Source: Caldilineae bacterium
GTDB taxonomy: Bacteria; Chloroflexota; Anaerolineae; J102
Direction of reading: 5' to 3'
Assembly: GCA_011176555.1 (NCBI GenBank)
Contig: DUEF01000001.1
Location: forward strand, 8,652-42,060
DNA: 33,409 nucleotides
Below the pieces are notes generated by a model, which did not search any database, was not told where the DNA came from, and was given only the letters and a program-made list of their open reading frames with translations. The translations under genes were made by a program, and so were the position numbers. Positions 1 through 33,409 of the stretch are shown here, piece by piece; the first letter of the stretch is position 1, and the number at the start of each line of letters is the position of its first letter.

Positions 1-1
1 C

Positions 2-637
2 GTGGCCATCCAGGCCCTGGCCGCGGTGCTGGGCGGCACGCAGAGCCTGCACACCAACAGCATGGACGAAGCGTTGGCGCTGCCCAGCGAGAAGGCCGTC
101 ACCATCGCCCTGCGCACCCAGCAAATCATCGCCCACGAATCGGGCGTGACCAACACCATCGATCCCCTGGCCGGCTCTTTTTATCTGGAGCAACTGACCG
201 ATCAGATGGAGGAGCAGGCCAACGCGTACTTCGAGCAGATCAAGGCCTTTGGCGGCGTTGTCCCGGCCATCGAGGCGGGCTTTTTCCAGAAAGAGATCGC
301 CGAGGCCGCGTATCGCTACCAATACGAGATCGACACCCGCCAGCGCACCGTCGTCGGCGTGAACGAGTACGTGGCCGACGAGCCCCTCGAGATCCCCCTG
401 TTGGAGATGGATCCCGCGGGTTACGACCGCCAGGTGGCCCGGTTGGAGCGCTTGCGGGCGGAGCGAGACAACGGTCGGGTGCAGAAAACGCTGGCCGAGC
501 TAGCCGACGCGGCCCGTGGCGATGACAACCTGATGCCGCCCATCATCGAAGCGGTGCGCGCCTACGCCACCCTGGGCGAGATCACCGATGTGTTCCGCCA
601 GGTTTTTGGCGAATATCACGAGCCGGTTTATTTTTAA
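2..637 (+). CDS. methylmalonyl-CoA mutase family large (catalytic) subunit, C-terminal part; 5' end outside window
   Basis: The frame is open from the window edge to TAA at 635-637. The translation ([15 protein letters not shown]..., IIAHESGV..., [10 protein letters not shown]...) looks like the conserved end of acyl-CoA mutase catalytic domains. A separate B12-binding subunit and MeaB follow. Confidence 0.85.
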
Positions 638-641
638 TGTA

Positions 642-745
642 GAGACCGGGAAACCGGTACACCGGTAAACCAGGAAACCGGAAAACCAGTAGCCCAGGAA
701 ACCGATCTCCCGGTCTACCGGTCTACGGGTTTCCCCGCCTACCGA
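642..745. repeat. tandem array of about 13 imperfect 8-nt units with CCGG/CCAG in fixed phase (gaaaccgg-type units first, tctaccgg-type units later)
   Basis: Read directly in 8-nt register: gagaccgg gaaaccgg tacaccgg taaaccag gaaaccgg aaaaccag tagcccag gaaaccga tctcccgg tctaccgg tctacggg tttccccg cctaccga. Flanked by the 8-bp inverted repeat aatgtaga (636-643) / tctacatt (746-753). Confidence 0.8.
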
Positions 746-771
746 TCTACATTTCTCCAAGGAATTCCGCT

Positions 772-1167
772 ATGCCAGACCGAAAAATCCGAGTGCTTGT
801 CGCCAAACCGGGCCTCGATGGCCACGACCGGGGCGCAAAAGTGGTCGCTCGCGCTTTGCGCGATGCCGGTTACGAGGTCATCTACACCGGCATCCGCCAA
901 ACGCCTGACATGATCGCCGAGGCCGCCCTGCAAGAGGATGTCGATGTCGTCGGCCTGTCCATTCTTTCGGGAGCGCACATGGCCCTGGTTCCAAAAGTGC
1001 TGGAGTCATTGCAGGCGGCGGGGATGGAAGACGTCATTGTCCTTCTCGGCGGCATCATTCCCGATGAAGACATCGCCAAACTCAATGAGATGGGCGTCAA
1101 AGGCATTTTCGGCCCCGGCACGGCCACCCAGGAAATCGTTGGTTTCATCGAGGCGGAGATGGCGTGA
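772..1167 (+). CDS. methylmalonyl-CoA mutase small subunit (cobalamin-binding domain)
   Basis: 131 aa with the B12-binding DxHxxG motif ([11 protein letters not shown]) and Rossmann-like layout ([21 protein letters not shown]). Sits directly after the large subunit. Confidence 0.9.
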
Positions 1168-1169
1168 AA

Positions 1170-1233
1170 CGTATTGCGTGTTCCGTGTTCCGTTTTCTTG
1201 GTCATACGCATCACGCACCATGCACCACGCACC
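1170..1233. repeat. two blocks of four 7-nt tandem units in opposite polarity (CGTnTTn x4, then ACGCAyC-type x4)
   Basis: cgtattg cgtgttc cgtgttc cgttttc (1170-1197), spacer ttggtcat, then acgcatc acgcacc atgcacc acgcacc (1206-1233). Lies between the mutase small-subunit stop and the meaB ATG. Confidence 0.75.
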
Positions 1234-1239
1234 ACCATC

Positions 1240-2268
1240 ATGTCTTCATCCCGCTTGAACTCCGTCGATGGATTGGTTTCCGCCCTGCTCGCGGGCAACC
1301 GCCGGGCCCTGGCCCGCACCATCAGCCATATCGAGAATAACAGCGACTTCGCCCGACCGTTGTTGGCTGCACTCTACCCTCGCGCTGGCTCCGCCCACAT
1401 CCTCGGTATCACGGGCGCGCCTGGCACAGGCAAATCCACGCTGGTCAATGGCCTGGCCCGGGCATACCGGCAACGAGGACTCACGGTCGGCATCATCGCC
1501 GTCGATCCCACCAGTCCCTTCAGCGGCGGGGCGTTGCTCGGCGACCGGGTGCGAATGCGCGACCTGGCGGGCGATCCCGGCGTTTTCATCCGCTCGATGG
1601 CCACGCGCGGCAGCCTGGGCGGCCTGGCGCAGGCCACCGCCGATGTCGTTATGACTCTGGACGCCGCCGGATTCGACCGCATCGTCATCGAGACGGTGGG
1701 GGTGGGACAGAGTGAGGTCGAGATCGCGAGCACGGCGCACACCACGGTGGTGGTGGAAGCGCCGGGTCTGGGCGACGAGGTGCAGGCCATCAAGGCGGGC
1801 ATCCTGGAGATCGCCGACATCTTCGCTGTCAACAAAGCGGATCGGGATGGCGCTGACCGCACCGTGATGGCTCTGAAAATGATGCTCAACCTGGGTGCGC
1901 CTGAAAAACATCATGTCATGCACCATGGCCGATTGCTGCCGGTGGAGATGCCGGAACACGCTTCCGACCATGTGGCCTGGATGCCGCCCATCGTCAAAAC
2001 CATCGCCACGCAGCAACAGGGCATTGTCGAACTGCTCGACGCGGTGGAGGCGCACCGGCTGTATCTGGCGCAGAGCGGCGATCGCCAACTGCGCGAACAA
2101 CTCAGAGCCATCACATCGCTGCGCATAATCTTGCGCGATGCCCTGTTGGAGCAATTGCTCGAAGACGCCGGATCGAAAAGAATCAACCAAGTCGTTCAAG
2201 ATGTGGTGACCCGCCAGCGCGATCCCTACACCGCGGCCCGTCAGCTCATCGACCACTTTTGTTCCTAA
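1240..2268 (+). CDS. meaB: methylmalonyl-CoA mutase-associated G-protein chaperone MeaB/ArgK
   Basis: P-loop GAPGTGKST, DPTSPFSGGALLGDR, ETVGVGQSE and an NKAD guanine-specificity motif. I chose the ATG at 1240 because the longer ORF (from 1174) translates the heptamer repeats. Confidence 0.9.
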   Translation: MSSSRLNSVDGLVSALLAGNRRALARTISHIENNSDFARPLLAALYPRAGSAHILGITGAPGTGKSTLVNGLARAYRQRGLTVGIIAVDPTSPFSGGALLGDRVRMRDLAGDPGVFIRSMATRGSLGGLAQATADVVMTLDAAGFDRIVIETVGVGQSEVEIASTAHTTVVVEAPGLGDEVQAIKAGILEIADIFAVNKADRDGADRTVMALKMMLNLGAPEKHHVMHHGRLLPVEMPEHASDHVAWMPPIVKTIATQQQGIVELLDAVEAHRLYLAQSGDRQLREQLRAITSLRIILRDALLEQLLEDAGSKRINQVVQDVVTRQRDPYTAARQLIDHFCS

Positions 2269-2285
2269 GCCCAGGAGAGATTAAC

Positions 2286-3254
2286 GTGTCAGAAGGTCTT
2301 TATGGCGAAATTGAAGTCATCAGCGGTACGAGCAATCCTGCGCTCACCGCCGAAATCTGTGACTATTTGCGCGTCGTTCCCGCCCAGATCACGGTCAAGA
2401 AATTCGCCAATCAGAACATTTTCGTGCGCCTGGAGCAGAGCATCCGTGGCAAAGATGTGTTTCTGATTCAACCCTTTGGCCAGCCTGTCAACGACATGGT
2501 GATGGAACTGCTGATCACCATCGACGCCTTGCGTCGCGACAGCGCCGGGCGCATCACCGCGGTCGTGCCCTATTACGCCTATGGCCGCACCGACAAGAAG
2601 GACCAGCCGCGCGTACCCATCACCGCCCGCCTGTTGGCCGACCTCATCACCGTCGCCGGGGCCGACCGTTTTTTGACGGTTGATCTGCACGCAGGCCAGA
2701 TTCAGGGCTTTTTCACCATCCCCACCGATGAACTGATTGCCCGCCCTATCCTGGCTCATTACATTCGTGAACAGAATCTACATGCGAACGCCGTCGTGGT
2801 TTCGCCAGACATCGGAGGCGTGCGCCGCGCCCGCCATTTCGCCGAGACGCTGCAACTGCCGTTGGCTATCATCGAAAAACGCCGGTCACTGGAAGGGGAG
2901 CGCACCAAGATATTCAATCTCATCGGTGATGCCGCGGGACGCCGGTGTTTTTTGATCGATGATGAAATCGATACGGCTGGAACCATCAGCAGCGCCGCCG
3001 CTTTTCTCAAGGAACATGGCGCTGAGGACGTGCTTGCCGTGGCCACGCATCCTGTTTTCTCCGAACCCGCCGCCGACCGCCTGGCCGCGTCGCCCATTAG
3101 CAAGGTCGTCGTCACCAACACGCTGCCCATCGCCCCGGATGTCCACGAGAGGTTGGGCGAGAAACTGGTCGTGTTGAGTGTCGCATCGTTGCTGGGCGAA
3201 ACCATCCACCGCATTCACCAGGGCCTGAGCGTCGGCGCAATTTTCCGGGAATAA
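2286..3254 (+). CDS. prs: ribose-phosphate pyrophosphokinase
   Basis: Motifs NQNIFVRLEQSIRGKDVFLIQ, YYAYGRTDKKD, DLHAGQIQGFF and the PRPP loop FLIDDEIDTAGT. GTG at 2286 lies 6 nt after GGAGAG; the ORF track starts earlier, at a TTG at 2259. Confidence 0.9.
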   Translation: MSEGLYGEIEVISGTSNPALTAEICDYLRVVPAQITVKKFANQNIFVRLEQSIRGKDVFLIQPFGQPVNDMVMELLITIDALRRDSAGRITAVVPYYAYGRTDKKDQPRVPITARLLADLITVAGADRFLTVDLHAGQIQGFFTIPTDELIARPILAHYIREQNLHANAVVVSPDIGGVRRARHFAETLQLPLAIIEKRRSLEGERTKIFNLIGDAAGRRCFLIDDEIDTAGTISSAAAFLKEHGAEDVLAVATHPVFSEPAADRLAASPISKVVVTNTLPIAPDVHERLGEKLVVLSVASLLGETIHRIHQGLSVGAIFRE

Positions 3255-3257
3255 AAA

Positions 3258-4373
3258 ATGATCGGATTGAAATCCATACATCGTCTCACACAAACACTTT
3301 TCTTCGGCTTCATATTCGCTACACTTCTGCTGACATCCACCAAAACAGTCACTCAGACGCAATCGCCCGGCGTCATCCTTGGCCCGTGGCGAGAAACAGC
3401 GCCCTTTGCCGACGGGAGCCACCGCTCCCACCCTCTTCCTTCCTTTGCTGTGGGGTCCAACTTCTATGTCCACACCCAAACCGACAGCGGGAATGATCGT
3501 ATCGTCTATTTCGCCAGGCAACGCATGGATGGGAGCTTGACACCGTGGGCGATTGCGCTGCAAGACCATGGCGGAGGCCCTCATGGCTATACCGCTGTGG
3601 CAACTGAAAACACAGCTTATCACTTTCGGAACGGTCACATTGGGAGATATGTCATAGAGCAGGGGACGGGATTGATTTCAGGGATTCGATTATTAGAGAA
3701 TCCAGCAATTCATAAGCCCTTTTCCGGAGCCAAATACATGTGGGACACCGCAGTCTATGTTCCCGCCGCCACCGGACATGCGTACATTTATCATCTGGGC
3801 GGATTTGATATGACGTCCTATAGCTACGACCTTGATGATATGCATCGCACATCCGCACCGATTGCACAAGAAAACGCCTATTTCCAGAAATTGGAAGGGA
3901 TCGTCACCCCTACCAAGAACCCAAACAAGGCTGCATTTTACAAAAAGCCAGATTCGAGTGGCGAAGGCTACATCTACATGGGGGATCGTTTGTCATCCAA
4001 GATCTACCGGATTCATATCAAAGAAAACATGGCGCAAGCGTCTGAATCGTGGCTCGACAGCGGCGATCTCCCCGAGGGGAATGGCAACCATCTTGGTGAC
4101 ATGTTTGTGATACGAGACAGTTTGTTTGTCATCCGCGGCTCAAAGGTGTTCAGAGCGATCATTAACGCAAGGAATGGCAGCCTGTCGGCTTGGGACGACT
4201 CGCCGCCCGATCTGCCCGAGGCGCAAATCGACATCAACTGGCACTGGGCCAACACGGAAGGAGCAAGCTATGGCATCATAGGCGATTATGTTTACGTCAC
4301 CGGGCCCCAAAAAGTCTATTTCGCAAAAATCAGTGAGCCGATCTATCAGATTTTTCTGACACGTATTCAGTGA
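3258..4373 (+). CDS. hypothetical secreted or membrane-anchored protein with blade-like repeats (possible beta-propeller)
   Basis: 371-aa ORF with an N-terminal hydrophobic segment (TLFFGFIFATLLLTS). A pattern recurs about six times: hydrophobic strand, G, then h-Y-x-A-x-I...G-S-L-x-x-W (for example IVYFARQRMDGSLTPW, KVFRAIINARNGSLSAW, KVYFAKISEP). Codon usage is visibly more A/T-rich than the neighbours (ATA, ACA, TTA, AAA). Confidence 0.6.
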   Translation: MIGLKSIHRLTQTLFFGFIFATLLLTSTKTVTQTQSPGVILGPWRETAPFADGSHRSHPLPSFAVGSNFYVHTQTDSGNDRIVYFARQRMDGSLTPWAIALQDHGGGPHGYTAVATENTAYHFRNGHIGRYVIEQGTGLISGIRLLENPAIHKPFSGAKYMWDTAVYVPAATGHAYIYHLGGFDMTSYSYDLDDMHRTSAPIAQENAYFQKLEGIVTPTKNPNKAAFYKKPDSSGEGYIYMGDRLSSKIYRIHIKENMAQASESWLDSGDLPEGNGNHLGDMFVIRDSLFVIRGSKVFRAIINARNGSLSAWDDSPPDLPEAQIDINWHWANTEGASYGIIGDYVYVTGPQKVYFAKISEPIYQIFLTRIQ

Positions 4374-4397
4374 GAACGACTATCTTCCCCCACCACT

Positions 4398-4922
4398 TCA
4401 CTGTTGATGTCTGCTCACCCGCTTTATCCTCGCATTCATATCCAGCCGGAGGCGCTGGCTCGTTCGCCCGGCCATGTTTCCGGGCATTTTGCTAACCCCG
4501 CCCGTGCAATGTCCGACGTCCTCACGCAGATTGGGGATTTGCCAAAGCCACTGTCCGAACGCTGGCTTGCTACGTCTCGAGGGCATATCGTGCTCAATCA
4601 CCAGCAGCACGGCTTCGTCTCCGGCGATAGCCTGTTCCGTCAGCGCATTTTGGTGGATGTCGCCTGGCTCAAACTTGCATTTATTGCGGATGCTGTGCGC
4701 TTTTTGACGCCGGTCGGGCGCCTCGTCGTCAACATCGTGGGGTGGGGACAGGCGCCAGAGGTCGAACCAGCGTTGAAAGGTTGGGAACAGTTCGTTGGCG
4801 GGGTTCAGGGTTGTTTCCGGGCGGGATATGGCATCAGCCTGGAGGCGCAGCAAGATGTCGGGGTCTATGTGGCTGAGGGAATCGCCCACTTTCTCGTAGA
4901 CAGGCGAAGCCTGAATCGCCAC
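4398..4922 (-). CDS. hypothetical protein; alternative B of two mutually exclusive antisense ORFs
   Basis: 174-codon ORF, codon-aligned antisense to 4404-4982. Third-position GC is higher (about 70% by hand count) and the composition is acidic and Pro-rich, which looks natural. Against it: a GTG start without an SD, 3 ATA and 2 AGA codons, and no terminator in the 25-nt convergent gap. Confidence 0.3.
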   Translation of the reverse strand: MAIQASPVYEKVGDSLSHIDPDILLRLQADAISRPETTLNPANELFPTFQRWFDLWRLSPPHDVDDEAPDRRQKAHSIRNKCKFEPGDIHQNALTEQAIAGDEAVLLVIEHDMPSRRSKPAFGQWLWQIPNLREDVGHCTGGVSKMPGNMAGRTSQRLRLDMNARIKRVSRHQQ

Positions 4923-4982
4923 GATCCGCGCCTGGAAAAACTTCTCGCCGCCACACTTTTTGATCCGGCCGCATATCGATAA
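4407..4982 (+). CDS. hypothetical protein; alternative A of two mutually exclusive antisense ORFs
   Basis: 192-codon ORF on the same strand as the upstream gene, 31 nt downstream of it. A 9-bp hairpin begins 5 nt after its stop. It has no ATA or AGA codons. GC at the third codon position is only about 62% by hand count. Confidence 0.3.
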   Translation: MSAHPLYPRIHIQPEALARSPGHVSGHFANPARAMSDVLTQIGDLPKPLSERWLATSRGHIVLNHQQHGFVSGDSLFRQRILVDVAWLKLAFIADAVRFLTPVGRLVVNIVGWGQAPEVEPALKGWEQFVGGVQGCFRAGYGISLEAQQDVGVYVAEGIAHFLVDRRSLNRHDPRLEKLLAATLFDPAAYR

Positions 4983-4986
4983 TCCC

Positions 4987-5009
4987 GGCCTTAAGATTCG
5001 CTTAAGGCC
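4987..5009 (+). terminator. 9-bp perfect hairpin ggccttaag-attcg-cttaaggcc; weak terminator candidate
   Basis: Perfect inverted repeat read directly. It is followed by ttcataagtaaaat, which is only moderately U-rich. Confidence 0.3.
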
Positions 5010-5127
5010 TTCATAAGTAAAATACCATTGAGTCGAGCGATCCTTTCGCTATACTGGGATGTGAAGTAACTACTCATGCCACCATGAAGGTTTGCCAAAC
5101 ACCCAACCAAGCGACAGAAAATTTCAC

Positions 5128-5331
5128 ATGCTCGTAGATTCAATCCATCAACCTTACCGAACTGGCGCCCCGGCCAGCCGCCCCCCAAAACAAGTTCTCG
5201 TCATTAGCGCCACAGAGCGCGAAACCAATACGATCCTGACAACGCTCAGTGCACGTCAGCGAACCGAGGCGCTGCTGGTTGCGGCCAACATCGTCAGAAA
5301 CATGTTCACCAACCCAATCCTTCACGATTAA
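5128..5331 (+). CDS. small hypothetical protein (67 aa from the ATG; TTG at 5092 is an alternative start)
   Basis: The ORF lies downstream of a plausible promoter: TTGAGT (5028-5033), 16 nt, TATACT (5050-5055). No recognisable motif. Confidence 0.25.
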   Translation: MLVDSIHQPYRTGAPASRPPKQVLVISATERETNTILTTLSARQRTEALLVAANIVRNMFTNPILHD

Positions 5332-5369
5332 TGATCGGCGCTAGGGCGACATGATGTTTTCGGGCGGGG

Positions 5370-6338
5370 TCAACCTTCCACCAAACGCTCCGCCCGAATT
5401 TCGCGGCGAATACCGGTCTCGGCGCGGATAACCAGGGAATGCGTCCAGGCGCGACCACTGTGATACAGCACGCCATCCAACAAAGGGCCGTCGGTGATGC
5501 CGGTGGCGGCGAAGAATATCTCATCGCTCTGCACCAGATCGTCACAGGTCAAAACGCGATTCAGATCCAGACCCGCTTGCATGATTTTTTCGTGTTCTTG
5601 TTTTGACTGCGGAGCAATGCGCACTAACATGGCTCCGCCCAGGGCCTTGACGGCGCAGGCGGCGGTGACGCCTTCAGCGACGCCGCCAATCCCCATGAGC
5701 ACATCGACATTGTTGCCAGGCGTGGCCGCAAGAATGGCTCCGGCAATATCTCCCTCGTCGTTGAGGGCCACGCGTGCGCCAGCCATGCGAATTTCCGCGA
5801 TTAAGTCGGCGTGGCGCGGACGGTCGAGTATGAAAACAATTAGATCCCGGATCTCTTTCTGCTTGACGCGGGCAATAAGCGCCAGCGTCCAGGCAGCGGG
5901 AGCATCGAGACATTCGGGAACCAAGGCGCTGGCCACTTCCCGATCCACCACGATTTTTTCCATGTAGATGGCCGGAGAAGGGGACCACAGAGAGCCGCGT
6001 GGCGCCACCCCCACCACGGAGATGGCGCCAGGACGCCCCTCGATCAACAACTGAGTGCCATCAATGGGATCGATAACGACGTCCATTTCCGGCCCATTTT
6101 TGTTGCCGACGTGGTTGCCGCTATCAAAAGGGGATTGCCCTCCGTGTCTTCCTTCTTCGCCAATGACGATCACGCCATCCATATCGATTGTTTCCAGGGC
6201 CGCGAGCATGGCGTTGACGGCGCTTTGATCGGCTTCCTTGCGGTTGCCCAATCCCATCCAGCGCCCGGCGGCGACGGCGGCCTCTTCAGTCACCCTTACA
6301 AGGCCAAAGCCCATGTTGCGTTCTGGAATTTCGTGCAT
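5370..6338 (-). CDS. glpX: class II fructose-1,6-bisphosphatase (GlpX type)
   Basis: Motifs RVTEEAAVAAGRWMG, VVIDPIDGT, GIGGVAEGV and FFAATGITDG. The ATG at 6338 is preceded by GGAG with a 9-nt spacer; the ORF track starts at a TTG at 6353. Confidence 0.9.
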   Translation of the reverse strand: MHEIPERNMGFGLVRVTEEAAVAAGRWMGLGNRKEADQSAVNAMLAALETIDMDGVIVIGEEGRHGGQSPFDSGNHVGNKNGPEMDVVIDPIDGTQLLIEGRPGAISVVGVAPRGSLWSPSPAIYMEKIVVDREVASALVPECLDAPAAWTLALIARVKQKEIRDLIVFILDRPRHADLIAEIRMAGARVALNDEGDIAGAILAATPGNNVDVLMGIGGVAEGVTAACAVKALGGAMLVRIAPQSKQEHEKIMQAGLDLNRVLTCDDLVQSDEIFFAATGITDGPLLDGVLYHSGRAWTHSLVIRAETGIRREIRAERLVEG

Positions 6339-6367
6339 GGTAAATTTCTCCAAAAATAATCAGTGAT

Positions 6368-8509
6368 CTAGAACTCAATCGCTACGAGCAGGTTGGCGGC
6401 TTCCCAATTGAGCATTCCCCCCTCGAGGATCTGGACGCCCGTACAGTTTTGGTCGCAGAGGGCCTGCGCCACCCGATGACTACGCCTACCAGTGCGGCAA
6501 ACCAACACCACAGACAAGTTGGCTTTTAGCTCCGTGGCGCGGGTGACCAATTGCGGGAGGGGAATATTGATGGCCTGGGGGATATGCCCCCGTTTGAATT
6601 CACGCGGTTCGCGCACATCAACGACCAGGGGCGGATCGGGTTGCGCCAATCGGTGATGCAGCGCCTTGGCTGTGATGAATCTGAGCTTGCTTTCATCGAT
6701 TTCGACGCTGCCGGGCAGGTCGAGGTGGTAGTCTGGTCGGGGGAGATTCTGGCATTCGAGAAACGCGCGAATTTCACATTCGTAGATGCAGATGGCGGGA
6801 TCTAAGACATGCTGGAAGAGGAAGGGGATGGCCTCATCGACTTCCAGAAAGTGATCCTCGCCCAGCAGCGTCACAAAGCCGGCGGCTTCCATGCGTTTTT
6901 GTACGGCTGGCCGCACTTTGCTGATGTAGACGTCGCCCCCCAGTTCTCGATAATGGCGAACAATGGATTCCAGAACATGAATGCCGCTGATGTCGATATG
7001 CTGCACATTCTGCATTCGCAGGGTCAGGTAACGTTGGTGCGGGTGTTTTTGCATGTTTTCAAGTATCGCATCTTCGACATGCCCCACCGCACCAAAGTAC
7101 AGATCGCCGCGCACCTCAAGCACCGCCAATTGTGGACACTGGGGTTTGCCGGGCCGTGGCTCCAGGTGCTTGTAAGCGTCGTCAGGAAAGACCGGCAACA
7201 CGACCGGCATACTGGTTTTGAGCAGGTAATAAGCCAGCGACATCAGGATGCCGGTGAGCACGGCGAATTGCAGGGGCAGGAATAGGGTCGCGAACAGGGT
7301 GACGAGCATAATGGCTGTATCGCCCCGCGTGGAGCGCCAGATCCGCACCATTTCCGGCACATCGATCATACCCAGGCCGATCACGATCAAAACGCCAGCC
7401 AGAACCGCCAGGGGGATATACGCGGCGGCCGGGGCCAGCGCCAACATGGCGATGAGGGCGAAGATCCCGGAAAACGCCGCGGCCAGCCCGGTTTGGGCGT
7501 TGGCGTCGTAGTTCGCGGCCGAGCGATTGAAGGAGGCGGAGGTGGAATAACCGGAAAACAAGCCGCTGGCGAGGGAAGCCAAGCCCTGCCCCACAAATTC
7601 CTGATTGCTTTCCAGGCGTTGCCCGGAACGGGCGGCGATGGAACGGGCGATGGAAGTGGCTTCCACCAAGCCAATCGCCCCTAGCGCCAACGCCCCCATC
7701 GACAGATCTGATATCAGATTGAGGTTAAAGATAGGAAGAGAAGCCAATGGCGGTAAACTGCGTGGCAGTTCGCCAGTAATGCGCACACCTTGCTGATCCA
7801 ACCCAAAAACGGCGACGATGGCCGCGCCCAACACCATGACGATGAGCGGCCCTGGCAGCTTGGGAAAAAACCTGCGCAAGAGTATGAGGAGGACGATGGC
7901 TCCTCCGCCCAGGGCCAGAGTGATGAGGTGGGTTTCCGGCGCGTGAATGATCAGATTTTCCAGTCGGGTCACCATCTCTGTAGAACCGCCGTCGTTTACT
8001 CTGAGAAGATGGCGCATTTGGCCGACGGCTATGAGAATGCCTGCGCCAGCCGTGAAACCGACGATGACGGAATCCGACACGAAGTTAGCGAGAACACCCA
8101 AGCGGGCGACGCCCACCAACACCCGAAAAACGCCTACCATAACGGCCAACATGCCCGCGGCGGCAATGTACTCCGGCGAACCCTGGGCCGCGATGGGAAT
8201 AAGCACTGAAGCCACGAGCAGGGAGGCGGTGTTGGTGGCTCCGGTGTGCAGATGGTGAGAAGATCCCCATAAACCGCCCACAATCGCGCCCACAATCCCA
8301 GCGTACAACCCCATTTGCGGTGGCAATCCCGCGATAAAGGCAAAAGCGATGCCCTGCGGCAGCACAAGCACGCTCAGCGTCAAACCGGCGATAAGGTCTG
8401 GTCGCAGGTTTTGAATCTTGTAGTCGCGGAGAATCCGAACTGGACGCGTGAAATAAGAAGCTGAGGAAGCCAAAGGGGTTAGGATTGGCCTGGTTGCCAT
8501 GGATTCCAT
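6368..8509 (-). CDS. SulP-family anion transporter fused to STAS and a C-terminal rhodanese domain
   Basis: SulP signature region (LRPDLIAGLTLSVLVLPQGIAFAFIAGLPPQMGLY) and many TM segments. STAS-like segment (LEVRGDLYFGAVGHVED...). Rhodanese end (VVDVREPREFKRGHIPQAINIP...VLVCRTGRRS). I took the start at ATG 8509 (8500 is also possible) because the longer ORF overlaps the upstream methyltransferase gene. Confidence 0.85.
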   Translation of the reverse strand: MESMATRPILTPLASSASYFTRPVRILRDYKIQNLRPDLIAGLTLSVLVLPQGIAFAFIAGLPPQMGLYAGIVGAIVGGLWGSSHHLHTGATNTASLLVASVLIPIAAQGSPEYIAAAGMLAVMVGVFRVLVGVARLGVLANFVSDSVIVGFTAGAGILIAVGQMRHLLRVNDGGSTEMVTRLENLIIHAPETHLITLALGGGAIVLLILLRRFFPKLPGPLIVMVLGAAIVAVFGLDQQGVRITGELPRSLPPLASLPIFNLNLISDLSMGALALGAIGLVEATSIARSIAARSGQRLESNQEFVGQGLASLASGLFSGYSTSASFNRSAANYDANAQTGLAAAFSGIFALIAMLALAPAAAYIPLAVLAGVLIVIGLGMIDVPEMVRIWRSTRGDTAIMLVTLFATLFLPLQFAVLTGILMSLAYYLLKTSMPVVLPVFPDDAYKHLEPRPGKPQCPQLAVLEVRGDLYFGAVGHVEDAILENMQKHPHQRYLTLRMQNVQHIDISGIHVLESIVRHYRELGGDVYISKVRPAVQKRMEAAGFVTLLGEDHFLEVDEAIPFLFQHVLDPAICIYECEIRAFLECQNLPRPDYHLDLPGSVEIDESKLRFITAKALHHRLAQPDPPLVVDVREPREFKRGHIPQAINIPLPQLVTRATELKANLSVVLVCRTGRRSHRVAQALCDQNCTGVQILEGGMLNWEAANLLVAIEF

Positions 8510-8516
8510 ACTATAG

Positions 8517-8525
8517 ATTCTACCA
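8517..8525 (-). promoter_or_regulatory. extended -10 element TGGTAGAAT, 7 nt upstream of the SulP ATG
   Basis: The minus strand reads ...cctggtagaatctatagtATGgaatcc. There is no SD and no good -35. Confidence 0.4.
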
Positions 8526-8573
8526 GGTTTTACGTCAGTTACACCATGACGCAAGTGGTCGCTGCTCCGCCAT

Positions 8574-9296
8574 TTAGCGCTGGGCCACGCAAAGCAACGA
8601 CTGACCAAGAGGAACATCCCATACTTTGCGAAGCAAACGCTCGCCGTGAATGAACAACGGCGCCAGGCGATTGAACCAGTCGAGTTGAGATGTGGGGAGG
8701 ATTTGGCGTTTGAGCACACGGCTGTTTAACCACCAACCCGGTATGCCCGCCAGATTGAGGTAGCTCAACCGCTGGATGCTGAACCCAGCCGCAGTCACTC
8801 GGTCGGCCAACATTTCGCGCTCGTAACGACGGTAATGCCCCAAGGCCGTGTCCAGAGTTCCGTACATGTAGGCGCCGGCGGGGACAAATAAAAGCAACCT
8901 GCCGCGCTCGACCAACACATCATGCATGTGCCGTAGCGCCAGCAGATCATCTTCGATGTGCTCCAACACGTTCAAACAGACCACGGTGTCGAAATGATAA
9001 TGGTCGAGCGCAATTTTCAGGTCGGGATCAGTGATGTCGCCCAGATGGGTGAGCACATTGTCGCGATCAGCATAGTGCTGGCGAGTCAATGCCACGCTGC
9101 CCGGCAGCAGATCGATGCCGACCAACAGTTCGCGATCGAGAAAATACTCGGTCATGTTGCCGATGCCGCAGCCGACCTCTAAAATGCGTTGGCCCACTGC
9201 ATCCGCAAACTCCTGATAAATCCAGGCGTTGTAGCGTTCCACCCTCGCCATTCTTTGCAGGGTTTCGTAGCCAACGGCGTCATCGTGTGCGTTCAT
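8574..9296 (-). CDS. class I SAM-dependent methyltransferase
   Basis: Motif I ILEVGCGIGNMTEYF, post-I acidic residue (GIDLL) and VVCLNVLEHIED. Confidence 0.8.
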   Translation of the reverse strand: MNAHDDAVGYETLQRMARVERYNAWIYQEFADAVGQRILEVGCGIGNMTEYFLDRELLVGIDLLPGSVALTRQHYADRDNVLTHLGDITDPDLKIALDHYHFDTVVCLNVLEHIEDDLLALRHMHDVLVERGRLLLFVPAGAYMYGTLDTALGHYRRYEREMLADRVTAAGFSIQRLSYLNLAGIPGWWLNSRVLKRQILPTSQLDWFNRLAPLFIHGERLLRKVWDVPLGQSLLCVAQR

Positions 9297-9310
9297 CTCA
9301 GCGGGAGGGT

Positions 9311-9685
9311 TCAGGGCGACGTCAGGGTCAGCAAAGGAGGGAGGAACAAGAACAAAGCGACAACGATGGCGGTAATGGCGGCGATTAGCACGCCCCCGGC
9401 CGCCGTGTCCTTGGCGATCTTGGCCAGGGGATGGTTTTCAGGGCTTGCAAGATCGACGACGGCTTCGATGGCAGTATTGAGCGCTTCGGCCAGGAACACC
9501 AGGCCAATGGTGAGGCTGAGCACGGCCCACGCCACCGCCGAAATCTTGAGCCAAAGCGCCAAAAGAATGGCCAAGATCGTCAGCGCCAGATGAATGCGGG
9601 CGTTGCGCTGGCTGCGGATGAGATGGCCGATACCGGCGCCAGCATAGCCAAACGCTTCGATCAGTCTGCGAGCTGTGTGCTTCAT
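9311..9685 (-). CDS. dgkA: diacylglycerol/undecaprenol kinase family membrane protein
   Basis: Small three-TM protein with RSQRNARIH and FLAEALNTAIEAVVD motifs. The ATG at 9685 overlaps the ybeY stop (ATGA). Confidence 0.8.
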   Translation of the reverse strand: MKHTARRLIEAFGYAGAGIGHLIRSQRNARIHLALTILAILLALWLKISAVAWAVLSLTIGLVFLAEALNTAIEAVVDLASPENHPLAKIAKDTAAGGVLIAAITAIVVALFLFLPPLLTLTSP

Positions 9686-10137
9686 GGCGCTTGCATTCCC
9701 GCCAGGATGGCGTCTTGCCGGGCCCACATGGTCGCCTTCTCTTCCGGTTCGGCGTGATCGTAACCGAGCAGGTGCAGGGTTCCGTGCACGACCAGCAAAA
9801 TCAATTCATCGGAAACCTCACGGCCGTAACGTGCGGCCTGACTCGCGGCATAGGGATAGGCGATGGCGATGTCGCCGAGGTAGGGTTCAGCGCCAGGGGC
9901 CGGGACGAAGGCGTTGGCGTCCGATTGAGCAGGGAAGCTGAGTACATCAGTCGGGCCAGATTTACCAAGAAAGCGCTGGTTCAGATCGACGATGGCGTCA
10001 TCATCAGTGACGAGGAGCGTCACATCGCCCTGCGCGTTCTCGGCTGTGAGCGTGGCCGCGATAGCTTTTCTGAGCAAATCTTCGAGTGCTGGCGATTGAT
10101 AGGGTTCGTCGATATGGATTTCAATCATCTTGATCAT
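9682..10137 (-). CDS. ybeY: rRNA maturation endoribonuclease YbeY
   Basis: Zinc motif HGTLHLLGYDH. ATGA overlap with the upstream 7TM-HD gene. Confidence 0.9.
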   Translation of the reverse strand: MIKMIEIHIDEPYQSPALEDLLRKAIAATLTAENAQGDVTLLVTDDDAIVDLNQRFLGKSGPTDVLSFPAQSDANAFVPAPGAEPYLGDIAIAYPYAASQAARYGREVSDELILLVVHGTLHLLGYDHAEPEEKATMWARQDAILAGMQAP

Positions 10138-12323
10138 CGCACCGTCGCCGGTTGTGCGGTGGGAGCGCTTGCCTGCTTCGTGGTGGATGCGCCGACGCCG
10201 TTGGGATATTTGATTCGGGGATGATGGATGCCCTGCAAGACCCGCGCAAAGGCGTCGGTAATCCGGCTTAAATCGCGCAGGGTGAGTTGACTTTGGTCCA
10301 ACTGCCCTGACATCAAACGCCGATTGATGACGCTACGGATGAGTTCCAGCATTTCTTCCCGGCTACCGGGATTCATGGCGCGAATGGTGGCCTCGCAACC
10401 ATCGGCGAGCATCAAGATGGCTGTTTCCCGGCTGCGCGGTTTGGGGCCAGGATAGCGAAATTCGCTCTCATCGACTTCATCAGGACTGTCATGCTCCTGA
10501 CAGGCCTGGTAGTAGAAATACTCCACACGCGTCGTGCCATGATGCTCGCGGATGAAATCGACAATGGCGTTGGGGATCTTGAATTTGTGCGCCAACTCGA
10601 TGCCATCTGTCACATGGCTAATGATGATGCGGGCGCTGGTGTACGGGTCCAGGCGATCGTGCGGGTTGACGCCATCTGTGTTGTTTTCGATAAAAAAGTA
10701 CGGGCGCACGGTTTTCCCGATATCATGATAATACGATCCCACCCGCGTCAACAACACGTTGGCGCCAATGGCGCTGGCGGCTTCCTCGGCCATATTGCTG
10801 ACAATCAAACTGTGGTGGTACGTGCCCGGCGCTTTGAGTAGCAATTGCCGCAACAGCGGGTGTGTAGGACGCGAAAGCTCCAACAACTGAAGATTGGTCG
10901 TCAGGCCAAACACCTGCCCCAATAAATAGAAAATAACCAGGGTGAAGCTGCTGGCGAAAACGCCATTCACCAGCGTGGCTGTGGCCACCGCCAATAAATC
11001 CCCACTGTTGGACGGCGTGAACAAGGGGATACGGAATGCGGACAAGACGACGAGATTGATCAAAATAATCCAAATTCCTGCGCGCACAAAGCTATTCAGT
11101 CCCTCAGCCCGACCCAGCGCCAACGCCCCGGCCAATGCCCCAAACACGACATAAACCACAATCTCGATGTTGCCATCCGTGAAAACGCCGACCAGCGCGC
11201 CGATGAGCAAGGTGGCGACGACGGCAATGGGGAGATCGATCAGCGCGCTCACCAACATGGTCATCGCCGCCAGGGGAAAGAGATATGGCAGTAGGGTCGC
11301 CTCCGGCGACATCACCTTGGCCAGGAGGACGAAGGCGATGAAGATGCTGCTGAGCAGAAACACCTGCAGGTTATTCGACCAGAAATGGCGTTGGCGTTGC
11401 ATCACAAAGGCCACCAACATCCCCGTCAACAACCCCGCCATCAGGAAGGCCGAGAGATAATCTTGCCAGGTGCGCTCCGTTTGCAATAAGCCCAAAGCGT
11501 CAAGCGCTTCGATATCCAGAGCGTCCGCCCGATCCCCTTGTCGCAAGATAATCTCACCTTGAGCGATTGAGCGCTCAACCGGCTCCACATTGGCGATCGC
11601 CTCTTGTCGGGCCGCCTCTGTGCGTTCATCGTTAAGAAAGGTGTTGGGGCGCAACAACCCTTGCACCACGGCGGTGACAACGCTGGCTTCGTCTTCATTC
11701 AGCCTGAAGGTGACGAGGCTCGGGACCGCGCGTTTGGCCGACTGCAAGGTGTCTTCCCTGATTTCTTGCTGCATCGCCCGGTCTAACACGCGCACCGTCT
11801 CTTCTGTGACATCCTGCCAACTGGCGTCATCCAGGGCCAACATCTGCGCCGCCACCTGTTCACTGATGGGCACGTCGGCCATGCTGGTCAGCCAGTTGAT
11901 CTTCTGTTCTTCTGTGGCGTTGGGATCGTTCCGCACCACCTCGATGAAGGCGACGATCTCCTCCGCCCGCGCCAACTGCTGTCTGGCGATGCGAGTTTGC
12001 GGCGGATCGTAAACGGGGGCGAGGCTGGCCGCCGCCCTGTCTTGCGCCTGCTTCGTAAGCACTTCGCTGGTGAAGGTGATGGGGCGAGGCGCCGGGACAT
12101 TCGTCTTGCTGATTTGCCCCACGCTGATCTGCAGGTTGGAGCTGATCGGCCAATCCACCAACAACGACGCCATGATCGCCAGGGCCACAAATACGCAAAA
12201 CGCGGCCAAATTGAAGCGAGCGCGCCAGCGGCTGGGGTCGCGACTCCATTGGCTCAGGAAGCCGCTTTCCCCTTCCGGCGTGGTCGGGGTCGAAGTGAGA
12301 ATGGATTGGCGCTCTTCTGTCAC
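10134..12323 (-). CDS. pgpH: 7TM-receptor/HD-domain phosphohydrolase (PgpH/YqfF-like)
   Basis: N-terminal extracellular region, a seven-TM block, and a C-terminal HD domain (HHSLIVSNMAE...YYHDIGK...EHHG). Classic synteny with ybeY and dgkA. GTG start at 12323. Confidence 0.8.
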   Translation of the reverse strand: MTEERQSILTSTPTTPEGESGFLSQWSRDPSRWRARFNLAAFCVFVALAIMASLLVDWPISSNLQISVGQISKTNVPAPRPITFTSEVLTKQAQDRAAASLAPVYDPPQTRIARQQLARAEEIVAFIEVVRNDPNATEEQKINWLTSMADVPISEQVAAQMLALDDASWQDVTEETVRVLDRAMQQEIREDTLQSAKRAVPSLVTFRLNEDEASVVTAVVQGLLRPNTFLNDERTEAARQEAIANVEPVERSIAQGEIILRQGDRADALDIEALDALGLLQTERTWQDYLSAFLMAGLLTGMLVAFVMQRQRHFWSNNLQVFLLSSIFIAFVLLAKVMSPEATLLPYLFPLAAMTMLVSALIDLPIAVVATLLIGALVGVFTDGNIEIVVYVVFGALAGALALGRAEGLNSFVRAGIWIILINLVVLSAFRIPLFTPSNSGDLLAVATATLVNGVFASSFTLVIFYLLGQVFGLTTNLQLLELSRPTHPLLRQLLLKAPGTYHHSLIVSNMAEEAASAIGANVLLTRVGSYYHDIGKTVRPYFFIENNTDGVNPHDRLDPYTSARIIISHVTDGIELAHKFKIPNAIVDFIREHHGTTRVEYFYYQACQEHDSPDEVDESEFRYPGPKPRSRETAILMLADGCEATIRAMNPGSREEMLELIRSVINRRLMSGQLDQSQLTLRDLSRITDAFARVLQGIHHPRIKYPNGVGASTTKQASAPTAQPATVR

Positions 12324-12356
12324 GAGATTTGGGAGATTACAACAAGAGCCATCATT

Positions 12357-12803
12357 TTAGGACAATAACTCGCGTACGACCTGATTGACGAGACGACCAT
12401 CCGCCTTGCCTTTGAGTTCGGGCATGAGCTTGCCCATGACCTTGCCCATATCGCGCATACTGCTGGCTCCGACTTCATCGATCACGCTTTGGGCTCGCTC
12501 GCGAATCGCCTCCTCCGACATCAAACTGGGAAGATAGCTTTCTAACACAGTGAGCTCGGCCTGTTCGGTGGCCACCAGGTCGGCGCGTCCCCCCTGTTGA
12601 TAGGCGGCGATGCTATCCTGGCGCTGTTTGGCCTGTTTGCGAATGATGACGATGATCTGCTCGTCGCTCAGGGGCTGATTGTTGTTTTCTTTCTGGGCGC
12701 GGGTGATGGCGGCTTTGACGCTGCGTAGCGTCAGTTTCGTGATCTCATCACCAGCTTTCATGGCGGTGATCAAATCCTGATTGATCGTGTCTTGCAGATT
12801 CAT
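12357..12803 (-). CDS. yqeY: GatB/YqeY domain protein
   Basis: MNLQDTINQDLITAMKAGD...LRSVKAAI...LESYLP...MGKVMGKLMPELKGKADGRLVNQVVRELL is the typical YqeY layout. The ATG at 12803 avoids overlap with the upstream gene, whose stop is at 12814. Confidence 0.85.
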   Translation of the reverse strand: MNLQDTINQDLITAMKAGDEITKLTLRSVKAAITRAQKENNNQPLSDEQIIVIIRKQAKQRQDSIAAYQQGGRADLVATEQAELTVLESYLPSLMSEEAIRERAQSVIDEVGASSMRDMGKVMGKLMPELKGKADGRLVNQVVRELLS

Positions 12804-12813
12804 GGATTTCTTT

Positions 12814-14238
12814 TCACTTGAGCACGTAATAGGTCGCCCGACGCTCGCCGATTTTGAGCAGGACGCCCTTATCGACGAGGTCGGCGAAATCGCGGCGGAG
12901 TGTTTCTGGGCTGGCGTTTTCGCACAATTGCTGGTAGTCGCGATTGGTGATGCGGCGATTTTCCTGAACAAAGGCTAACGCTTTCTCCTGGCGGGGATTA
13001 AGTTGCAGGTGGGAGAATAAGCCAGCAGGCGGAGCTGCGCCCACAAGGTTGTGGCCATGTCCATAGATCGTCACCTTGAAACCTGCTGCGGTTTCCACGA
13101 ATTGCGGCCTGGGCAATTCTTCTTGAGCGCAAACCGCGATGATGCGGTCGATGCCGTAACCCAAGCGCTCGATAAAACCTGATTCAGAAAGGACTTGCAC
13201 AATCGCTTCGTTACGGCTGTAGCGCTCCTCGACAATATTATCGACGGTGACATGGCCGGGAAGGCGGCCAGGGGAGTACACTTCGAGGCGGTCACTAAAC
13301 ATCAAGAGACGAATGTTGTCACCGCGAATACTGTAGTCGCGATGAGCGACGGCGTTGACGATAACCTCGCGCACCACAGATATCGGATATTCGGGCGTAT
13401 CTTCCCGCGCCAAACCGCGGATGCGCATGCCCTGGCGCATGTTGCTGGAAACAAAAGCCTCCGCGCTCCGAATCTGATCCGATAAAACGCCCCTGATGTC
13501 CGCACGCACGAAATCATCACTCATGGTTTCGCCGGGATAGCGGACGCAAGTGATCTCGGCGGAACGTATCCAGCGCTGGGGCTCAACGCCAAATAGGAGG
13601 ATTCCGGCGACGGTGGGCTTGAGACCACTGGTGGTTTCGGCCAGACAGCCGTGGCTGAGCAGCAGTTCGGGCAGATCAACGACGCTATTGAGTTGTTGAT
13701 GGAAGGCGGCGGTGTGGGTCGGGTCCAAATCGTCCAGGCTGGCTTTCTCCAACACCTGCGATTCGAAACCAACCTCGTTGCGATTGAGCAGCAACCGTCG
13801 TAATTCGTTGGGCAACAAAGGCCGGTTGCGGCGTCCAGAACGGATCAGGTATTGGCCCTTCAGGCTGTACACATGGCGCAGGCCTGATGGAATCCGCACT
13901 GCGCAAACCGTGGCGCCGTCCAGGTCGACAAGTTCCGGTTGATGCAGGAGCAAAGGTGGATCGGGCATGAGCGCTGCAGCGGAAACCAACTCTCGCGTGT
14001 GTTTCGGCTCTGACAGGCCAATCGCATTGTTGCCGATTTTCGCATCAAGGATGAGCATCCCGCCCGAGGCGTTGGCCATGGCGACCAGTGTTTCGGCCAC
14101 TTTGCGGGGGCTGGTGCGTTCACTGAGCAGGGCGACGCGTTCACCCTGTCCGGCCTTCAGGGCGGCGCTTACATCGTCAGCGGTGGGGGAAGTGATGGTG
14201 ATGGGGGACATGGGCGTCTTTGAATGGTCAAATGCCAA
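12814..14238 (-). CDS. putative DNA-binding protein with AlbA_2 (Schlafen-like, divergent AAA) N-domain, HATPase_c_4-like middle and C-terminal winged HTH
   Basis: N-terminus ...ALLSERTSPRKVAETLVAMANASGGMLILD... is typical of AlbA_2. Middle REVIVNAVAHRDY. C-terminus NPRQEKALAFVQENRRITNRDYQQL...TLRRDFADLVDKGVLLKIG is HTH-like. Confidence 0.6.
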   Translation of the reverse strand: MAFDHSKTPMSPITITSPTADDVSAALKAGQGERVALLSERTSPRKVAETLVAMANASGGMLILDAKIGNNAIGLSEPKHTRELVSAAALMPDPPLLLHQPELVDLDGATVCAVRIPSGLRHVYSLKGQYLIRSGRRNRPLLPNELRRLLLNRNEVGFESQVLEKASLDDLDPTHTAAFHQQLNSVVDLPELLLSHGCLAETTSGLKPTVAGILLFGVEPQRWIRSAEITCVRYPGETMSDDFVRADIRGVLSDQIRSAEAFVSSNMRQGMRIRGLAREDTPEYPISVVREVIVNAVAHRDYSIRGDNIRLLMFSDRLEVYSPGRLPGHVTVDNIVEERYSRNEAIVQVLSESGFIERLGYGIDRIIAVCAQEELPRPQFVETAAGFKVTIYGHGHNLVGAAPPAGLFSHLQLNPRQEKALAFVQENRRITNRDYQQLCENASPETLRRDFADLVDKGVLLKIGERRATYYVLK

Positions 14239-14256
14239 GTGTGAATGGTCAAGCGG

Positions 14257-15408
14257 TTAACGGTCTTTGACGGCGATGATGCGCCATTTGACGGCGTCTT
14301 TGATGGTTGCGGGAGGGATCATGCGGACGGTCCATGTCATGGTGCGCCAGCCCTCGTTGGAGTTGAAATCGACATCGACATTCACCTCCGGCGGCATGTC
14401 ACTGTCCGGAGCGTCTGTGCTTTCGATCTCGAACACCGTGACTTCATTGTAATGAGGGATCTCGGTGCGCGGCGCTTCGTCCAGCCGACTTAGGTTCCCA
14501 TCTTCCAAATAGGCCAACACCTGCGCCTCGGGAAAAGCGGGCTCGTCGGGCGCTTGGCCGTTGCAAAATGTCACTTCACCGCCATAGCGGGCAAAGATGG
14601 GATCTGTGGCGGATTGGGGGACGAACTTCGGAGAGTCGCCAGAGTAAAGGCTCCATTGCTGCCGACGGCATAAATTGGAACGATCGATTCGAGGCTCCCA
14701 AGCCCAGAGCGTCTCGATGTTTGCGCCGGCGTCCCAACTCGACCAATCGGAGGGATTGCCCCGGCTCAGGCTGAACCAGCCCGGCGTGTAGGCGTAAGCC
14801 GCGCCATAGCCGGTTTCTTCATCGATCCACCAGAACATCGCGAAGCGATTGTAGCGCTTCTGGTTGATGCCGCGCACGAGCAGGCGGTCGGTCAAGGGCT
14901 CCTGATTTTGTGGATTCACGCCTTCGATAGCGACGGCGATAGTTTTGTACTCCAGATCATTGTCGCCGAGATAGCCGCGGGTCTTGTAAGCGTGATAGGC
15001 GGGCAACAGGCGATAAGGGACGAGATAGGCGGGAGATTGGTCGGAGATAGCGATGCTGTCATTGCCGCGCGGGCGGTTTTGGGCGTCGTAGATGACGCCT
15101 CCCAACTGGCCAGCGCTTTGATCCGCCTTCAAATCATAGCGGTAGAAGAACAACCACTCATCTTCGTCGTCGAGCAACACGTCGTCTTCCCATCTTGCGT
15201 CGATGTTGATGCGCACGAGTCCTTTGATCTGATCGTTGCGATAGGGCAGCCACTCTTCTGGTTTCATTTCATCCAAATTGACGTTGAGATCTTCGCTTCC
15301 GCCGCCAAAACTGAACAGAGGCCCCGGCTCATGCCGCAACCGCAGTCCCAAGAATACGAGGAAAATGATGAAAAGAACGCCGAAGATGATGGCAAGGATG
15401 CGGCCCAT
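14257..15408 (-). CDS. hypothetical N-terminally membrane-anchored protein
   Basis: 383-aa ORF with one N-terminal TM (ILAIIFGVLFIIFLVFLGL) and a Trp- and acidic-rich presumed extracytoplasmic body. No motif recognised. Sits 4 nt after the lon stop. Confidence 0.6.
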   Translation of the reverse strand: MGRILAIIFGVLFIIFLVFLGLRLRHEPGPLFSFGGGSEDLNVNLDEMKPEEWLPYRNDQIKGLVRINIDARWEDDVLLDDEDEWLFFYRYDLKADQSAGQLGGVIYDAQNRPRGNDSIAISDQSPAYLVPYRLLPAYHAYKTRGYLGDNDLEYKTIAVAIEGVNPQNQEPLTDRLLVRGINQKRYNRFAMFWWIDEETGYGAAYAYTPGWFSLSRGNPSDWSSWDAGANIETLWAWEPRIDRSNLCRRQQWSLYSGDSPKFVPQSATDPIFARYGGEVTFCNGQAPDEPAFPEAQVLAYLEDGNLSRLDEAPRTEIPHYNEVTVFEIESTDAPDSDMPPEVNVDVDFNSNEGWRTMTWTVRMIPPATIKDAVKWRIIAVKDR

Positions 15409-15412
15409 AATG

Positions 15413-17896
15413 TCATGCCGTAGATGTGGCGAACGCCGGGGGAGGTGCGACGCTATCCCGCAAAGAAAGCGCCAGAACCTGATCGAAATGAGAGACCATT
15501 TTTATATCGAGTGCACGGCGGATGTGGCGGGGCACGTCCACCAGGTCTTTTTCGTTGCGTTGGGGGATGATGACCGTCTGCAAGCCGCCGCGATGGGCGG
15601 TGAGCAACTTCTCTTTGAGCCCGCCAATGGGTAACACCCGACCTCTCAGCGTGATCTCGCCCGTCATACCGACTTCCCGGCGCACGGGCCGATTCGTCAG
15701 GGCCGAAACGAGCGCTGTGGCCAGGGTGATGCCGGCTGAGGGGCCATCTTTGGGAATCGCGCCTTCGGGCACGTGGATATGGATGTCCACCTTATCGAAA
15801 TCGAATTCGGAGAAACCGTAGTCTTCGGCGTGGGCGCGGGCGTAGGAGAGGGCTGCCTGAGCGGACTCTTGCATCACATCCCCCAATTGCCCGGTCAAGA
15901 TCAATCCCCCTTTGCCGGGCATGATGATGACCTCGATCTGCATCAAATCACCGCCGGCCTCGGTCCAGGCCAGACTGGTGGAAACGCCAATCTGATCTTC
16001 GGTTTCGATCTTATTTTGCAGGAAACGCTCTGGCCCCAAGTACCGTCGCACACTGTTCGGCGTAACGCGCCGCCGCGCTTTTTTGCCTTCGGCGACGCGC
16101 CGCGCCACTTTGCGACAGATCGACGCCAATTCACGCTCCAGGTTACGCACACCTGCTTCGTAAGTGTAATTCTCGATGATTTCGTTGATCGTTTCTTCGC
16201 CAAATTGAAGGCCGACTTCTTCGAGACCGTGCTCCCTGAGCAAACGAGGAATGATGAATCGCCGCGCAATCAGAATCTTCTCGAAATCAGCATAGCCCGG
16301 GAATTCGATCATTTCCATGCGGTCGAGCAGCGCCAGAGGGATGCTGTAGGGGTTGTTGGCTGTGGCAATGAAGAACACATTGCTGAGATCGTAAGGAACT
16401 TCCAGATAATGATCGCTGAAGGCATAGTTCTGTTCAGGATCGAGCACTTCCAACAAGGCTGATGCCGGGTCGCCGCGGAAATCAAAGCCCATCTTATCGA
16501 CTTCGTCGAGCATGAACACGGGGTTGCTGACGCCCACATTGCGCATGGTCTGGATAATGCGGCCCGGCATGGAGCCAATGTAGGTGCGACGATGTCCGCG
16601 AATTTCCGCCTCGTCGCGCACGCCGCCAAGCGAGATGCGCACGAATTTGCGGCCCAGAGCTTCAGCGACAGATTTGCCCATTGATGTTTTACCGGTTCCA
16701 GGGGGGCCCACAAAGCAAAGGATCGGCGTGCGCATGTTGTCGGCGGCCAGTTTCCGCACGGCGATGTGCTCGATCACTCGCTCTTTGGCTTTCTCCAGGC
16801 CGTAGTGGTGGTCATCGAGCACGCGCTCGGCATGTACGATGTCCATGTTGTCGATCTCTGGCGTTCCCCAGGGCAGGTCGAGCAACCATTCCAGGTAGGT
16901 GCGCACCACGCCGGTCTCGGGCGCCATGGGGGGCATCGCGCCCAGCCGAGACAATTCCTTTTCGGCCTTGGTGCGCACACCGTCCGGCATAGCGGAATCT
17001 TCGATGCGCTGGTGCAACTCGCCGATATCACGAGAGAATTCATCTCCCTCGCCCAATTCATCCTGAATCGCTCGCATTTGTTCCCGCAGGAAGTACTCGC
17101 GCTGCGAGCCATCCATTTGCCGCTGCACCTGCTCGTGGATTTGGTTTTCCAATTCCAGGACATCGAGCTCCTCAGCCAGCAAGACGCTGACTTGTTGCAG
17201 GCGGGCGAGGGGATCGAGAATTTCCAGGATGTGCTGGCGTTTGGCCAGGGTCACATTGAGCGTGGATGTGATGAGATCGGCTAGCCAACCCGGATCTTCC
17301 AGGTTCATGGCCGCCACCAACGCTTCTTCAGGAATGATCTGGCTCAGCAAGACGACCTTCTCGTACAGAACCATGACGGCCCGCATCAGGGGCACGATAT
17401 CGTCGTCGATGATGACCGGAGGTTCCGGTAAACGGCGTCCCACCACGCGTAGATAGGGGCGTTCATGAACGACTTCCAGGATTTCCACGCGGTATTCACC
17501 GTGGCAAAAAAGGCTTTGTGTGCCATCCGGCATGCGCAACACCCGGCCAATCCCCACTTCGGAGCCCATAGTGTAGAGATCATCAATGGCCGGCGTTTCG
17601 ATGCTGGGGTCCCGCTGCGCCACGACCAAAAGAGGCAGGTCGTGGTCTTGCGCCGCCTCAAGCGCCCGGCGCGATTTTTCCCGCCCAATAAACAGCGGCG
17701 CCGCCAGATGGGGAAAAACCACGGTTTCGATGGCGACCAGCACCGGGTATTCCTGGATTAAGTCCTCCGGTTCCAGTTTCGGCGCAGGCGCGTTCATGTT
17801 GACGCTGTCGGGCAGCGTTGCATTCAAAAAGGAGTATTCATCGCTCAAGTACCAAGCGAAGCGGTCAAAGTCGTTTCGATTCAAAAATTCAGTCAT
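15413..17896 (-). CDS. lon: ATP-dependent Lon protease
   Basis: Walker A GPPGTGKTS, DEVDK, sensor regions, and the protease catalytic PKDGPSAG with a downstream K. The ATG at 17896 overlaps the folC stop (TAATG). An alternative ATG at 17797 would remove a 33-aa extension. Confidence 0.93.
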   Translation of the reverse strand: MTEFLNRNDFDRFAWYLSDEYSFLNATLPDSVNMNAPAPKLEPEDLIQEYPVLVAIETVVFPHLAAPLFIGREKSRRALEAAQDHDLPLLVVAQRDPSIETPAIDDLYTMGSEVGIGRVLRMPDGTQSLFCHGEYRVEILEVVHERPYLRVVGRRLPEPPVIIDDDIVPLMRAVMVLYEKVVLLSQIIPEEALVAAMNLEDPGWLADLITSTLNVTLAKRQHILEILDPLARLQQVSVLLAEELDVLELENQIHEQVQRQMDGSQREYFLREQMRAIQDELGEGDEFSRDIGELHQRIEDSAMPDGVRTKAEKELSRLGAMPPMAPETGVVRTYLEWLLDLPWGTPEIDNMDIVHAERVLDDHHYGLEKAKERVIEHIAVRKLAADNMRTPILCFVGPPGTGKTSMGKSVAEALGRKFVRISLGGVRDEAEIRGHRRTYIGSMPGRIIQTMRNVGVSNPVFMLDEVDKMGFDFRGDPASALLEVLDPEQNYAFSDHYLEVPYDLSNVFFIATANNPYSIPLALLDRMEMIEFPGYADFEKILIARRFIIPRLLREHGLEEVGLQFGEETINEIIENYTYEAGVRNLERELASICRKVARRVAEGKKARRRVTPNSVRRYLGPERFLQNKIETEDQIGVSTSLAWTEAGGDLMQIEVIIMPGKGGLILTGQLGDVMQESAQAALSYARAHAEDYGFSEFDFDKVDIHIHVPEGAIPKDGPSAGITLATALVSALTNRPVRREVGMTGEITLRGRVLPIGGLKEKLLTAHRGGLQTVIIPQRNEKDLVDVPRHIRRALDIKMVSHFDQVLALSLRDSVAPPPAFATSTA

Positions 17897-19320
17897 TAAG
17901 GTTTTCGTCCGAGGCTAATCATTTGCTCGGGGCTTTTCAACATGGGCGTGAATTCGCCGTCGATGGGTTCAGATTGATAAACCCAATCGTCTGGCGAGAA
18001 AGAGAGAGGGTGTAATGCCAGCCAGCTTTCGCGCGTCGCCGCCACCACGAAGATAGAGCCGGTCACCAGAATCATGTCGCCTGGTTCGGCCAGGAATTCC
18101 GCTAATTGGATGGCAGGCAAAGCGTCATCGGTGACGTGTACAGAGGTTGTGGGGGCGATGGCGTGGGCCAGTTGCGCCAACATTTCGACATCCGCCGCTC
18201 GGGGATGAAAACTGCGCGTGACGATAATGGCGGACGCATCTTTGCCCAACACTTCCAGCATTCCCTCGATGTCCTTGTCGGCCGAGGCGCCAAAGAGCAA
18301 GATGAGACGGCGGTGGGGAAACAGTTCCAGCGCTTTTTGTAACCGTTCGGCGCTGTGATGATTGTGGGCGCTGTCGAGTACGATAAGTGGATCATCACTC
18401 AGGCGTTCCAATCGGCCAGGCCAGTACGTTTCGGCCAACCCCTGGCGAATGGCGTCCTCCGAAATGGCTACGCCATCTTCTCTCAAGGTTTGAATCAATG
18501 CCACCGCCACCGTGGCGTTAGCCGCCTGATGATCGCCAACAAGGGGGATTTGCAGGCCTCGCCAATGAGTGTCCGGACCATTTATGTCCACAATGACGCT
18601 GCGCTCCGTACTCTGTTGTATTTCCCAGCGCCATTCTTCACCCACCCGCCAGAGCCTGGCCCCAGCCTGATGTGCGATGTCCTCGATTACAGCCATGGCC
18701 TCGGGCGCTTGCGGCCCCACCACCACCGGAACGCCGGCTTTGATGATGCCAGCCTTTTCGAAGGCGATAAGACTGAGGGTGTGTCCCAATAAATCCGTGT
18801 GTTCGTAGCTCAGCGAGGTGATGGCGCAGGCGCGGGGATGCACCACGTTGGTGGCGTCCAGCCGTCCGCCCAGGCCCACTTCGAGCACGGCCCAATCCAC
18901 GGTAGGCTCTACGAAGTGCATAAACGCCAAAGCCGTAATGATCTCGAATGTCGTGGTCTGTTCGAGCGCCTTGGCGTGAGGGCGCAGGCGTTCCCACAAC
19001 TTGACCAGGCGTTCCTGAGAGATGAGCTGACCATCGATGCGCATCCGTTCGCGAAAGCTGTGTAGGTGCGGGGATGTGTACAAGCCCGATCTGTAACCCG
19101 CCGCCCGGAGAATCGAGTCTGTCATGGCGGCGGTGGAGCCTTTCCCCTTGCTGCCAGCAATATGCACCGAGGGAAAGCGGTCTTGCGGATTGTCGAGGCG
19201 CTCACACAAGTGACGCATTCGATCCAGGTTGTAAGTGCTGGCGTTGTACGGGATCTGGCGCGTGCGACTGTAATCGACGTGTGAGAAGATGTCGGAGAGG
19301 GTTTGTTGGTAATTAAGCAT
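17896..19320 (-). CDS. folC: bifunctional folylpolyglutamate synthase / dihydrofolate synthase
   Basis: Mur-ligase P-loop HIAGSKGKGST, TSPHL, and TSLSYEHTDLLG. I chose the ATG at 19320 (MLNYQQTL...) because the upstream ORF extension has no FolC-like sequence. Confidence 0.88.
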   Translation of the reverse strand: MLNYQQTLSDIFSHVDYSRTRQIPYNASTYNLDRMRHLCERLDNPQDRFPSVHIAGSKGKGSTAAMTDSILRAAGYRSGLYTSPHLHSFRERMRIDGQLISQERLVKLWERLRPHAKALEQTTTFEIITALAFMHFVEPTVDWAVLEVGLGGRLDATNVVHPRACAITSLSYEHTDLLGHTLSLIAFEKAGIIKAGVPVVVGPQAPEAMAVIEDIAHQAGARLWRVGEEWRWEIQQSTERSVIVDINGPDTHWRGLQIPLVGDHQAANATVAVALIQTLREDGVAISEDAIRQGLAETYWPGRLERLSDDPLIVLDSAHNHHSAERLQKALELFPHRRLILLFGASADKDIEGMLEVLGKDASAIIVTRSFHPRAADVEMLAQLAHAIAPTTSVHVTDDALPAIQLAEFLAEPGDMILVTGSIFVVAATRESWLALHPLSFSPDDWVYQSEPIDGEFTPMLKSPEQMISLGRKP

Positions 19321-19491
19321 GGCGGGAATGGACTCAAGGAAAACCTGTTTGCGGATAAACCAAGTCATTTTAGCCCAAGGACGGGGAAAAGTAAAAAGAG
19401 ATTGCGGGTTTGGGATGATGAGATGAAGGTGGATGTCGTTTCTCCTGTTCAAGTGGTGTAAAATAGGCGGAGACGTTATCATCGCTAGAAG

Positions 19492-19520
19492 TTGCCATCA
19501 TCGCATTCTGCACCTATTCT
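19492..19520 (+). promoter_or_regulatory. candidate promoter TTGCCA-17-TATTCT ending 6 nt before the mazG-like ATG
   Basis: Hexamers and the 17-nt spacing were read directly. No room for an SD. Confidence 0.4.
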
Positions 19521-19526
19521 TAAACT

Positions 19527-19859
19527 ATGACACTTTCACTCAACGATTACCAACAACTGGCCCTGCGCACGGCAGGCAATCATGGCGATTTCGACCGCAC
19601 GCTCATGTACACCGCGCCTGGTCTCAACGGAGAGGCCGGTGAAGTGGCCGAAATGATCAAAAAAGCCTTCTTTCACGGCCATAATCTGGACTACGACAAA
19701 CTGAAAAAGGAATTGGGCGATGTGCTCTGGTACGCGGCTGTGATGGCCGATGCGCTGGACATGCCCCTGGCCGAAGTCGCCCAACACAACATCGACAAGC
19801 TCGCCCGCCGTTATCCCGAAGGTTTCTCTCAGGAACGCTCCCGCAATCGCCAGGAGTAG
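19527..19859 (+). CDS. MazG-like nucleotide pyrophosphohydrolase (small all-alpha NTP-PPase)
   Basis: LNDYQQLALRT..., GLNGEAGEVAE..., ELGDVLWY..., N..KL..R: the EExxE-type MazG core. Confidence 0.8.
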   Translation: MTLSLNDYQQLALRTAGNHGDFDRTLMYTAPGLNGEAGEVAEMIKKAFFHGHNLDYDKLKKELGDVLWYAAVMADALDMPLAEVAQHNIDKLARRYPEGFSQERSRNRQE

Positions 19860-19893
19860 ACCGGGAAACGACTTGCCACCTGCCACCCGCCCC

Positions 19894-21798
19894 ATGTCCC
19901 CGCGCCTGACCCGCCTGATCCTGCTGGCGATCATCCTCTTGGCTTTCGCCCTGCGATTGTACGAGATCGACGCGCAGAGCTTTTGGTACGATGAAGGCGT
20001 GACCGCACAAGTGGCGCGCTTGGGCGTCCGCGAGTTGGCACGCTGGACGGCCGACGACATCCAGCCGCCCCTGTACTACCTGCTGGTCGACGGTTGGTTG
20101 CGGCTCAATCCTTTCGGCGAGGGCATTTTGCGTTGGCCATCCGCGGCCTTCGGGACGCTGCTCATCCCCTTGCTGTGGGCGCTGGGCAGGCGGCTGTGGG
20201 ATGACAGGGCCGGGCTGCTGGCGGCGCTGGTCGGGGCCACCTCGCCGCTGATGGTGTACTACGGCCAGGAAGCGCGCATGTACGCGCTGCTGGTGACGCT
20301 GGTGACGCTGGCCGCGCTGGTGGTGGTCAGGTTGTTAGATCGGGGCGCAGAAAAACGGTGGGGCTTGCTCCTGGCTTATGCGCTGGCGGGCCTGGCGGCG
20401 ATGTACACCCACTATTTCGCCGGATTCGCTTTGCTGGCGCTGGCGCTTTATTGGGGAACCGTGTGGTGGCGGACGGGGCGAGAACGCCGTCGGCTGGGTG
20501 AATTCGCGCTTGTCAACGCCGTCATCTTGCTGGGCTACCTGCCCTGGCTGCCCGCCATGTTCAACCGCTTCGCGGTCGATAGCAGCTACTGGTCGGGCAC
20601 ACTGAAACTGGGCGAGGCCCTGTTGGATGTGGTTATGAACTTCACGGTGGGGGCCACTGAAGTCATGCTGGAGGGCGACGCCCGCGCCTGGCTGCCCTGG
20701 TTTGGTCTGGCCGCCCTGGCCTGGTTGGTGGCCATCGCCGTGGGCTACCGCCGCGGCGATCACAGAAACGCACAACGACCGCTGGCGTTGCTCCTGCTGT
20801 GGGGCTTGCTCCCCACCTTCCTGATCCTGTCCCTGGCCTTCCGCACGCCCAAATTCAACGCCCGCTACCTGATGGTGAGTTGGCCGGCCTGGGCCTTGCT
20901 CGCTGGCGGGGGCGTCGCCAATCTTTGGTCTGTGACCCGGCGCTCGTCCGGCGCGTCACGTTTTACGGTTTACGCGTTACGAATGCTAGCCATCCTCAGC
21001 GTGTTCCTGCTGCTCCTCGCCCACGCCCAGGGTCTGAGCAACTGGTTCAACGACGACAATTTCGCCAAATCCGCCTGGCGCGAGGCCATCATGGAGATGT
21101 ACGCCCATCGCCAGGATGATGAAACCGTCCTGCTCGTGTCTGGCCACGCCTATCCCGTTTTCGATACCTACATTCCGCCCCGGTTCGGCGTCGAGCGCCA
21201 GCGGCTCCCGGAACTGGAAATTCTGGATGTGAATCAGGTGCTGGGGTGGGAGGAAACCGCGCGGGCGCTCAACCAATATCTGGCGGGCAAGGGCGGCGTG
21301 TGGCTGTTCCTGTGGCAGGATGAAGTCGTGGACCCCACCAACGTCACTGTCACCCTGCTCGCTCGCTATGCCGACCCGCAACCCGCGCCCGACTACGCCT
21401 ATCTTGATTTGCGCCACTACCGCCTGCGTCCCGGCCAATCCTTCCCCGAACAGCCTCCGACCAACGGGCCGCAAGTGGATTTCGGCGGACAATTGCGGCT
21501 GGTCGGCATCGAAAGGGGCGAGGGCGGGCTGTGGCTGTACTGGCGCGCGCTTCAGCCTGATTTGCCCGATATCCAAATCGCGATGACAATCACTGACGAA
21601 GCAGGCGAGACGCTGTTCGAGCAGGACGCCCGTCCCGCCGGCTACGATTTCCCCACCACGCGCTGGCAGGTGGGCGAGACCTATCCTGCCTGGTTGCCCC
21701 TGGATGCCGCCGATCAGGCCTTGCGCATCCGCTTGCTCGCTTACGACGCAGCCACAGGTGAGCGGATAGCGGAGCAGACGGTCGAGCTCGCACCATGA
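19894..21798 (+). CDS. GT39/ArnT-like membrane glycosyltransferase
   Basis: N-terminus LAFALRLYEIDAQSFWYDEG..., a multi-TM body of about 11 or more segments, and a soluble C-terminal domain. The ATG at 19894 avoids overlap with the mazG-like gene. Confidence 0.75.
   Translation: MSPRLTRLILLAIILLAFALRLYEIDAQSFWYDEGVTAQVARLGVRELARWTADDIQPPLYYLLVDGWLRLNPFGEGILRWPSAAFGTLLIPLLWALGRRLWDDRAGLLAALVGATSPLMVYYGQEARMYALLVTLVTLAALVVVRLLDRGAEKRWGLLLAYALAGLAAMYTHYFAGFALLALALYWGTVWWRTGRERRRLGEFALVNAVILLGYLPWLPAMFNRFAVDSSYWSGTLKLGEALLDVVMNFTVGATEVMLEGDARAWLPWFGLAALAWLVAIAVGYRRGDHRNAQRPLALLLLWGLLPTFLILSLAFRTPKFNARYLMVSWPAWALLAGGGVANLWSVTRRSSGASRFTVYALRMLAILSVFLLLLAHAQGLSNWFNDDNFAKSAWREAIMEMYAHRQDDETVLLVSGHAYPVFDTYIPPRFGVERQRLPELEILDVNQVLGWEETARALNQYLAGKGGVWLFLWQDEVVDPTNVTVTLLARYADPQPAPDYAYLDLRHYRLRPGQSFPEQPPTNGPQVDFGGQLRLVGIERGEGGLWLYWRALQPDLPDIQIAMTITDEAGETLFEQDARPAGYDFPTTRWQVGETYPAWLPLDAADQALRIRLLAYDAATGERIAEQTVELAP
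20958..20985. repeat. four ACG-anchored heptamers inside the GT39 CDS
   Basis: acgtttt acggttt acgcgtt acgaatg, read directly. Encodes RFTVYALRM. Confidence 0.6.
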
Positions 21799-21836
21799 TC
21801 GCCGCTGCTGCGCCTGCCAAGAATCCCTCCTGACTC

Positions 21837-21901
21837 AACCTCCGGGAGGTGGCCAACACCTCTTCGTTTGTCGGGACCTTAGCGGCCACCTCCCGGAGGT
21901 T
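21837..21901. repeat. perfect 18-bp inverted repeat with a 29-nt spacer; each arm contains the near-palindrome acctcc-g-ggaggt
   Basis: aacctccgggaggtggcc (21837-21854) is the exact reverse complement of ggccacctcccggaggtt (21884-21901). Four more bp are possible beyond a 1-nt bulge (21832-21835 / 21902-21905). No U-tract follows. Confidence 0.85.
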
Positions 21902-21943
21902 AGTCTTGGACGACCACTAAGTTGGTTCTTGACCCCTGTCGTT

Positions 21944-21952
21944 TGATAGAAT
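21944..21952 (+). promoter_or_regulatory. extended -10 element TGATAGAAT, 7 nt upstream of the lipoprotein ATG
   Basis: ...gtttgatagaatggtaaccATGtca. The nearest TTGACC lies only 12 nt upstream, which is too close for a standard -35. Confidence 0.4.
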
Positions 21953-21959
21953 GGTAACC

Positions 21960-23300
21960 ATGTCACTTCCATCCCCTCCCAAGTCCAGTCTCGTGCACCA
22001 CACACCACGCACTACGCACCACGCTTTACGCTTCGCGTCCCTGCTCGCACTCGCTTTCCTGCTGGCGCTCCTCCTCTCCGCCTGCAACAGCGGCCCCCTC
22101 GTCACCGACGCCAGCATCGAGCCCACCACCATCAGTCCCAACGCGGATGGCGACACCGACGTCGCCCGCATCGCCTACACCATCCGCCGTCCCAGCGACG
22201 TTTCCATTTATTTTGTGGACGAGACGGGCGCAAAGCATTACTTCCGCAAGGAGCAACACCGTGGCGACCGCGCTTACAACGTGCTCTGGGGGGGCGTCAT
22301 CGATGGCCGGGTCTTGCCCGATGGTGAATACAGGTGGGTGATCGAGGCCACCGATGAGGCCGGGAACAGCGATCAGGTCGAGGGAAAGATAACCATCGTG
22401 GATGCCGACACCGAAGCGCCCGAGTTCCAGAACTTCTCGGTCAATCCCGCTGTGATCACGCCCAACCAGGACGGCATCGACGACCGCGCTTCGATCACCT
22501 ACTGGCTGACCAAAGAAGTGGAGGAAATACAGGTCTATTTGTTCGATCCCTCCGATCCCGACAACACAGACCCTGACAACCCCAGCCGCAAGCAACCCCT
22601 GATCGAAGATGAACGCGAGGTCAAGTCCACCGAGCCCGGCTACCATTACTACGATTACGATGGCGGCATCGATTTGGGTGCGGACCCGCCGCCCGATGGC
22701 GATTACATCGTGGTGGCCGAAGCCAGGGACGCCGTGGGCAACCACACCAAAGTCACCAGCACGTTGACCATCAAAAATGGCGGCAAGCCCCGCGCCGACA
22801 TCGTCCAGGGCGAAGTGACGATGCTCGACCCGGTCGATGGTGACCTGAACATCCCCATCGGCGGCTCGTTGGTGTTTACGGCCACCATCGAGAACTACGG
22901 CAATGTGCCAATCCGCACGGCCGGCCCCTGGCCCGGCACGGTCTACCGATCCGACCAGAATTTCAACACCCTGGCCTACGAATATGACGAGGAAAGTTGG
23001 TTCGAGCAGTCGGGCACGTGGCGCTTCGCCCTCAACTTCCAGTCCAATTTCGGGCAGGATTTCCCCTTCCGCTACGCAGTGGGCCGTCCCGAAGACCTCC
23101 GCTGTGAGATCATCGATGGCCGGGAACAGTGCTTTTTGGACCCGGGCAAGCGCGGCCTGGTCTACGGAACCATCATCTGGGTGGACGCGCCCGCTCGCAA
23201 TCCCTTCCGCATTTGGGGCGGCCTTTTGCACGAGGATGTGGCCGTGTTCAACAACTTCGCCGATGTGCAGGAAGTGGAAATCGCCGATCCAAAGCAGTAG
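21960..23300 (+). CDS. lipoprotein with two FlgD-Ig-like (SPNxDGxxD) domains and a C-terminal domain of unknown function
   Basis: Lipobox LLLSAC after a hydrophobic core. ISPNADGDTDVARIAYTI and ITPNQDGIDDRASITYWL each sit in Ig-like repeats. The ATG at 21951 lies inside the putative -10, so I preferred 21960. GTG at 21993 is also possible. Confidence 0.7.
   Translation: MSLPSPPKSSLVHHTPRTTHHALRFASLLALAFLLALLLSACNSGPLVTDASIEPTTISPNADGDTDVARIAYTIRRPSDVSIYFVDETGAKHYFRKEQHRGDRAYNVLWGGVIDGRVLPDGEYRWVIEATDEAGNSDQVEGKITIVDADTEAPEFQNFSVNPAVITPNQDGIDDRASITYWLTKEVEEIQVYLFDPSDPDNTDPDNPSRKQPLIEDEREVKSTEPGYHYYDYDGGIDLGADPPPDGDYIVVAEARDAVGNHTKVTSTLTIKNGGKPRADIVQGEVTMLDPVDGDLNIPIGGSLVFTATIENYGNVPIRTAGPWPGTVYRSDQNFNTLAYEYDEESWFEQSGTWRFALNFQSNFGQDFPFRYAVGRPEDLRCEIIDGREQCFLDPGKRGLVYGTIIWVDAPARNPFRIWGGLLHEDVAVFNNFADVQEVEIADPKQ
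21993..22034. repeat. six tandem heptamers (gtgcacc acacacc acgcact acgcacc acgcttt acgcttc) at the 5' end of the lipoprotein CDS
   Basis: Read directly, 42 nt. Translated with a 21-nt (7-aa) super-period as HHTPRTT HHALRFA. Confidence 0.75.
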
Positions 23301-23305
23301 CCTCC

Positions 23306-24295
23306 ATGAACCTCGGCGTCGTCATCGTCAGCTACAACGTGCGGGAACTCCTGCGGGGCTGTCTGACCTCACTGTTTGCCGACATCACCCGCACGCCCGG
23401 GCTGGCGGCGCAGGTGGTGGTGGTCGATAACGATTCGGCGGATGGCAGCGCCGACATGGTGGCGGCAGCCTTTCCGCAGGTCAGGCTTTTCGCCAACAAG
23501 GAGAATCTGGGCTTTGCCGGAGGCAACAATCAGGGCCTGCGCCACCTGGGATTCGGCGAGACTGAGCCTTCGGCTCACCGCCCCGACGCGGCGCTGCTGC
23601 TCAACCCCGATACCGAAGTCCAGCCGGGCGCAATGGCCGCCATGACCGGATTCCTCAGCGAGCATCCGGCTGCGGGCGGCTGCGGCGCGCGCCTCGATTA
23701 TCCTGACGGCAGTCTTCAGCACAGCGCGTTTCACTTTCCCGGCCTGATGCAGCTCTTTCTCGACCTTTATCCTGTTCACCACCGCCTGCTCGACTCCCGC
23801 CTGAACGGCCGTTATCCCCGCCGCCTCTACGATGGCGACCGGCCTTTCGCCATCGATTTCGCCCTGGGCGCGGCCCTGATGGTGCGGGCCGAAGCCATCA
23901 CCGACGCGGGGCTGTTGGACGAAGGCTACTTCATGTACGCCGAAGAAATGGACTGGCAGCACCGCCTCCAGGCCGCAGGCTGGCCCCTGTACTGCGTACC
24001 CAGCGCCCGCATCACCCATTACGAAGGGCAGAGCGCCCGGCAGTTCCGCGGCCGCATGACCGTGGCCTTGTGGCGCTCGCGCCTGCGCTACTACGACCGC
24101 TATTATCCGGCCTGGAAACGCCGCGCCGCCCGTTGGCTCATCGCCCGCGGCATGAAATCGAAGGCGAACGCCGCCCGCGCCGCCAATGCCCACGGCGAGA
24201 TCGACGAGCAGCAGCTTGGCGAGCAACTGGATGCCTACCGCCAGGTGGCTGGTTTTCTCCAAACAAACAACAACCATGCCCGACCATCCGACTGA
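23306..24295 (+). CDS. family 2 glycosyltransferase
   Basis: N-terminus VVIVSYNVRELLRGCL..., VVVDNDSADGS, and NLGFAGGNN, followed by a DxD-like region. Confidence 0.85.
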   Translation: MNLGVVIVSYNVRELLRGCLTSLFADITRTPGLAAQVVVVDNDSADGSADMVAAAFPQVRLFANKENLGFAGGNNQGLRHLGFGETEPSAHRPDAALLLNPDTEVQPGAMAAMTGFLSEHPAAGGCGARLDYPDGSLQHSAFHFPGLMQLFLDLYPVHHRLLDSRLNGRYPRRLYDGDRPFAIDFALGAALMVRAEAITDAGLLDEGYFMYAEEMDWQHRLQAAGWPLYCVPSARITHYEGQSARQFRGRMTVALWRSRLRYYDRYYPAWKRRAARWLIARGMKSKANAARAANAHGEIDEQQLGEQLDAYRQVAGFLQTNNNHARPSD

Positions 24296-25067
24296 TCGAT
24301 CAAACGACCAAGCGACCGCTCGACTGACCTGTGCGATCCTGGCGAAGAACGTCGCCGACCACATCGGCGATTGCGTTCGATCTTGCAGCTTTGCAGATGA
24401 CGTGGTCGTGTTCGACACAGCGAGCGCGGATAACACAGTGCAGATCGCCACCGCCGCCGGGGCGCGGGTGATCAATACGCCCTTCGTCAATTTTTCCCAG
24501 GCTCGCAATGTCGCGCTGCGCGCGTTGGACAGCGAATGGGTGCTTTTCGTCGATGCCGACGAACGCGTGACGCCCGAGCTGGCACAAGAGGTCGGGGAGG
24601 CCATCCAGCGGCCGGATGTGGATGGCTGGTGGGTTCCACGCTACAACCACATCGTGGGCCATGTCATGCGCGGGGGCGGCTGGTATCCTGACCACCAGTT
24701 ACGTCTGCTGCGCCGCGCCAAAGCGTATTACGACGAAGCGCGGGAGGTGCACGAAATAGCCATCATCGACGGCCCGGAAGGTCATCTCAGCGAGCACCTC
24801 ATCCACTACAACTACGACGACTGGGGTCAGTTTCACGCCAAACAGCGCCGCTACACCGCATACGAAGCCCAGACCCTACTCGGCGAGGGCGTGCGTGCGC
24901 ATCCCCGCCACCTGCTCACCCGACCCCTGCAAGCCTTCTGGCGACGCTTTGTCACCTGGAAAGGCTACCGCGACGGCCTTCACGGCCTGCGCCTGTGCGC
25001 GATCATGGCGAAGTACGAGTTTTTGAAGTATTGGTGGATGTTGAGGGACAGGCGCGACCCGTCGTAG
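24276..25067 (+). CDS. family 2 glycosyltransferase (short type)
   Basis: CAILAKNVADHI..., VVVFDTASADNT, FSQARNVAL and VLFVDADERV. The ATG at 24276 overlaps the previous gene by 20 nt. Confidence 0.75.
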   Translation: MPDHPTDRSNDQATARLTCAILAKNVADHIGDCVRSCSFADDVVVFDTASADNTVQIATAAGARVINTPFVNFSQARNVALRALDSEWVLFVDADERVTPELAQEVGEAIQRPDVDGWWVPRYNHIVGHVMRGGGWYPDHQLRLLRRAKAYYDEAREVHEIAIIDGPEGHLSEHLIHYNYDDWGQFHAKQRRYTAYEAQTLLGEGVRAHPRHLLTRPLQAFWRRFVTWKGYRDGLHGLRLCAIMAKYEFLKYWWMLRDRRDPS

Positions 25068-25083
25068 GGCCGGTCGGTCGTCC

Positions 25084-25554
25084 CTACCCGGAAACGCCGA
25101 GTCTGCGCAGTATTTCCGGGAAACCGCGGCGCACATAATCTTCGATAATCACCGCTGTTTTGTCGTATTCGGCCTGTTCCATGCCGTATGGGTCCTCGAC
25201 ATCGGCATGTTCCCCCGCCATCTCGCTGAGCAGAAAGGTCTTGCGCAACGCCTGGGGCCAATTCATGAAGATACTGCGGCGTTGGCTCTCTTCCATCACC
25301 AGGATCAGGTCGGCCTCGTCCATCAGGCGGAAATCCAGTTGTTTGCCCCTGTGTTCGGTGATGTCCAACCCACGTTCCGCCATGGCGTTCACCGAGCCCC
25401 GGCTGGCTCTGCCCCCGACCACCGCATAAACCCCGGCCGAATCTACTGACACCCGCTCGCTCAGCCCCGCCTGTTCCACTTCGCGTTGCAGCATTGCTTT
25501 TGCCATGGGGGTGCGGCAGATGTTTCCGGTGCAGACTACTAGAATGCGTTTCAT
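25084..25554 (-). CDS. low-molecular-weight protein tyrosine/arginine phosphatase
   Basis: Active-site loop VCTGNICRTPMA (CX5R) and the DP loop DVEDPYG. Confidence 0.88.
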   Translation of the reverse strand: MKRILVVCTGNICRTPMAKAMLQREVEQAGLSERVSVDSAGVYAVVGGRASRGSVNAMAERGLDITEHRGKQLDFRLMDEADLILVMEESQRRSIFMNWPQALRKTFLLSEMAGEHADVEDPYGMEQAEYDKTAVIIEDYVRRGFPEILRRLGVSG

Positions 25555-25602
25555 GATGGTTCCAGTGCAGATCGCTTGGAAGAGAAAGAAGATGGTCGGG
25601 GG

Positions 25603-25637
25603 TAAAAGCTAGCCCGTCGAGGTGTTTCGACGGGCTA
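25603..25637 (-). terminator. intrinsic terminator downstream of hpf
   Basis: 11-bp stem tagcccgtcga / tcgacgggcta with a 6-nt loop. On the minus strand it is followed by gcuuuuacc. Confidence 0.6.
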
Positions 25638-25671
25638 ATGCGTATGTTGTGTAGAGGATGCGCTCTCGGCC

Positions 25672-26232
25672 TCAGCCGATTTCGGGTTGCAGCAACCCGT
25701 AGTCATCTTCCCGTCGCCGATAGACGACATTGATGGTGCCAGTGTCAGCATTCAAGAAAACATAGAAATCATGTCCCAGGAGTTCCATCTGTTCGATGGC
25801 CTCTTCTGCATCCATTGGCTGGACTTCGAAGTGTTTCACCCGGGCGATACGGTTGCCGGCGGGTTCTTCTTCCTCTGTTGTTGCGGCCACGACTTCCTGT
25901 AAACTATTCACTTGGGCTACGGCTCGCTTGCTGTTGCGGGCAGTTTTACCCTTGAAACGGGCGATGCGCCGTTCAAGCTTATCGGAAACAGCATCGATGG
26001 AAGCGAACATATCGCCAGAGCGTTCTTCGGCCCGCAAAATGGTGCGACGGCTGCGTAAAGTCACCTGGGCGATGGCTCGATCGGAAGCGCTGCGAGTCTG
26101 CTCTTCGCGTAATTCGACTCTTGCTTCGTCGATGTCGGGTAAATATCTATCTAACCTGCCAATTTTCTTCTCGACATATTGCTCCAACCAGTCTGTCAGT
26201 TCTACGTTATGCGCCTGAATGATGAGCTTCAT
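25672..26232 (-). CDS. hpf: ribosome hibernation promoting factor, long form
   Basis: MKLIIQAHNVELTDWLEQYVEKKIGRLDRY... (S30AE/RaiA fold) plus a C-terminal dimerisation domain (KHFEVQPMDAEEAIEQMELLGHDFYVFLN). SD AAGGAGAAG before the ATG. Confidence 0.92.
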   Translation of the reverse strand: MKLIIQAHNVELTDWLEQYVEKKIGRLDRYLPDIDEARVELREEQTRSASDRAIAQVTLRSRRTILRAEERSGDMFASIDAVSDKLERRIARFKGKTARNSKRAVAQVNSLQEVVAATTEEEEPAGNRIARVKHFEVQPMDAEEAIEQMELLGHDFYVFLNADTGTINVVYRRREDDYGLLQPEIG

Positions 26233-26298
26233 AGGGCTTCTCCTTGCTGAGAATGAATTCCGGCGTGATTATGATGTGAGGCCGGGAGATGTGCAGGC

Positions 26299-26327
26299 CA
26301 TTCTACGACCTACAACCGGGTATGTCA
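26299..26327 (-). promoter_or_regulatory. hpf promoter TTGACA-17-TAGAAT
   Basis: The plus strand has tgtcaa at 26322-26327 and attcta at 26299-26304 with exactly 17 nt between them. This predicts a 5' UTR of about 60 nt. Confidence 0.6.
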
Positions 26328-26780
26328 ACCAACTTCCGGTCGCGATGAACTTCTGGCAGCGCGCAGCAACCAAGTTCCGAGGTCGTGTCGAAACGGTCTT
26401 GACCACCTGGCGCGCCAGCCAATCATCACTGCCCATTGTGTTGTTACCAAATCTTCAAGAAAATGAGGCATCGTCGCACTAGCTCCCAACGACAGTATAG
26501 CATGTTTTGGTTGATTTCTCAATAAGTGACAAGGAGTAGGGAGAGGTTTCAAATTTGGGCAAAGGGTAAAGGACAGCGTCCAGGCGAAACCGGAACGACA
26601 ACCATTCGCCGGGTTGTCAGCTAGCCCCGCCGAATCACGGATTCGTCTAGGCGCTGTCATGCGCTCTGCAGTGTGCCCCCCAAATTGAAGCACACTCCGA
26701 GGGGGTAACGGTTTGGAACTGCAGAACGACGTTGACACAACTTCAAACACAAAGGATACGCCACCCCAGCGCCGGCCGAT

Positions 26781-26809
26781 TTGACGTGACCCCACCCCTG
26801 TGCTATGCT
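26781..26809 (+). promoter_or_regulatory. promoter TTGACG-17-TATGCT for the aromatic-operon leader
   Basis: TTGACG at 26781-26786, a 17-nt spacer, and TATGCT at 26804-26809. Confidence 0.55.
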
Positions 26810-26912
26810 CCCGGCTATACAGTCTGACAATCACAGCACCATGCTCAGCCACCCTCGTCTTTCCGCCCCCTTATCTTCGGCCCACCAACTGGTGGAGACG
26901 ACTGGCCCGCGC

Positions 26913-27008
26913 ATGGTTGCCGCCTGGCGCGGGTTTTCTTTTGCCTTCTATTTCTATTTCTTTAGCTTTCGAAGGTCGCTCCGCCCCGGGCTGGTCAGAA
27001 CGATGTAA
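26913..27008 (+). CDS. leader peptide of a Phe/Tyr-sensing transcription attenuator (MVAAWRGFSFAFYFYFFSFRRSLRPGLVRTM)
   Basis: 31 codons. Codons 26934-26969 read F S F A F Y F Y F F S F, which is 7 Phe and 2 Tyr in 12 codons, with a Trp codon just upstream. The stop at 27006-27008 lies 25 nt before an intrinsic terminator. The Phe-branch biosynthetic operon is downstream. An in-frame ATG at 26841 is an alternative start. Confidence 0.65.
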   Translation: MVAAWRGFSFAFYFYFFSFRRSLRPGLVRTM

Positions 27009-27032
27009 ACATCTAACACTGACATCTCATCC

Positions 27033-27067
27033 GAGCGTGGAGCGACCAGCCCCACGCTCTTTTTATT
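27033..27067 (+). terminator. attenuator intrinsic terminator
   Basis: 8-bp stem gagcgtgg (27033-27040) / ccacgctc (27052-27059) with an 11-nt loop, followed by tttttatt (27060-27067). Confidence 0.7.
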
Positions 27068-27242
27068 GTCCGAATCAGGTTATGCTGATCTGGACGCCGG
27101 CTTAGAACAGCGTGGACGTTCCCTCGCTTCACCATCAACCAACACAGGAGCGTGTCCCATGTTGCAAGCCGGTCTCTGGTACTCAGCCCCCATCACCGCC
27201 CCCATCTGGGCGGTGACGCACCCACCCAAGGAGCAAGCTGTG

Positions 27243-27689
27243 ATGGTTTGTCGAGGCGTGCGCGGCGCCACCACCGTAACAAACAACTCACGCGAGGAAA
27301 TCCTCAGCGAAACCCGTCGACTGCTGGCCTTGATGATCCGAATTAACGGCATCGAGCCGGACGATGTCGCCAGCGCCATCTTCACCACCACGCGCGACAT
27401 CAATGCCGAATATCCCGCCCTGGCCGCGCGCCAGCTTGGCTGGCTGGATGCGGCCTTGTTGTGCGGGCACGAGATGGAAGTGCCGCGAGGATTGTCGATG
27501 TGCATCCGCATTTTGGTGCACTGGAACACCACCAAAACCCCGCGGGACATCCAACACGTCTACCTCGGCGAGGCCCAGGTTTTGCGGCCAGACAAAGCGA
27601 ATTTGCCGTCGGTCGATGAGGCGGAACTGACAGCGTGGATCGAGCAACAGGTGATGATCTGGAACCGCAATCAGGGAGGGGCCTCATGA
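27243..27689 (+). CDS. aroH: AroH-type (trimeric) chorismate mutase
   Basis: [12 protein letters not shown]...SREEIL..., [13 protein letters not shown]..., [10 protein letters not shown]..., [15 protein letters not shown] aligns in my memory with Bacillus AroH. AAGGAG lies 9 nt before ATG 27243. An in-frame ATG at 27159 also has AGGAG 8 nt upstream. Confidence 0.8.
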
Positions 27690-28555
27690 GTCAAACAACA
27701 ATCGTCGCCTTTCAGGGCGAGCATGGCGCTTACAGTGAAGAAGCGATCCACCAATTCTTCGGGGCGGAAGTGCAAACGCTACCCTGCCGCGCATTCGAGG
27801 ACATCTTCGCCGCGGTTGAGGCTGGTCGGGCTACACACGGCGCGGTGCCGGTGGAAAACTCACGGGCGGGCTCCATCAACAAAGCCTACGACCTCTTGCT
27901 CGAACACGATCTGAAGGTATGGGGCGAGATCTTGCTGCGCGTGCGGCATCATTTGATGACGATGCCAGGCGTCACGCTCGACGACATCATCAGCGTGCGC
28001 TCACATCCGCAAGCCCTGGCCCAGTGTGAACGCTACCTCAACCGTCAAGGCTGGCAGGCTGAAACCGCTTACGACACAGCCGGCAGCGCCAAACAGTTGG
28101 CCGCCGCACCCGAGCCCGGCATCGCCGTCATCGCCAGTCGCCTTGCCGCTGAAATCTATGGCCTGGATGTGCTCGCCTCCGGCATCGAAGACATAGCCTT
28201 CAACTACACCCGCTTTTTCGTTGTCCAGCCTGGCGATCCACCCCGTACAGGGGATGCCAAAACATCGCTGGTGTTCGCCACTTCGCACAGCCCCGGCGCG
28301 CTGGTGGCCTGCCTGAACGAATTCGCCTCGCGCGGCATCAATCTCACCAAGCTGGAAAGCCGCCCTCGTCGCGGGCGACTCTGGCATTATGTCTTCTATC
28401 TTGATTTCGAAGGCCACTGGCAAGACCCAGCGCCACGCGAAGCGTTGGTGGCGTTGCTGGGCCGGGCGACCTTCGTCAAACTCCTCGGTTCGTACCCTGC
28501 CGCCCCGATCCCCGAAGTGAACGGCGTCGCCCAGGCAGCACTGCTACAAATCTGA
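27686..28555 (+). CDS. pheA: prephenate dehydratase with a C-terminal ACT domain
   Basis: [38 protein letters not shown], and ACT region [39 protein letters not shown] overlap with the chorismate mutase stop. Confidence 0.9.
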
Positions 28556-28573
28556 TAAACAAGGACTCACCCT

Positions 28574-29623
28574 ATGATCATCGTCATGAAAGTCAATTCC
28601 ACGGCAGCCGAAATCGGCGCCGTGATCGCCAGGGTGCAGGAAGCTGGCGCTGTTCCCCATCCCATTTACGGCGTTGAACGCACCGTGGTGGCCGTGGTGG
28701 GCGAAACCCGGGCCGTAGACCCCAAAACCTTCGTGCAGATGCCCGGCGTCGAGAAAATCACCAGCATCAGCGCCCCCTTCAAACTCGCCAGCCGCGAATC
28801 CCATCCCGATGACACCGTCATCCGTCTCAATGGCGTGCAGATCGGCGGCAAAGAACTGGTGGTGATGGCCGGCCCTTGCTCGGTGGAGAGTCGCAGCCAA
28901 TTGTTGGAAACCGCACACGCCGTCAAAGAAGCCGGGGCCCACATCCTGCGCGGGGGGGCGTTCAAACCGCGCTCATCACCCTATTCGTTCCAGGGCATGG
29001 GGCTCAAGGGGCTGGAAATCCTGGCCGAAGCTCGCGAAACCTACGGCTTGCACATCATTACCGAAGTGATGACGCCGCAAGCGGTGCCGATGGTGGCCGA
29101 ATATGCCGACATCCTGCAAATCGGGGCGCGCAACACACAAAATTACGGTCTGTTGCACGCGGTGGGCCGGGTGCAGCGCCCGGTGATGCTCAAACGCGGG
29201 ATGATGAGCAGCATGGAGGAGTTGTTGATGTCGGCCGAATACATCCTGGCTGGCGGCAACTACCGGGTCATACTCTGCGAACGCGGCATCCGCACATTCG
29301 AGAAGTACACTCGTAACACCTTCGATCTCAATGCCGTGCCGCTGCTCAAGCAACTCAGCCACCTCCCCGTGATCGCAGATCCCAGTCACGGCACAGGCCG
29401 TTGGGATATCGTCACCGCCATGGCCAGAGCGGGCGTGGCGGCCGGTGCAGACGGTCTCATGATCGAGGTGCACCCGAACCCGGCCGAAGCGCTGTCCGAC
29501 GGCCCGCAGTCGCTCAAACCCCGGCGTTTCGCCGATCTCATGCGACAGATCAAGCGCGTAGCCGAAGCTGTTGACCGCAGCCTCAGCACTGTGCCGGATG
29601 TCGCACCGGAGATGGTTCCTTAG
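28574..29623 (+). CDS. 3-deoxy-7-phosphoheptulonate (DAHP) synthase, type I-beta with an N-terminal ferredoxin-like regulatory domain
   Basis: N-terminus [25 protein letters not shown]... (regulatory domain as in Thermotoga-type enzymes). Then [37 protein letters not shown], and DPSHG. Confidence 0.9.
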
Positions 29624-30219
29624 CGTACGCCGCGCGCAAACTGTAATTGAATGCGACGATCGCCGTGCGTCTCTTCACTGAAACCGTTGAAAACGAATCC
29701 TCTATTCAGGTAAAAGGCGCTGGCAGGATGATTTTTCGTACTGAGGCTGATCACCAAGCTGCGTAACTTGTGATCGCGCGCCCACTTCAAAGCGTGGTTG
29801 AGCAGCATTGTGCCGATACCCTGCCCCCGAAATTCTGGCTCCACCACGTGACGATGAATGAACCCCACTTTCGTTGGCGTATCGGGAATCATGTGCAAAA
29901 AACCGACAACCGTGTGTTTCCTGCGCGCGGATAACAGGCAATCGCCGCGCTGCCAGCACCTAAGCAAGTTTTCGCTGCCAGGGGGGACCCGGATGTTCAC
30001 GAGACGCGGCAAGTGCACCAGATTGAAATCAATCAGGATGCGATTGTCCTTCACATCCAAGTTCATCTGCCAGACGCGTTGCGTATCGTAACTGGCGTCT
30101 AACGTCAGACATTCGTTCAAGTCGTGTAACGTCGAGCGCCGGATGTATATTTCCTGGGGAGCGGAGGGGGCGTCTGATTGCCTAGATGGATGTGCGAAAT
30201 CGATTGCGTCGGAAGTCAT
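29620..30219 (-). CDS. GNAT-family N-acetyltransferase
   Basis: [25 protein letters not shown] is the acetyl-CoA binding motif A (Q/RxxGxG/A). Its stop overlaps the DAHP synthase stop region. Confidence 0.75.
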
Positions 30220-30228
30220 AATGCCAAT

Positions 30229-31503
30229 CTATTGGGGACGAGCGTATTCGGCGAGGCCAGCGCCGACGGCATCGCCATTGCGCAGGACGTAGGTGGGGAT
30301 GCGGCTCGCCCACAACTCGCTCACGGTTTTTTCGTAACGAGGGGCGGGACCGAAAGTGTCGGCGGCGATGAGGATGGCCGTGCTCTGGACGCCCCGGCGT
30401 CCCAACTCTCGCAATGCCGCCACCCAGGCGCTATCGGCCGAAGGGGTGATGGCGATGACGGTGCTAGCCCGGTTGAGATAGCTGCCTTCGGCAATGAGCA
30501 CGCGGTCGAAGGGGAGGACGCCGTTCGGTTCGAGCACCGCCAGCGTTTCCAGGATTTTGTGCAATTGGCGTTCGCCGCCGTCGGCCTGGATGATTTCGCG
30601 GTGGGTGGTGTAGGTGATCAACCCCACCGCCCGACGTTCGGCCAAGTAGCGACGAGCCAACGACGCGGCGGCGGTGACAGCGTATTCGATGGTGGCCGGA
30701 ATCAAACCGATCTCTTTCGGACTCTGGTCCCAGAGAATGGCCGGTTGTTCGATGTAATCGGGAGGCTGCCACGGTTGGGCGTGGTGCCAGGTCGGGTTCA
30801 GATCCAACACGAGCCAGACATCGCTGGTGGGATCTAACTCGAATTCTTTGACGATGAGGCGTCCGGTGCGGGCCGTGGAGCGCCAATGGATGCGATTAAA
30901 ACTGTCACCTGGCACATAGTCGCGTACGGTGGCGACGTTGGCCGTGAGGTAGTGGGTGCGGTGGCGCGTGGCTTCCCCACCTGGAACCCGACCTGCAGGC
31001 AGTTGAAAGCCATTGACCGCTTCGGTGGCGGGGTAAACAAGGATGGTGGTGGTCTGAGGCAAGGTGCGCGTCAGCTCGAATATCCCCAGAGGGTCGCCGC
31101 TGCGAATGAGTAGCGGGCCAAGTTGATAGCGTCCTCGTCGATAACACGGGGTTCGCACAAGCCACGAATGCTTCCTGTGTCCCCCCAGCGAACTGACCAC
31201 GCGCGAGGGATGATGCCCTGGTAGCGAAGAGAAATCTCGTATCTCCAGCCACAATTTGGGTAGACGACTGCGGTTCGAGACTTCGAAATGCTCTTCGGCA
31301 AGCTTACCCACCTGGCTCCGGCGGGCGCGCGTGTAGCGCGACAGGCTGATCCAATTGATGTTCAGCCATGCCCACAACCATGATCCCGCCAAAACGATGG
31401 TGATCATGTAAAAGGTGTTGTAGAGCAAATCCCGCCCTGTGTTTAGGGCTGCGATCAGGCTGATAAGCCAAACAAGTAAGGCGATCCAGGCGGTGCGTCG
31501 CAC
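30229..31503 (-). CDS. DUF58 protein (MoxR-associated), with N-terminal TM helices
   Basis: VRDYVPGDSFNRIHWRSTARTGRLIVKEFE is the DUF58 signature. It lies directly downstream of a MoxR ATPase. GTG start at 31503. Confidence 0.8.
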   Translation of the reverse strand: MRRTAWIALLVWLISLIAALNTGRDLLYNTFYMITIVLAGSWLWAWLNINWISLSRYTRARRSQVGKLAEEHFEVSNRSRLPKLWLEIRDFSSLPGHHPSRVVSSLGGHRKHSWLVRTPCYRRGRYQLGPLLIRSGDPLGIFELTRTLPQTTTILVYPATEAVNGFQLPAGRVPGGEATRHRTHYLTANVATVRDYVPGDSFNRIHWRSTARTGRLIVKEFELDPTSDVWLVLDLNPTWHHAQPWQPPDYIEQPAILWDQSPKEIGLIPATIEYAVTAAASLARRYLAERRAVGLITYTTHREIIQADGGERQLHKILETLAVLEPNGVLPFDRVLIAEGSYLNRASTVIAITPSADSAWVAALRELGRRGVQSTAILIAADTFGPAPRYEKTVSELWASRIPTYVLRNGDAVGAGLAEYARPQ

Positions 31504-31536
31504 GATAAGACTTCGCTGAGAGTGGTCGATCTCCGT

Positions 31537-32508
31537 TTATTGCGCCGAGGATCGCTGCGCGCGTGTTCCCGGCACCGCTACGGTGTTCACGATTTCCTTG
31601 ACCACGGTTGCAGGATCGACGCTTTTGATGCGGGCGGAAGGACTGATAATGAGGCGGTGAGCGAGGGTGGGAACCGCCAGGCGTTTGACATCGTCAGGCA
31701 ACACGTAGTCTCGCCCCTGGCTGGCGGCGTATGCTCGTGAAGTCTTGAATAACGCCAGCGATCCGCGTGGGCTGGCTCCCAAATAGACGTCACTATGGTC
31801 GCGCGTGGCGGATGTCAGCGAAACGATGTACGATTTCACTTGCTCATCCATGTAGATGGTCTTTACCGCTTCTTGCGCGTTGGTCAGTTCCTCGGCTGAG
31901 ACGACCTGCGAGATGTCGTCGATGGGATGATGATCGATCTGAGAATCGAGAATAGCGATTTCGTGCGATTTGTCCGGGTAGCCCAGATGCGTGCGCATGA
32001 TGAAACGGTCGACCTGCGCCTCTGGCAGAGGAAAAGTGCCCTCGTATTCGATGGGGTTTTGGGTGGCAAGCACTAAAAAGGGGCGAGACATGGCGTACGT
32101 CATGCCATCGACCGTAACTTGTCGTTCCTCCATCGCTTCCAACAGGGCCGCCTGGGTTTTGGGCGTGGCCCGATTGATTTCGTCGGCCAGGACGATCTGG
32201 GCGAAAATGGGGCCTGGTCGGAACTGGAATTCCTGCGTCTTCTGGTTGTACACCGACACCCCAGTGACATCGCTCGGCAGCATATCGGGCGTGAACTGGA
32301 TACGACTGAAATCGCAGCCGATAGAGCGGGCGATAGAACGGGCCAGCATGGTTTTGCCCAAGCCCGGCACATCTTCGATCAAAAGATGTCCTTCACATAG
32401 CAAGGCGATCAGGGTTTGTTGGATGACCTGACGCTTGCCAAGGATGACGTTTTCGACATTGGTTGTTATGCGTTCGATCAGGTTCTGGACGATGCGTGGC
32501 GCTGACAT
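31537..32508 (-). CDS. MoxR-family AAA+ ATPase
   Basis: [57 protein letters not shown], and [22 protein letters not shown]. The ATG at 32508 is preceded by GGAG; the ORF track GTG at 32559 is an alternative. Confidence 0.9.
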
Positions 32509-32784
32509 AAGCACTCCAATTGATGTAGGTGTCGTTTTGGGTGTGGGGGATTGTACCACAGGAGGCAGGGGAAGTCATGGAAGCCCACGGCGGCGCGAGG
32601 CGTTTTGGCTGAGCGATGGCGTTACCAATATAGCTGTTCTCTCCCTTCAGCCTTCTCTGCTTCAGAGAAAGGTTTTAATATCCCTTCCGTCGACGGGCGA
32701 GAAGCGCTCGATGCCGCACCACAGTGACACAAGTTGGTGCAAAATGCCGGCGGACGCCCACCGTTTGCGGATGCGGAGCAAATG

Positions 32785-32813
32785 TTGACAAATAACTTAA
32801 ACTCGGTATAATA
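32785..32813 (+). promoter_or_regulatory. consensus sigma-70-type promoter TTGACA-17-TATAAT for the tRNA pair
   Basis: TTGACA at 32785-32790, a 17-nt spacer, and TATAAT at 32808-32813. The first tRNA starts 12 nt later. Confidence 0.75.
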
Positions 32814-32824
32814 ATTTTTGCTAC

Positions 32825-32896
<72 letters not shown>

Positions 32897-32941
32897 CTAA
32901 ACTGAGGGCCCTGGCCTTAAAAAACCAGGGCCTTCCATCAT

Positions 32942-33017
32942 GGCGACGTAGCTCAGGAGGCAGAGCAAGCGGCTCATAATCGCTGTGTCGGTGGTTCAAG
33001 TCCACCCGTCGCCACCA
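32942..33017 (+). tRNA. elongator-type tRNA with CAU anticodon (tRNA-Met, or tRNA-Ile2 if lysidinylated), CCA encoded
   Basis: GGCGACG acceptor stem, D-stem GCUC/GAGC (C11:G24, elongator type), anticodon arm AGCGG-CUCAUAA-UCGCU, T-arm GGUGG-UUCAAGU-CCACC, CGUCGCC, then A and CCA. Confidence 0.88.
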
Positions 33018-33026
33018 CATTTTTCT

Positions 33027-33063
33027 AACGCCCGTGGCTAGGATGCCGCCGGGCGTTTTTGTT
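33027..33063 (+). terminator. intrinsic terminator after the tRNA pair
   Basis: Stem aacgcccg / cgggcgtt with an internal ggc/gcc helix, followed by tttttgtt. Confidence 0.75.
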
Positions 33064-33219
33064 ATGCAATGGTGGGGTAAAGGAATTTCTATAACGTCTG
33101 TAGTAGGGTACAATCTCGACTGGTAAATCGAAGGTTGCGCAAAACGACCTCGCCTGCATCCTTATTCTGTGATAGAAGCGCTTTGGCGCGATTCTAAATC
33201 TCTTACGAATGACAAACCC

Positions 33220-33409
33220 ATGAAACGATTACTGCTTTTTATCCCCGCCGCCCTGCTCATCCTCGCTGGCTGTACATTGCCGATCAACCCTCCCCAAATC
33301 GTCACTCCCACCCAGGAGCAGGCGGAACGCGAAGCCACAGCGGCGCCGACCCCTGTCTCGGAACCGAGCGAGCCTGTCTCGGCCACCGAGCCTGAACCCC
33401 AAGCCACCC
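33220..33409 (+). CDS. lipoprotein, N-terminal part; 3' end outside window
   Basis: Not in the supplied ORF track because no stop is reached. ATG at 33220 gives MKRLLLFIPAALLILAGCTLP... (lipobox LAGC), followed by a low-complexity P/T/E/S-rich linker. Confidence 0.65.
   Translation, partial: MKRLLLFIPAALLILAGCTLPINPPQIVTPTQEQAEREATAAPTPVSEPSEPVSATEPEPQAT

Follow-up and report, generated by a model that had tools for sequence, protein, structure and literature searches.

A probable Phe/Tyr-sensing leader-peptide attenuator preceding aroH-pheA-DAHP synthase in Chloroflexota

The operon and the elements of its leader

The stretch of DNA analysed here (the window, 33,409 nt of a Caldilineae bacterium) contains three consecutive genes of aromatic amino-acid synthesis, which lie on the forward strand, as do all features described below. 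The first, aroH (27243-27689 from its canonical start, with a long form beginning at 27159), encodes an AroH-type (type I) chorismate mutase (Pfam CM_1, E = 1.5e-42). Its stop codon is overlapped (ATGA) by the start of pheA (27686-28555), which encodes a prephenate dehydratase with an ACT domain (Pfam PDT, E = 1.1e-61, plus ACT), and pheA is followed by a gene for a DAHP synthase with an N-terminal ferredoxin-like regulatory domain (28574-29623; DAHP_synth_1, E = 1.5e-81; DAHP_snth_FXD, E = 9e-20). These Pfam matches confirmed the identity and order of the genes named by a first-pass annotation of this DNA.

A sigma-70-type promoter is located upstream at 26781-26809, where TTGACG (26781-86) and TATGCT (26804-09) are separated by a 17-nt spacer, just as had been annotated; it contains an extended -10 TG at 26801-02, scored 9/12 in our promoter scan, and would start transcription near 26816. 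The transcript would carry a leader ORF of 55 codons plus TAA (26841-27008; MLSHPRLSAPLSSAHQLVETTGPRMVAAWRGFSFAFYFYFFSFRRSLRPGLVRTM), the frame of which terminates in WRGFSFAFYFYFFSFRRSLRPGLVRTM with the stop TAA at 27006-08. The first-pass annotation had placed this ORF at 26913-27008, and its stop and aromatic codons stood, but its start did not: we take ATG 26841, giving 55 aa, as the most likely start because an in-frame ATG there is conserved in relatives (column conserved in alignment A2). At the position of ATG 26913, relatives have GTG or nothing, and in the window a strong hairpin buries this codon in its loop. The window has no Shine-Dalgarno (SD) sequence at ATG 26841, which we counted against the attenuator reading developed below.

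Codons 26934-26969 of the leader frame read F S F A F Y F Y F F S F and comprise seven Phe (four TTT, three TTC) and two Tyr (TAT) codons in 12, the number noted earlier. No other stretch in the six frames of the 33-kb window contains at least six F/Y in 12 codons. Directly 5' of the Phe codons is a GC-rich hairpin ('0:1', 26905-26934), composed of GCCCGCGC, a loop that holds ATG 26913, and GCGCGGGU, then followed by UUUCUUUUGCC; it folds at -21 kcal/mol, and its 3' arm (region 1) is also able to pair with region 2, described below. As U-rich Phe codons lie directly 3' of it, this hairpin resembles a terminator or a pause signal, and it may detain polymerase, as a pause site or gate, until a ribosome has caught up.

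Between the leader ORF and aroH, the first-pass annotation had noted an intrinsic terminator with an 8-bp stem, which we found at 27033-27067: GAGCGUGG (27033-40) pairs with CCACGCUC (27052-59) around a loop at 27041-51, followed by UUUUUAUU, with the U-tract at 27060-67. Its energy was -17.6 kcal/mol, and the stem was present in every unconstrained fold (RNAfold). A simple terminator scanner missed it because its loop is 11 nt and the scanner's limit is 8 nt. The leader RNA as a whole folded with z = -6.1 relative to dinucleotide shuffles.

The 5' strand of the putative antiterminator (region 2, 26974-26984; GGUCGCUCCGC) is complementary to 27037-27047 (region 3), which spans the loop of the terminator and the adjoining (3') half of its 5' arm. 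Two 9-nt pairings with the terminator had been annotated, and both exist. The first, 26974-82/27039-47, is conserved in relatives and lengthens to 11 bp (26974-84/27037-47; z = -3.5 for the window duplex). The second, 26988-96/27044-52, is specific to the window and was rejected as a conserved antiterminator, the loop sequence being different in relatives. Folding also placed a spacer hairpin, GUCAG...CUGAC, at 26994-27023, enclosing the stop codon (27006-08); in the window, this hairpin may juxtapose regions 2 and 3 when no ribosome occupies the stop.

Conservation and covariation among AroH loci

We fetched 160 AroH loci for comparison and considered as leader-bearing those with 7-10 F/Y per 12 codons, or a WRGF[Y/S]F leader motif, 5' of aroH. 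This search of relatives for an aromatic-codon ORF and a terminator 5' of aroH/pheA, which the first-pass annotation had proposed, was positive for 48 loci, which share the layout of promoter, F/Y-rich ORF, stop, terminator, and aroH-pheA-DAHP synthase where the contig was long enough; the gene order was retained in all leader-bearing loci with such contigs. Nearly all named genome records within this set are labelled Chloroflexota, mostly Anaerolineae or Caldilineales, and the source organisms are uncultured MAGs, a point counted against the attenuator reading. In Planctomycetota-labelled AroH loci, F/Y was at background (2-5 per 12 codons) and the layout was absent. The genes upstream in the window (hpf, LMW-PTP and GNAT) and the spacer at 26233-26780 were unmatched in every fetched locus.

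A TTGAC-17/18-TAnnnT promoter occupied the same position in 40 of 42 distinct leader loci scanned, the remaining two being too short upstream, and relatives had an in-frame ATG at a median of 31 nt past the -10 box. The anti-SD pairing predicted for the leader starts of relatives had a median of only -3.1 kcal/mol, and many loci have a weak SD or none at all. Counterparts of hairpin 26905-34, at -14.5 to -27 kcal/mol and with one G-C to A-U switch, occurred in 21 of 22 related sequences examined, with pairs counted per sequence as the 5' arms are out of register in the MAFFT alignment; a hairpin of -12 kcal/mol or lower preceded the codon run in 23 of 42 distinct loci scanned.

The intrinsic terminator was present in 46 of the 48 loci, 22-45 nt past the leader stop. 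Covariation, another check proposed in the first-pass annotation, was assessed over 39 distinct sequences, and compensatory changes were observed in both the terminator and the antiterminator. For the terminator, 95.7% of cells were paired and five of nine pairs had changes on both sides. For the antiterminator (alignment A3), 82% of cells were paired, compared with 28-52% in slid controls, and both-side changes occurred in eight of 12 pairs (45 cells); its covariation score was reached by none of 500 shuffles. The antiterminator duplex averaged -21 kcal/mol across loci, similar to the terminators, with a mean z of -3.4 versus shuffles, and cognate strand pairs averaged -21.3 kcal/mol versus -16.6 for non-cognate pairs.

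Ribosome position and the choice between structures

Folding with and without a ribosome footprint, as had also been suggested, showed that the fold of the window switches with ribosome position. When the folds were constrained by a ribosome whose A-site held any of run codons 1-9 (26934-26958), the antiterminator formed with 11 of 11 bp. A ribosome placed on the stop codon, or the lack of one, gave the terminator with 8 of 8 bp. A ribosome at the stop likewise gave the terminator in all 43 loci folded. With a stalled ribosome, about half of the relatives still favoured the terminator at equilibrium, and at least three antiterminating stall positions were found in 19 of 43 loci, suggesting that the switch must be kinetic. 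As evidence for the switch, equilibrium folds serve for the window and the close group; for the remaining loci the argument is a kinetic one. When the footprint was masked and pairing was permitted across the ribosome, stalls at run codons 6-9 in the window gave the terminator, which was counted against the switch.

The first-pass annotation had supposed that a ribosome at the stop covers the antiterminator segments. This part of the model was not upheld: the footprint of such a ribosome (about 26991-27020) sits between 26974-84 and the terminator. As region 2 ends 12-24 nt 5' of the stop in most loci, the terminating ribosome would abut or insulate region 2 rather than cover it.

These observations favour, with a probability that we put at roughly 0.85, a ribosome-mediated leader-peptide transcription attenuator that would sense charged tRNA-Phe and tRNA-Tyr and control aroH-pheA-DAHP synthase. 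This was the central claim of the first-pass annotation, and conservation, terminator, covariation and folding support it. Such an attenuator would be expected to have, close to its promoter, a short ORF that possesses a usable start and is open in relatives, a codon run for the operon's own amino acids, an intrinsic terminator after this ORF and ahead of the first structural gene, and a mutually exclusive antiterminator governed by ribosome position. All of these were found, with the caveats that many loci, like the window, have a weak SD or none and that the stop is 3' of the antiterminator strand, unlike in pheL and trpL.

According to this model, transcription would begin at about 26816, and the 55-codon leader (26841-27008) would be translated behind the advancing RNA polymerase. 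When Phe- or Tyr-tRNA is scarce, the ribosome would stall within 26934-26969 and leave region 2 (26974-84) naked, so that it could pair with region 3 (27037-47) once this was made, block the terminator and allow read-through into aroH. With ample supply, the ribosome would pass region 2 and reach the stop at 27006, between regions 2 and 3, melting the spacer hairpin; the local stem 27033-40/27052-59 would then form, and transcription would terminate at the U-tract 27060-67. The start codon, the stalling of the ribosome and the kinetic order of these events are those that we infer.

It is also conceivable, although we judge it quite improbable, that the switch is real but is set by a trans factor (a T-box tRNA, a small-molecule riboswitch or a TRAP/PyrR-type protein), with the F/Y frame a by-product of the U-tract. 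The U-rich tract does double as the tail of hairpin 26905-34, the window's leader ATG lacks an SD, and the preference of the 41 distinct codon runs for the rare codons TTT and TAT could mean selection for U and not for amino acid. However, the mean F+Y content of these runs was 7.7 per 12 codons only in the leader frame, open from the conserved ATG to the conserved stop, and the two alternative frames averaged 2.0 and 2.5. The frame was unbroken to its stop in 39 of 40 relatives (median length 58 aa, range 48-92 aa) despite an unconserved N-terminal sequence, and the stop invariably lies between region 2 and the terminator.

Rfam offered no candidate for such a factor. Over the whole window, only two tRNAs passed the gathering thresholds, and a search of 26400-27400 at E up to 10 returned chance-level rdlD and Ocean-VII. 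Membership in the T-box (RF00230) and Phe_leader (RF01859) families was rejected, as 26400-27400 matched neither model, whether at the gathering threshold or with E relaxed to 10. T-box riboswitches are known in some Chloroflexi (PMC2494555), and the element described here is like them in being a terminator/antiterminator switch 5' of amino-acid genes that would report tRNA charging. Unlike them, it has no covariance-model match, specifier loop or T-box bulge, its antiterminator being a plain, uninterrupted helix of 11-19 bp across loci, and it has instead a codon-enriched ORF that would be translated.

The ORF might alternatively encode a real small protein rich in aromatic residues and have a terminator of its own, with aroH transcribed separately and the antiterminator incidental; we regard this as very improbable. 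At 48-92 aa the peptides are long for leaders, and as amino-acid sequence they share a conserved C-terminal motif (WRGF..., ...SLPAGQG). These peptide motifs, however, overlie RNA pairing segments (PR/WRG at hairpin 0:1, RSL/PHA at region 2), and the pairing segments covary with the terminator, which is not expected from protein constraint. Moreover, the N-terminal half of the peptide is unconserved among relatives, the element is always directly 5' of aroH in the leader-bearing loci, and the promoter scan detected no promoter-like site from the terminator to aroH. That a promoter-like site, a T-rich stretch and a hairpin merely fell together by chance has in its favour that the simple terminator scan found as many sites in shuffled sequence. 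The comparative data already refute this reading: the same arrangement recurs with covariation in 48 loci, and control locus DNA totalling 438 kb contained a single F/Y run of this kind (at least seven in 12 codons).

A possible downstream relay and comparison with known systems

Further complementary sequence lies beyond the terminator. A repeat at 27108-27122 (region 5; CAGCGUGG-ACGUUCC) can pair either with the 3' arm of the terminator or with the region of SD1 and AUG1, and we assign it a regulatory role tentatively. SD1 (AGGAG, 27146-50) and ATG 27159 begin an N-terminal extension of AroH of 28 in-frame codons (SD1 and extension together, 27146-27242), which is conserved as MLQxGLWY..P..W, varies mostly at third codon positions, and contains an invariant internal SD2, AAGGAG (27228-33). 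An AlphaFold2 model of the 176-aa AroH says little about this extension because its confidence there was low (pLDDT 50-67).

An elaborate reading of these features, which seems to us rather unlikely, is a relay of seven segments (segments 0-6, alternating complementary copies) in which one leader ribosome would operate a gate, a switch and a translation relay. Hairpin 26905-34 would be the gate, using the Phe codons as its U-tract and letting pass only polymerases trailed by a ribosome, and the Phe/Tyr-sensing choice of antiterminator or terminator would be the middle step and main switch. In close relatives, the freed 3' arm of the terminator would then capture repeat 27108-22, which would otherwise sequester SD1/AUG1 (27146-64), and this capture would set whether AroH starts in its 28-residue-extended form or internally at 27243. 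The pairing potential of the repeat was conserved in the close group, where covariation in this downstream part consisted solely of G-C to G-U changes, with no compensatory ones, and in the window its pairing with the terminator 3' arm (4:5) was not the MFE. In the Bacillus subtilis trp leader, TRAP exerts dual control, over termination and over trpE translation. If the downstream relay is real, the element would be similar in using one sensor for termination and for translation initiation of the first gene; unlike in that system, the sensor would be the ribosome and not a protein, and the relay rests on conserved pairing potential in close relatives.

The putative attenuator itself resembles in design pheL-pheA of the gamma-proteobacteria (E. 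coli), in which ribosome position on a leader of Phe codons selects antiterminator or terminator (PMC3082878, PMC11802643); the possible non-proteobacterial cases in PMC3082878 are from Bacteroides and Desulfobacterium only. Like pheL-pheA (RF01859) and the related pheM-pheST leader, the element would control its operon, here chorismate mutase and prephenate dehydratase, through an upstream ORF of Phe codons and a ribosome-chosen structure. Unlike pheL, the window matches no Rfam Phe_leader sequence or structure model; its leader exceeds the roughly 15 aa of pheL, with about 55 aa here and 48-92 among relatives, a length counted against the attenuator reading; Tyr codons are interspersed among Phe codons in the Chloroflexota runs (about 5 F to 3 Y); the stop codon is 3' and not 5' of the antiterminator strand; there is an additional terminator-like hairpin before the Phe codons; separate genes for an AroH-type chorismate mutase, prephenate dehydratase and DAHP synthase replace the fused AroQ-PDT of pheA; and the host phylum is Chloroflexota. 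A functional likeness only can be drawn to aroR-aroF of Corynebacterium glutamicum (Neshat et al. 2014, as summarised in PMC11802643), where a Phe-Tyr-Phe leader attenuates a DAHP synthase operon, also in a non-proteobacterial phylum. The phylum and gene set are different, and, going by that summary, aroR has three regulatory residues, versus nine in 12 here, and was reported to respond to Phe and not to Tyr.

Our literature search on attenuators in Chloroflexi/Anaerolineae found no description of one; the survey of attenuation across bacteria by Lopatovskaya et al. 2010, as cited in PMC4833913, lay outside this search. Judged from its sequence, the element most likely represents a family not described before, which uses the classic E. 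coli mechanism in a phylum that has received little study. The known range of leader-peptide attenuation in aromatic amino-acid synthesis would then include Chloroflexota (Anaerolineae/Caldilineales), and the approximately 48 covarying examples of the element make a ready RNA family for MAG annotation, for which Rfam has no model. Its geometry, with a long leader, a stop between antiterminator strand and terminator, and Phe codons serving as the U-tract of a terminator-like hairpin, raises questions of attenuator design. It would also place the first common step, DAHP synthase, under Phe/Tyr control at the RNA level, beside the allosteric domain of the enzyme.

The leader, its promoter and its distribution

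The promoter that the first-pass annotation had placed at 26781-26809 (plus strand; TTGACG-17-TATGCT) was present as stated, with TTGACG at 26781-26786, TATGCT at 26804-26809 and a scan score of 9/12, and a TG at 26801-26802 gives it an extended -10. The same annotation had described a short ORF from 26913 to 27008; its end and its 7 Phe and 2 Tyr codons within 12 (26934-26969) stood, but its start did not, as an alignment of the eleven closest sequences keeps the ATG equivalent to window position 26841, and ATG 26913 is GTG or missing in the relatives. This argues for a plus-strand leader ORF at 26841-27008 that is most likely 55 aa long and ends ...AAWRGFSFAFYFYFFSFRRSLRPGLVRTM-TAA, with the stop codon at 27006-27008. 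Its Phe/Tyr run is the sole one of its kind across all six frames of the window, and a run of at least 7/12 Phe/Tyr codons occurred once in 438 kb of control DNA.

A spacer of ~550 nt (26233-26780) separates the leader promoter from hpf (25672-26232, minus strand), a ribosome hibernation factor gene presumably served by a near-consensus minus-strand promoter, TTGACA-17-TAGAAT, at 26328-26300. Neither this spacer nor the neighbours hpf, LMW-PTP and GNAT had a match in any fetched relative. Elsewhere in the window, two tRNA genes (32825-32896 and 32942-33014) lie 46 nt apart, and the CAU anticodon loop in both assigns them by sequence to the Met or Ile2 type.

An AroH protein search and scans of genome and metagenome contigs yielded 160 AroH loci, with close homologues from the protein search carrying the names Chloroflexota or Caldilineales. 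These fell into two clear classes, and 48 of the 160 formed the leader class, defined by a stop-free 12-codon stretch with 7-10 Phe/Tyr codons, or a WRGF[Y/S]F motif, within 650 nt upstream of aroH. Named genome records in this class almost all bear Chloroflexota, Anaerolineae, Caldilineae or Chloroflexia labels, and its metagenome contigs are without a taxon label; AroH loci labelled Planctomycetota or Pirellulales reached a Phe/Tyr score of only 2-5 in the same upstream scan. A TTGACA-17-TAnnnT promoter precedes the relatives' leaders wherever the upstream sequence is long enough, with an in-frame ATG at a median of 31 nt after the -10 box, and the leader frame is open to its stop in 39/40 loci (median 58 aa, range 48-92), the N-terminal half of the peptide being unconserved. 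Just 6 nt separate the ATG from the -10 box in two loci, L043 and L044 (from Caldilineaceae / Anaerolineales MAGs), so that their leader mRNA may be leaderless.

Averaged over 41 distinct runs, including those of relatives, 12 codons hold 4.9 Phe, 2.8 Tyr and 0.3 Trp. The leader favours codons that the structural genes shun, since the runs contain 165 TTT vs 35 TTC and 83 TAT vs 32 TAC, whereas aroH, pheA and the DAHP synthase gene of the window contain 19 TTC vs 2 TTT and 13 TAC vs 6 TAT. This preference fits either slow decoding or a U-tract requirement.

Terminator and antiterminator strands

The terminator stem and U-tract noted in the first pass are present on the plus strand, at 27033-27040 (GAGCGUGG) and 27052-27059 (CCACGCUC), followed by UUUUUAUU; a simple terminator scan missed them solely due to the 11-nt loop. 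RNAfold formed this hairpin in all unconstrained folds of the window leader, which folds more stably than shuffles (z = -6.1 for 26816-27075, z = -4.0 for 26900-27070). The first-pass annotation had also proposed looking upstream of aroH orthologues for an aromatic-codon ORF with a terminator, and among the 48 leader loci a canonical intrinsic terminator was found in 46, 22-45 nt after the ORF stop.

We searched for partners of the terminator 5' arm and loop between the end of the Phe/Tyr run and the base just before the terminator. The best partner lay in the 3' part of the leader ORF in every locus, ending 12-24 nt ahead of the stop in most. The resulting antiterminator duplexes have a mean energy of -21 kcal/mol, on a par with the terminators, and a mean z of -3.4 against dinucleotide shuffles (below -2 in 76% of loci), and cognate strands pair at -21.3 vs -16.6 kcal/mol for non-cognate ones. 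Strands that change together include, as 5' strand / terminator partner, GUCGCUCC / GGAGCGAC, GCCGCUCC / GGAGCGGU, CCGUCCCACGC / GCGUGGGACGG, CGCCAGCCCGC / GCGAGGUUGGCG and GGAUCGCUUC / GAGGGCGAUCC. The terminator and antiterminator of L043/L044 are of markedly different sequence (GAGGGCGAUCC / GGAUCGCUUC).

Pairs were counted on A3, an alignment of 39 distinct leader sequences. Standard pairs filled 82% of antiterminator and 95.7% of terminator cells, falling to 28-52% and 25-73%, respectively, when the partners were slid 1-3 columns. Changes on both sides were seen at 8/12 antiterminator pairs (45 cells) and 5/9 terminator pairs (15 cells), and 0/500 shuffles reached the observed covariation score for either helix. 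Protein-level constraint alone does not account for the conserved peptide motifs, as the segments encoding them covary with the terminator, which such a constraint leaves unexplained. Of the two 9-nt pairings originally drawn, both exist in the window, but the second (26988-26996 with 27044-27052) falls outside the conserved design because its loop sequence differs in relatives.

A further plus-strand hairpin at 26905-26934 (GCCCGCGC, loop, GCGCGGGU; -21 kcal/mol) leads directly into UUUCUUUUGCC, the start of the Phe run, and was flagged as terminator-like by the terminator scan and by a chance-level Rfam match. In 21/22 related sequences an equivalent hairpin folds at -14.5 to -27 kcal/mol, with one G-C to A-U switch, and 23/42 distinct loci pass -12 kcal/mol vs 12% of control positions. 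Both arms are translated as the conserved peptide motif PR...WRG, and the 3' arm can alternatively pair with the antiterminator 5' strand (26974-26984), as in the unconstrained minimum-energy fold. We propose that this predicted hairpin could act as a pause or gate that stops a polymerase outrunning the first ribosome.

Ribosome position and the folded state

The window leader was folded under two models. With a 30-nt ribosome footprint masked and pairing across the ribosome allowed, an A-site at Phe codons 1-3 gave the antiterminator (11/11 bp), and an A-site on later codons or at the stop, or no ribosome, gave the terminator (8/8 bp). Classically, helices are assumed to be unable to close around a ribosome. 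When only RNA 3' of the ribosome could fold, the antiterminator was the minimum-energy fold for A-sites at 26934-26958 (run codons 1-9), and the terminator won once the footprint touched the antiterminator 5' strand or the ribosome stood at the stop. The folds with and without a masked footprint agree with the original suggestion that a ribosome stalled on Phe/Tyr codons frees the antiterminator.

That suggestion went on to have a ribosome at the stop cover the antiterminator segments, which is contradicted by a footprint (about 26991-27020) that misses the conserved 26974-26984. A ribosome there would instead sit between this strand and its partner at 27037-27047, melting a spacer hairpin (26994-27023) that would otherwise join the two. 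The stop codon lies between the antiterminator 5' strand and the terminator in every locus, and we infer that this placement is a design principle. Among 43 distinct loci, the terminator formed in all 43 with a ribosome at the stop and in 39 without a ribosome; at equilibrium, only 19 had at least three antiterminating stall positions. In loci lacking an equilibrium switch, control would be kinetic, the terminator 5' arm and loop meeting the antiterminator strand before the terminator 3' arm exists.

The aroH operon and comparison with known systems

Domain content confirmed the downstream genes as first read. First comes a chorismate mutase of the AroH type, next a prephenate dehydratase that carries an ACT domain, and last a DAHP synthase whose N-terminal domain is ferredoxin-like; relatives maintain this order, leader included, wherever the contig is long enough. 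The pheA start overlaps the aroH stop (ATGA, 27686-27689), suggesting translational coupling of the two enzymes. A promoter scan of the window detected no promoter-like site between the terminator and aroH.

On the plus strand, an in-frame ATG at 27159 (SD1, 27146-27150) lies 84 nt upstream of ATG 27243 and adds 28 residues to AroH; a second in-frame start is seen in close relatives too. The extension shares ML..GLWY (ML..GLWY...P....W) across 20 loci, with identical length in 16, and its entropy is concentrated at third codon positions (1.10 vs 0.57 and 0.43), which argues that it is translated. The AGGAG core of the internal SD2 shows no nucleotide variation, which makes use of the canonical start ATG 27243 probable as well. 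Two starts, each with its SD, suggest that AroH is made in two isoforms or that the upstream ORF is a regulatory fusion; over AroH residues 1-30, AlphaFold2 confidence is low (pLDDT 50-67).

A plus-strand repeat at 27108-27122 (CAGCGUGG-ACGUUCC), downstream of the terminator and ahead of SD1, copies the terminator 5' arm; its possible partners are the terminator 3' arm (27052-27058) and SD1/AUG1 (27147-27164). In folds of 14 relatives it toggles between these pairings according to the availability of the terminator 5' arm; the window's own preferred fold does not include the pairing with the terminator 3' arm. The pairing potential is kept in about 14 close relatives, which vary only from G-C to G-U and show no compensatory changes. 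Through this repeat, antitermination may be linked to the start of translation of the long aroH form.

No Rfam family, T-box and Phe_leader included, matched the leader region at any threshold. By mechanism, the closest known system is the pheL-pheA attenuator: 53 pheL genes are known, all gamma-proteobacterial, with only Bacteroides and Desulfobacterium mentioned as possible cases beyond proteobacteria (PMC3082878). By gene content it is C. glutamicum aroR-aroF, in which a Phe-Tyr-Phe leader precedes a DAHP synthase (PMC11802643); a survey of Actinobacteria turned up no RNA element linked to genes for Phe or Tyr (PMC1262725). Full-text searches found no report of attenuators in Chloroflexi or Anaerolineae; an earlier mention is possible in a broad 2010 survey by Lopatovskaya et al. 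(cited in PMC4833913). The leader-peptide attenuator mechanism is itself known; in the variant proposed here the leader is long, its stop codon comes after the antiterminator strand, and a terminator-like hairpin precedes the Phe run.
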